Source: Octopus sinensis
Lineage: Eukaryota
Direction of reading: 5' to 3'
DNA length: 64,000 nucleotides
NCBI RefSeq assembly: GCF_006345805.1
Contig: NC_043004.1
Location: forward strand, 102,734,001-102,798,000
In this document: positions 1 to 64,000 of the stretch, piece by piece
Position numbering within the stretch: the first letter of the stretch is position 1
Layout of the letters: each line of letters opens with the position of its first letter
Notes under the pieces: model-generated
Databases searched by the model: none
Told to the model about the DNA's origin: nothing
What the model saw: only the letters and a program-made list of their open reading frames with translations
Position numbers and translations under genes: made by a program

Positions 1-96
1 TTCCAATTCCCTTAACTTCTGTTTCAATGATGGAATTTTCCCAGTCTCTCTCTCTCTCTCATATATATACACACACACTATATATATATACACACA

Positions 97-127
<31 letters not shown>

Positions 128-130
<3 letters not shown>

Positions 131-469
131 TTTTTTTCTTTTAACTCGACCCCGGGACTTATTCTTTTGTAAGCCCAGTACTTATTTTATCGGTCTTTTT
201 TGCCGAACCGCTAAGTAATGGGGACATAAACACACCAGCATCGGTTATCAAGCAGTGCTAGGGGGACAAATACAGACACACAAACACACACACACGCATA
301 TATATACGACGGGCATCTTTCAGTTTCCATCTACCAAATCCACTCACAAGGCTTTGGTCGGCCCGAGGCTATAGTAGAAGACACTTGCCCAAGGTGCCAT
401 GCAGTGGGACTGAACCCGGAACCATGTGGTTGGTAAGCAAGCTACTTACCACACAGCCACTCCTGCGCC
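128..469 (-). mobile_element. tRNA-derived SINE, family A (CORE-like), with small 3' deletion
   Basis: Reverse complement gives GGCGCAGGAGTGGCTGTGTGGTAAG (A box), GGTTCAGTCCC (B box), CCTTGGGCAAGTGTCTT core-like motif and an internal (TA)/(TG) tract; near-identical to 51767-52203; flanked by (TA)n. Confidence 0.9.
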
Positions 470-2166
470 TATATATATAATATATATATATATATATTAT
501 ATATATATATATATATAATATATATATAAATCTCTTTTACTCGTTTATATATTGTTTAGCCATCCATAGCTTTTTACATTTACTGTTAAATTGCTTTGCA
601 AATTTTTAAATATCACCCTACATAAACCTAAATTCCATGTTCTTTTGGTGTTCTCTTTGCAAAGACTACCCTTCAAGTACTCACCATTCCCTCCCTTGCC
701 AGTCACTATGGTCTCTGCATTTTCAAATATTACATTTACCCAAACTGAAAATATTTCTCTTACCCTTTAACAAAGCAGTTTTCAATGATCTTTCTTCTCT
801 CTTTAGATATGATACATTCAGGTCTTCATATCACCATATAACATACCACACTCACTCATATTCTTCTTTGTAGACATCTTTTATTCTCCTGACATCACTA
901 CATTTTATTTTTATTTTTTTGCTCCTTAACCATATATGACCATCCTCTCAGAACCTGTCTCTCAGCTTAGGACATTCTCTAAGAGTTCTTTTCATGAGCT
1001 TATCCAGAAACCTTAAATACAATCATCACTAATAATAGTTTATAGTCTTCTTCAAATTTCCGGCTCCAAATTATTTCAGATTCAAAATTTTCACTTGAAT
1101 TTTAATTTCATCCCAGATTTTCATCTTATTTAATAGAAACCCTGCTTACAACTAAGAAATGTATGACATTATGTTTCTAGCCCAGCACTATCATTATTTT
1201 CTACAATTCATTCACTATTTCAGAAACATCTTAAATACTATAATGCACATGCATGCACAAATCCTCACATACATGCAACATAATAGCAAGTGTGTCATGG
1301 CTAACACATCATTATAATTATGTTTGATAATGTTTCTTACTCCCCACTCAAACAAATTCTAGAAATATTATTCTTGGTTTAAGATATTATCAATGTGAAC
1401 TAATGAAAAATGTTACAAAAGTTTTGGGTTGGTGCTAAATAAGTTGTATGTACTAATATTGTACACAGCTACTGAAAGAGGATGACAGCGGAAAAAAAGA
1501 AAGAAGGAAAATCACAGCATTATTCTTACACAAGATATAGCAGCAGAGAAGAGACAGAATTAAATACTAGCTTCATTTTGGACTTTTGAAACAGTTTTAT
1601 GTAGGGCAGGAACATAAATTCTTCACATTCTTAGCACAATAGTAAATTGAAACGGGATCTGTAAACTAAATAGTTAGCTAGGGTTTGAAAAAGTTATTGA
1701 TAAGAGATTTTTGTCAAAGTGTATGAGGATGGATTTCAAAGATTAATGTTCTCTAGACTTTATTACAGAGATAGTTGTTTATCCAGAAAATATTTCAACT
1801 CCTACAGACAGACGGTATTACAAAGACATATTGTGAGGAAGGATATTTGGGAAGACAGCACATTAAGAAATACCACAACTTGTCTTTTGTCCTGTAATAA
1901 ATCTTACAAATATAAAGACTGGGCCTCAACACATCCAGTACCACAATCTGTAATGTTGACAAGATATCAGTCTTCATACTAAAAATGTCTTTGTAATATC
2001 CACATTTATCAGGCCACAGTTCAGTCATAGTAATAAACATATGTTTACACAACTGTCATCAGTCACATCACACATCTAAACATGGCCCAGCAATGTAATA
2101 AAATATATTAGTCTACAAAACCCAGAAGCAGGTTCCAATTCTGACAAGATGGTGCAAAGATTAAAA

Positions 2167-2396
2167 GGCGGCAAGCTGGCAGAAACATTAGGACGCCGGG
2201 CGAAATGCTTAGCGGTATTTCGTCTGTGTTACGTTGTGAGTTCAAATTCCGCCGAGGTCGACTTTGCCTTTCATCATTTCGGGGTCGATTAAATAAGTAC
2301 CAGTTACGCACTGGGGTCGATGTAATCGACTTAATCCGTTTGTCTGTCCTTGTTTGTCCCCTCTATGTTTAGCCCCTTGTGGGTAATAAAGAAATG
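2167..2396 (+). mobile_element. tRNA-derived SINE, family C (MetaSINE-like central domain)
   Basis: GGCGGCAAGCTGGCAGAA head, GAGTTCAAATTC B box, GCCTTTCATCATTTCGGGGTCGAT...AAGTACCAG central block; reverse-complement match to 44695-44926. Confidence 0.85.
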
Positions 2397-2583
2397 GGGG
2401 TGCAAAGATTGTATTTACTATCATTGTTATACAGGTTGTTTCATTAACAAAAGATTCAAATTATTGTATTTACACTCCTAAAATGTGGGGCCTTGTACCA
2501 ATTTAGAAACCACTGTCTCAAAGTTTAAATCCTAACAATGTTCCCTATAGTTAATTAAAAAAAATAATAATAATAAAAAGAAC

Positions 2584-2779
2584 CAGGAGTGGCTGTGTGG
2601 TAAGTGGCTGTGTGGTAAGTAGCTTGCTTACCAACCACATGGTTCCGGGTTCAGTCTCACTGCGTGGCATCTTGGGCAAGTATCTTCTGCTATAGCCCCG
2701 GGCCGACCAATGCCTTGTGAGTGGATTTGGTAGACGGAAACTGAAAGAAGCCTGTCGTATATATATATATATATATATA

Positions 2780-2820
<41 letters not shown>

Positions 2821-2991
2821 CCCTAGCATTGCTTGACAACCGATGCTGGTGTGTGTTTACGGCAAAAGAGACCGATAGAATAAGTACTGGGCTAGCAAAG
2901 AATAAGTCCCAGGGTTGATTTGCTCGACCATAGGCGCTGCTCCAGCATGGCCGCAGTCAAATGACTGAAACAAGTAAAAGAGTAAAGAGAG
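2584..2991 (+). mobile_element. Family A SINE with duplicated A-box segment
   Basis: AGTGGCTGTGTGGTA occurs twice in tandem, then the full body and (GAGTAAAA)n-type tail. Confidence 0.9.
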
Positions 2992-3408
2992 TTAAATTCT
3001 AACTGCCTCTAGATTTACAGCCTTTTATGTTTGTGTTACAGATCATCATCAGCAGCAGCAGCAGCATCAATAATAGTATCAATGTGCGGTGAAGTTACTT
3101 CTGTGCAGAGTTTGTGATTCAGTGCTAATCCCTAATTATAAAAGCAACTCTACAAATAGTACCAATGAGAAAGATCTGTAATAAATGTGAAACTTCACAC
3201 ACAAGTAAAAATGTCATCGTCTTCTTCGTTGTTACTGATATATGAATACTGCACACAGATTCAGTGTCCGACCTCATTGCTATTTGTTATTTACAAGGGG
3301 TTTCTTTTTTTTCTCTTTTATTGGATCAATTCAACTTTGTAAACAATAAAAATATTCAGTAGACAAAAGAAAAACAAGTCACTGATTGGTAACAATACAA
3401 TGTGTCCT

Positions 3409-3538
3409 TCAGTTTTGTATCGGCAACGAGGGGGAGAAGTGAGAGGAACCGTTAATATCAGTCATCATTGTAGTTATTGTATTCCGGTCAGAGTTATTAC
3501 CGTCTGGTGTAACAATTACTTCCAAGAATATAAAACTA
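3409..3538 (-). CDS. Candidate terminal coding exon of an unidentified minus-strand gene
   Basis: Acceptor TTTCTTTATTTCTCACAG (revcomp of 3539-3556), then open frame SFIFLEVIVTPDGNNSDRNTITTMMTDINGSSHFSPSLPIQN*; unique, CpG-retaining sequence; no recognised homology. Confidence 0.3.
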
Positions 3539-4108
3539 CTGTGAGAAATAAAGAAAGTAGCATCCAGTAAAACAGAGGGACACGAGAACACTGTTTTAAT
3601 AAATTGTAGTTGAATTGCAAGAAATACAAATTTGCACTAAATTCATTCTTGACTTTATCCCTATAATTAAGGACACAAGCACTAAATGTTTCTTGGTTGA
3701 TTCAGTTCTCTTTCCTAGAAAATCTGTGGCCTGGTGCCAATGTAGGAATCATAGTAATACATACATAATGTACTCTTGGAAATTGAATTAGTTGCATTTT
3801 ACCAATTCATATAACCATTAATATTTCACATGAATAGACCAATTCTTGGCACTATAAACTACACTTCAATGTCCAGTTAGTTTGGTACTCCTCACAGAGT
3901 GTAGCTTTTAACTGCCCTGTTGTCCATACAGAGGGTTATCTGGCCATTCCAATAAATCATACAGGCTGCTGGTGCTGAAGCTAAGGCACTGTCAATGACA
4001 TCAATCAATACCATCAACAGGTTTTTCAATATATATAACTGCTAAGGAGAGATGAATAAGAGGGAGTGCTCGAAACATTAAGCACTATTTCTAGACATTC
4101 TTCTAGAC

Positions 4109-4352
4109 CAGTGGTTTTCAAACATTTTTTGCTTATGGACCCCTTTGATTACTATTTTATTCTACTGGGCCTCCATAGCTATTTGATGCATATAAAAAAA
4201 ACATACAGTTGTATCTTTTAATTAAATACTATAACAAACTGTATAAAAAAAAGATTGTCGAAATATTTTTTGTATTGTAGAAGTATAAGCAATTTACTGC
4301 ACACAAATTTTAACAACAAAAATCTTATATGGACCCTGGTTGACAACCACTG
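4109..4352. mobile_element. hAT (Charlie-like) MITE
   Basis: Termini CAGTGGTTTTCAA...TTGACAACCACTG; 8-bp TSD TTCTAGAC/CTCTAGAC. Confidence 0.85.
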
Positions 4353-4499
4353 CTCTAGACACTAGTCTATTGCAGATAACCTGCTTAGATGACTAGATAC
4401 CTATTCTCAACAGCTAGTTAAACTGAAACAGTAAAGAATAGAGTGTTCTGTACAAGAAAAAAAAACCCCAAAAAAACTCTTCAAATTAACCAAAGTGGA

Positions 4500-4690
4500 A
4501 CGCAAAAGGGTGATTGTCAGACTAATTAGAAATAGCAGCTAAATTTCCTTCAAATCCCATCCTACTGTTTTAAATAGGGAAATAGCACACTGGAGATAAC
4601 TATATACTCTTAGAAAGTCAAGATGGTCATAGTTGGGTTTACTCAAAGTTTGACCTGGGGCTAAATGGCAACATGGAACAAGAAACAAAC
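4500..4690 (+). repeat. Dispersed unclassified repeat, family D (representative copy)
   Basis: Motifs TAGAAATAGCAGCTAAAT...GATGGTCAT...TGACCTGGGGCTAAA recur at about 11580-11750, 12675-12780(-), 15930-16460, 17915-18110, 21060-21270(-), 22120-22290(-), 37945-38140, 46210-46365, 56060-56250(-), 59260-59460 and 59485-60090. Confidence 0.7.
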
Positions 4691-6405
4691 TATTAACACT
4701 TATTGTCTTGTTCTTCTAAATGAAAGACATCACTGACAGTTCAATCAACCTTGCTAAAATCCAGGTATTAGTCACAATTTAAGACAGAGTGGTTAAGACT
4801 GAAAGCTGACCGACTATAAAATTATTTTAGCTGTAGGTGTAATAAGTTAAAATATTCACTTCACAACGATATCTATTTTATCTTGCTTGTTTATGTAACA
4901 GAATAATGATATCAAATATCAGTGTGGTTTAAAATATTCAATTATCATATCATTTATCATATTCCATCTTCCAACATGATAGCAATACCATGACTTCGTT
5001 TAATTACATACATTAATTACAATGTACATGCGATCAATTCTCTGACTCAAAAGTTAAGGGCAGACAGCTTACACAAATTTTACCAAAATTTTTTTTATTG
5101 TAATAGTTTTCATTTTATTGTAACCACTTTGAATCGATTTGAACTTAGAACTCTTAGTTCCAGATACTGGAAAGTATCCAACTGAATGCTTTTTACCTTT
5201 GTACAATTCCGAATGTAATGGACATTTCATAATGTGTTATTTTAATGTGCATGCATGTAAGAAGATTCACAAGTTCTACAGGTATCATATATAGTGATTG
5301 TTGTAATTATCTATTAAATATAATTATGTATGGGCCCTAGGGTTGGAAGTGGCTGGAAAGAGTGAATTTGGTCAGTGTCCAGGGAATACTATGAGGTTCT
5401 TCACACACACATGCACAAACACACATACACACACAATGGTAATTAATAATGAACTAAGACAAATATTTCCTGAAACGGCCTAAGAAATGTTTTTTTAAAT
5501 TGAAACCCATAGATGAGGAATAATTTCTTTGGGAGACATAGAATGACAACTTAAACACTAAGGGGGAGTCAAAAATATTCACTAGCAAGATGTATGCGCA
5601 TGTATTTAAAATGTATTCAAAAGATTATGAATATGCATTTAAGTATGAATACGCAAGTAGGTAAACATTTGCTATATGTAAATGTGAATGTTGCCTTCCT
5701 AAGTAAATATGAATGAATATATATTTACATGAATGTACGTGTGTGTATTGAACTATATACCTCAAGTGAAAATAGCAATTAAGCTATAGCTGTGTGGGGC
5801 ATGCATGTGTGTGTGTGTGTGTGTGTGTTGTGTGTGTGTCAGAGACTCAGATAAAAGTCAACTGTTGTTGGAACAAACCAAAGTTATATATAGTGTAATG
5901 GGAGCGAGACTGTCCAGCAATCAATTATATTGAGAACAGAATGAGAAATATCCCAACTAATTGTGATAATAAGAGTGAACTAAACCTAGCTGGTTGGCAA
6001 ACAATCAGAGGATAGCTTATTTCATTACAGTGAGGACAAAAGCTCAAACAAACCCACTTCTCAACTGTGTTGGCTAAGTGTAGCACAAATCTACAATATC
6101 ACAATGATTTTTTTCACTAGATAGTAGACCACTTGCTATGAAATGGGAGATGATATGGTTGACTGACTGATATAATACTGGTGATTATTTTATTAATCTC
6201 AAGAGAGAAAAATCAGTACCAACTCTAGCAGGGTTTGAACTTGAAAATATGCAGCAATGAATTTCATTTTCTAAATTATAAAAAACAAATACACTCCTGT
6301 CTCTTCTACACTCATAAATAATATAATTTTACCACAGCGATTTACTGATTGACTTTTTACCTTTTTAAAATAAAATTTTTCATGCAAAGTGTTGTGTCAA
6401 ACACT

Positions 6406-7089
6406 TTAACCTGTTCACATTTTAACCAGCCATATCAGGCCAAAATATTCTACCTGTTTTACATTCAAACAAACCAAATTGTCCCCTCACACTTAGCCTG
6501 CAATGTCATTCTAAAAAAGAAAAAAAAAATAGATAACCAGTGCCGGTGACAAGTAAGCGTACCATCCGATCGTGGCCGTTGCCAGCGCCGCCCCGATTTG
6601 CCTCCGTGCTGGTGGCACGTAAAAAGCACCATCCGTTCGTGACCGTTGCCAGCCTCGTCTGGCACGTAAAAAGCACCATTCGATCGTGGCCATTGCCAGC
6701 GCTGCCCCGACTGGCCTCTGTGCTGGTGGCACGTAAAAAGCCCCATCCATCCGTGGCCGTTTTGCCAGCCCCGTCTGGCACCTGTGTGGGTGGCACGTAA
6801 AAAGCACCCACTACACTCACGGAGCGGTTGGCGTTAGGAAGGGCATCCAGCCGTAGAAACTCTGCCAGATCAGACTGGGCCTGATGCAGCCTTCTGGCTT
6901 CCAGACCCCAGTTGAACCGTCCAAACCATGCTAGCATGGAAAGCGGATGCTAAATGACGATGATGATGATGACGATGAATCACATCTTTGAAAAATCTCA
7001 AAACTACAGGATGGTGCACGATTAATTCAAAACAAAGTGAATGAATAAGCTTTACATTTGACAGAGTAATCTGAGTGCTAAAGGGTTAA
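6406..7089. mobile_element. TTAA-flanked (piggyBac-like) MITE interrupted by an RTE 3' fragment
   Basis: TTAACC...AAAGGGTTAA termini; outer parts match the uninterrupted copy at 62610-62836 (opposite orientation) and 36171-36724. Confidence 0.75.
6537..6978 (+). mobile_element. RTE LINE 3'-UTR fragment (family B)
   Basis: ~60-bp GGTGGCACGTAAAAAGCACCATCCGA subrepeats, GGTTGGCGTTAGGAAGGGCATCCAG block, (TGA)n tail. Confidence 0.85.
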
Positions 7090-7724
7090 TGGTGAACATG
7101 CACCTCAGTGTAATGAATGAGAAAAAATATCTCAGCAGGCATCAAACTCAAATTAAATACTATTAAAAATTCTATCTAGCATTCACTGTACTGTGCAAAA
7201 TCCACTCATAACTGGTGCAAATTAAACTAATTTCCATAGAAAAAAAAGCTTGCAATAACCTCAAAGATATTATGAATAGATAAATTTTAATTACTTACAA
7301 CTGTGCATAGATATAGAATAGATAAATTTTAATTATTTCCAACTGTGACTTCTTTAAAGTTAAGAGATTTTTTAAAATATAACTGAAGGCAAGAGTTACT
7401 TCCCATATTTCAGTTAGTTGCTATAGTAACTAGTTCAATTTGAAATATAAGCTCTTTTAAAATGGATAATTTTGATTACCAATTAATGTAGACAGCTTAT
7501 TAATAAATGTCTTCACATGAAAAACAACAACAAAAAAAACAGCAATCACAGAAATAACAGTGATAAAATTTCAACAATAAGCACATTTTTCCATAATTTT
7601 CACAAAAAAAGTGAAATTTGTAACAAGTTCAGGAAGAACAAAATGGGGAAAGGCAGTTTGTTCAGATATATTCAATTTTCTTGCTCTTATAAGGAAATTA
7701 ATTTAGTTCAATTTAATGCATGAT

Positions 7725-8143
7725 AGTAATAATAATGATTTCAAATTTTTATCACAAGGGCAACTTGAGGGAGGGGTTTAAATCGATTACATCGACCCCA
7801 GTGCATAGCTGGTACTTATTTAATTGACCCTGAAAGGCAAAGTCTACCTCAGCAGAATTTGAACTCAGAATCTAAAGACGGATGAAATACCGCTAAGCAT
7901 TTTGCCTCGTATGCTAACAATCCTGCCAGCTTGCCACCTTAAACAATGGGCAAAATACCGCTAAGCATTTCGCCTGGCGTGCTAACAATCCTGCCAGCTT
8001 GCCACCTTAAACAATGGGCAAAATACCGCTAAGCATTTCGCCTGGTATGCTAACAATCCTGCCAGCTTGCCACCTTAAACAATGGGCAAAATACCGCTAA
8101 GCATTTCGCCTGGCGTGCTAACGATCCTGCCAGCTCACCGCCT
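7725..8143 (-). mobile_element. Family C SINE with quadruplicated 68-bp head
   Basis: AAATACCGCTAAGCATT starts at 7885, 7953, 8021 and 8089 (period 68); single B box at ~7855-7866. Confidence 0.85.
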
Positions 8144-8506
8144 AAATAAAAATCCTTTCAACAAGATGTATACATATAGAATGGAAATACGGAAGTCATT
8201 TTATTTCATACTGAAATAAAATAACTTCACATAAAGATTTCCAACACATACACTAAATCCCAAATCTGGAAGATTTAAATCAACCTTGGTACTTGACTGG
8301 TAGACTGAGAAAGAGTGAAAGGTAAAAACCAACTTCACTGGGATTTGAACTCAGAATGTACAAGAAGGTAATTTGAATCAACAGAGCATTTCTATTTTGA
8401 CCAGAACAAATAGAACAACATTTACAGATTGAATGAATCAATTGCTATATGCAGCTTTCCAACATAGTTACAAACACTCAAATCATTTACTTTTCCACCT
8501 TAACAA

Positions 8507-8900
8507 ATAATAATAATAATAATAATTGTGTACAGTGCTCAGGTGCACTACAACTCATCTAAAGTCTATATATAATCAGGTGTAGTTTCGGCGGATTTCG
8601 GAAAGCATGAGGGCCTTAAAGGATGCAGTGTCATGGCAGTCAACAACTGACGCAGGTAGTTTATTCCATGCTTCAGCAACTCTGAGCGTGAAAAAATGTT
8701 TCCGAAAGTCATGGGAGCTGTGTTGTTTTCTGACTTTGTAGGCATGCCCACGTGTGTTAGACACATGGAGATCAAAAAGGTGTTGTTGTTGGTGAGGTGG
8801 TTGATAACTTTGTGGGTGTTTACCAAGTCCATCGCCAGATGCCGGAGCTTCAGTGAATCCATGCCCAGGGAAACAAGGCGCTCAGAATATTGGATGTATT
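8507..8900 (-). mobile_element. CR1-clade LINE, 5'-truncated 3' end with frameshift
   Basis: Peptides YSERLVSLGMDSLKLRHLAMDLVNTHKVINHL and NTRGHAYKVRKQHSSHDFRKHFFTLRVAEAWNKLP (TRGH...FF..RV...WN.LP is the CR1 ORF2 C-terminal signature) lie in different frames; (TTA)n tail. Confidence 0.9.
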
Positions 8901-8989
8901 TACATATGTTTTGCAAAACCATTTACTGCATTGATATCAATTTAACTCTTTCACAAAAAGATAATGCTAGAAGTTAAAATAATATCTTG

Positions 8990-9560
8990 TAAGGCTTGAC
9001 TTTGTTTTTCATCATTTTAGAGTTGATAAAATAAATACCAGCTGCGTATTGTGGGTTGATGTAATAGACTTACCCACTCCCTCCAACATTGCTGACCTTG
9101 TGCCAAAGTTTGAAACCAATATTACTATCACAGCAGCGAGCTGGTAGAATCATTACTGTGCTGGGCGAAATGCTTATGTTTTGAGTTCAAATTCAACCAA
9201 GGTCGGCTTTGCTTTTCATCCAACTGTGCACTGGGGTTGATGTAACCAATAAACCGCCTTCCCCCAAAGTTTCTGGCCTTGTGCCAAAATTTGAAGCCAT
9301 CATTATTATCATCATTATTATTATTATAATAATAATAATATTATTATCAAGGTGGTGAGCTGACAGAATCATTAGCACACCAGGTAAAATGCTTAACAAT
9401 ATTTCACCTGAGTTCAATTTCTGCCAAGGTGAACTTTATATTTCATCCTTTTGAGGTCAAAAATAAGTACCAGTTGAACACTGGGGTTGATGTTATTGAC
9501 CAATCCCCACCCATGAAATTGCTGGCCTTGAACCAAAATTTGAAATCATTATTATTATCA
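8990..9560 (+). mobile_element. Cluster of three head-to-tail degenerate family C SINEs
   Basis: Three CTGGGGTTGATGT...GGCCTTGTGCCAAAATTTGAAA-like blocks, each ending in (ATT)n. Confidence 0.75.
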
Positions 9561-10707
9561 TGTAAGTTAATCAAGGAAGTCGTAACTCAACCATGAAGAG
9601 TCAAAGGAATGCTTAAAAGGGAATGAACTCTGCTAAGAGCACCCAAGTACCAGGTGGCGCTCTTTAAAATGGATGTCATAAAACTAATTAAATACAAAAT
9701 TTAATTTAAGTGAACCATTTCAAGTTGATAGCTAGCTACCAGCAACACATGTTACAGCAGGTATATGCAATCATTCTATTTAAAGATCTGTGGTTACAGA
9801 ACAAAACTTATAAAGAAGATCATAAATACAGAGTTAGTGTTAATAATATGTCTAATTATAATTGGGGATGTTGCAAGTTGCACTCAAGTTAAAGAGTTAA
9901 AAAGCAAACAATAACTAAGCTAGTTAAGATTAGACATTTCTATAAGTTTGGATTAATAACGAAACTAAATCAGACACAAAGTAAATAAAAATATTAAGTG
10001 ATGCTTATTGGTGTTACTCAGGACTTGAGTGATGCTAGTAAGGGCTGCAGTCATAAGAATTCGAAAGCATCAAACTAACATGGCTTCACTGACCGGCATT
10101 TATACAGGATGGTCAGCAATAAGCTACATTACAGACTATCATATTGTTTGTAATCTGTCCTATGTCATCACAACAGTCAGTCCTGCGTCATTAGCACAGT
10201 CTATCATGTTATCATCTCTAGCCTGTCCTACGTCATCACCATGGCCCATCCTGAACCATGACCACAGTCTATCCTCAAAAATGCTCCAGTTATTTGTTTC
10301 TCAATTCATAATTTGCAAAGAAAAATTACATTTTTGATAGGGCACCTTCTCTGATACATAACTATTTATTGACATAAACATTTATATTAAATAAAAGGAT
10401 GAGTGTAATGAACAATAGGTACTAACCAATAATAAACTGTAGATAACAAAATATCAAACCAGATAAACTGTATCAACACAAAAAGGTCAACATAACTGTG
10501 GAAATAGTAACTGAAAAATCCACAATGGGTTTGTCTTCATAATCTAAAATAAGGTAGTCTTACAACTGATTATAACATTTGGGACTCTATAATTTTAATT
10601 TAATCTTCAGAGAATGCTTTGAAGTAGATCACTGACATGTTGAGCCAACAAAAGACTTATGATTTCTATTTTAGCCAGTTTCATTTTCCCTACATCATAG
10701 GAAAGGC

Positions 10708-11321
10708 TTAACCCTGTTTGTACGAACCAGCCTGAAACCACCCTTGGTTCTAGGATATGAACTTCATGTTTTAAAGTGATCTTATTCGAAATCTTCCATT
10801 AAATTTCATGTTAAATTATTGTTCAATCATTAGATTAATAATGGCAAAGTTAGTTTACAAGGTTCAAGGGGTAGACCCAGGATGACATGAGACAAAGTGG
10901 TGAGAAAGGATCTTTGGACACTGGGCCTCACAGAGGAAATGGCAAGGGACTGAGAGTTGCAGCAATTTGAGAAGTCATGTCAAGCTAAATAAAACCAGTC
11001 ATCCATAAATGCAGATTTGTCTTTTACAGGTGCCAGTGCCACATAAAATGCACTTATATCAGTGCTGCATAAATGCACCCATGCCTATGGCTAGTAGGAA
11101 GCATCCAGCACACTCTGTAAAGTGGTTGGCATTAGGAAAGGCATCCAGCCACAGAAAGCATGCCACAACAGACAACTGGAGTCTGGCCAGCTCCTATCAA
11201 ACCATCCAATCCATGCCAGCATGGAAAACGGATGTTTAAAGACAACAACGATGAGGATTTTCAAAATTAATCAGAACAAAGGTTGTGTATTTCAGTAGAA
11301 ATATCATAACAAAAGGGTTAA
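10708..11321. mobile_element. Second TTAA-flanked MITE family, interrupted by an RTE 3' end
   Basis: TTAACCCTG...AAAAGGGTTAA termini; right half also seen at 36050-36165 and degenerate at ~28915-29145. Confidence 0.7.
10862..11255 (+). mobile_element. RTE LINE ORF2 C-terminus plus family B 3' UTR (degenerate)
   Basis: Translates as RGRPRMT*DKVVRKDLWTLGLTEEMARD* (RTE C-terminal RGRP...DL...L....A.DR pattern) and runs into the family B tail, which identifies family B as an RTE 3' UTR. Confidence 0.8.
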
Positions 11322-11837
11322 ACATCATAACATCTCGTTTATCCTCTCCAGAAATCAAGAGTCAATCAAGCAGAAAATATAGATTTACTGGCTGATTTAG
11401 TAGAGTTGAATAACATAAGATGATATCACTAAATCACTGATAGGGGTGCAATAATCAGAAGGAGTAGGACTTTTTTTCCCCCCCCCCCCCCCACAAGGTA
11501 AATTATCAAAACAATATTTTAACTAATATAAATGCTTTTTTCACAAATTGAAAATACTTTAAATTGTTCAAGCCAATGATGGGGAATTACGTGGTTGCTT
11601 GACCTACTTCAAATCACACTCGCCATTTCAAAAAGGACACATTATATAAGGTAGTTCTAATCAACCCCAAAAAGACAGATGGTCATGACTAGAATACCCC
11701 TGGCCATCAGTTTGCTCAATTATGATTAATATGGGGCTAAATAACGACTTTAAAGCCTTAAACATAGGAGACAAAGAGACAAGTTCAGTCCAAATAATGG
11801 ACTGAAACAGTAAACATTACTATAGAAATTTACTTCA

Positions 11838-11978
11838 TGTTGGCATTAGGAAGGGCATCCAGCTGTAGAAACACTGCCAGATCAGACTGGAGCCTGGAGC
11901 AGCCCCTGGCTTTCCAGACCCCGGTCGAACCGTCCAACCCGTGCTAGCGCGGAAAACGGACGTTAAACGATGATGATA
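11838..11978 (+). mobile_element. Short family B (RTE 3' end) fragment
   Basis: GTTGGCATTAGGAAGGGCATCCAGCTGTAG...GTTAAACGATGATGAT. Confidence 0.85.
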
Positions 11979-12045
11979 CAGTCTCAAACCAACAAATAGA
12001 AATCATTTCTATTTTACAGGTGGGTAATTGGTATTACGTAAAGAC

Positions 12046-12445
12046 GTGTGGCCTAGTGGTTAGGATATTGCTACCTTGATCGTAAGATTGTGGTTCTGAT
12101 TTCCGGAAAGGGCAGAACATTGTGTCCTTGAGCAAAACACTTCAATTCACCTTGGTCAAGTCCTCTCAGCTGCAAATTAGATGGAAACTGAATGAAGCCC
12201 ATTTTGTGTATGTGTGTATGTATGTGTGTGTGTGCATATATATATATATACACACACATATATATACAGGTGTGTGTGTGCATCCCACCACCTTTTGGTA
12301 ACCAGTGTTGGTGTATTCATGTTCCCCCATAACTTCGGGGTTCAGAGAAAGAGACTAACAGAATAAGTACCAAGTTTTAAAAACAAGTAATGGGGTCAAT
12401 TTGGCAGTGTCCCACACGGTTGTAGTCTAATGAATAGAATACCAA
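12046..12445 (+). mobile_element. Older tRNA-SINE related to family A
   Basis: GTGGCCTAGTGGTTAGG A box, CCTTGAGCAA core, GGAAACTGAA and GAATAAGTACC blocks. Confidence 0.7.
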
Positions 12446-15216
12446 GTTACATAAAACAGTTAAAGATATTCTGATGTCATATAATCAGTTTACTGTTGGC
12501 CTAAATGCTAATTAGTTCAGCAAATATATTATCGTTAAACTTTGAAAGTAATCAATAATATTCATGATAAACTAAAAAATAGATAAATAAAATAAACCTG
12601 TGGTTTGTGACAGCAAAAAAAGAAGTTTGATTTTTAATTGCAAAACGACAGTCAAACAGTATAAATATAGTTATTTTTAGCTCCTGATTGAGCAGACCTT
12701 ATGGTCAAAGACATTCCAACCAAGACCAGATTATCCATTCTGCTCTTTTCTAAGGACACTTTAGATAATGTTGTCTTGAGTGCATGAATGTATGCATGAC
12801 TGTGTATAGTGAGTGCAGTAGTATATGCAACCCTCTTGCTTACAGTTTGTTGCCATTGGATCGTCTATATAATGAAAGTAGGAAGCAACCTTGTATATAA
12901 GTCTTCAATGCCAGTACACAGCTGCTTTCTCATCAAGATTCATACTAGACCTACACCTGGCCACACATGATGATTGGGAGTCTAAGTATGAGATCTCAAA
13001 GTAGTAGTGAACCCCCCAAAATATAGTGTGTATGTCTATCCTGGAGGAAGTGCCCAGATACTTATCAATTACTGTTTTGTGAATGAGCCCAGGAGGGCAC
13101 AGACAAGGGAAGCACAACCTTGCAGAAATACAAGACTTAGAAGTTAGCTTTAAGGTAAGGTTCCAAGAGTAGATTTCTGGCAGTCCCCTGCAGCTTGGGT
13201 CACCATTCTTCACAGTGAATGTAGTGATACTGGAAAATGAACACTCTGAACACGGCTATAAAGCTTCATTGTACTTGATATTTTCTCTTTCTAAAACTGT
13301 TAACGGGGATTTAGCTGCTTTTCTAGCTTGTCAAGCTCTCATACAGATACTCCTATATCAGTACATATATACTTGTTACTTTTGAATATTTGCTTGAAAA
13401 ATCAAGGTGATGACACAGGGAAACTAAACCTTAAAATAACAAAATCTTGACATATTTCTAACTACAAATTTATATCACACTAGCAATAAAAGTTAGTGGT
13501 TTCACCAATCCCCAAAGAATCCTCTTAAAAATCCTGTACTATAAAATCATACAAAGCAGTGGCATTTGAATTACAGAATAACTGTTTTATAGCATTGCTT
13601 ATATATATATACCTTATGTTATATCACAGTCATCACACCCTGTGGTCTTTTATCTCATACACACATTGAAATATATCCAGTTATATTCTTGCAATTGGTT
13701 ATTATCTATCCTGCCATCCATCCTCCCACTTTAAATATTTACTTATCTCTATATCAGTCTTTCTATTAGATGTATAAATTACATATGAATGTCACCTCAG
13801 GATCGTTTACAAGATAGATAGCAATAAACTAAAATTATTTTACAACTGAAGTCAAGAGACCATAGCAAGCAATTTATTGCCTTAAATGTTGTCTTAACCT
13901 CTGCAACCCATACATTTTTTGATTCCTTAGATTTCATATCTCAAATATTCTATGAATTTATTTTCAAAAAATAAAAAATGTGATGACAGACAAAGCTGAT
14001 CCCAGATGAACTTCATTTGTATCAGTAAAGCACCATAGACAACAATTTAATTATATAATCTTGACCAGGCCCACATCCCAAATAACAATAAAAATTGTTT
14101 CTAACATAGACAGTCTTACCATTTCATTTGCTACACCACCCTAATGATAATTTTTTCATATTGGTTCCAGGCCTCAAATTTCTATGGAAGGGGTCTAGTT
14201 GATGCATCAATTGACCCAGTAGCTGATTGGTGATTTATTTTGACTTTAGAAGTATCAGTGTAACCAGATTTTTTTTTTAGGGTAATTTCATAATTTCTCA
14301 GTGAAATAAATTTGTTCTACAGAGAAAATATAGGAGCCATTGTAGCCATCTAAAAACAAAGTAAAACTGTTATACCTATTTTACATATATATTGTGAGGT
14401 ATCAAAATTTCCTTCCTACCACTGTAACCAGGTCAGTGATACAGGTCAACTACTAGTGTTTCAAACTTACTACTCACTGACCCATAACCTCTTTCTCTTA
14501 ACATCTCATTTCAAGCAAGAGCAGTGGAACTTTGTTAGTGACTAGGTTACAAATGTGTGATGAAAATTTTGAATCTCGAAAAAGTAAAAAGAAGTTTCCA
14601 TGTGTTTTGAAACAGTGAAAACTAACTGTAGCATGATGAAATTGCTTCAGTTTCAGCGTTAAGGTCTCAGCCTAAGACACTTACCAGACAACTACAGCTC
14701 GGAAAATATCAATAATGAAAAATCTCGTATGAATATTTGATAACGAAACTTAAAAGAGAAACATTAACACCATTGTCTTAATGTCAGCTATGGGCAGATC
14801 TTCCATGTTTATATATCATTACCACTCGTCTAGTCAGTCTTTCATTGTCTCTTCAGTGAGGCTGATTATTCTGAGACTTGACCTTTCTATATTCGCCTTA
14901 GTCTAACATTCACACTTTGTATGTAATACAAGGAAAATTGTATTACTTTTCACACAGATAGAAAAAACCACACACTATATTTCCATTCTGGCTCTCAGTT
15001 CTCTGATTTCAAATTTTTCTAAGGTCATCTTTGATTCTCATCCAAGACAGTAGATTAGCAGAATTACCAGAACACCGTACAAGATGTCTTGCAATATTTG
15101 TTCCAGCACTTGACAACTCTAGTGTTGAGCTGCATCAACCTTTGCCTTTCCTTCAAAACCTACACTGCCCTTTAGAATCTGAAAATAATACAACTTATAG
15201 TTTGTATATCTTAGAG

Positions 15217-15504
15217 CAGTGCTGCTCAAAGTGGTGGCTCACGGACCGGTGCTGGTCTGTGAGCCATCAGCTGCTGGTATGCAGCAAGTTTCCAGAAAAG
15301 AAAAACATTATAAAATGCCTATGTAATATTGCATTATTTGTTTACAAAATAAATATAAGCTAAAAAAAAATTGTCACCTTTTATTATATTCATTATATAT
15401 ATTATTTCCGGTATAAATTAATATTACTAAGAAATATTATCGGTCCCTGACACATTAGGGAAAAAAATGCCGGTACGCCACATCAGATAGTTGGCAAAGC
15501 ACTG
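15217..15504. mobile_element. hAT (Charlie-like) MITE
   Basis: CAGTGCTGCTCAA...TTGGCAAAGCACTG termini; TSD TCTTAGAG/TTTTAGAG. Confidence 0.8.
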
Positions 15505-16789
15505 TTTTAGAGTACATATATTTAAGAGTTGTCAATGTTTAATCCAAGGAGACTTACAATCGAAAGTATTCTAGCAGTTGACAATCTTTTTTTCTTTTTC
15601 TTTTACACAGTGCATCTAGAACATTATACGATGCTTCCCTGGTTATATATGAAAGAGATTTAGTTGCTATTTCAAGTAGGTCATCCCAACAGTATAAATT
15701 TTGCATGATTAACCATATAGTCAGTTAATTACACTGATGTTGTGGATGGAAGTCAGCAACTAAGAGTTGAAATGTCTTGATCAATATATCATTAGTGATA
15801 AGTGTTCAAACAGTTTCACAAATGTGCTGGCAATTCTGATTGCAATCATGGAGGTCAATTGAAACCTTGACTACATATCATCAAACCATACCTGACCAGA
15901 CTGAGAATATGAGAGTTGTGAAGGGAGTTTTAAATGGTTGTTCAACATGCTAAAACTAGCAGCTAAATATCCCTCCACTTATATCTTTTACTTGTTTTGG
16001 GGCACTGCTTTGAAGGGTTTAGTAAAATAAATATTTTATTGGTCTCTTTTGTCGAACAGCTAGATTATAGAAACATAAACCATCACTGGCTGGTCAAACA
16101 GTGCCGGTGGACAAGCACAATGACAGACACACACACACAGCGGGCTTCTACACAGTTGTTTCCATCTACCAAATTCACTCTTAAGGCACTGGCTGACCCA
16201 GGGCTATAGTTTCAAGACACCTGTCCAAGGTGTCACACAGTAAGACTGAACCTGAAACTACGTATTTGCAAAGCAAGCTTCTTAACTACACAGTCATGCC
16301 TTCACTTTATTAAATATTAAAAGAATTAAGACCTCGTCATATGATGTGACCCTTGATGCACAATGTCTGAAGAGAAGACAGGATGGTCATGAGTAGAATA
16401 TCTTGCATTATACATTTCTTCAGTCAGGGCTGACAGAGGTCTAAATAACAATAGACAATAACATACAGTTTATGCCAAATGACCATCAGACCAGCTGTCC
16501 ATCTCCCAAGTCTCTCTTTGACACAGATCAAAATCAATGAGTTGTGATGTTAAGTAAAGAGAGAGAGAGCTACAAAATGAAACAAGTCAGTATTAATTGG
16601 AGACATAGTTTGAATGACTATGCAAGGTAACATATGTTACTAGTTGAAACTTAGATATTTACTCAATTTCATAGTGCAAAGATATGCAATTATCTGTTTA
16701 GAAAATTCTAAGTTTTACAATGCTTACACACCTACGCATAATCAGCTGAAAACATGTTTGCTATTGGAGATCAATTTTATTTTTACATA

Positions 16790-16953
16790 GGCGTAAGAGT
16801 GGCTGTGTGGTAAGTAGCTTGTTTACCAGCCACATGGTTCCGGGTTCAGTCCCACTGCGTGGCACCTTGGGCAAGTGTCTTCTACTATAGATTCGGGCCG
16901 ACCAAAGCCTTGTGAGTGGATTTGGTAGACAGAAACTGAAAGAAGCCCGTCAT

Positions 16954-16985
<32 letters not shown>

Positions 16986-17110
16986 CTGTCCCCACAACAT
17001 CGTTTGACAACCGATGCTGGTGTGTTTACGTTCCCATAACTTAGCGGTTCAGCAAAAGAGACCGATAGAATAAGTACTAGGCTTACAAAGAACAAGTCCT
17101 GGGGTCAATT
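16790..17110 (+). mobile_element. Family A SINE, 3'-truncated
   Basis: Full head and body, ending after GAACAAGTCCTGGGGTC. Confidence 0.9.
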
Positions 17111-18125
17111 TTTAAAGTCTGTTTTTTTCACAAGAAGATATAACCAACACACATAAACAAGGGGCTTCTGCACAATTCCATTGCACAAAGCAATGGCCAA
17201 CCCAAGGTTATAGTAGAAGACGCTTAAGGTTTGCGACCAAACCTAGAACCATGTGGTTATGAAATGAATTCTCAAATCACAAAGCTATACTTGTGGGTAC
17301 AAGCACACACACACACACACACACATGCCCACATCAGCTACTGAGTCAATCAGAAACACAATGACCTTTTAGTTGAGACAGTGTTTTGATAACTAGCTGT
17401 CACATGACTGTCATTATTTTATCAAAATTTATAAAACAAGATCAAAAATATCTCCATATACTCTTCCCACTGCACACCATCTCTTTTTACACTTGAGATA
17501 AATTTACTATACAAAAATTGTAAAATTCTTATTTAGAAAATTTCTAACTTGGTAGAAGTAATTTCTAAAAAGGCATATGTATATTCAAGCAGAAGTGCAT
17601 TCAATTTAATCAACCCCAGTATTAAACTGATACTTATTTTTATTGAAATCCCGCTTCTCGTATGGCTGAGAAGCAAAGTCAACTTTGAAAAGATTGGTTC
17701 AAGTGCAGAGCCTAAAAAGGAATACTGCAAAGGTATACTCAGGCACTATCATTTCTACAACTCTTAAATGAGCTACAAAAATATCAGCAGACTGTTGTTG
17801 AAATACTAGATAATATAAAAGTACTTTGATCAGAGCAATGTGATAAAATCTCTCCTGTCAAGATAAACAAAGATCAACAAGCTAGTAATTTAACAGAAGA
17901 GAACAAAAGAGGGAGCATCTACGACATGTTCACTTGACCTGGTAAAAATAGCAGCCAAATCCCCTTCCATGGCATGTTACCAGCTTAAAAAAGACACACT
18001 GATCAATACAGTCTTAAATCTATAAAATGTTGAGAAAGGTATGGTTGGATTGCCACTGATCATATATCAGCTCCATCAGAACTGTTCTGGGGGACAAGAA
18101 ACAACAAATAACAGATAAGTTTAGT

Positions 18126-18240
18126 CATCATCATCATCATCATCGTTTAGCATCCGTTTTCCATGCTAGCATGGGTTGGACGGTTCTACTGGGGTCTGTG
18201 AAGCCAGAAGGCTTCATCAGGCCCAGTCAAATCTGGCAGT
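18126..18240 (-). mobile_element. Family B RTE 3' end fragment
   Basis: (CAT)n then CGTTTAGCATCCGTTTTCCATGCTAGCATGGGTTGGACGG. Confidence 0.85.
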
Positions 18241-18469
18241 ATAAAAGAATAATGTGTTCTTTTGAAAAGCACAGTAAAATGTGTTTTCTGTAGTTGGAAC
18301 TTTAAATATCAACATTTCTTATTGAATCCAATACTGCTTGATTGGAAATCTGTCTCTTAATCCATATTCTGTAGTCAGATCCTGATCTGTATGTGTATAT
18401 ATATATATATATAATTTTTAGTTCCACCCATGCTAGCATGGAAGATGGATGATGATATACATACATACA

Positions 18470-18509
<40 letters not shown>

Positions 18510-18513
18510 CATA

Positions 18514-18804
18514 CAGTGGTGGACTGGCCCGGTTGCCCAACAGCAAGTGGGCCCCTGCACCATTAGAATCCATATATGGGGGCCCATGTCAGTATCTAAG
18601 GGGTCCAACCCCTCAAGTTTGAGAATTTTTTTATTCACTCCTGAAAGAATGCATTAATTATTTCAGCCTGGCTGTGTTTGTAGACAGTTGAAAAGAGCAC
18701 TTTTAATTAAAAAAAAAAAAGAAAATTAAATGGTAGCATTGTAGTTGCAGGTGGGCCCCCTTAGTCTCCTGACAACCAATATTTTTAGACCCGGTTCGCC
18801 ACTG
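18514..18804. mobile_element. TIR MITE, superfamily unassigned
   Basis: CAGTGGTGGACTGG...CCGGTTCGCCACTG imperfect inverted termini, internal GGGCCCC motifs; sits in a (TA/CA) tract so the TSD is unreadable. Confidence 0.65.
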
Positions 18805-18833
18805 TGTATGTATATATATTTATATATATATAC

Positions 18834-19506
18834 AAATTGAGATAGGGGTTGTAAATGCAACCCTCCATGGGATAACATATATCCAATATACTGCTAGTGA
18901 AGTATCCAACAAAGTTAATACATAAATGTTAATGATTGCGATGCAATCAATTCATTTACTGTATTATATGGGCAAAGGTAAAATGATTTACCACAAATTA
19001 CTAATACAAGATAAGAAAATGGAGAAATACATCTAAATCAAATATCAATTACCAGATAATACTCAATCACATACTTTATTAAACCACCACATAAGAGACT
19101 GTAGGGTTAAACATAAAAAAGCAGAACAAATCAGTGTACATAAAGGAATGTACATAAAAAAGTGTACATAAAAGAGTAATGTTGTATAATAAGTAGAATA
19201 TATGTAAAAGAGAATATAAATATAAGTAAATATAAATATAAGTATATATTACATCTTTTATCTACATGGCCGAAACAGCTGTAAGATGTAATCTATACTT
19301 ATATTTATTTGTATTTATATTCTCTTTTATATATATTCTACTTATTATACAAAATTACTCTTTTATGTACATTCCTTTATGTACACTGATTTGTTCTGCT
19401 TTTTATATTTAACCCTAGTCTCTTATGTGGTGGTTTAATAAAGTATGTGATTGAGTATTATCTGGTAATTGATATTTGATTTAGATGTATTTCTCCATTT
19501 TCCTAT

Positions 19507-19510
<4 letters not shown>
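18834..19510. mobile_element. Penelope-like fold-back remnant in (TA)n, with ~230-250-bp inverted arms and a half hammerhead
   Basis: 19008-19257 is the reverse complement of 19283-19509 with few mismatches; the spacer holds GGCC-GAAA-CAGCTG-TA. Confidence 0.7.
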
Positions 19511-19599
<89 letters not shown>

Positions 19600-20639
19600 A
19601 GAGAGAGAAAGAGAGAGAGATAACTGCAATTCCAGTCAGTAATACTCTTGTTCATGCTCCCTCTTATGTGATTTTGCTACTGATAATAAACAGTACATAA
19701 CTCAATCTTGAAAAACATATTGAAAAGGATAAAAAAAAAATCACATACACACTTCTTTGGCTGTTATTAACCTTGTGAGTGTTTAATCACTTGCTCATCT
19801 CCCCCAAAGACCAAACAATATCTGTCACAAGAGTTCATTTGTTCCCAAACTAAGAACATATTTACATGTGTGCCCAGTGCTTGATGAACTAATCCCTAGT
19901 TAACTAGAACTGATTGTGGTTATACAACGGTAAATTAGCTGCTGCTGTCATTTATCCATTCTATGAGATTTACTCTTCAATACCAAAGTTAAAGCTACAT
20001 AATCTTTCTAGAAGCACTAGATTAATTCTGTAATATAATTGGATTGACCTCAGTATAATACTGGTATCTATGAATACTTCAGGATCAAAGAAAATGTCAA
20101 TGTCAATAGGAATTGAAAACTTTTGAGGTACTACAAAACTTAGTGGAATTTCTCTTGTATGGGCCAACAAAATAGATATTTAGTAAATATTCAAAGGTTG
20201 CATAAAGGACAAGTTAATCTGTCAGCAAAAAGACACCTTACTTTACTTTTGTCACGGTACATTAACAATAAATATATAAACAATCACCAACATAAAATAT
20301 ATTTAAGTATTTATACAATTAATTTTCATAGATTTTAATCATATTAAGAGTATCTCAAAATAACAGATCCTGTAAATAAACAGATAAAGAAGATCCAATA
20401 GAGTCCTTCAGATATAAGAGAAAACAAGAGATCACACAGAACATCAGATTTTGATGAGAGAAATGCTCTCGTATTGTGTAGAATACAGAAGGGTAGAGGA
20501 ATTGGCACACAAAACAAGCCATCACCTTAAGTGATTGTACAAGGAAGAAAATATGTCATGCAATTAGTGAAATAAATAACTGAAACAATTTGTTCGTCAA
20601 ACAGCAACAAGTCTGGAAGATAATGCAACAGTGTGATAC

Positions 20640-20672
20640 ACAGGAGAGATGGTTTGGATTGCTTAGAATCCA
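20640..20672 (-). CDS. Candidate 33-nt microexon (xDSKQSKPSLL)
   Basis: TTTTTTCTTTTCGTTCTGTGTGTGGACAG acceptor, weak GTATCA donor, frame-preserving length, downstream TGCATG. Confidence 0.2.
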
Positions 20673-21724
20673 CTGTCCACACACAGAACGAAAAGAAAAA
20701 ACACACAGGTAGTTGAAATGATGATGAATGGAAAAAACTATAAGATCTGTCAGTTTGATCTCTAGATGAAGTTGGTAAGTTGGAAAACTCAATTAAATAC
20801 TTGAAAACCAATCATCAATTCAGTCCTAAGTGAAGATAGATTAAATAATTAAATCAAGAATCTAACAGTTCAACAAACAATTATGGTTTGATAAAGAATT
20901 AAAACTGACAGCACAAATCTATTTTAGATTGTTGTTTTATTTATTTTCCCAGGCTTGCATGAGTGGAATCGAGATATCTTGGACCTTCATTTTTTTTGGT
21001 GGTTTTTTACAGCCACCTCATGCTTCCTTCTGTGACCAACCCATCCATGAAGTAAAAGTAGAGCCTGTTTTGTTGTCATTTTAGCCCCAGGAGAAGTCTC
21101 AGAGCTGATATATGAACAAAGCAAATTTAGTCATGACCACCAAGTCTTCTCAAAACCAACAAGCTAGGAATACATTATCCAATGTGACCTTCTAGTTTTA
21201 AGATAACAGAGTGTATTCTGATGGCGACTTGGCAACTATTTATAGTGGGATGAGTAACTGCACAGATACTGCACGGTGTCACACAAATTGGCACTTGTGC
21301 TGATGGCAGGTAAATGCCCCCCCCCCCCAGTGTCATACAAATGACAAGTAAAAGAAGCCATTACACTCTTGGAGTGGTTGGCATTAGGAAGGGCATCCAG
21401 CCATAGAAAACTATGCCAAATCAGACTGGAATCTGGTGCAGCCTTTCAGCTCAGTCAAACCGTCCAACCCATGTCAGAATGGACAATGGACATTAAATGA
21501 TGATGATGTTAGTAGGCTAGTACCTTCACCTCATGGATGAAAGGAACAATGTTTTTTAGTTTCTTTACAAAAGCACAGGTGTAAGTTCCAACTTTTCTGG
21601 GTAGGATGCGTAATAATATCTGTTGGTGGTTTATTTCTCAAAGTTTTAACCAAAGCCCGAATATAAGGTTGAAACAAAAGCTGCGAACACCAAAGTACAT
21701 ATATATATAAACGAGATAATTTAC

Positions 21725-21754
21725 CTTTTGAATTATAAGTGACGTAGTTCATAC
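21725..21754 (-). CDS. Candidate 30-nt microexon (GMNYVTYNSK in phase 1)
   Basis: Long pyrimidine tract ...TTTTTTTTCTTCTGATTGCAACTTATTAACAG acceptor and AAG|GTAAAT donor; length divisible by 3. Confidence 0.35.
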
Positions 21755-22433
21755 CTGTTAATAAGTTGCAATCAGAAGAAAAAAAACAGAAACACAAATT
21801 TATCATTAAAAATATTTAAAATCTATGAATTTAATCATTGTGACTGTGCCTTCAAATTTAGAGGTGGGATGCTGCAATAATGGGGATGCCAAATTTAGAA
21901 AGTAAATATAGAATATAGATTTGAAGGAGAGATCAAAGTTATTAATGGAGGTAAAATCGATTTCAAATCTTGGCACAAGGTCAGTAATGATGATTATATT
22001 GAAAGATAGTAAAAATCATAACATTGGTAAGCAAACAAGTTGACCAGTTGTACTGAAATGTAATACTAGCCAATAGACTGTTGATTTCTCACAAAAGTGT
22101 GTGTGTGGGGGGGATCAATGTTGTTGTTGCTGTTAACACAGGTCAACCACAATGAAGCAGACCTATAACCAAAGGCATTCCAGCATGATGATTCCATCTT
22201 TTTGCATATCTAGAATTGATGTGTCATTCCATTTTTAATTGAGTAAGAGTTGATTTGAGAGATTTGGTTGTTATTTCAAGCAAAATCAAATACTGCTGAT
22301 AGCTCCTTAGTCGAATCACATGAGGAATAATGTAGATAATAATGATAGTAATATAAGAAGTATTGAAAACATTCAAATGAAATGATATAAGTAAAAAGAA
22401 AAAAAACCACTGAAGGACATTTATAAATAAACT

Positions 22434-23101
22434 CATCATCATCATCATCATTGTCCGACCGTGGTCGAGACAATGGAATTTACCATGCTACACCACACTT
22501 CATGGTCCATTATGGCATTACGGTGGTCCTGTTGCTGGATGGCTGTATCCCTGGAGATTACATCAGGGTAGGAGAGTGTGCGCCCTCTGGTATTGCGAGT
22601 AGATGGCTTCCAGAGGAGAAGAGTAGAAGTTACCTCTTTTTCAGCTCTACAACAATGTCCAGCAAACTGGACTCTCTTACTTTTCACAAGAGATGACACA
22701 GGTGGTAGTTTCCCATATATTTGCATTTTGGTTGGATGGCGCTTCCACGAGAGATTTTGAGCTCTCATAAGGAGGTGAGTGTAGGTTCCATCCAAACGCC
22801 TCTCAAGCTTCTTTGATAACGTCCAGGTTTCTGAGCCATATAGTAGAATTGGTTCGACTGTGGCTTTGAAGATTTCAAGTTTGAAGTCTCTACTTAGATT
22901 TGATGACCAGATCTTATGCATGTCATTACAGGCTGACCAGGCCATACCCTTTCTAGTTAGAAAGTCTTTTCCAGATGATGATATGTATGACCCAAGATAT
23001 TTGTAATCAGAAACCATATTTAAGGGCACATTGTTGAGAGTATGGATGATGCAATCACTGTTGGACAGGCACTTGTTTATGTATTCAGTCTTGGCCTCAT
23101 T
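22434..23101 (-). mobile_element. Young 5'-truncated RTE-clade LINE (end of RT domain and C-terminus)
   Basis: Uninterrupted frame NEAKTEY...DYKYLGS...ILLYGSETWTL...QFAGHCCR...RGR to stop at 22448; (TGA)n tail; 8-bp TSD AATAAACT at 22426-22433 and 23102-23109. Confidence 0.93.
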
Positions 23102-23204
23102 AATAAACTAATTAGACTATACACACAGTAAAGTGATATCATTATTATTATGAGCATAAACATTAGTATTACTAACATAAACACTACCCCAAGTGTTTCT
23201 GCTG

Positions 23205-23399
23205 GTAATAATGATTATTTCAAATTTTCGCCACAAGGACAGTTTGGGGGAGTTGCGGATGAGTCGATTACATTGACCCCTGTTGTCAACTGGTACTTAT
23301 TTTATCAACCCTGGCAGGATATGAACTCAGAATATAGCAATGGGTGAAATACTGCTAAGCATTTCGTCCAGTGTGATGATTCTGCCAGTTCACTGCCTT
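23205..23399 (-). mobile_element. Family C SINE (degenerate, internal deletion)
   Basis: GTCGATTACATTGACCC...CTGGTACTTATTTTATC...GAACTCAG...CTAAGCATTTCG. Confidence 0.75.
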
Positions 23400-23427
23400 C
23401 TGCTGGTAATAATAATGGTAACTAGTT

Positions 23428-23746
23428 TTATATATATATATATATATATATATACATACATTACATACATATCAAAGGAATGACCACTAGGTGGACTCCT
23501 AATATGCTAAATGTAGACCCCATTTACGTTCTGGTGTTTGCTGAATTTTCTTGAGAACAATTTTTCTTAGTGGTCAGATCATATGGGGGTCTACATTTAG
23601 CATGTTAAGTGTCCACCTAGTGGTCATTGCTCTTATATGTATGTAATATAATTTTCTGAATCTTCAGATTTTTTTCAATATGCTAGGCCACTGGTTTAAA
23701 TTGATATTAATCTAATTAATATCAATTTTTTACCCTTATTATTTAA

Positions 23747-23792
<46 letters not shown>

Positions 23793-24045
23793 AATGAAGG
23801 ATAAAATTTTTTTTTTCGAAAAAAATATATTCTTTTTCTAAAAAAATTTTATCAATGGCCAGCATATCAAAAAATACCTTTAAAGGTTAAATCTATAAAC
23901 AATTCATAATTAAGGGCAAACGAAAAAATTTCTAATGCCAGATATGGCGAAAAATTGTCCATATTGTCCATTAACCATATAATTCTTTCAGAATATGCAT
24001 GCTACTCGTTTGCCCTTAATTATGACTTGTTTATATATATATATA
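23428..24045. mobile_element. Two fold-back (Penelope-like) remnants around a (TA)n tract
   Basis: Inverted arms ~23460-23524 / ~23582-23647 and ~23894-23923 / ~24006-24035; bounded by (TA)n. Confidence 0.55.
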
Positions 24046-24770
24046 GCTGGAACTGCAGATCAAGGTTTAAGACTTAGTCCTTTCGGAAGTTTCTTCTCAT
24101 CTTCCTCCATAAACAACTTCATACACATTGCTTTTCTAACATCAGTAGTTTTTATTGCCTGAAACAACCTCAGCTGGGTTTAAACCATAGAAATATAATT
24201 AACTTAATTGAGAAAAGCATATCACTTAACATTTCCCAATTCTCCATGACTCTAATATCACAGAAACAGTACAATGTCTACTATTAAATTATATTTAGCA
24301 ATGCAAATGCTTAAACAGCATTCCTGTTCTATTTTTCAGTTGTACATTAATAGTGCAAAGTGCTTAGAGTATTAAGGAGTATTAAGGCATGTTGTGAGAC
24401 AAGCTCGATACTTGCACAAGTAAATTTGAGACCAGAGTTCTGAAGTGAAAATTCTGGCCAGATTGACTTACCCTTTCACCCTCCTGTATGACCCAATTTA
24501 AGAGTTACATCAGCTAAGGAGAGAAAGTAGAAAGTGAGTGGGTGGAATTTACAGTTTAATGTAATGATTAAGTTCAAGAACAAACCTAAAATGGGTTTAC
24601 AACGCCAGCAAGTGACTACCATAATCCCTTTTGAGTAAGTATATCAGTCTGATGTAGCCTGTACTGCACCAAGTTATGCCCAAGGGAGGATTTTGATAGA
24701 ACCCCCAACAATTACATACTGCCGCTGAGTTTCTCAACAATGAGCTATCTCACCCATGGAACAACAGGTT

Positions 24771-27436
24771 TTTGTGGTACCAGTGCCGGTGGCACACAAG
24801 AAAACCACCCAAACGTGGCCGTAACCAGTACCGCATCGACTGGCCTCCGTGCTGTGGGCACAACAAACACCATCCAATCGTGGCCGTTCGCCAGCCTCAT
24901 CTGGCACCTGTGCCGGTGGCACATAAAGACACCATCCGAAGACCCGGCGACGTAGTCAGTCCACCTGTGCATACCTTCCCTCTTATGACACTTGTGAAGA
25001 CCTGTTGAGGCAAGTGTGGGACACTTGTGAAGACCTGTTGAGGCAGAGGCAAGTGTGTGACACTTGTGGAGACCTGTTGAGGCAAGTGTGTGACCCTTGT
25101 GAAGACCTGTTGAGGCAAGTGAAAATCAAATCAAACCATATCAAAATAGATGAATATCAATGGAATTTGTATCTTTGTGGTTCCAGTACCGGTGGCACAC
25201 AAGAAAACCATCCGAGCGTGGCCGTAGCTGGTACCGCATCGACTGGCCTCCGTGCTGTGGGCACAACAAACACCATCTGATCGTGGCCGTTCGCCAGCCT
25301 CACCTGGCACCTGTGTCGGTGGCACATAAAAACACCATCCAAAGACCCGGCGACGTAGTCAGTCCACCTGTGCATACCTTCCCTCTTACGACACTTGTGA
25401 AGACCTGTTGAGGCAGAGGCAAGTGTGTGACACTTTGTGAAGACCTGTTGAGGCAGAGGCAAGTGTGTAACACTTGTGGAGACCTGTTGAGGCAAGTGTG
25501 TGACACGCGTGACACTTGTGAAGACCTGTTGAGGCAAGTGAAAATCAAACCAAATCAAAATAGATGAACATCAATGGAATTTGTATCTTTGTGGTTCCAG
25601 TACCGGTGGCACACAAGAAAACCATCCGATCGTGGCCGTTCGCCAGCCCATCTGGCACCTGTGTCGGTGGCACATAAAGACACCATCCGAAGACCCGGCG
25701 ACGTAGACAGTCCACCTGTGCATACCTTCCTTCTTGTGACACTTGTGAAGACCTGTTGAGGCAAGTGAAAATCAAATCAAATCAAATCAAGTCAAAACAA
25801 ATCAAAATAGATGAACATCAGTGGAATTGTATTCTTTGTGGTACCAGTGCCGGTGGCACACAAGAAAACCACCCAAACGTGGCCGTAACCAGTACCGCAT
25901 CGACTGGCCTCCGTGCTGTGGGCACAACAAACACCATCCGATCGTGGCCGTTCGCCAGCCTCATCTGGCACCTGTGCCGGTGGCACATAAAGACACCATC
26001 CGAAGACCCGGCGACGTAGTCAGTCCACCTGTGCATACCTTCCCTCTTATGACACTTGTGAAGACCTGTTGAGGCAAGTGTGTGACACTTGTGAAGACCT
26101 GTTGAGGCAGAGGCAAGTGTGTGACACTTGTGGAGACCTGTTGAGGCAAGTGTGTGACCCTTGTGAAGACCTGTTGAGGCAAGTGAAAATCAAACCAAAT
26201 CAAAATAGATGAATATCAATGGAATTTGTATCTTTGTGGTTCCAGTACCGGTGGCACACAAGAAAACCATCCGAGCGTGGCCGTAGCTGGTACCGCATCG
26301 ACTGGCCTCCGTGCTGTGGCACAACAAACACCATCTGATCGTGGCCGTTCGCCAGCCTCACCTGGCACCTGTGTCGGTGGCACATAAAAACACCATCCAA
26401 AGACCCGGCGACGTAGTCAGTCCACCTGTGCATACCTTCCCTCTTACGACACTTGTGAAGACCTGTTGAGGCAGAGGCAAGTGTGTGACACTTGTGAAGA
26501 CCTGTTGAGGCAGAGGCAAGTGTGTAACACTTGTGGAGACCTGTTGAGGCAAGTGTGTGACACGCGTGACACTTGTGAAGACCTGTTGAGGCAAGTGAAA
26601 ATCAAACCAAATCAAAATAGATGAACATCAATGGAATTTGTATCTTTGTGGTTCCAGTACCGGTGGCACACAAGAAAACCATCCGATCGTGGCCGTTCGC
26701 CAGCCACATCTGGCACCTGTGTCGGTGGCACATAAAGACAACCATCCGAAGACCCGGCGACGTAGACAGTCCACCTGTGCATACCTTCCTTCTTGTGACA
26801 CTTGTGAAGACCTGTTGAGGCAAGTGAAAATCAAATCAAATCAAATCAAGTCAAAACAAATCAAAATAGATGAACATAAATGGAATTTGTATCTTTGTGG
26901 TACCAGTGCCGGTGGCACACAAGAAAATCATCCGAACGTGGCCGTAGCCAGTACCGCATAGACTGGCCTCCGTGCTTTGGGGACATAACAAACACCATCC
27001 GATCGTGGCCGTCCGCCAGCCTCATCTGGCACCTGTGTCGGTGGCACATAAAAACACCATCCGAGCGTGGCCGTCTGCCAGCCTCGTCTGGCACCTGCCA
27101 GCCTCATCTGGCACCTGTGTCGGTGGCACATAAAAACACCATCCGAGCGTGGCCGTCTGCCAGCCTCGTCTGGCACCTGTGTCGGTGGCACATAAAAACA
27201 CCATCCGAGCGTGGCCGTTCGCCAGCCTCGTCTGGCACCTGTGTCGGTGGCACATAAAATCACCCACTACACTCTCGGAGTGGTTGGCGTTAGGAAGGGC
27301 ATCCAGCTGTAGAAACACTGCCAGATCTGACTGGCCTGGTGCAGCCTTCGGGCTCCCCAGACCCCAGTTGAACCGTCCAACCCATGCTAGCATGGAAAAC
27401 GGACGCTAAATGATGATGATGATGATGATGATGATG
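24771..27436 (+). repeat. Higher-order tandem array of an RTE LINE 3' UTR
   Basis: Junction GACCCGGCGACGTAG at 24941, 25344, 25692, 26005, 26402 and 26751 (every third junction ~1.06 kb apart); only the last unit has the LINE terminus and (TGA)n; matches the single copy at 57160-57611. Confidence 0.92.
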
Positions 27437-28534
27437 GACAGATCTACTGAAACTAGTGTGTTGTACTTATGGGACCTACAGGAGCATTGGGTAACAGAAT
27501 ATGAACTGGTCTGCGATAACTATACGACACTAATGAAACTATGATTAAGACAGTAATTCTGACCTAGAAAAAGCAATTAAAATATTGTATGACAGAATTA
27601 GATTGTACCATTTGAAACATTAATAAAGTACTGTATAAAATTTCTAATTAGTAATAGCTAAATTATAAATAAGTACATACATAAACATTTAACAAACAAC
27701 AACAACAATAGGTGTCAAACCCAAACAAATGAGTAAAACAGCAATGGAGAAGTAATGAAATAGCAATATGTGACAAATAGAAAGGAACAAAAGCAATGAG
27801 TGAGTAATCAACAAGTCATTATATTATCACTAACTCTAATGGCACTTCACTTAATGACACTCAACTACATTGCCAGACTTTAAATTCCTAAATGACTACT
27901 CAAGAAATATGGGAACTCTTATAAGACACATCTTTTATGTAGTCACACACGTGTGCACATACAAAAATAGCCATTAGTTTTCAAAACCCATGAAGTCAAT
28001 GCCAAGTAAGCTCCATATTGATACCTTTCTGGCTTGAACTAATCCCCTAGACCTGTAGCTTTATCAATAACCATACCATGTCTGTTGTCGATGATATTAT
28101 CTTCTTAAATTCTCTAATCTTTCAATTATGGATTTGTCATAATTCAAAAACATTTTCTCTTCAAACACATACATACCTATGCAAACACACACACATTTAT
28201 ACAGTACGACTTCTATGCCATCACACTTAAATAGACATGTCCAATAATGAAGAATTTTGAAATTAACAGCTAGGTGTTTAACACCTGGTCAACCCTAAAT
28301 GAACTGACCAACAATAAAAAAAACACATTCCAGTCATGAACATCCCACCAGTTTGTACAACTGGAACAACTGATAAAATTGAAGCTAGTGTAATGCAGAA
28401 ACTTATAAGAAGATTCATAATATATATATCTGTATATATCTGTTACAGTGTTTGGGACTCAATGGGTTGTAGTGAAGAGAGTGAATACAGCCAAAAATTC
28501 CATGCAAAAAAATTAAATCTTACTTTTGGTATTA

Positions 28535-28746
28535 CAGTAATCTCTTGACTATTGCGGGTGTTATGTTCCACCCCCATCCCGGCAATGGGTGAAAATCCAA
28601 AGAAGAAACTATATATTTTTTCAATTATTTTTATAATTTGTATATATTTATTTTATTATAAATGCAAAGCATTACCAGAGAGGAATCGACGTAAGATTAA
28701 ATAATAAACCATGATAGGTGAACCGCAATATGGCGTGGGATAACTG
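28535..28746. mobile_element. Tigger/pogo-like MITE
   Basis: TA-CAGTAATCTCTTGACTATTGCGG...CCGCAATATGGCGTGGGATAACTG-TA. Confidence 0.75.
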
Positions 28747-29285
28747 TATTACACTCAAGTTTCTTTATTATATACCAACATACCTGAGATAGCCCTTAGT
28801 TCTGTGACAAAAATGTCTTATTTCAAAAGACTCGACAAATTCCATTTATTGTAAATTCTACAGTTGATTGGATTTACTATAAGCCTTTATTTTTTATGTT
28901 CACAACTTTTAATCATTTTGACTCCAGGCTGTCTGAGACTATCATTCATTCTAGAATATGAAACCTTTTAAAATGTTCGTATTCAAATTAAAAACTCATA
29001 ATTTTATTCAAAAACATTTTGTTCAGTTATGTTCCAAATGCCAGCTTAATATCGACAAAGTCATTATATTAAAATCCCTCTAAACATTTTATCATTTTTC
29101 TATTATCAGAAACATAAAATTTCATTAGAAATATAGTCTTGAAAGGTTGTCAGAAGATAATATTTTATCAGCTTTAAATCAAAGTGACTTTCAAGCTTCC
29201 AAGGAAAACATTTCATAGAATGTTTGCTTACATTCAATAAATCTGTATTTCATTTTGTCTCTATAGATTCTTTTCCATCTTCATT

Positions 29286-29872
29286 AGGTGTAGATATGGT
29301 TGTGTGGTTGAGAGGTTTGCTTCCCATCACATGGTTTTGGGTTCAGTCTCATTGCATGGCACCATGGGCAAGTATCTTCTACTACAGCCTCAAGCTGACC
29401 AAAACCTTGTAAATGGATTTGGTAAACAGAAACCGAAAGAAGTGTATGTGTGTGAAAGACAGTGAGTGAGTGTGTGAAAGAGTGAGTGAGTGTGTGAAAG
29501 AATGAGTGAGTGTGTGAAAGAGTGAGTGAGTGTGTGTGTGAAAGAGTGAGTGAGTGAGTGTGTGAAAGAGTGAGTGAGTGAGTGAGTGAAAGAGTGAGTG
29601 AGTGAGTGAGTGAGTGAGTGTGTGTGTATAAAAGACAAAGAGAGAGAGAGAGAGAGAGTGTGTGTGTGTGTGTGTGTCCTCTTGACATTACATGATTGTT
29701 GTAACTGAATGTCACTCATTTCCAATAATTTGCAGAAGCATGTCTGGCCATAGAGCAATATCATCTTGCTTGGGAACAGGTAAGAGCTTCCAGACAGAAA
29801 ATCTGTCACAGTTTTAAACTCCACCCAACCCATGCAAGCACGAGAAAAGCAGATTTTAAAATGATGATGATT
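29286..29872 (+). mobile_element. SINE with family A head, expanded (GTGA)n/(GA)n/(GT)n middle and RTE-type 3' tail
   Basis: Head as in family A; tail CCAACCCATGCAAGCA...ATGATGATGA as in family B; sister copy at 52778-53175. Confidence 0.75.
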
Positions 29873-32199
29873 ACAACACAAATTTAGACAAATACTACTT
29901 CATTGTCGCACCATATGGGAGAATATAGAAAGTGGTGATAGATTTTTGTATAAGAAACTGAAAGACAGAACTATCATTACCAGAAAGCTTACATTAGATG
30001 AAAATATTGTAGGTTTTGTTAGAACAGCTTTGGGAAGTTTACGAGAAGGAAAACGGTTTTTTTAATCAATAGTTAATACTGATTCTGTAAAATGAACCTT
30101 GATAAGATTCAGAGCCAGCAATAACACAAATATTTTCCAAAGAAAAATGAAAAGCATGCAATAAGATTGAAGCTAGTTCTGTTAAATAAATCTAAGTATC
30201 TACCTCTTTACTATGATCACTTCGACACAATCTCAAAAACTGCTTAAAAATCTACATGATGATATTCAGTAGCTGAGATACAGTCCTGCAGCAGCTGGGA
30301 CTCTGAGAAGTGCCCAAATCACTGCCAATAGAATTGACAGTTAGAATTGCCACTACAACAGAGGCAACTTCAGTCTTTACAAAATCCATGGGCTGAGAAA
30401 GGTACAAAACCCACTGGCATAGAATTTTAAATTGTTACATGAGATATAGCCATGAAAAAAGGATTTCAGTGCTGTCAGCAGCTGTATCATGTCAAAGGGT
30501 TAAGCTTACATAGAAGTTAAAAGTAATCCCTTACTTGCATGCAATTACTAATTAAATAGCAATTAGTCACAGTATGCAGGTGGACAGAAGAGTTATTATA
30601 AGCAAGGGGATAATAGCAATAAAGGGCACACTCTCACACAGGTCAGCCTAACCTGTTTATTTTAGCATGAACTTTGACCTGTATCATATGTATCTGATAG
30701 GAAATATTAACTGATATTTTACCACATGGGCTTAGCAGCTGCCAGTATTTTACCAAGCAATATGTGCTGAAAGTCAAATGATTCCATATGTTTTATAGCA
30801 AAAATTTTTCAGATAGGGTAAGGAAGATTCAATCCTCACAAATGATGAGAACCTAACATATGTGCATATGTGTGTGCATGCATGCACGCACACATATATA
30901 TATATAAAAATACACATAAAACAATACTGATGTCTCAGTACATCCAGGATTAGAGTATAAAATTTTAAGGGTACTAAATTAACAAAGCATACCTGGTAGT
31001 ATTAAAAACATAATTTGGTTGGCTTTGTATGCTTCTAGTAGTCTTTTAAAAACTTTAAAGAAAAGTTCTTAACATTGAACAATGTAAAATTAGGCTAACA
31101 GTGTACTAAAAAATTTCTGGAGAAAATAAACTGTAGCTAAAGCTGTTGTTAACTGAATGACTTGTGTAACAGAAATAAAACTTTACAAATAATCTATTTT
31201 ATGTATATACAAAAAATTGGGTTTTTTTTTTCTTTTTGGGGTATCGTTTAAATGTTTTCTATTTTTAGGTCAGTCTTAGGGTGAAATAAATTCTTGACAG
31301 CTTTGTTTCACCACCAGTCCTATTATATACATATGTACGCGTGCACACACACACATGTACTGTATATTATAGGAAATGAAAAGGTCAATGCCATGTAGTG
31401 ACCAGAGATTTTATCTGGGAATGAGAATCCTTAGACTGATGAAGGATTGTAAAATATAAGCTGCCGAGTGGGTGGATTTTTTCAAAAGAGGTTGGTTTCC
31501 ATTTAAATTTGTTTTCAATCTGTTAATGTAGGTGGCACCGTGTATGTATATTTTACTTTTGGTAATTTTTGGTAACAGATTTTTTTGCATATACATACAT
31601 GTTCGTATAAGCTGAATGTTCACTGTATGTAAGGACAACTACAAGCCCATGTTGCATGCATGTGCATATATGCATGCCACATGTTTATGTTAGTACATGC
31701 AAGCTGTGTATTTACAACCATACACATGCATGCATCCACACAATATATGGGTGTACCTGTCTATCAATCCGACTTTATGTCTCTATGTCTGTGTTCTATG
31801 AGTGTTGGTGTGTGTATGAGAATTTTTAGTTTTAAAGTTCATTTGTATAAACCTACCGTCTCTCTACCCCACATGAACTTTAGTTTTCTACATCAGCATT
31901 GGAAAAGGATGCATGATGATAATGCTGGTGTGTGTGTGTGTGTGTGTGTGTGCGTGCGTGCGTGCGTGTGTGTACCCACACAAACAGACAAGATTTTATT
32001 AGTTATTTGGCAACTTCACTAGTACTGGTGTCATTAAAAAAAAAAACCACATCCAATACATTCTATGAAATAGTTGGCATTAAGAAGGGTATTCGACTGT
32101 AGAAACCATGCCAGAGTAGACATTGGAGCTTGATGCAGTCCTCTGGCTCATCAGATCCTGTCAAACTGTCCAACTCATACCAATATGGAAGACATCCAA

Positions 32200-32420
32200 T
32201 TATATATAGACGCCATGATAGATCATTAGCTACTACACACATTTTTTTTTCTCTCTCCTTGTTTTTACTGTGTACCTTTCTGTAGAAGAGCGTAGGCTCG
32301 AAACGTAAAAGACTTTCTATTCCTGAGCACTATACTAATACATCTGTTTGTTTTGTACACCACCTATCTGTGTCTTTGTTTATTTTCATAAACTTTCCCT
32401 TTATATATATATATATATAT
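32200..32420 (+). mobile_element. Penelope-like terminal fragment nested in a family B element
   Basis: Interrupts the family B tail (resumes at ~32421 GCTAGCATGG); ends in (TA)n; contains a hammerhead-like motif; its 3' end resembles 41471-41510 in reverse. Confidence 0.6.
32276..32311 (+). ncRNA. Variant minimal type I hammerhead ribozyme motif (A6U core)
   Basis: CUUU-CUGUAGA-A-GAGC(GUAG)GCUC-GAAA-CG-UA|AAAG: stem I CUUU/AAAG, stem II 4 bp, palindromic stem III ACGU. Confidence 0.55.
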
Positions 32421-34125
32421 GCTAGCATGGAAGACGGATGTTAAATGATAATGATGATTAATATAAGGTAGCCCTAACATTTTAGTTCAAAAGAAATTGT
32501 TTTGTGCTTGTCTGATCCAAGAATTTGTGTTTGACAAGGACGTTTGGCAAAAGATTTCTAGGCTTGTATCTTCTTTTTGTTTTTGTTTTTTTTGACAAGC
32601 ATGGAAAAGCGGATGTTAAAACAACATCAATGATGATGAATGAGAGATACACATCTGCATGTTACAAATCTTCCTTATCCCTAAATTAATATTTCTTTGT
32701 CAGAAAAACATAAAAAGTGGTTTCAACAAGACAGTGCTCCACCACATTTTACAATTTATATGAGGATTTATTTAAATATATACCTTTCCAGGAATGTGGA
32801 TTATGAGAGACAGACCAGTTGAATGGCCATGTAGAGTTTTCAGAACAAACACCAAGTCTGTATGAATCAACTCAGAACTATAAATGCAACTAAAACAGCC
32901 AATCCTATCCATTAGTGATAGTTGTAAATATGAAACCTGCCTAATTCTTTCATGTCATAGTGACCACCATCATCATTTAATGTCTATGTTTCAAGTTGGC
33001 ATGGGTTGGACAGTTTGACAAGGACTCTATTATGCTCCAGTGTCTGCTTTGGCATGATTTCTATAGCTGGACGCCTTTCCTAGTGCCAATCACTTTACTG
33101 GGTGCTGTTATCATGCAGCCGGAACTATTTAAGAAGACTTTGCAGCTTGCAAGACTATGAACCATGAGGAGAATGGGAAGAGTCGTTAAGTACAAGACAT
33201 TGGGAGAAGCAGAGCATGTTCTTGTAGAAGAGCTAATCTTAATTACAAAGAGGAAAACTTAGTTTGACATTTTTTTTTAACTCTTCTTCTCTTTACACAT
33301 TATAAAACAACAAGAGTGTAATATTAAACAAAAGCAAAAGACATAAGTATTGGTTGAAGGGTAATTCAAATACTTAAGTGGTAATAAATAGGTGATGTGT
33401 CAACTGTTGTAGTAACAAGTAAAGAAAAAGCAAATAAGTAGATAGTGCCAACACTCTATACTAATAGACTTGCATCTATTTTTCCACAGCAGCATGAAAC
33501 TTTTTGTTAAGATAGATAATTTACATGTGAAAATATCAATTAGTTGAGTTAGATGACACCTCTCGCATCATTTTTGTATTTGGGTACAAAAACCTCAACA
33601 TTTACCTGGAAGTTTTAGTTGCAGTTAGGAAAAACTGGGGGAGGTGGGAGATAAACAGGACATTTTTTTATTTTTCAATGACTTAGAAGAGGAACAGGAA
33701 GGCCTTAGAGGAGACAAACCTACAACTCATGGGTCATACTCATACCTGAGATCTGTTTTGATTGCTTTAGCAGAGTAGACACTCCACTAGCCACCCAAGA
33801 GCTAGGTGATGGTCCAGGAATGTGGACAAGTAAATCTAATGACACAGTTTTCAGTAACATGAATGAAAGTGTTAACAAGAATGGCAATTTACCAAGTTGA
33901 CTCGCAGATGGTAGGTTAACAGTATAGCAAACTGATAATACAGTCGTAGCCATAAGTTTGGAACACGTTTTTTTTTTAATTTTTAAAATTACAGGAAGTC
34001 ACATGACCTGCATCAAACATAACTAAAAATGTTTATAGATACCCACCATATTACTGTCAGTAGTAATAATATATAGCAAATTTAATATAACTTTGGGCAT
34101 TTAATACAAAAATTCTAATTTTCAG

Positions 34126-34280
34126 ATCTATGTTCGATAGGTAATGATGGTGGTTGCAGGAAGAAAGAAGAAGAAGAATGACCCATCATCAACAGCATTG
34201 TTATGGATGACAAGGGTGAGGTTTTGGCTGTGACAGCTGATTGTAATCTTGTTTGTATCTGGAAGGTCTGCACAGATTGA
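34126..34280 (+). pseudogene. WD40-like C-terminal exon fragment (LRWD1/EED-like) with in-frame TGA, inside the TIR element
   Basis: CTAATTTTCAG acceptor, then xLCSIGNDGGCRKKEEEE*PIINSIVMDDKGEVLAVTADCNLVCIWKVCTD*; the part after the first stop fits a WD40 blade ending in WK. Confidence 0.5.
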
Positions 34281-34369
34281 AAGACGGACTGTGGTGTGTG
34301 TGAGTGTAACTGTACATACATGTGTGTGTTTATGAGGGAGTTCACATAGATATATACATATATATATAA

Positions 34370-34598
34370 AACATTTGAGCGAGGTCGTTGCCAGTACTGC
34401 CTGACTGGCCCCCATGCTGGTGGTACGTAAAAGCACCCACTACACCCTCGGAGTGGTTGGCGTTAGGAAGGGTATCCAGCTGTAGAAACTCTGCCAGATC
34501 AAGATTGGAGCCTGGTGCAACCATCTGCTTTGCCAGTCCTCAGTCAAATCGTCCAACCAATGCTAGCATGGAAAGCGGATGTTAAACGATGATGATAA
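34370..34598 (+). mobile_element. Family B RTE 3' fragment nested in the TIR element
   Basis: GGTGGTACGTAAAAGCACCCACTACAC...GTTAAACGATGATGAT. Confidence 0.85.
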
Positions 34599-34715
34599 TG
34601 TTCCTACCTTTTGGCCATGACTGTACACGACTAGTACTTAGTGCTTTATATGCCATCAAGGTAAAAGATATGTTAAATATATTCTGGGATTCTAGCAGCA
34701 TAATTTATGTCTGGG

Positions 34716-35082
34716 AGGCGTAGACATGGCTAAGTGGTTAAGAAGCTCACTTTGCAACCACATGGTTTTGGGTTCAGTCCCACTGTATGGCATCTTGGGC
34801 AAGTGTCTTTCACTATAGCTCCAGGTCAACCAATGCCTTGTGAGAGAATTCAGTAGACAGAAATTGTGTGGAGGCCCATCATATGTATACATATATCTAT
34901 GTTGCATGTGTCTGTGAGTCTCTATCATCACCACTTGACAAGTGCTGCTGTGTCCCCATAACTTAGAAGTTTGGCAACAGACTAAATATAAGTACTGGCA
35001 TTGATTATTCAACTAAAACTCTACAAGGCACTGTTCCAGCATGACTGCAATCTAATGACTGAACTAAGGTAAAAGGTAAAAA
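34716..35082 (+). mobile_element. Older family A-related SINE
   Basis: TGGCTAAGTGGTTAAG A box, GGTTCAGTCCC B box, core block, (GGTAAAA)n tail. Confidence 0.8.
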
Positions 35083-35772
35083 TAACTCCTTTAAGATGGG
35101 AAATCCTGACAAGGCTATATATATTCTTTTTACCAGAGACTAAATAATTTAAGAACTGAACCAGAGACTACATGGTTGGAAAGCAAGCTTCTTAACTCAC
35201 AGCCATGCTTTCTCAGATAAGACTCAAACTTGAAAATGAAATGCTAGACTTGGAAACAGCCAAACTAGAGCAGAAAACTTAGTTCTAAAAAATGCAAGCA
35301 TTTATAATCAGGATATCCTTGTAAATACTACTGTAGTTACAAACAAGAATATGAAACAGAAAGCTATTTCAGTAATTACTTCGCACAAGTATTTTTTTCC
35401 TTTCTTCCTTTTAGAGATGCTAGTGGTGATATAAGCATGACTGTAGAAAATGACCAGCAAGAGATGCCATATATCACCAGTATAAGACAAAGCTAATTTT
35501 CTTGTGTGTGCAAATCACATAATGAACTCAGAGATCCAATAAGAAATAATAAGCCTCTCACCAAGACATTAGTAACATATTCAATTTTGTAAGATGTTCA
35601 TATTTATTGGAACTCCTTGTCACATATATTCAATATTGTTAGTCACCAATCACTCAATGCAATACCAACATCTTTATCAAAACAGACATTGCTAATTTGG
35701 CTTAGACCATTAACTCTTTTGATACCAACCCACCTGAGACTGCCTCTGGTTTTGTGATACAAATTCACTGTT

Positions 35773-36047
35773 GTTGCCAGCCTCGCCTGGATCCGTGCCG
35801 GTGGCACAAAAAGCACCATCCGTCCGTGGCCGTTTGCCAGCTCCGTCTGGCACCTGTGCGGGTGGCACGTAAAAAGCACCCACTACACTCACGGAGTTGG
35901 CGTTAGGAAGGGCATCCAGCCATAGAAACACTGCCAGATCTGACTGGGCCTGATGCAGCCTTCTGGCTTCACAGACCCCAGTTGAACCGTCCAACCCATG
36001 CTAGCATGGAAAGCGGACGCTAAATGATGATGATGATGAAGATGATG
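35773..36047 (+). mobile_element. Family B RTE 3' fragment
   Basis: Two ~60-bp subrepeats, terminal block, (TGA)n. Confidence 0.85.
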
Positions 36048-36170
36048 AAACTTTAAAATTCCCATCAAAATTTCATGATTAATTTAATAAATTCTCCATT
36101 GGTTTCAGAATTAATTGAAACAAAGCCAGTGTATTTCAACAGAAATATGATAAAAAAAGGGTTAAATGGT

Positions 36171-36724
36171 TTAACCCTTTAACATTTAAGCTGGGCATAT
36201 CTGACAAAAATAATCTACCTGTATTATCTTCAAACTGGCCAAATCTAGCTTCTCACACTTACCCCACAATATTATTCTAGAACTAAACAATCACATCATT
36301 GAATTCTCAGAGTTACAAGGTAATGCATGACTAATCTGCCTGACTGGAAACCATTGCCGGTGGCATGTAAAAAGCACCATTTGAGCATGGCTGATGGTAG
36401 TGCTACCTGACTGGCACTTGTGCCAGTGACATGTAAAAAGCACCATTTGAGCGTGGTCGATGCCAGTGCCACCTGGCTGGCTCCCGTGCCGGTGGCACAT
36501 AAAAAACACCCACTACACTCTTGGGGTGGTTGGCATTAGGAAGGGCATCCAGCTGTAGAAATCTTGCCAAATCAGATTGGAGCCTGGTACAGCCTCCCAG
36601 CCTGCAAGTTCTCAGTCAAACTGTCCAATCCATGCCAGCATGGAAAGCAGATGGTAAATGACAACGATGATGTGATTAAATAAGTATTACATTTGATAGA
36701 GAAATCTGAATGCTAAAGGCTTAA
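36171..36724. mobile_element. TTAA-flanked MITE interrupted by a family B fragment (~36336-36672)
   Basis: TTAACCCTTT...GCTAAAGGCTTAA termini; same family as 6406-7089 and 62610-62836. Confidence 0.75.
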
Positions 36725-36973
36725 GGACAACACAAGCATGGTGCCAATATAGTTCCTGAATTACAGAGAATATACAGTCCTTATCCAATGTGTAAAAAGT
36801 TGCACAATCAGCAGTCACTCTTAAGTATATATATATAGTCTCTGTTCAGATGTTTTACCAGCACAGAGTTTCATGCCTCAGCATTTTCAGTGCTATTTAA
36901 GTTTAATGGCCTAGAAGCTTCCACCATTTACACCCTTCACTAACTCCAAATGCAAAAACTTACTTGAAAGTAT

Positions 36974-37377
36974 TTTACTCTTTTACTTGTTTCAGTCATT
37001 TGACTGCGGCCATGCTGGAGCACCGCCTTTAGTCAAGCAAATCGACCCCGGGACTTATTCTTTGTAAGCCCAGTACTTATTCTATCGGTCTCTTTTGCCG
37101 AACCGCTAAGTGACAGAGACGTAAACACACCAGCATCGGTTGTCAAGCAATGCTAGGGGGACAAACACAGACACACAAATATACACACACACACACACAT
37201 ATATATATACATATATACGACAGGCTTCTTTCAGTTTCCGTCTACCAAATCCACTCACAAGGCATTGGTCGGCTCGGGGCTATAGTAGAAGACACTTGCC
37301 CAAGATGCCATGCAGTGGGACTGAACCCGGAACCATGTGGTTGGTTAGCAAGCTACTTACCACACAGCCACTCCTGT
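36974..37377 (-). mobile_element. Family A SINE, near full length
   Basis: Reverse-complement match to 51767-52203. Confidence 0.92.
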
Positions 37378-38759
37378 GGATGATTACAAATTCATAAGAC
37401 AAAAAGTCAAACTAACTGATCAAAGACATTACAGAATCATGCAAAGCTTGGAACTGTAGTCACAGAAAACTCTAAAAGCACAAACAATGCCTTGTCGTTG
37501 ATTTCTTGGCCACTATCAAATATTTATTTTCTTCTTGATGGTTTTTCCAGAGTGCGTCATAAGCATGTTAATACACACTATATTGCAGCATGTATATTCT
37601 AACAGGTTGATATGAAATGTATCTAACATCAACTACCACTGGCAATAAATGATTATCTTTATACTGCTTGGGACAAGTGTTTCCATTAAACAGGACCTCT
37701 ATTTGGCTTCACAGAATATAGTGACATGTTTTTAACATGTGATGAACTAAAATTATCTCACAAAATAGCATTAAATCTGGCTACTTCTATCTGCATACAT
37801 AAAAACAGGTTTCTAATCTAGGGATGAAGAACATTTTTAAGAAAAAAAGCTCTGAGAATTTGAAATGTTATTGTAGGAAAGTGAAGTGAAATTTCTTACT
37901 TAGACAAAATAAATTTGCCAAACCAATGGTGGTACAATTTTTCCACGTGGTTACTTGACTAGATACAAAGAGCAGCCAAATTTCTCTCAATCATAACCTA
38001 TTGTCTTAAAAAATGAAAACCACATAGTATATGTAGGACTATATTATCAAATATCTGAAAAAAAAAAAAAAAGATGAGATGGTCATGACAGGAACACCTT
38101 TGTAGGCCTTTGTAACCAGAGTTGGCTTGAGGCTAAAAAAATAAATAAATAAATTTAGACTGTGACCATTTTATGCCTATCCCAAGAATATTATTAGCAA
38201 GAAACAGAAATGAATGTTGGTTTCTCATATTGATACAGAATCATCTATCTGTGGGGTAAGATCAACCATTACATGTCCAGGAATTATTGCAGACTTTAGA
38301 GGGAAGAAACAATCAATTCTATCTGATGAGATTTGAAATCGGAATGTAGAAAGGTGAAAGTAAATCATATAAAATATTTAGCTTCTGGGCTCCACCATCA
38401 CGGTCATTGCACTGCATTGGAATAAGAAATATTGATTTCAAAGTGACTCAAGGCAATAAATCTGTAAGAAAGAGGAGGCATTATCAGAAAATTTCTGGAC
38501 AGCACATGATAGTACTGTTCAACAGAAATTAGCACACAGCTGGTGATTACTAGCAGCCAGCCTATTGAGTTAATCCACAACTAGGCTTTATTACTATCTA
38601 AACATGTTGTTATCTAAGGTTTTGTATCATTTTGTGAGGATGACACCTCTGGCTAGGTAACCATGTATCTCCTTTACAGCAGCACACCTCTTTTTAACTC
38701 CAACTCTCTCTAGGTAACCATTTCTGCCCTTGTTCTTGTTAACTCTCACTCTCTTTTTC

Positions 38760-38791
<32 letters not shown>

Positions 38792-38919
38792 GCTGGGTAA
38801 CCACGGACCTCCTCTGCAGCAAGACATCTGTTTCTGCCTCTCTGTCACACTAATCTTCCATCATCTGACACAAGATCACCTCCTCCAATACCCCCTCCCC
38901 TCTCAAAGACTATTTATCT

Positions 38920-39232
38920 TGCAAAGTCACTTGGTGACCCCACTAGTGCAGGTGCCACTTAAAAAGCACCTAGTCCACACTTTAAAGTGGTTGGCATTTG
39001 AAAGAGTATCCAGCTGTAAAAACCATGCCAAAACTGACTTCACCTGTGCAAGTGCCACATAAAAAAGCAATCAGCCTACTCTACAGAGTGGTTGGTGTTA
39101 GAAAGGGCATCCATCCATAAAAACCATGCCAAAACATACTCAGAAGCATGGCGCAGACTCCTGCCTGGCCAGTTCCTGTCAAACTGTCCAACCCATGCCA
39201 GCATGGAAGGACAAATGATGATGATGATGATG
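38920..39232 (+). mobile_element. Older family B subfamily fragment
   Basis: Two AAAGTGGTTGG/AGAGTGGTTGG...CATCCA...AAACCATGCC blocks and a (TGA)n tail. Confidence 0.7.
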
Positions 39233-39257
39233 ACTCGGTCATTTTTATGTGACAAAC

Positions 39258-39830
39258 AAATCTGAGTAGTGTGTCTGCATCAAATTTTGCATAAAGCTCA
39301 TTAAATATGCTATCAAGATTTTTTAAATGTTTCATGTATTTGGCAGACATTCAGAAATCCACACGCAGGACTTTTAGTCACAGGTGTTTCAAGGTTGGTC
39401 AAGAGTCAGGGAAACCAAACATGAACAAAATGCCAGGAAATATGGAAAATAACTGTGAACTCATCCATGAAAATCACTGCTGAACAATTCATCAACTGCT
39501 TGACATGATTAGAATCAGTTATGGAGTCTACCAGGAGATTCTCACAGAACACCTGAACATGCATTGCAATTTTTAAAAGAATAGAATGGAGTCATTTCAC
39601 ACCTGCTGTATTCACTTGACCTATCCTCATATGACTTTTCTATGTTTCCCAAAAACTGAAGTTGAAGAGGGTGCCACTTCAAGACAGTAAATGAAATTGT
39701 AGGTGTGACTGGGCTTCTATGGTGCTTTTAAAGCATGGAAAATATACTGGGATCACTGGGCATTATCCTATTTGGTATAGCCCTCACTTGGGCATTATCC
39801 TATTTGATATACTCCTTCCAAGAGGATAGT
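39258..39830 (+). pseudogene. Decayed mariner transposase
   Basis: Fragments VCIKFCIKL, LIHENHC*TIHQLLDMIRISYGVYQEILTEHLNMH (HTH region) and HLLYSLDLSSYDFSMFPK (degenerate YSPDL motif); stops, frameshifts and a large internal deletion. Confidence 0.8.
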
Positions 39831-40539
39831 GCCTATATAAAATACATTATTTACTGGTATACAAGTGCACCTTTTTAGACCAGGTCTTGGATCTGTCTCA
39901 CATCCCTCATACCGTTACTAAAATCATGTCTAGTACTCACTGACCTTGAAAGAATGAAAAGTAAATTGAATTCTGTAAGAATTTTAAACCAAATTGTACA
40001 GAGAGAGAACTAAACACTGTAAAGTGAAGTTCATGATTTTGGATATATTCATATGTTGAGGAGAGGGGGTGCTGGCTCAAAGAGAATGTAAAGTTTTCTA
40101 ACAGGTTTCGTATAGTACAGGGAACCCTTGTTAAATTGTGCTAATAGAGGGGATGCCTGTTTAAGCCAATTGTCCCAGTTAAATGATGGCTGAGGTTAAT
40201 ATTGGATATGTGTAAGATGTAGAAAACACACACTGTACACTGAACATGATAAACAGTTTCAAAATTAGAGAAAATATTGTAAACATTAAATAATTATTCA
40301 AAAATTTTTATAAAATTAATTTAACATTACAGTATGTAAAAATTAAAAAGTAAATTTTGTGAAATTTTAATTTCATTTACTTGTGATAGATGTGAGATGA
40401 GGTGGCTGTGGTCACAAGCTACATATACCTAGAGTAAATAATAAGCACCAAAACAAAAAAATAATGAGGAAGTTAATGGTAGGCTGGGTTCCTTTCAAGA
40501 AGCATGGTAGTATTTTAAAATCAAACCAAGTCTGCCTCT

Positions 40540-40870
40540 AAAGAAAAATCCAAAATGAAAATCATAACACCTGTAGTCTTTTATGGATCAGAAACATGGG
40601 CCCTAACAGCAGAGATGGAGAAGAAACTGTAAAAAAGAGAAAATAGACCTGAGTAAGATACCTGGGACAGGTAGCTACTGGACAAAAGACATTGTAGAAT
40701 GGTGGTCAATGATGGAGAACTGAAAAGGAGAAAAACCATGAAAAACATGGCCAAAGAAGAGTGTCAAAAGATTCTGGATCATTGGAAACTGGCAACATCA
40801 AATGGGAGACTAAAAAGTTGGTGATGGTATGCTAAGACTTTCATCCTATCTTAGATTAATAACAGCTGAC
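40540..40870 (+). mobile_element. Old RTE LINE relic
   Basis: ITPVVFYGSETWALTAEMEKKL (YGSETW motif), followed by a decayed C-terminus. Confidence 0.65.
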
Positions 40871-41057
40871 AACACAAAACACACTTACTTGAATGTGTAT
40901 GTGTGTACATTTGGATGTACAAATAAAGGGGAAATGCATTTACTCGAAAGATATATTAAAGTTATTTGTTTGAAGCTAAAGTTTCATTCAATTGCAACAG
41001 ACAAGTAACAGTGGAGCAAAGGCAGCTTCAAATATATATATATATATATATATATAT

Positions 41058-41440
41058 TCTCTTTTTTTTTTCTCTTTTACTTGTTTCAGTCATTTGACTG
41101 CGGCCATGCTGGAGCACCGCCTTTAATCGAGCAACTCGACCCCGGGACTTATTCTTTGTAAGCCCAGTACTTATTCTATCGGTCTCTTTTGCCGAACCGC
41201 TAAGTAACGGGGACATAAGCACACCAGCATCGGTTGTCAAGCAATGCTAGGGGGACAAACACAGACACACAAACACACACATATATATATACATATATAC
41301 GACGGGCTTCTTTCAGTTTCCGTCTACCAAATCCACTCACAAGGCTTTGGTCGGCCCAAGGCTATAGTAGAGGACACTTGCCCAAGGTGCCACGCAGTGG
41401 GACTGAACCCGGAACCATGTGGTTGGTAAACAAGCTACTT
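41058..41440 (-). mobile_element. Family A SINE lacking its A-box head
   Basis: Ends at CAAGCTACTT next to (TA)n. Confidence 0.9.
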
Positions 41441-41517
41441 ATATATATATATATAATATATATATATATAACGGGAAGCTTTATGAAAATAGTCAAAAGA
41501 CGAAGGCAGGTTTACGG

Positions 41518-41893
41518 AAGTAGCTTGTTTACTAACCACATATTTCCGGGTTCAGTCCCACTGCGTGGCACCTTGGGCAAGTGTCTTCTACTATAGTCTC
41601 GGGCCGACCAAAGCCTTGTGAGTGGATTTGGTAGACAGAAACTGAAAGAAGCCCGTCGTATATATATGTCTATATATGCGTGTGTGTATCTGTGTTTGTC
41701 CCCCTAGCATTGCTTGACAACCGATGCTGGTGTGTTTATGTCCCCGTTACTTAGCGGTTCGGCAAAAGAGACCGATAGAATAACTACTGGGCTTACAAAA
41801 GAGTAAGTCCCGGGGTCGAGTTGCTCGATTAAAAGCGGTGCTCCAGCATGGCCGCAGTCAAATGACTGAAACAACTAAAAGAGTAAAAGAGAG
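41518..41893 (+). mobile_element. Family A SINE lacking its A-box head (inverted partner of 41058-41440)
   Basis: Begins at AAGTAGCTTG; full body and tail. Confidence 0.9.
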
Positions 41894-41923
41894 TATATAT
41901 ATATATATATATTCTAGCAAGAA

Positions 41924-41961
41924 CTGTCTGATGAACGGCAACGAGAAACTCAGAGTAACAG
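41924..41961 (+). ncRNA. Minimal type I hammerhead ribozyme motif (Penelope-type)
   Basis: CUGU-CUGAUGA-A-CG(GCAA)CG-A-GAAA-CUC(A)GAG-UA|ACAG; AATAAA ~30 nt downstream; the ~85-bp cassette lies between (TA)n tracts. Confidence 0.65.
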
Positions 41962-41993
41962 ATTTTGTTGAATTTTCTGCTGCTTAAAATAAA

Positions 41994-42036
<43 letters not shown>

Positions 42037-42607
42037 TAATCATTGATTCTAAAATGGCCAGAGGAGGAGGAGGAGGCAGCACATGAAGGAAGGACAACAC
42101 TGGACTTTACAAATCTGTCACACTAGTGAAACTGGTGCAGTTGAGCTTTAGTCTGGGCATTTGTAGATCAATGTCTACAAAAAGTATGAACCGGTAGGGG
42201 ATTCTAGTTCCAGAGAAGAACACGAAACATGCTTCACATAGGAACTAAGAGATGAGATACGGTTAAGAGTGATGTAACAAAGAAATGGGGTAACTGGACT
42301 CGAGCGGAGAGGGTATGAAGTAGGTATTTCATCACAACAGAGGCTAATGTAGTATAAATATAGAAAAGGCAGTGAGAAGAAACAGTGCATCTGTACGCTA
42401 GTGGGAGGAGTATGTTGGGTGATTGAATATTTGCCAATCAGATAAATGACCTCCTTTTATATGTGATGTAGAATGTTAGTGTATAATTGTGTGTTGTGTG
42501 TGTTCACACGTGCACACAAAGATAGCAAGTGACAGTTCCAATGAGCAGTATTCAATGAGTATGAAATGATAAACTCAAAAAACTTGAGAAATAAAAGAAA
42601 CAGTTAC

Positions 42608-42645
42608 TTTCCCAATAAATTTTGTTTCTGTCAAAACAATTGGGG
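42608..42645 (-). CDS. Candidate 38-nt internal exon
   Basis: TTCATCTTTGCTTTTTTCAG acceptor, AAA|GTAACT donor; open in two frames (xPIVLTETKFIGK or xPNCFDRNKIYWE). Confidence 0.25.
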
Positions 42646-43619
42646 CTGAAAAAAGCAAAGATGAATAAGGTAGATCCAAGCATTCTGGCAGGAATTTTCA
42701 GAAAATAAAAAAAAAATTTTAAAAATAAAGAAAATAAAAACGTAAGTAGCACACACCCTTCATTGGTATTTGGAAGTGTTTATAACAAAATGTTTGCCTC
42801 CTTATGTATATCTCAAATAACAGGCCAAACAAAACTATTCAAAGCTCATACATCTATCTACACAGAAGTATGTAAGGAACTTGTAGTTTGCGACAGAAAT
42901 TAATTTTAAATTGAGAATGGAAACAGAATCATTGTAAATGATATAAATAATCTCCAGTCATTGGTTGGGAGATGTTTAACATCATGTTGCAGGGTCCATC
43001 AAAGGAACTGACACTGCATTATTTGAAACATTCAATTATCAATAAATAATGTATACACTGATGTATGTATTGAATATATTTTAGCAAGGAGTAAGCAGAA
43101 AAGAAGGAGAAAAGAAAGAGAAAGAAGTAGAAAAAGAGAAGGAAGAGAGATGCATAATAATAAAAAAAAAAAGCACTAGGTTCTGGTTTTGACAATAAGG
43201 AAGTTTGAAAAGAGAAAGTATGAATGATACTGAACATAATTTTCAATATAGCTACCCAAATCTCAAAACACAGTTTTTTTTCTCTCTCTCAGTTACACCA
43301 CAGAAGTTAATACTTATGAATTCATGTTAAGTGTTATTCCTAATGACCTATCTTTCAGTCCAAAAATACCACTATCACAATTACTAATAACTGCTTTTCC
43401 TGTACAAAGCAATCAAAATGATGCCAGGCTACTACTACTACTCTCTACATATGGCTTCCATATATAACGGTAGAGTACAATGTCACTAACAGTTCAAAAA
43501 GTGGAATAAATTAGTTTGCTCTAAGGAAGAGAAGTCTAACGTTTTGACCCAAACCCTTCAACAGAGAGAGAGAGAAGTTTTAATAAGATTTCCTAGTAAC
43601 TAGTGCAATACATAGTTAT

Positions 43620-43836
43620 GTAATAATCTTTTGTACTCTAGGCACAAGGCCCAAATTTTTGATTAGATAGTCGATTAGATTGATCCCAGTATGCAACTGG
43701 TACTTAATTTATTGACCCCGAAAGGATGAAAGGTAAAGTCGACCTCAGCGGAATTTGAAATCAGAACATAAAGACATATGAAATACCGCAAAGCATTTCG
43801 CCTGGTGTGCTAATGATTCTGCCAACTTGCTGCCTT
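43620..43836 (-). mobile_element. Family C SINE
   Basis: CTGGTACTTAATTTATTGACCCCGAAAGGATGAAAGG...AAATACCGC...CTGCCAACTTGCTGCC. Confidence 0.85.
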
Positions 43837-44694
43837 ATGTTTTGTTATAATACTAACAAAAGAGGATCACTGTGAAATAGCTTTATTTTTGGTACTTTAA
43901 TTTCTCTTATCAGAGCTTAGAAAATTTAATGATTGGGGAGTGAATTTAGTAAAAGATCGATCGTGTTCACTTCCCTTCCAGATATTGTCAAAAGGTCTGG
44001 TTGGAGGAGCTGAAAATTTCTTTCAATAAGAGCAGTTTACTTTCTGAACTTGTGATGGTGACTTCAACTCTGAACATAAATGGGCACAGAAACTGCACAG
44101 TGTCAATAAGTCAAGTGAATTTGTAACAGAACATATCTTAATATCTTTGTATTACAGAAAGAGTTTTATCTAGTTTAACAAAGAGCAAAAGTTTTTATCT
44201 AGTTTAATGGGAAAAAAAAGTTAACAAATTTTAAAATGAGCAAGAAGCACATCTAGGTCAAATAAATAGCCAGTACAATAAATCATTTAAAAAGACATAT
44301 ACCCAAGGTTCTGCGCAGTGGGATTGAACCAAAGACATCTTAATTGCAAATTAAACAATACTATCTGACACACAGCCTTCTTGTAATATTATATATTACA
44401 GGGTGGTGGACTTGCAAAATCCACAGAATCACAGACAAACTATTTTGTATTATTTATTAATGAATTTCTACATTGTGAACTCAGATCCTGTCATGGTTTA
44501 CTTCCCTTTTTGCCCTTTTAGGTTTGACAAAATAAATACCAGTCAAGTACAAGGGGTCTATATAATCGATTACATCCCCTACTTTGAAGGCCTTATGCCT
44601 ACATGTAAAAAAAAAAAAACAATCATTATCTAGCTTAGAAATATTTCTGCCAATATCGGTCCAGGCCATGTCAAACTTAACAGTATACATATCT

Positions 44695-44926
44695 TTTTTC
44701 TTTATTGCCCACAAGGGGCTAAACATAGAGGGGACAAACAAAGACAGACAAAGGGATTAAGTCGATTACATTGACCCCAGTGCGTAACTGGTACTTAATT
44801 TATCGACCCCGAAAGGATGAAAGGTAAAGTCGACCTTGGCGGAATTTGAACTCAGAACGTAACAGCAGACGGAATACCGCTAAGTATTTCGCCCGGCGTG
44901 CTAACATTTCTGCCAGCTCACCGCTT
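44695..44926 (-). mobile_element. Family C SINE, full length
   Basis: Reverse-complement match to 2167-2396. Confidence 0.9.
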
Positions 44927-46543
44927 TTAACAGCGTACATATCTACCATTCACAAAGATTAAAATTGACATTTTTTTTTTAATTGTAACCCAGTTTTATG
45001 ATACTTGTGAATGGCCTTTGATAAAATAAAACCAAGGTAAAATCAGCTGTAACAGCTGCAAATATCCCTTTTGTCAAAAAGCAACTTGGTTTTCTTGGAT
45101 TAACTGCGTCATACATTGACAACTGTATTGTGTATATAGGTAATTAGTAGCTTTAAGGCTAGAGACAGTAGATTTGAGGATTTAAACAAAAGTTCACTGA
45201 AAACAATAAGACATAGTAGATTGGTATTACTAGCTGTGATAAAAATATTAAAATCTGTGTCTGAAAACAGAACTGATAAGAAGAAAATATTTATGGCTAT
45301 CTTTACTGATAACAGAAAGTCAATATCACAAGACCAAGAAGAATGACATTTCCAGTTACAATAGTCTAATGAAATTTAACAAGGTAGAGTCTGTAGCTTA
45401 TATAAAGACAAGACCCAAAGTCCAAAAGTATACACTGGAGAAGGAAACAACACCCAAATACACATGTAGTTATTTTTTACTAAAACTGCCACACAACTTA
45501 ATTACCAGTTTTTATTTTAACAACTCAGGAAGAGTGAAAGATAAAGCTTGGCTTTAACAAGATTTGAACTCTCTAACACAAGACACTGAACAAGATACCG
45601 TGAAGCTTCAAGTCCAGCTTCACTTCTTGCACTCAAAACACACTGTAAAGTGGTTGGCCTCAAATCATGTCTCACCTATTCCCTCTTCAAAATACTAACA
45701 CTCCATTGAGTCGAGGAAGCCTCCCCCCACCTCTTTTCCCTGTTCTTTCCTGTCTTGGAAGTTACTTGGTAACTTCCCTAGTGTCAGTGGTATGAAAAAA
45801 AAGCACCCAAAACACACTGTAAAGTGGTTGGCATCCAACCATAGAAACCATGCTAAAAATAACACTGAAGCTTGACACGGCCCTGCAGCTCACTGGATCA
45901 TGTCATGTCATCCACTTTCCATGCTGACATGGAAAGTGGACATTAAATGACAATGATAATGAATTATTAAGTTTAGCATGGACTATACTAAGGCAAATAA
46001 TTGTGGTGTGGGGAACCTATAAAAGAAGTAGGGATAACCTTGATAAGCTAGATGTTTACACCAACATTCTCTTCACTCTTTCATCATATGATCAGTAATC
46101 CCTGAATCACTAGACACACACACACACACACACACAATTAGTCACTTCACACCTTATTTATATTTTCAGATATCCTAGTAAATATAATCTACAAAATGAA
46201 GCGAATGAAAGTGTCTACTTAGTCACATGATGTGCTAGAAATAGCAGCTAAATTTCCCTCTTATCAAAACTAATGCTTTAAAAGAGAAAACAAGGACATT
46301 GAAGTGCTCGGAATATAAAATGACTTACTGATCAGGGTTGGGCTGACCTGAGAATAAACAGCAATTCACGAACAGGATGACAATTCTATATTAAAAGCAC
46401 AAGTGCCAGAATTGATACAAGGAAATATCTGAGTAGAAAGATACCAGTCACTATATTTTATATTTCTGATAGAAAGACGATGAAAATGTTTAAATATTTG
46501 TTGTGCAAGATTTTTTATGTGAAGTCGTGTGTTGAAACAGATA

Positions 46544-46648
46544 TTGTTATATTTCGGAATGGTCATTTTGCCAGTTTAGCCAATAAAAACACAGTGCGTG
46601 TGTTTTTATTGGCTAAACTGGCAAAATGACCATTCCGAAATATAACAA
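46544..46648. repeat. Perfect 50-bp-arm palindrome
   Basis: 46544-46593 is the exact reverse complement of 46599-46648; 5-nt loop GTGCG. Confidence 0.95.
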
Positions 46649-47172
46649 AGACGATGAAAACAAAATTAATAAAATTGAATTCTTCAGTTTATAGACTCAC
46701 TTGAACCTCAGCATAGTAGTCAACCTTTCAATAAAACTAAATATCACCATGAATTGAAATCATACAATATGAGCAACAAAAATTTTTAAGTTTGTTATTA
46801 TAATTTCAACGTTAATTGAAAAAATTTAATGAAATGTCCAACCAATTAAAATATCTATAGTACAGTACAGATAACCATCACTTGTGAGAGAGTACGGCTT
46901 AGTAATATGCATCATACTTTCAGCAGTTGTTTTAGGTGCTGGAGTAGGTGCATGCAGGCATAGATACACTCTTAGCCATTCCACAAAATCCAGCAAAACA
47001 TCCAGGGTGTGACAGCCAGAGGGAGAGTGAGTGGACTGCACCAGCACTGAGCTGATACTCACTGCAGTTGAGTAGAATGAAGCAATGTAAATCAGAGTGT
47101 CTTGCTCAAGGATATAAAATGCCACCTGGTCCAAGAACTGAATCTGGTGATCATGAGCTCAATACTCTAAAC

Positions 47173-47392
47173 CAGTGGTTTTCAACCAGGGTTCCACGGA
47201 ACCTTAGGGTTTCGCCAGTACAGTCCAGGGGTTCTGCAAGAAGTTACAAAACTGCTAAAATCGGCAGTAATTTTTAAGTCTCTTGTGCAGATATGTGTGT
47301 ATAAGACTATTAAATTATTGCACAGGGGTTCCTCGAGCCAGTGAAATGTTTCCTTGGGGGTTCTGCTCCAGCAAAAATGTTGAAAAGCACTG
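47173..47392. mobile_element. hAT (Charlie-like) MITE inserted in the head of an old minus-strand SINE
   Basis: CAGTGGTTTTCAAC...GTTGAAAAGCACTG termini; TSD CTCTAAAC/CCCTAAAC. Confidence 0.85.
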
Positions 47393-48026
47393 CCCTAAAC
47401 CCTAGCCATATGAATGCTCAATACCCTAAACCCTAGCCATATGAATGATAGCATTGTTTCCAACACAGATCACCAAGACTTACGCGTCCTCCAATTAACT
47501 CATGTGCCTTAATGTTCCTTTAGGACACGACTAAGAGGCAAACATACAAAATGTATTCAAAGACACTTCTTTTGAAATAAATTTATATAATTCTAAGAAT
47601 AAATGTGTCGCTTTGGTTTACACATGCTTTTTATTGTCTCACTTGGTGCCTGACTTCACCTACTCCTCTGTTGTTAACCAATTCACGATCCTACTGTGGT
47701 ATTACTCACTGTTTAACAACTCTATTGTTATTTATCATCAGACACGTGCACACCCACAGAACAGCTTTATTCTACAGTCTTTAAAATATCCCTGTTATAC
47801 ACAATATGTAAACTGTATTGTTAGATGTATATACCCTCTCCCACACATTATATATACATATATAAGCCAACCCAATTCATATTTATTCTGCAAAACACTT
47901 CACAGTGTGAGTCATGTTACTCAATGCCTATTTAAAAATAGGATTTTTTGGGTTATTTCAAAGTCTGTCAGAGAGAGAGAGAGATAGGTGACAAAGCCCA
48001 GGTGTTATAGGCTGTAGACAATTCTG

Positions 48027-48031
48027 GTGTG

Positions 48032-48090
<59 letters not shown>

Positions 48091-48117
48091 GTGTGTGTGT
48101 GTGTGTGTGTGTGTGTG
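48027..48117. repeat. (GT)n microsatellite
   Basis: ~90 bp of near-perfect GT repeat. Confidence 0.95.
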
Positions 48118-49544
48118 CTTCATTCGCTTATCTTTTGCAAATCTCTGTTTAAAGTATTTGAATTTCAAGTGCATCTGCCATCCTCAGTGTGGGGCTATAC
48201 AGCATAACTGGGCTGAGTTAAGGAGTAATTAATGATTTCCTTTAACAATTTCTTCAAAGAAACCCATTGCCAGCTGAATTATATCTAAAAGCATCTGTCA
48301 GCTGAAGAGGTCTTACACTATATAGAATACAATATATTCCCCGAGTACTTCAAAGATTTAATTACTTACCAGTCTGTGCTCCTGTAAATATTATTTTCTT
48401 TTTTCAGAATCCTTAACTCTATAAAAGCATGTAAAGGTAAATGGATCCTTCAATGGTTTTAATGATGAATATTCCAGACAACTTCCCTATAGACTTACAG
48501 AAAATAGCTAGCATTCCACAGATTCTTGTACCCTAAATTTAATCCTCTCCTAGAATCAGTGTGATGCCAGGTGTGACAGAATCAGACCTTTAAATTACAG
48601 GTAAAATCAATCAAAGATTTTCAAAGTTTCTGGCAACCCAATTTTACTCACAAAATTTAGGTCAACCCATTGCTGTGGTAGAAAACACTTGCCTAACGTG
48701 CCATGCAATGGCAGTAGGATCAAACTTGGAACTTCATGATTTTGAAGCAAACTTCTTAACCATTCAGTCATGCCTGAGCATGGAGGGAGAGAGAGAGAGA
48801 GACGGACAGAGACAGACAGACAGAATAGAAGAATAAGAATGGAATGAAATACAAATAATGATGGGCATCACTTCAGAAGCACCAATATCTTTGGAGATAT
48901 AGCTGCAAGCAAGCATAGAATTTAGACTTGAGCATGAAAGAGTGTCCAACTGAAAAGTAAGGTGAAGGATCAAAACACAATTAGTAACATACATTATTTT
49001 ATTTTATATTTGTTATTTCACTCGTTAAATGTGTTCAACTGCTTTGGACAATCAAGAAGGAAAAAACAAAACGGTGATGTTAAAATCATAAGACAATCCA
49101 AAAAGTGAATAAAAAGCAAAAATCAGTAATTATTCAAGAAAAAGCAATATGAGTTGGAAGCCATACAAAACGATTGCAGCCTTGTAAATTAGGGAGATGA
49201 GATGGTGAAACAATCATCCTTTAGAATAACTGTACCTTCTCCATTTAAGTACCGGTTCTCACTGGTACCCAAAGAATGAAAAAAGATATCTACAAGAAAA
49301 ACACGAAAAACAATGTATTAATATTAGCATTGTCAGTTTTCATAAATACATTGGATACTGGATTCACTGGATAATTTTTCTCTCTCACATCATGATATAT
49401 TCATCAAGTTTTATAAATGCAAAAACAATGGGCCAGCATTTAGGGAGAAACATCTGCTTGTCTTAAAAGACTTAAGTTTTACAATTCAAGTATTAGAACT
49501 GCAATACAATATGGCAGTTAGTGGAAATTTAATGAGTGCATCGG

Positions 49545-49648
49545 CTAAAAGAGGACAAGTGTGGTTTGCTTAATTAGCAAAGATAGAGACAGGAAGCTAC
49601 AGAGGGAGGAAAGAGAGAGAGACTTTATCTCCTGTATCAGTGCACAAC
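49545..49648 (-). CDS. Candidate short alternative terminal exon
   Basis: Strong acceptor TTTGACTTCAATTTTTCTCTCCTTCAG; phase 1 gives GCALIQEIKSLSLSSLCSFLSLSLLIKQTTLVLF*, phase 0 gives VVH*. Confidence 0.2.
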
Positions 49649-49939
49649 CTGAAGGAGAGAAAAATTGAAGTCAAATATAATAATGTCTTCTTTGCAGACA
49701 AATCTCATAGATAGGGATACACAAAAGTACAAAGATATCTAAATAAACACTTTGCACAAATTTAGAGCTGTTTTTTGGGCGGAATCTTATTGTAACTAAA
49801 CGAAATAAGAGAGAGGGGTGGAGTGGAAATTGATGTACGAAGGAAGTTTTACATTTCCAAAATAACATGCACTGTTATTTCACTTTTGCTGTTTAACAAC
49901 AGTCAGCAAAAAATTCTGGCTGGAATCCCCAAAGATATG

Positions 49940-50200
49940 GATATTATCTAAGCTGATTTCTTGTGGTCTACCTTCAGATCTCTTGCCAGTTGGTTTTGTC
50001 TATAAAATCTGTCCTGCTATTCTTTCGTCAGAGGTTCTACCATATTTACTGGCAGTTGCATCTGGTAGGACTCTTTGGAGGAGGTACCTGAGGACTCTAC
50101 TCTCACAGCCCTCACAGAAATAGTACAATACAAAGATGGGTGGATGGAACTGTTGACCATCAATCACAGCACATTTATGGTGTATCTCATACTGCACTTA
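49940..50200 (-). mobile_element. Old RTE LINE C-terminal relic
   Basis: ERIAGQIL*TKPTGKRSEGRPQ resembles the RTE ER...QIL...P.GKR.RGRP pattern. Confidence 0.55.
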
Positions 50201-50624
50201 TGCATGTGGTAGAACTTAATGCATGTCACCTAATCTTTAAAAAACAAAAAGATTTTTCATTTTCAAACTGAGAAATAAACACCAATGGTTCATAAAATAA
50301 TATTGTAAAGTCACCATTATAGTCTTAGTGCTAGAGTGTTATTATGTTAGTCCACAGCATTACATACTGCAATGTTATAGTGTTAGCTACTAAAATGTCA
50401 CTATATTACACATCACAACTACTAAGGATGTATTTAGTATTCATTAAGCAACACTACGTTATAAGCATTATAAGTAAAAAAAAAAAAAGTTTTGTTCTGC
50501 ACATCCATCTGCAGATTTTACAAGCAACAAAAACAGTTTATAACAGCAAATATGACCATGATGATATTTAAAAATAAGAATGTGCAATGAATTATGAAGA
50601 AGGAGAAAATGTGTGTCACAAATG

Positions 50625-51472
50625 TGAGAGACGAGAGCGAGAGAGAGAGAAAGGTGAGAGAGAGAGAAAAGTGAGAGAGAGAGAGAAAGGGAGAGAGAGA
50701 GAGGAGGAGAGAGAGAGAGAAAGGGAGAGAGAGAGAAGGAGAGAGAGAAAGGAGAGAGAGAGAAAGGAGAGAGGAGAGAAGGGAGAGAGAGAGAGAAAGG
50801 GGAGAGAGAGATGAAGAGAGAGAGGGAGGAGGAGAGAGATGAGAGAGAGAGGGAGGAGGAGAAAGATGAGAGAGAGAGGGAGAGACGAGGGAGAGAGGGA
50901 GAGACGAGGGAGAGAGGGAGTGAGACGAGGGAGAGAGAGAAAGGGGGAGAGATGAGGGAGGAGGAGAGAGAGATGAGGGAGGAGGAGAGAGAGATGACGG
51001 AGAGAAAGAGTGAGAGATGACGAAGAGAAAGAGTGAGAGGTGACGGAGAGAAAGAGTGAGAGGTGACGGAGAGAAAGAGTGAGAGGTGACGGAGAGAAAG
51101 AGTGAGAGGTGACGGAGAGAAAGAGTGAGAGGTGACGGAGAGAAAGAGTGAGAGGTGACGGAGAGAAAGAGTGAGAGGTGACGGAGAGAAAGAGTGAGAG
51201 GTGACGGAGAGAAAGAGTGAGAGGTGACGGAGAAAGAGTGAGAGGTGACGGAGAGAAGAGGTGACGTGAGAGAAAGAGTGAGAGGTGACGGAGAGAAAGA
51301 GTGAGAGGTGACGGAGAGAAAGAGTGAGAGGTGACGGAGAGAAAGAGTGAGAGATGACGGAGAGAAAGAGTGAGAGATGACGGAGAGAAAGAGTGAGAGA
51401 TGACGGAGAGAGAGAGTGAGAGATGACGGAGAGAGAGAGATTGACAGATGAGGGAGAGAGAGAGATGAGAGG
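50625..51472. repeat. GA-rich purine tract grading into a 23-bp minisatellite
   Basis: Unit GAGAGAAAGAGTGAGAGGTGACG tandemly repeated over ~50990-51430. Confidence 0.95.
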
Positions 51473-51766
51473 ACTGCATTGAAATATATAATGTAAACAG
51501 ATGATACCTGTTAGGTTAGTATTGAATAGGTGATGCTTGGTTGAAGATGAGTTGAAAATAGAATTAGATTCCAGAAAGTTAAGACATTCACTACTGGCAG
51601 ATGTCTACGATTGGGATATGTAGAACGATGGTTCAAGAAACACATTACGACACACACACACACCACACACACAAAATATGATAATGATGTGATACGAGGA
51701 TAATATAGTTTGAATTATCAGAGGAGAGATTGAAAAAAAAAAAAAATATATATATATATATATATA

Positions 51767-51937
51767 GGCGCAGGAGTAGCTGTGTGGTGAGTAGCTTGCT
51801 AACCAACCACATGGTTCCGGGTTCAGTCCCACTGCGTGGCACCTTGGGCAAGTGTCTTCTACTATAGCCTCGGGCCGACCAATGCTTTGTGAGTGGATTT
51901 GGTAGATGGAAACTGAAAGAAGCCTGTCGTATATATG

Positions 51938-51970
<33 letters not shown>

Positions 51971-52203
51971 ATGTGTTTGTGTGTCTGTGTTTGTCCCCCT
52001 AGCATTGCTTGACAACCAATGCAGGTGTGTTTATGTCCCCGTCACTTAGCGGTTCGGCAAAAAGAGACCGATAGAATAAGTACTGGGCTTACAAAGAATA
52101 AGTCCCGGGGTCGATTTGCTCGACTAAAGGCGGTGCTCCAGCATGGCCGCAGTCAAATGACAAACAAGTAAAAGAGTAAAAGAGAGAGAGAGAGAGTAAA
52201 GAG
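51767..52203 (+). mobile_element. Family A SINE, full length
   Basis: Complete head, core, microsatellite middle and tail; between (TA)n tracts. Confidence 0.93.
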
Positions 52204-52777
52204 TATATATATAACTGAATTTCTCATAAAAACAAGAATTAATCAATGCAATGTTTCAGCAGGAGGAAATAAACTAGTAAATGCTATGTGCTGTGACATA
52301 ATAACGCTTAGCTTTAATGTGAACTCTTAAACTGAACTCATCACCAACATTGCTGTTTACAAGAGCTAAGAGCGTGATGACTAGTTGTCAATAAACACTC
52401 CATAATATATCCTATAATGCTTAGAGTGTACAGTATTGATCCGTTGATAAATCTAGCAAATGCATTAGTTGGTCAGCAACAGTTGTTAAGGTTTCAACCA
52501 AGCTATACCAGTGCAATGGCAATGAATGTATCAATATTTACTTTTATCACAAATTTCAAATTCATAACATTTTAGCTAAAAGAAAAACCAGCTTTTTTTT
52601 TTCCTTGTGCTATGAACTCTTGGAATTGGTGTCTTTCATACTCTCGGTTATAAAAAAACAAAATTGCTTTGTGCTTAAGAAAGAAATCAATAGACATTAG
52701 TTTGGTAGGATTTGAATTTACTGTTACAAGTTCAAATCCCACCCAAGTCTGCTTTGATTTTTCCATCACATACCTTT

Positions 52778-53175
52778 AGGCACAGGTGTGGCTGTGTGGG
52801 TTAGAAGCTTGATTCCCAACCATATAGTTTTGGGTTCAGTCCTAATGCATTAGTACCTTGGGCAAGTGTCTACTATAGTCATGGATCAACCAAAGCCTTG
52901 TGCATGGATTTTGTAAGCAGAAACTGAAAGATGACCATCATATATGTATGTGTGTGTGTATTTGTTTCTCTTAGTCTTGCCATCACATAACTGTGAATAT
53001 GTCATTGTCATTTCCAATATTCTATGAAAACTTGTCTGGGCCATGGGTTGATATTACTCTGCTTGGAAACAATTGAAGGTTAGCAACAGGAAGGGCATCC
53101 AGCCATAAAAAAATAAAAGACCTATCTCAATGAACTTTGTCCAACCCATGCAAGTATGGAAAAATAGACAATGAT
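52778..53175 (+). mobile_element. SINE with family A head and RTE-type tail
   Basis: GTGGCTGTGTGG head...CAGGAAGGGCATCCAGCC...CCAACCCATGCAAG. Confidence 0.75.
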
Positions 53176-53867
53176 ACAGATATCTTTCTTCCTTACCAGG
53201 CCACAACTAGATTTATTTGCAGGTCAGACAATCACAATAGCTTAATTTTAACTTTCAAAGTTTGGTTATGAAATCTTACATGAAGTTTTAGAATAGCCAA
53301 AGACAAAACAGCAGATTTATCTCCACCCAACCAAAATCAGTTTTCTATCTTGATATACAAATATGCTTTGACGAGATTCTTAATATTTTTTTTCTAAATA
53401 TTTGTGTCTATTTAACAGATCATTGACTATTTTTTTTTTTCTCCAGTCAAATACATGTGTGTATGAAAGGATCAATAAAGACAAATATTCATTGTTTAAA
53501 TCAGAAACACACAGTCTTCAGTGAATTAAGAATAGGATTATCTTCATTACGTCAGTCAGTAACGGTGGTCAGGCTAACACTGCCTAATTAGATCATACCT
53601 CAGTTTCTCTCTATTTGTGGAAAATATCCAAGCAAAACACTGAAATGACTTAAAAGTCCTCTAATTGGCATCCTTTACAATAACTAACAAGAGTATCAGA
53701 CACTTCCGTAAAACAAAACAGAACAATAACAGGAAGGAATAAGGAAAACAACAACAGAAAGAAAAATAGAGCAAAACAGCCCAAACAATAACATTTTCTT
53801 TTCTTTTTTAATACTTTTCTCAAAAGTATGAACAAAACTGTACACAAATTATGATAATAAAATTCTA

Positions 53868-54190
53868 TTATTACCTCCGCCTTAGCAGAGATATATTGTT
53901 TTCAGTCATGTTTGTTTGTTTGTCCATGAACAAGATATCTCAAGAATAACTGGATGGATTCAGATGATTAGATTAGAACTGATTAGATTTTGGGATCAAT
54001 CCGGTACCAGACAAGGATTCTGGATTATTTTTCCTGTTGTTTTACTTAATTTTTGAGAGCAATTGGGTAGTATTCTTGTTTGTGAAAGCAGTCGAGTTTC
54101 TTTCAGATATTCTCATTTTAAAAATTGGCAAAATTGTTGAGAGGATGTTGGTGTTGCCTTGGCAGAGGTTTGCACTTTCTGAGTGCTCTT
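53868..54190 (+). mobile_element. Helentron-associated (HINE-like) non-autonomous element
   Basis: Subterminal inverted repeats ACCTCCGCC / GGCAGAGGT, (TTTG)n near the 5' end, 3' hairpin GCACT-TTCTG-AGTGC, T-rich flanks. Confidence 0.6.
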
Positions 54191-57159
54191 ATTATTATTA
54201 TTATTATGGTACAGGAATAGTTGTGTGGTTAAGAAGTTCACTATGCAATCATACAGTGTCAGATTCAGTTCAACTGTATGGCACCTTAAAAAAGTGTTTC
54301 CTATTAAAGGCTTGGACCAATCGATGCTTTACGACTGGAATAGGTAGATGGAAACTATAGTATATACATGAAGTTGTCACTTCCACTGCTTCCCATGAGA
54401 TTGCCTGAATTATGAATAATGTCGAATTAATCTTTCTGACAAACATTAACAGCCTGTAACTATGTGGTTCTGCAGTTGAATTCCAAGGGAAAAAAAATCC
54501 CTTACTTGAAAATTGCCTCAAATATCTATTCAACCAATGCAAGCTTAGAAAAACTGGCATAAAACGAAGAAATACATTGATTCCTAACTAGGTATAAGAT
54601 CGCCCACTTAAAGGAAGGAAACAGCTGATTATATTGACTCCAGTATCTATTTATATATATTTCATAATATATATTTTGAGAACAATAGTGTTGTTGGCCA
54701 TAAGTTTCCAACTGAACAATAACTAGTTCACAGCATTTTCAATGGTAAAAATGAAAAGAGAGTGCTCGTGTGATTCAGGTGAAATAACCACTGCAAGGTA
54801 TTATTTGGTATTATTTTCATAATGTATTGGCTTATTGGCAATATTCACAAGATGCTAACTACATTCACTGATTTATAACAATGAAAAATGCACACTAACA
54901 TGCACATATATACACAATGGGCTTTCACACAGTTCCCCACACTAACAAGGTAGGCATTGGTCAATCTGAAGCTACACAAGAATACACTTGACCAATACAC
55001 TGTGCAGTGAATCTGAACTCAATACCATGTTGTTGTAAAGCAAACTTCTAAACCACATAGCCATGGCTGGTACTTATTTTATTGAACACTGAAAGGATGA
55101 TGATCAAAGTCAGCCCTAATAAGACTGGAACCCAAAGTGCGAAGACAGAAGTACACTAGAAGAGCAAAACATTGCATGGTTTCTTAAACAGATATAAGTC
55201 TTAGACAAAATATCTTAATGCAATAATTTCATTTTAACTTTTCAAACGTTCAACATACATGTATATCATCATCATCAAACATTCCCAAATTAGAATGAAT
55301 AAGGAATTGTTAGTTACTGTAGATAAACAACAAAATTAGGGACATGAAGAATATGGCTAAACTTTGAAGTCGATAGAACAAACCAATAAAAATTAAGAAG
55401 CAAATAAGAAAACATAAGTGAAAATTGACAAAATAATTGCAGAGAATTATATCTGATAGAATGAATGGCAAAGTCTGCCAAAAGAATGCTGGGAAAATAC
55501 AATGAAATATAAAGTATTTTACCAGCATTAAGGATATTTTCCTACCTATTTGTAATGAAGTGTTGTATTCAATGAACAATTGACTGGAAAATTAGCCTGA
55601 ATGCTTGCAACAGAGGAAACTCCAGTAAAGGCACCAATGGTACAAGGTGCTGGTGTTAAACAGGTTAAGTCTACAACTCAAGTAAGCCATGGTGGGATTT
55701 GAACTCAGAAAGCAAAGAGTGACTACAAATACCACAAGGCATCTGACCAGAATTCTTATAGTTCTACCAATCCACCACCTTGGATTGATTCTGAAGATGA
55801 AAGGTGAAGTTAACCCGAATGGGATATGAGCACAGAGCACTGGAACAAATACCATGAAGCATTCTATCCAGAACTCTAATAACTGCTTATTCATTGCAGG
55901 AAAATTATATACAGGCGGTGAACAAATGTTCAGAGATTAACTATTTTCTGACTCCAAAGAAGAAACTTAGTCAGTCTTGGAATAATACCTTTTAGTTGTG
56001 ACGGAGATGTATGGTCACCATGAAAGGTCATTAGACATTTGCAGGATTTGAAGGTTTTGCACCAGGTAGGCTCTGGTCAAGCAGACTTATCAAAGATGCT
56101 CGATATATGACCATTACATCTTATTTTCAGTATATCTGGCACTACACATCCTATTTATCCTTTTTTTTTTTTAAAGATGGCAAGGTGTCAATTGAAGGCA
56201 ATCTGGATGCTGTTTCTAATACATTAAGCAACCACATAGAAAATACCCCATTAGCTCAAAACAAGTTAAGTGGAGGTGTAGAGGTACTCTTATTGATTTG
56301 TGTAGTTACACGCAGTTTATAGAACAGAAGAAAGTTACTCCTATTAGCTAAAATTTAGAGTTACATATTTAGGTGCAGATATCAAATAACTGGAATTGTG
56401 AATTTTAGAAATGAAACTGTTTCTTAAATGGATGATTTTAGAAAAATTGATTATTTAATATAGTTTTGTTACTTGTTAAGTAACTGTCAGTGTTACATCT
56501 GATGACCCCAGGCTATTAGTAATCAAATCCTATAAAATGGTTTGTAATGATAATTTCAGTCTACAAATAATGTTGACTTTATATATTAATTGGGACCTTG
56601 CTTCTAGTGGTTTACAAGTTATGTAGCACATGACGACTCCCAACCATTGGCAGAGCCACTCCCATTATTTTCAATCACCACAATTATTTCAACAACCAGC
56701 TTTACAAACCAAATTTATGTTACTGAATGTAAATCCTTACTATAGTTGTAATTATCTGGCAATTAGGCAGTTATTCTGGTTATCAGCAACATCATTATCA
56801 ATTACAGCAAGTTTTACAAATGTTTTCTAAATGTGACAAGTTACACAAAAATGCAAATAAAAATGTTTTGTCATAGCCCCTATAAGACTATGCCTGTAAG
56901 AACCATCTTCTTTAGATACATTGTTCCAAGTTTTCATTGACTAATCCAAATTTTGTATTCACTTGTATTCCTTATATTAAACGCCCATACTTGTGTAATT
57001 AAATTTCATCCATATATCAGACAAAACTTGTTTTAAGCATCAAAAGGTCTTTCAAACTTACTTGTATCTTTTCTGTCTCACAAGGTTTCAAACAAAGTGA
57101 GAAACTAGAACTATGCCAACAGTTAACAGCTATGAACTGCAACAGACTTACATGTGAAA

Positions 57160-57611
57160 GTTGTTGAGGCAAGTGAAAATCAAACCAAATCAAAATCGAT
57201 GAACATCAATGGAATTTGTATCTTTGTGGTACCAGTGCCGGTGGCACATAAGAAAACCATCCGAACGTGGCCGTAGCCAGTACCGCATCAACTGGCCTCC
57301 GTGCCGATGGCACGTAAAAAACACCATCCGAGCGTGGCCGTTCACCAGCCTCGTTTGGCACCTGTGTCGGTGGCACATAAAAAGCACCATCCGAGCGTGG
57401 CCGTTCGCCAGCCTCGTCTGGCACCTGTGTCGGTGGCACATAAAAAGCACCCACTACACTCACGGAGTGGTTGGCGTTAGGAAGGGCATCCAGCTGTAGA
57501 AACACTGCCAGATCTGACTGGCCTGGTGCAGCCTTCGGGCTTCCCAGACCCCAGTTGAACCGTCCAACCCATGCTAGCATGGAAAGTGGACATTAAACGA
57601 TGATGATGATG
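57160..57611 (+). mobile_element. Family B RTE 3' UTR, single unamplified copy
   Basis: Colinear with the last unit of the 24771-27436 array. Confidence 0.9.
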
Positions 57612-57884
57612 TAGAACTTCTAAAATAAGTGGGTGAGAGAATGGATCCTAAAATCATAGAATACAAGCAATATAAAAATGCATAACAATACAGGAGACCA
57701 TGATATTCTGGAGAAAATGCTTTCATAAGGTATTTATAAGAGGGGGTTAATGCTGTTGAATGAATTGAAAAACTAGAGAATTAAATGAAGGAATGATGGT
57801 TAAGAGTGCTAGCTAGATAGTCGTCGTTTTCAGATATCACTGCTTCTATATGATGCTGCTAAGCAAAGCACCAAATATAGATCT

Positions 57885-58092
57885 TAAAGTTTGGCACAAG
57901 GGCAGCAATTTAGGGAGAGGGAGTTGATTGCATTGCCCCCTCAATACTCAACTGGTACTTATTTTATCAACTCTGAAAGGATGAAAGACAAAGTTGACTT
58001 TGGTGGAATTTGAACTCACAACATAAGGATGGACGAAATGGCACTAAGTATTTTGCCCAGCATGCTAACATTTCTACCAGCTCACCACCTTC
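57885..58092 (-). mobile_element. Family C SINE
   Basis: CTGGTACTTATTTTATC...GAAAGGATGAAAG...GAATTTGAACTC. Confidence 0.8.
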
Positions 58093-58611
58093 ATAACACC
58101 TGATATTGAAATGGAAATATGATAGTAAGTATTAACAAGTAAATGCAATGAAGAACACTGTGTGGAAATGGAAAATATTAAAGTCTGGAGTATAGGCTCT
58201 AAGTCAAGATAGAGACAAGAGAAAACTGAAGCAGGATTGGGGGGGGGCGGTCAAATCCATGTGTCAAAATAATAAATGAATGAAAAAAGAGAATAGATAA
58301 GGATGTGGTTACCAAATAGAAGACAGTGGAGACATACTAAATATGAACAAAAAGAAGAGTAAGAAGCAGAAGAGTAGGTAAATATATTAACCAGTATGAA
58401 TATGCAAATGTGCAGACATAATAGTATGTGTATGTGGACATGTGAGTGGTAGAGCCAAGCAGTATCAATGAGTGCTGCTGTACATAACTTTGAGGTCCAC
58501 TTTGACAAGCTTGCATGGCTCAAATGGAGTTTATTGAGGCAAATTTTCTAGGGCAGGATAGCCCTCTTGTCACCAACCCACATTTCTCCTTATTATATAT
58601 ATATTGCTTGT

Positions 58612-58997
58612 AGGCGTAGAAGTGGCTGTGTGGTAATTAGCTTGCTGACCAACCACATGGTTCCGGGTTCAGTCCCACTGCGTGGCACCTTGGGCAAGTG
58701 TCTTCTACTATAGCTCGGGACAACCAAAGCCTTCTGAGTGAAGTTGGTAGACGGAAACTGAAAGAAGCCCGTCGTATATATGTATATATATATATGTGTG
58801 TGTGTGTCTGTGTTTGTCCCCCTAGCATTGCTTGACAACCGATGCTGGTGTGTTTACGTCGCCGTCACTTAGCGGTTCGGCAAAAGAGACAGAATAAGTA
58901 CTGGGCTTACAAAGAATAAGTCCCGGGGTCGATTTGTTCGACTAAAGGCAGTGCTCCAGCATGGCCGCAGTCAAATGACTGAAACAAGTAAAGGAGT
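58612..58997 (+). mobile_element. Family A SINE, full length
   Basis: Complete head to tail. Confidence 0.92.
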
Positions 58998-59542
58998 ATA
59001 TATATATAACAAAATAAAACAAAATTAAAAGATTCAGAGATGGAGTGCATTAACACTGAGAAATAGATTTCTGGAACAAATATTTTTTCCAGGAAAGATA
59101 TCAAGGTGAGATAAAAACTGAAAAAAAATTTGCTACAAAATTTGTCAGCTGTTTCAAAGGTATTTCAACAATTTACCTGGGATTAGTACATGACAGGAAA
59201 AGGATTAAGTTTCAATAGAGTACAGTGATATCTGTAAGGGAAACAAGACTGAGGGAACTTTTAGATAGTTACATAGTTTGCGAGAAATAGCAGGTAAATT
59301 TTCTTTGACTCGCACTCTGCTGTTTTAAAAAGCAAAATGGTATATTGGACAGTATCGTCCAAGATATACAAAAAAAAAAAAAAAAAAAAAAATTGATAAT
59401 GGATAGAATATATTTAATCACATCTATTCAATCAAGTATGACCAGGAGCTAAACGACCATAACTAGACTAAACGAAAGACAATAAGGGAGTTTCAATGTG
59501 GCTGTTTGAGCTGCTAGAAATAGTTAAATCCCTCATATCACA

Positions 59543-59586
<44 letters not shown>

Positions 59587-59589
<3 letters not shown>

Positions 59590-59980
59590 TGGTAGCCATG
59601 ATAAAACTCTGAGTTTCAGATGTCAGGGTGGAAATCCACACCACCATCTCTTCAGTTATCCGGCCATCAGAAAAAATGCTATGAAAATGACCGTTAAACA
59701 AAGTGAGGGGAGGGAGTAAAAGGGGGTAAAAATGTTCATTGTATTCCCGTAAGCGCGCATGTCCATACCTACACATGCGCACCCAGTCATTCAAATAGCT
59801 CGTGTCTTAATAACGGTCAATCACACAGTAATTTCCCTTTGTTTAACGGTTAATTTCATAGCATTTTTTCCGATGGCCGGATAACTGAAGAGATGGCGGC
59901 GTGGATTTCCACCCCGACATCCGAAACTCATGGCTCGAGGTCTCTTTCATTCTTTTGTTGTCTTACCATTTCTATCAAAA
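59587..59980. mobile_element. Penelope-like fold-back cassette between (TA)n tracts
   Basis: Inverted arms 59595-59703 / 59837-59934, each carrying a hammerhead core; interrupts a family D repeat. Confidence 0.75.
59595..59664 (-). ncRNA. Type I hammerhead ribozyme motif, complete
   Basis: GCCG-GAUAA-CUGAAGA-GAUG(22 nt)CAUC-U-GAAA-CUC(A)GAG-UU|UUAUC-A-UGGC: all three helices pair; predicted cleavage between 59605 and 59604. Confidence 0.75.
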
Positions 59981-60928
59981 TATATATATATAAGAAAGGA
60001 GGCATTAGATAATATAGTCCCGAATACCTATATTTTAAAACAAGTCAAGGTTGTAACATCACAGATGATCTGAAGTTAATAACAACTACATTAAATATAG
60101 ATAAACGATGTTCAAAATCTGAACTACCAGCCAATAAAGCTTTTCACTTAAATGATTTATTACTTAGGACTATTAAGAACAGGTGATGGTACAATATGAT
60201 GTTCATGTCATTTCTAAGGTAATATCATGTAAGCTGAATCTGCCAAACAAATTGCAATTATTTTAAGGTGTAACATTTCCTTCATTGAGTTTGAGAGAAA
60301 GAGTTAGGGAGAATAAGAGGGAGAGAGGTACATAGTAAAGGGATAGAGATAAGAGGACACCATACCAAAAAAGAAGAGAAAGGTCAAGAAAGAGAGACTT
60401 TGATTACTTCTGACCATTTGAAGTATGGAAGATTATAAAGACCCAAAAGATAGAATGCAGTAAAGATCTGAACTATGCAAAAGCGTAAAAAAGAAAAATT
60501 GATCCATTGTAAAGAAATACCAACTCAAAAAAGTGCAATCACAACAGACAATCCCAAGAGATGACTGAGATGGTAATAGACAATTGTGCCAGCCAGATTG
60601 CAAGGAAAGTAGCTATTATGTACCAGATGGTTAGAGCAATGAATCCAACCACACTATGAATGACTAACAGAACATGTCCATATGTATTTAGTTTCCTTGT
60701 GAAATTAGGTTATGAAGTTAAGCCACGTTTGGTGGAGGTGGTAGTGTTGTTGATGGCTTTGAATGAGGATCAAACTGATTACTTTTTGCTATGATAGCAG
60801 CTCATCAGGATTCTGTCTTTCTCTTTCTTGTTTCTTTGGTTACCTTTCCAAGTTGTAGAGCATTAGAAGTAGAGAGTGGTTTAATGAAATGCAAACTGAA
60901 TTCTCTCAAGGATAATTTATATAATTAA

Positions 60929-61343
60929 GCACAGGCATGGCTGTGTGGTAAGAAGCTTGCCTCTCAACCATTTGATTCCAGGTTCGGTTCCACTGTGTGG
61001 CACCTTGGGCAAGTGTCTTCTACTATAGCCTCCAGTCAACCAAAACCTTATGACTGGATGTGGTGGATGGAAACTGAAAGCAGCACATAGTGTATGTGTG
61101 TGTGGATTGTGTGTGTCATTGTGTCTGCCTTTGTCCCACCACTATTACCACTTGACAACAAGTGTTGATGTATTCATATCCCCATAACTTAGCAGTTAGG
61201 CAAAAGACACTGATAGAATAAGTACCAGGCTTTTTTTTAAACGAAAATTAAGAACTGGGATCGATTCATCCAACTAAAATTTTTCAAGGCAGTGCCCTAG
61301 CATGGTCGCAGTCTAAAGACTGAAACAAGTAAAGGATAAAAGA
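60929..61343 (+). mobile_element. Older family A SINE
   Basis: TGGCTGTGTGGTAAG head, core block, (GATAAAA)n tail. Confidence 0.85.
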
Positions 61344-61786
61344 TAATGATGTTACAAGGTTTATGGCCTGTCAATAATCATTACCGTACCCGATATAACA
61401 TGGCATATGAATAAATATCTAAACAATTATCCAGCAGTTTGGGAAGTGGGAAGTAAATAAATCCTGACAAGCAGGAAAATAAAAATTAGTTGGTTTAATT
61501 CTCATTTTATGTTATTGCAAAAGCAAAAGCTAACCATAGGGCCTAATTTTACAGTGCATCTAATAATATGTGGATATGAACCTATAAACATATTTATGTA
61601 TTAGCCACACTGCATTAGAAAGCATCCTCATAATATATACTATACATTGGTATATGCTACTTTGTGTACCATCTCATCAGCTACCAAAATGAGTATAAAG
61701 TTCTAACTACAATAAATATTTGCTAGTAGAAAAACTACTTAAAAACCAACCTAATGGCAACTGATTATTACACAGTAAATGTAACA

Positions 61787-62131
61787 GGCGCATGTGAAGG
61801 TTGGTTCAGTGGTTATAGTGTCGGTCTTACAATCATGAGGTTGTGCATTTCATTCTCAGACCAGGATGTGTATTGTTTTTGAGCAAGACACTTTATGTCA
61901 TGTTGCTCCAGTTCACTCATCTGTAGAAATGAATTGCGAGGTCACTGGTGCCAAGCTGTATCAGCCATTGCCTTTTCCTTGGACAACATTGGTGGCAAGG
62001 AGATGGGAGACTGGTATGCATGGGCGATTGCTGGTCTTCCACAAACAATCCTGCCTGGACTTGTGCCTCGGAGAAGAACTTTCTAGGTGCAATCCCATGG
62101 TCATTCATGACTGAAGTGGGTCTTTACCCTT
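61787..62131 (+). mobile_element. Distinct tRNA-derived SINE
   Basis: TGGTTCAGTGGTTATAG A box, TTGAGCAAGACACTT core-like motif, CTTTACCCTT tail; related relic at ~47040-47172(-). Confidence 0.65.
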
Positions 62132-62609
62132 TAAATGTAACAGCCAAATCTCTTACAAACAGCACCTTACAAAATAACACATTGCATAAAGAAAAGACAC
62201 ATTAGACAATGTGGTGCCTTTTTTGCTTTGCTTCTTTTTTTTTTATACCACTCAGAAATAGAAGGGTAGCATTCATGACCTTTTTTTTTCCAGGACTTCT
62301 AAGATAGGTGAGAGAAAGAAAGTTATCCTCAAATTGGAGACCTAACCTGAATGCTTGCAACATTGAGAGCTCTACTAAAGGCACCCAAGGACCAGGTAAT
62401 GGTATTAAACCAGATAATGGATCAAGTCTACCACCAAGAACTCACAGCCTTGAAAACAAAATGGACATAGCAGAAATAACTTTGATAAGCCTGCTCAATT
62501 GGTGTTGTCAGAGGGCTAAACAACATTACAAAAGCAATGACGCCATCTACTGTGTAATTATACACATTTCTCTCACAGAAAATATATACCAGCTGCTTCC
62601 ATTAACAAT

Positions 62610-62836
62610 TTAACCCACTGAGCATTCAGATCATTCTGCCAAATGTAACACTTATTTATTCACGTTATTTGGAATTAATCATTCATTATCTCATAGCTTT
62701 GATATTTCCATGTGATTTTATTTTTTTTAAATGACATTGTAGGGTAGATGTGAGAGGCTGGATCTCATCAGTCTTAACATAAAACAGGTAGAATGGTTGG
62801 GCTGGATATGACCAGTTTTCAATGCTAAGGGGTTAA
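62610..62836. mobile_element. Uninterrupted TTAA-flanked (piggyBac-like) MITE
   Basis: TTAACCC...GGGGTTAA termini, 227 bp; reverse orientation relative to 6406-7089. Confidence 0.8.
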
Positions 62837-64000
62837 AACAACATCAGAGATTTCCAGACCATTAAGAAAGGCGCAAAAAAAAAATGTGGCTACTTAAGAA
62901 AATGATGTGAGTCAGTTAACCAGAATGGAATGGATGATTACAACTACTACTAATATAAGTAACACAAACAACAGCTGTGATGACAATAACAATTGCTTCA
63001 CACGATTAATTTGAAAGAGTCTTGATTTTAATCTCAATCAAATGGTCTGGGAGTGATATAGATCAGAAATTTAGTAATTAGATTCCTACATTTTAAAAGA
63101 ATTCCTAAGCTCATCCTACTTACTATTTCTTGTTTGTGGCTTAGTCAGAGGGAGAAAGGCAAGGCTGGAAAATAAAAGAGAGGAAGTACTACAATTAAGA
63201 TATTCACAGACTAGAGACCTACCCTAAATACTCATAATACAAGAAACTCACTGAAGGTACCCACAAGTCAGGTAAGTGGTGGTGGTGGCAGTATTAATCT
63301 ATTCAACAGGTTATTGCACAGTTTCTGGTGACCAAATTTCACTCAAGGCTTTGGTCAATTTGAGGCTACAACTGAAAAAGACACTTGTCAAATATGACAC
63401 AGTGGGGTCAAACACATAATGACAGGATTCTAAAGTGAACCTCTTAACTACATGGCCATGTCCGAGTCTGTAGTATATATTCTAGCCATGATCATCCCAC
63501 AGTAAATTTACTACTACTACTACTGTTAGTTTTCTGTTGTTCCTTTTATGTAAGAGTTGCATGCCCCACTAATGTTAAGTCAATTTGGTCACATCTTCCT
63601 TTCCCATTCATTTCAATCTTCACCAATACACTGATGATGAAACATCTCAGATCACAGTTAATTATTATAATACTTCTTCAGATGATACACATGGCAAGTG
63701 ACATTTACATCTTTGGCCTGTTTTCTCACTCTCAAAGAAATTATTTGAAATTCGAATTTCAAATAACATCAAATAGCATATTCACCAGGACTGTGTGTGT
63801 ATAACTTAGTCAAGAGTGATTAGTGTTTAGAAGTTGAAAGATATTTAAGGACTTTCTACCTTTATTGGTTATTTGGTATCAATGTAGTTACTGCCATATG
63901 AAGAAGGCTACACTGTTGTTCAGCTTCTTTGAGTGAGAAAACAGGCCAAAAATGTAAATGTCACTTGCCATGTGTATATATGACATACAAAGTGTACCAA

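Follow-up and report, generated by a model that had tools for sequence, protein, structure and literature searches.

The window, by which we mean the whole stretch of 64,000 nucleotides of Octopus sinensis DNA analysed here (G000:C8:102734001-102798000), carries at positions 33939-34625 a TA-flanked element with an overall length of 687 bp. The element is delimited by the TA target-site duplications of a MITE, which are assigned to neither strand and can be read directly from the sequence (33939-33940 on the left, with TA flanks found also at other family copies, and 34624-34625 on the right), and by a pair of terminal inverted repeats of 25 bp each. The left repeat (33941-33965, + strand) begins CAGTCGTAGCC... 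and is complementary at 20 of its 25 positions to the right repeat (34599-34623, - strand). A preliminary description of this DNA, made from its letters alone, had noted these TA-flanked repeats and the absence of a transposase between them; the count of 20/25 is the same on re-reading, and an open-frame scan recovers no frame of at least 130 aa overlapping 33939-34625. Termini of the form CAGTC(A/G)TGGCCAAAAGTTTGGAAC with TA flanks delimit elements of 170-807 bp at 9 of the 23 other loci scanned, and because identical termini and flanks recur in this manner, the inverted repeats are beyond chance. Their start, CAGT, is presumably a Tc1-like motif. The TA duplication, together with terminal inverted repeats shared among multiple copies, makes the element a member of the Tc1/mariner-type MITEs, with which it also has in common a size of 170-807 bp across the family, the lack of coding capacity and the presence of many copies in the genome.

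Comparison of the segment 33939-34375 with the 2.72-Gb genome from which it comes yields matches that fall into two sets meeting at 34135. Numerous genomic loci match the left part, 33939-34135 (275 first-look candidates, 40 of which were scored), and the right part past 34135 has only a handful of matches. In all of the 20 other family copies examined, the sequence ...CTAATTTTCAGACCTATGTTC leads immediately into CAAACTTTTGGCCATGACTGTA, which is none other than the right terminal repeat with its TA and which in each of these copies comes directly after ...AATTCTAATTTTCAGACCTATGTTC; the comparison omits L016 and L020, whose matches stop before 34135, and L028, which overlaps L024. Four public runs from other organisms show the same continuation: in each, 26-46 contigs proceed past 34135 with CAAACTTTTGGCCACGACTGTA, the sequence of the right repeat. 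In the window, the left and interior portion of the MITE (33941-34135, + strand), bounded by the stop of the own-genome matches at 34135, includes at 34115-34125 the "intron-like" stretch CTAATTTTCAG, which the preliminary description took for the end of an intron captured along with an exon. Since 20 of the 20 other copies run from this stretch straight into the right repeat, it belongs to the sequence of a Tc1-like MITE family with many copies. Minus what has been inserted into it, the MITE of the window would be about 225 bp long, next to comparable copies of 221 bp and 239 bp, and would read ...CTATGTTCC(A/T)A(C/A)C...; in some copies of the family there are in addition internal tandem repeats of 74-88 bp. 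The 687-bp element is two things, divided at 34135/34136: an older MITE and a unit inserted in it.

This unit, which comparison with its own genome and with sister copies suggests to be a chimeric retrocopy, spans 462 bp on the + strand (34136-34597) and is composed of an exon piece, a piece of 3'UTR, a microsatellite and the tail of a LINE. It is bracketed by the hexamer ATGTTC, which is present once in uninterrupted copies of the MITE and twice here, immediately before the unit at 34130-34135 and again at 34598-34603, where it shares bases with the beginning of the right repeat (neither copy being assigned a strand). The pair represents an apparent target-site duplication with a length of 0-6 bp, since the first bases of the second ATGTTC may instead close the (GAT)n run with which the unit terminates. 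No MITE bases have been lost at the insertion site relative to the uninterrupted family copies. Within the unit, all on the + strand, lie a copy of the 3'-terminal part of the last coding exon of the LRWD1-like gene, corresponding to about residues 515-568 (34136-34280, from protein searches and alignments), one of the initial ~66 nt of the parental 3'UTR (34281-34346, aligned to the parent and six other copies), a (CA)n(TA)n microsatellite remnant at the junction of UTR and tail (34347-34368, from the sequence and the sister loci) and the LINE tail (34369-34597). The exon fragment, the 3'UTR piece and the LINE tail form a single inserted unit: the tail belongs with the remainder because the junction is identical at three other loci and because ATGTTC brackets the whole of the 462 bp and not either half. 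The preliminary description had seen in the downstream repeat a later RTE insertion; its derivation from a LINE, specifically from the terminal portion of a LINE 3'UTR, stands, and its status as a separate and later arrival does not. ARAGORN found no tRNA gene in 33000-36500.

The coding portion of the insert reads KKEEEE*PIINSIVMDDKGEVLAVTADCNLVCIWKVCTD*, exactly as had been quoted before. From 34137 the frame is open but for a single in-frame TGA at 34179-34181, and its terminal stop at 34278-34280 is the native one of the parental gene. The parental codon at the site of the TGA is CGA, which is both the sense codon expected there and the very codon from which the TGA had been proposed to derive. 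The 32 residues following the TGA are identical at 29 positions to residues 537-568 of the 568-aa LRWD1-like protein of Octopus sinensis, which in turn scores 186.3 bits against the Pfam model PF23215 WD_LRWD1, and hence the resemblance to LRWD1 that had earlier been suggested is borne out; the 32-aa peptide of the window by itself gave no significant Pfam match. The closest named proteins are those of Octopus sinensis and O. bimaculoides, and protein searches with the parental sequence reach the window copy with E values of 1.3e-16 and 6.4e-16, across one TGA.

A search of the protein against the genome places the parental gene at G000:C29:11326195-11334878, with three coding exons and on a contig (C29) other than that of the window (C8). 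Its last exon (L004) contains an open frame of 222 aa, which is 99% identical to the 568-aa LRWD1-like protein and scores 38.1 bits with WD_LRWD1 against a cutoff of 30.7. The window copy has 90.5% ungapped identity to the parent over 210 columns and comprises the last 54 codons and the beginning of the 3'UTR, lying inside the last exon only. These alignments identify the host LRWD1-like gene as the source of the fragment, and they uphold the earlier contention that part of a host gene, from its last exon and 3'UTR, sits within a Tc1-like, TA-flanked non-autonomous element. A parental locus with the matching UTR and with a sense codon in place of the TGA had been predicted and was found; the matching intron that was part of the same prediction is absent, the intron just upstream of the parental last exon ending in ...ctctctttcag, unlike the MITE stretch. 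Lacking a start codon and having just 54 codons interrupted by one TGA, the window copy would have been non-functional ever since its insertion and is best regarded as a dead fragment. At the parental locus, no AATAAA occurs in the ~85 nt that separate the stop codon from the microsatellite, and the microsatellite of the 3'UTR is followed by a tRNA-headed SINE and then by a LINE tail in reverse orientation; no LINE tail in forward orientation was found within 8 kb downstream of the gene. Inversion or twin-priming of the parent's reversed tail is not favoured as the origin of the window tail, since the reversed copy of the parent is longer and different.

The LINE tail of the insert (34369-34597) belongs to a repeat with about 10 copies in the window. 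Of the 29 genomic copies of this tail that were fetched, several reach upstream into a reading frame. One such tail-bearing LINE locus (L079) matches RVT_1 with 103 bits, has a PHD-type finger and yields a weak endonuclease match (E 6e-4), and its relatives are proteins of 1000-1100 aa combining PF03372, PF00078 and PF00628 on contigs of 3.2-4.5 kb. The 3'UTR of the LINE is ~770 nt long, contains tandem units of ~63 nt and ends in (GAT)n; the window tail corresponds to its last ~225 nt, down to a degenerate (GAT)n, and shares 81.7% identity, across 197 nt, with the 3' terminus of a LINE copy that has an RT frame. Hence, the 3' limit of the insert falls at the (GAT)n terminus of the LINE 3'UTR. 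On this evidence the tail is the natural 3' end of an EN+RT(+PHD) LINE, putatively an RTE-like one. Ordinary copies of the tail are variable in the number of repeat units at their 5' side, and no LINE reading frame was found inside the window. The architecture of the LINE seems to fit that of an octopus RTE LINE, RTE-2_OV, which is described in PMC9115989 as an RTE-clade element with an ORF of 1109 aa and UTRs of about 600 nt. Judged by that account, the two share an endonuclease and an RT in one direction, a long 3'UTR and relatives of similar size; they differ in their fingers, the LINE behind the window tail having one of PHD type after the RT and RTE-2_OV being described with a C2H2 finger (PMC9115989).

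A genomic search with 34137-34346 returned eight candidates, all of which were scored: the window itself, the parent and six others, namely L007 (contig C29, 15337080-15337990), L008 (C23), L047 and L002 (both C3), and L003 and L005 (both C18), the last two of which constitute a segmental duplicate pair with 95.8% identity over 3.1 kb. MITE sequence lies beside the gene fragment in none of the seven other genomic copies, the parent included, and conversely the fragment is absent from all 20 of the other MITE copies that were examined. The window copy, L007, L008 and L047 have a common junction of the form UTR-(CA)n(TA)n-AAAAC(A/T)TT(T/C)GAGCG...tail. The 5' ends of the copies differ: L007 starts at the end of exon 2, the window copy at about residue 515, L003/L005 at about residue 538, L008 at about residue 548 and L047 within the UTR, for a total of five different ends. 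No tail of L003/L005 was found within 8 kb, which makes this pair a possible case of the gene fragment without a tail, nor was the remainder of the L008 tail recovered, and no clear target-site duplications could be identified at L007, L047, L008 and L002.

The most informative of these sisters is L007. Its positions 1018-1053 match the end of parental exon 2 at 33 of 36 nt and then pass straight into exon 3; the parental donor reads ...gaacatttgtg/gtaag, and the ~3.9-kb intron that follows it, from C29:11330360 to 11334228, is absent from L007. The one departure from this is a 22-nt deletion between AAAC repeats. Because L007 joins two parental exons with the intron missing, it is a spliced copy, and the chimeric lineage passed through spliced RNA. 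The window copy lies inside one exon, and its own origin from RNA is argued from the junction that it has in common with the spliced L007. The copies are mutually 92-95% identical and about 90% identical to the parent, the window copy in particular showing 94% identity to L003 and L008 over 115-161 nt. Both the copies and the protein of O. bimaculoides end in ...TD and the parent in ...TN, so that at least one of the differences shared by the copies is a change in the parental lineage. L002 stands apart in being 96% identical to the parent and in having the parent's tRNA-headed SINE in place of the tail, with its end at the 3' end of the SINE; it is a younger copy.

Taken together with the intron-bearing parent elsewhere in the genome (three coding exons, C29), the placement of the 3' end at the (GAT)n terminus of the LINE and the five 5' ends among the copies, the insert is very probably a 5'-truncated chimeric retrocopy nested in an older MITE, produced by the agency of a LINE reverse transcriptase and not by transposon capture. 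The attribution to LINE-mediated retroposition follows from the conjunction of a spliced lineage, a LINE 3' end and variable 5' truncation. The preliminary description had instead envisaged a Pack-TIR event, wherein a Tc1-like element took up an intron end, the last exon and the UTR at the DNA level and was hit later by a LINE fragment; a template switch in the course of gap repair would be one way for such an uptake to occur. Host-derived sequence does lie between TA-flanked terminal inverted repeats, and homology to the parent does stop within them, but what was taken for an intron end belongs to the MITE family, as all 20 of the other copies show, and the real parental intron ends in ...ctctctttcag with different sequence upstream. 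Nor does capture look like a property of the element, given that 0 of 20 other MITE copies have the cargo and 0 of 7 other cargo copies have a MITE around them. With the junction of exon, UTR and tail common to three loci outside any MITE and with a spliced sister (L007) at hand, we hold DNA-level capture by a Tc1/mariner element to be extremely improbable. There is a protein homologue, there is a parental locus and the homology does not extend beyond the terminal repeats, these being the three points on which the preliminary description had let capture stand or fall; capture is rejected nonetheless on the grounds just given, the three points not being ones that separate it from nested retroposition.

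Two further scenarios keep the unit apart from the MITE and differ in how it came to be there. One posits filler DNA, with the 462-bp unit copied from another chimeric copy via double-strand-break repair or ectopic conversion, for which a target-site duplication that may be as short as 0 bp and the 94% identity to L003 and L008 over 115-161 nt could be adduced. It is rendered improbable by the exact stop of the unit at the natural 3' terminus of the LINE, by a 5' end unlike that of every other copy and by the loss of zero MITE bases; the limits of the unit conform instead to the pattern of independent 5'-truncated retroposition. The other posits two retro-insertions at one spot, namely a fragment of an LRWD1 processed pseudogene and, subsequently, an unrelated LINE tail. 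LINE tails are certainly abundant, as the approximately 10 within the 64 kb of the window attest. However, the junction is alike down to the base pattern in four loci even as ordinary tails vary in their 5' units, and the ATGTTC pair encloses the whole unit instead of either half, which leaves such a double event with hardly any probability. We accordingly retain the nested chimeric retrocopy as the preferred explanation, and on this view the locus is a nested insertion of ordinary type whose origin is of mild interest.

As regards the mechanism of such a retrocopy, recognition of the tail by the LINE enzyme would have been followed by reverse transcription of the chimeric RNA at a nicked site within the MITE. 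The joining of the mRNA to the tail could have come about along one of three routes. A LINE tail might formerly have been resident in the 3'UTR of the gene, in an ancestral or since lost allele; the reverse transcriptase, having begun on LINE RNA, might have switched to the mRNA as its template; or a first chimeric copy might have served as the master of the others. The source transcript is not observed, as the present parent has no forward tail after its microsatellite.

The closest known kinds of element are processed pseudogenes and LINE-chimeric retrocopies. Chimeras formed through template switching by LINE reverse transcriptases, e.g., U6/L1 or the tripartite pseudogene of Magnaporthe, are described in PMC2104539 and in the review PMC5470649. 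The shared features are an intron-less sister, variable 5' truncation, unlinked loci and the arrangement of a host RNA piece on the 5' side with a LINE end on the 3' side. The octopus insert is distinguished from them by a 3' end consisting of the (GAT)n tail of a non-L1 LINE and not of poly(A), and by a host part that stops in the 3'UTR at a microsatellite and not at a polyadenylation site. Unlike one-off chimeras, it has a junction that recurs at four loci, which implies that a single chimeric source was copied repeatedly.

The comparison with Pack-MULE and Pack-TIR elements rests on the presence of a host gene fragment between terminal inverted repeats. Here, however, the fragment arrived in a nested retro-insertion with a tail of its own, the interior of the MITE is intact and co-linear with the cargo-free copies, and the composite has never transposed, cargo and MITE being separate everywhere else. 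In families of the SVA_F1 or 5'-transduction type, a host exon is fused to a retroposon and propagated with it as a unit. The octopus copies share with this type a host exon fragment and a retroposon 3' module, dispersed copies and a single junction; they differ in that there are 4-5 copies, in that the module is a LINE tail only and in that the lineage is known here from its genomic copies alone. If one chimeric source has been copied four or more times via its tail, the SVA_F1 type would be the closest analogue. We raise, tentatively and with some doubt, the possibility that the LRWD1 fragment and the LINE tail constitute a nascent self-propagating retroposon lineage, in which one source was copied at least four times through recognition of the tail. 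The source might be the spliced copy on contig C29 or an allele of the gene, since lost, whose 3'UTR contained a LINE tail. Were this the case, any host transcript of a cephalopod that gained such a tail could be amplified, and there would be a tail-dependent route both to the dispersal of gene fragments and to new SINE-like families.

Independently of that possibility, the locus documents well, on a small scale, a host mRNA piece that travels together with the tail of a non-L1 LINE, and it offers a concrete test case for the tail-dependent mobilisation of host transcripts by a non-L1 LINE. The analysis also removes a tempting false positive, in that gene capture by an animal Tc1/mariner element would have been notable, and it carries a warning for annotation: where exon-like frames turn up in elements with terminal inverted repeats, the consensus of the repeat family should be checked first. 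A full-text literature search found no paper on octopus retrocopies, the papers retrieved with "octopus" and "retrocop" having been judged by title. LINEs and SINEs are very abundant in genomes of the octopus type, according to PMC13282606.

The divergence of the window copy from the parent amounts to about 9.5%. Read on the O. vulgaris repeat scale of PMC13282606, where a JC distance of 0.09 corresponds to roughly 25 My, this suggests an age of the insert of the order of 10-25 My. In the contigs from the four runs of other organisms, none bridges 34135/34136, such that neither an empty nor a filled orthologous site was seen among them, and cover over 34139-34174 is absent or comes from records resembling the parental gene. 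No RNA run was listed among the public runs with matches. A contig from a more distant organism does contain the unique left flank together with the left half of the MITE (33700-34088, with 22 other letters and 4 gaps, or ~5.7% difference). Given the presence of both on that contig, the MITE is probably older than the split from this more distant organism.

The short 3'UTR of the parental LRWD1-like gene is now directly followed by a ~385-bp tRNA-headed SINE (L048, the gene end with its downstream flank; G000:C29:11334600-11342600). A younger copy of this gene end, 96% identical, occurs on contig 3 (L002, G000:C3:40187494-40190724); it comprises the end of the exon, the UTR and the ~385-bp SINE, and terminates where the SINE has its 3' end. 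Hence, the end of the LRWD1-like gene seems to have been copied twice, with a retroposon tail ending the copy in each case. The last intron of the gene, upstream of the parental last exon (positions 1-990 of L004, the locus with that exon), has two direct repeats of ~400 bp. These contain C2H2-like coding remnants (...CRACGRE...KRHAKVH...) and are probably pieces of another mobile element.

Two other genomic copies of the LRWD1-like fragment, L003 (G000:C18:12409901-12413061) and L005 (G000:C18:12554022-12557185), lie 144 kb apart and share 95.8% identity across ~3.1 kb, indicating a segmental duplication that carried a single copy of the fragment along. At both loci the microsatellite of the fragment is followed, in place of the LINE tail, by a ~190-bp foldback element with inverted ends of its own.

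The LINE supplying that tail, an EN+RT+PHD element, is represented at L079 (G000:C29:15831500-15837500) by two oppositely oriented copies in a 6-kb stretch: in one of them the 5' truncation falls at the YADD motif, and the other has a stop or frameshift between the endonuclease and RT frames. Within the window, an amplified 62-63-nt unit of the LINE 3'UTR has built satellite-like arrays at 24833-27425. One of them is tandemly repeated at a higher-order period of 397 (25792-26696; 2.2 copies, 92% matches); others show a period of 62/82 (27015-27264).

Members of the MITE family reach lengths of up to 807 bp because a subterminal 74-bp segment ending CTAATTTTCAGACCTATGTTC is tandemly repeated in some of them, with two to three copies at a period of ~88 bp (L024/L028, G000:C3:67080242-67083403; L018; L026). 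Directly to the right of the MITE in the window (34716-34980 and 35155-35196) is a SINE-like repeat whose head resembles a tRNA, with no tRNA gene called there by ARAGORN; a 42-nt arm recurs in inverted orientation 376 nt away, with 79% complementarity.

Follow-up and report, generated by a model that had tools for sequence, protein, structure and literature searches.

Penelope-like elements (PLEs) of the Hydra clade, which belong to the C-terminal EN+ group, are the closest described relatives of the sequence considered here. According to the parts of Craig et al. (2021; PMC8557442) on which we draw, members of this clade are short (<3 kb), insert into (TA)n, and are distinguished by an RWK motif, a DKG motif changed to DKT, a CxCX5C linker, CxxC and CxH motifs flanking the conserved E and N, and the lack of a CCHH motif within the endonuclease (EN). 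In the general PLE layout given in the same paper (Fig. 2 legend), copies are truncated on the 5′ side, where a further truncated copy sits in inverted orientation, and a tail is found on one side only. Additionally, minimal PLE hammerheads, as characterized in the available text of Cervera and De la Pena (2014; PMC4209133), reside in the pLTR, combine a large helix II with a short helix I and a palindromic helix III, and occur as many solo and opposite-strand copies 100–700 bp apart, features that all recur in the family described below; their activity in vitro is low and depends on dimers.

Two further systems are informative for comparison. In Poseidon PAc of Anolis carolinensis, the tail corresponds to the stretch between two reverse transcription start sites and the targets are AT-rich, according to the sections drawn on from Frangieh et al. 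(2024; PMC11167929). The parallel here is a pair of preferred 3′ ends about 65 nt apart, although Poseidon PAc belongs to another clade and its ORF start lies inside helix II, whereas the ORF of the octopus family starts approximately 265–271 nt downstream of the ribozyme. Non-LTR (animal) retrozymes resemble the present locus in having a type I hammerhead, as well as in the absence of coding sequence from the window copy; however, they are described, in the part of the source used here, as direct repeats in tandem, every unit of which has its own ribozyme (bioRxiv 10.64898/2026.07.22.740005), whereas the locus is one inverted pair with unique junctions. We focus on a fold-back cassette at 59587–59980 of the window, by which we mean the whole 64,000-nt stretch of Octopus sinensis DNA that was analysed. 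With high confidence, we read this cassette as two 5′-truncated 3′ ends of a Hydra-clade PLE placed head to head in (TA)n, likely the product of one insertion event and likely inert today.

Architecture of the cassette and its two hammerhead motifs

The features of the locus are as follows:

59545–59586, no strand: left (TA)n tract, the target microsatellite (from the sequence; most sampled family copies end in (TA)n)
59587–59785, minus: minus arm, a 5′-truncated pLTR/3′ UTR copy without tail and with a 60-nt internal deletion near 59701–59704 (alignment to a complete natural copy)
59592–59667, minus: type I hammerhead motif that retains every invariant base of the core (scored at 100 bits by the family model, a value high by construction since this copy is included in the model)
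59783–59785, no strand: head-to-head inversion junction between two truncated 5′ ends (alignment; the pattern has one genome match)
59784–59979, plus: plus arm, a 5′-truncated pLTR copy bearing the 3′ tail (alignment to a complete natural copy)
59873–59935, plus: broken hammerhead (family model and alignment to a complete natural copy)
59935–59979, plus: remnant of the family 3′ tail, which in full-length copies stands before the ORF start
59980–59992, no strand: right (TA)n tract (from the sequence)

The two arms are 92% complementary over 97 nt (59610–59706 and 59834–59930) and lie between the (TA)n tracts. Their deletions were mapped by alignment to one complete natural copy of the family. 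Ahead of the stem that it has in common with the plus arm, the minus arm includes approximately 145 nt of the element; it has lost 60 nt internally and, in addition, two short stretches of 4 and 7 nt, and it stops before the short 3′ end of the element. The plus arm starts where the 60-nt gap of the minus arm begins and ends in the tail, which it alone carries. The arms differ from each other at 8 positions, five of which are C-to-T changes at CpG in the minus arm. Exact patterns for the 60-nt deletion junction and for the inversion junction each match once in the 2.7-Gb genome; since both are unique, this cassette has not multiplied as a whole. No tandem same-strand repeat was found at the cassette.

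A contig of set X2 bridges 59854–60347, and contigs of sets X1 and X2 span 59745–59801 at single-copy depth, as expected of a real locus and not of an assembly error. Sets X1 and X2 cover unique DNA evenly, in a manner resembling genomic DNA and with no splice-like joint listed, and sets X7 and X9 have zero cover on the unique flanks; these sets, like all eight examined, consist of contigs and are uninformative on expression and on RNA ends. The cassette is flanked by a SINE-like repeat of very high copy number and very deep contig coverage (58623–59004 and 60938–61345; also near 41500–41880), which we take to resemble octopus SINEs. Elsewhere in the window are a 219-aa frame on the minus strand (22448–23107), presumably the C-terminal part of a LINE reverse transcriptase, arrays of repeat units of about 63 nt within another dispersed repeat (24650–27410, 57200–57500, and 6465–6950), and a long low-complexity tract (50468–51604) that is rich in purines (GA) and strongly skewed in GC.

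The cores, the three helices, and the NUH site of a type I hammerhead are all present on the minus arm, but not all on the plus arm. On the minus strand, the motif comprises stem I GAUAA/UUAUC, the core CUGAAGA at 59655–59649 (C3 at 59655, A9 at 59649), a 30-nt helix II (59648–59619) that begins with G10.1 at 59648, a U at position 11.1 (59618), GAAA from 59617 (G12), the odd palindrome ACUC-A-GAGU as helix III (59614–59606), and a GUU site with U as H17 at 59605, which places the predicted scissile bond at 59605/59604. A strict type I hammerhead descriptor matches once in the window and in none of 300 base-shuffled windows. These results bear out the complete minus-strand cores read in a preliminary description of this DNA and agree with the cut position given there (59604/59605). 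The hammerhead search suggested in that description had a mixed outcome: the strict descriptor matches, whereas the Rfam scan returned 14 hits at E ≤ 5, none of them a ribozyme and none from a hammerhead family. Curated Rfam models do not cover the hammerhead form of the cassette.

The word "intact", applied in the preliminary description to the minus-strand ribozyme, is accurate for the invariant core but too generous for the rest of the motif, in which there are C-to-T changes of the CpG type, a U at position 11.1 (C in 25/30 aligned copies of the same subfamily), and an A in loop III (G in 23 of these 30). In the G10.1–C11.1 pair beside G12, the base before G12 is U in the window copy, and the register of the pair is ambiguous. 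U at 11.1 together with A in loop III is also the state of a young subfamily, discussed in the last section, so these two changes need not be disabling.

The plus arm retains both core strands and helix II (C3 at 59885, G12 at 59923). An 11-nt deletion has taken out the cleavage triplet together with the 3′ half of helix III and most of the stem I 3′ strand, and the motif cannot cleave because its cleavage site is deleted. The loss of 11 nt, and of the cleavage site with it, had been recognized in the preliminary description, but a further 56 nt are gone as well, in a second deletion before the tail. Likewise, the TCA microhomology proposed to bound the 11-nt deletion holds with the A in loop III of the window copy, but shrinks to TC with the majority G. 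The same deletion was found at four places in all, namely the window and three other loci (L102, L103, and L105); these three lack the 56-nt deletion, and the 11-nt deletion is therefore a recurrent microhomology loss. In each of L102, L103, and L105, the arm of the inverted pair that carries it is the tail-side or the sense one. Short microhomology deletions are seen in many copies of the family and may arise during reverse transcription.

An autonomous family colinear with the arms

The cassette is one among thousands of truncated insertions, all belonging to a class already described. Searching the species' own genome at the DNA level yielded 3,372 first-look candidates. An exact 17-mer that spans stem I and the core had 2,284 matches in the genome (1 in the control), and a pattern requiring both cores and the helix III palindrome had 2,082 (0 in the control). 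Family copies end at the two preferred sites mentioned above and continue into (TA)n. Among 29 loci of 3 kb chosen by likeness to the minus arm, head-to-head pairs occur in 8, and in all 8 of these the longer (tail) end is on one arm only. The junctions and arm lengths of other pairs differ from those of the window cassette.

For the ribozyme region, 69 copies were aligned without gaps, comprising the window copy and 29/40, 13/31, and 26/31 copies from three pattern searches; this alignment left out copies with indels and most identical duplicates, and its columns 9–23 were fixed by the search patterns. Across it, 93.5% of cells are paired, compared with 36–55% in slid controls. Two well-filled pairs are compensatory, one in stem I (GC 48, AU 11, GU 7) and one in helix II (UA 38, CG 14, UG 11), where the counts are cells rather than events and may go back to perhaps two or three inherited events; the covariation score was reached by none of 500 shuffles. 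In addition, an outer stem I pair is changed on both sides in 6 of the 17 copies of one group, and the subfamilies differ from one another at N7, loop III, and H17, which are free positions. Genomic copies with both cores (2,082 matches) and covariation in the helices (two compensatory pairs) bear on a point on which the preliminary description had made its reading depend. The hammerhead is likely real as a ribozyme in this lineage. Purifying selection on inserted copies of the window subfamily was not detected, with 5/181 mismatches in the second core half against 32/567 in the flank (P = 0.17; hand-read counts, low power), and the absence of better core conservation is as expected for dead copies. 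Other subfamilies (L178–L207; 734 pattern matches) carry A, C, or U at N7 and G or U in loop III, and some have GUC sites.

Upstream of the arm, a low-complexity UTR followed by the end of an ORF was reached in one locus (L005), and a search with this ORF end returned 1,687 candidates. In 21 loci of 9–10 kb picked by the ORF end, the ribozyme lies in sense downstream of it in 12. Several loci (L060, L063, L064, and L074) have the layout of an inverted tail and ribozyme followed by a truncated reverse transcriptase (RT), the ORF end, and the UTR. Two more (L078 and L080) contain the window's own ribozyme type with the tail and an ORF start 271 and 265 nt further on, respectively, the frames being broken beyond that. 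The locus L067 is organized as pLTR-ORF-pLTR, with a unit of 2,578 nt and an unbroken ORF of 708 aa; its ribozyme region is present twice, 2,578 nt apart and with 1 difference in 140 nt, as in pLTRs that come from partial tandem copies with the hammerhead. L067 represents a sister subfamily, with 79–87% DNA identity to the segments compared; an unbroken ORF was not encountered in the subfamily of the window copy itself. Both arms align colinearly with the 3′ UTR/pLTR of an autonomous family whose single ORF encodes a telomerase-like RT; this ORF belongs to the family and not to the window copy.

For the 708-aa protein, 979 of the 7,999 candidates scored are relatives at E ≤ 1e-20; the best of them shares 52% identity, and there is no named protein among the 120 relatives listed. 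Pfam assigned 0 families to the whole ORF, and a PDB sequence search named nothing. A structure model based on 97 aligned sequences (pLDDT 93.4) has telomerase RTs as its best structural matches (E 7.7e-9), and YxDD is present in 120/120 homologues listed. The preliminary description had looked to a linked ORF combining RT and GIY-YIG domains. The first half of this expectation is borne out by the RT ORF linked to the ribozyme; for the second, the GIY-YIG profile is weak (Pfam E 0.11 on one of three fragments, none on the whole ORF), and no endonuclease is among the listed fold matches of the model. The domain can be aligned by eye with the published Hydra EN rows, and a putative endonuclease is assigned by its position and by the published Hydra motifs.

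These motifs also indicate the clade. The ORF carries RWK at 37 and DKT at 114 (in 96/120 and 120/120 of the homologues listed), the CxCX5C linker at 557, CxxC at 660, and CxH near 690, the latter motifs around E and N; there is no cysteine between the two GIY-YIG-like strands, that is, no CCHH inside the EN, and the element is shorter than 3 kb (2,578 nt) with (TA)n flanks. Assignment to the Nematis or Neptune clade was considered and dropped once the Hydra motifs matched. As in the Hydra clade of PMC8557442, so far as the portions consulted describe it, there is a single ORF in a unit of less than 3 kb with these motifs, the targets are (TA)n, and the type I ribozyme has a palindromic helix III with a 1-nt loop. 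The nearest family listed in that source is Hydra-1_Obim of Octopus bimaculoides, with which 29/43 residues are identical over RT motifs 4–5 by a by-eye count. In File S2 of the same paper, Penelope-3_HM has the same helix III with an A loop and a GUU site, and Hydra-1_oBim combines the CUGAAGA core with GUU, as here, but differs in its helices. Unlike Hydra-1_Obim, the present family has a much longer helix II (30 nt, two internal loops) with spare bases on the 3′ side. The 3′ UTR, when set against Hydra-clade families, measures about 0.2 kb in the young subfamily and mostly 0.6–1.1 kb in the older one, and the window, unlike Hydra-clade elements, contains two truncated ends only. A further distinction concerns the minimal PLE consensus, which in the text available to us from PMC4209133 has an extra base between A9 and G10.1, whereas here a spare base lies between helix II and G12, or else G10.1 pairs with the spare base over a bulge. 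From a by-eye comparison with reference proteins, the source element appears to be a further Hydra-clade family, distinct from Hydra-1_Obim.

A second, unrelated minimal hammerhead is located between (TA)n tracts at 41924–41962 of the window (plus strand), with stem I CUGU/ACAG, the core CUGAUGA, helix III ACUC-A-GAGU, and a GUA site. Its 13-mer has 3,486 matches against 30 in controls; since 7/8 loci are near-identical to the window copy, that family is young. Close opposite-strand pairs are listed for it as well, and the Hydra-2_aMil row of File S2 is similar to it. Further families are represented by hammerhead-like repeats next to the same (TA)n tracts in six loci (L003, L004, L007, L008, L029, and L102), which suggests that several Penelope-like families pile up in (TA)n.

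Formation of the cassette and its prospects for cleavage

By analogy with Poseidon (Frangieh et al. 2024), the cassette may have formed after the endonuclease of the element nicked AT-rich DNA. Reverse transcription of a tandem transcript would then have begun from two nearby start sites, only one of which yields the tail, and both products would have stopped early before being joined. Deletions and CpG changes were presumably acquired by the cassette after or during insertion. The hammerhead would be the pLTR ribozyme of the family, under selection in source elements, where it may work as a slow, probably protein-assisted dimer in tandem transcripts. The Penelope-type dimer hammerhead in an inverted pLTR structure that was proposed in the preliminary description is borne out, with a linked RT ORF in the family and head-to-head pairs in 8/29 loci. 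The same description had also taken the locus for a non-coding Penelope/retrozyme-like unit, which was not upheld: the arms are colinear with the 3′ UTR of an autonomous element, the junctions are unique, and there is no tandem same-strand repeat. The related idea that the cassette stands for a non-autonomous family in its own right, resembling retrozymes or MITEs and multiplying as a fold-back unit, draws on the frequency of short head-to-head pairs in the genome and on the argument, made in the part of the preprint consulted, that non-LTR retrozymes derive from PLE pLTRs (bioRxiv 10.64898/2026.07.22.740005). It is nevertheless largely refuted, and most improbable, given that each junction pattern occurs only once in 2.7 Gb, that other pairs have their own junctions and arm lengths, and that tandem units each with a ribozyme, the defining trait in that part of the preprint, are lacking.

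For the minus-arm motif, no cleavage is predicted in place, since a partner on the same strand is missing and the antisense arm pairs with it. Helix III is impossible in a monomer because its loop is 1 nt long; the palindrome can pair between two molecules (predicted −7.4 kcal/mol), and the family model finds no second sense hammerhead copy on the minus strand of the window. A transcript reading through on the minus strand would contain the antisense of the plus arm before the ribozyme, and this antisense is predicted to pair with the ribozyme along its whole length; in a fold of the whole minus-strand cassette, stems I and II have predicted probabilities of 0.0. When the motif is folded alone, the predicted pairs join CUGA to UCAG and A9 to U11.1 (P 0.98).

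These predictions weigh on the proposal, also contained in the preliminary description, that the minus-strand ribozyme cuts a host pre-mRNA transcribed through the locus. All invariant core bases and the GUU site are there, thousands of other copies could in principle provide a partner in trans, and the minus strand is T-rich (15,920 A against 13,545 T on the plus strand of unmasked window DNA), a weak and the sole hint of transcription. Against these points, no host exon was found: Pfam gave no credible hit in 147/166 minus-strand and 148/154 plus-strand unmasked frames of at least 42 aa (295/320), a scan that would miss short exons and that returned four sub-threshold hits on the plus strand. 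The fold-back is predicted to trap the motif while it is being made, and the motif alone is predicted to misfold. Furthermore, in the sources as consulted, single minimal PLE hammerheads did not cleave in vitro and dimers did so weakly (PMC4209133), and the Poseidon ribozyme needed protein, with no matching RNA ends in RNA-seq (PMC11167929). Cleavage of a host transcript by this copy is thus very unlikely, and the proposal was not sustained. It is likewise very unlikely that the fold-back affects a host transcript by forming double-stranded RNA, a substrate for editing or small RNAs in which the ribozyme is irrelevant. The predicted duplex of about 97 bp (−210.9 kcal/mol) would suit such a role, but such pairs are common in the family, with nothing to mark the one in the window. 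A truncated and probably inert PLE insertion remains our preferred reading of the cassette.

A young subfamily with a U4C core

The sister subfamily represented by L067 has the core CCGAAGA (U4C), for which an exact 17-mer has 2,930 matches against 1 in the control. Its members can be listed as follows:

L067:276–2860 (minus), L106–L117, L158–L177, L208–L227: young subfamily with U4C, U at 11.1, A in loop III, intact ORFs, and near-identical copies

Among its sampled copies, 13/31 are identical over 80 nt, whereas no two of 40 are so in the older sample, and the median non-CpG distance from the majority is 2.9% compared with 6.7% in the older subfamily, with the proviso that the U4C search pattern holds a CpG and favours young copies. 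On these measures, the U4C subfamily appears younger than that of the window and the youngest sampled. A protein-only search found 42 places at the top score, with 100% identity over 212 aa, and three open frames of 717 codons. In all 20 loci taken from this search, the ORF end differs from that of L067 at 0–5 of 636 nt and core position 4 is C, the core being CCGAAGA in 18 and carrying one further change in 2. The distance from the ORF end to the ribozyme is 185–218 nt in the young subfamily. A tree built on sequence that lies downstream of the ribozyme groups the four U4C copies in a single clade (96/100), within which the copy that keeps C11.1 branches first; this tree has 9 rows and a root that is not fixed, and the partial, long-branched L091 and L095 were ignored in reading it. 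The young subfamily has likely been mobile recently.

Among viroids, U4C is on record as a variant with reduced activity in vitro that still allows infectivity, according to the part of PMC3088659 drawn on here, so the change may be tolerated. CUGA is present in each of the 26 Hydra rows of File S2 in PMC8557442, but the descriptor used there required it. None of the papers listed in our literature searches links U4C with a Penelope-like element, and a single one mentions U4C at all; this is weak evidence of absence. Pairing of the U4C core strand with the 3′ strand of helix II was considered as well and ruled out (predicted probability 0.02). The role of the hammerhead in Penelope-like elements is called unclear in the sections consulted of PMC8557442, and catalytic mutants left insertion in vitro unaffected, as reported in the available portion of PMC11167929.

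We tentatively raise the possibility, which we consider less probable than its opposite, that the youngest lineage spread after acquiring U4C and then C11.1U with its helices kept, and that, if the ribozyme is crippled by these changes, cleavage would be dispensable for PLE retrotransposition in an animal genome. The fold, in that case, might be kept for another job, such as protein binding or the initiation of reverse transcription. The cassette itself matters little; its value is that it leads to a Hydra-clade family, likely mobile in the recent past, unlike the octopus family treated in the consulted parts of Craig et al. (PMC8557442). If the possibility raised here is true, the series of subfamilies in one genome would be a ready-made panel of natural mutants. 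With U4C fixed in a young lineage, the role of the hammerhead and the need for cleavage become testable with natural sequences.
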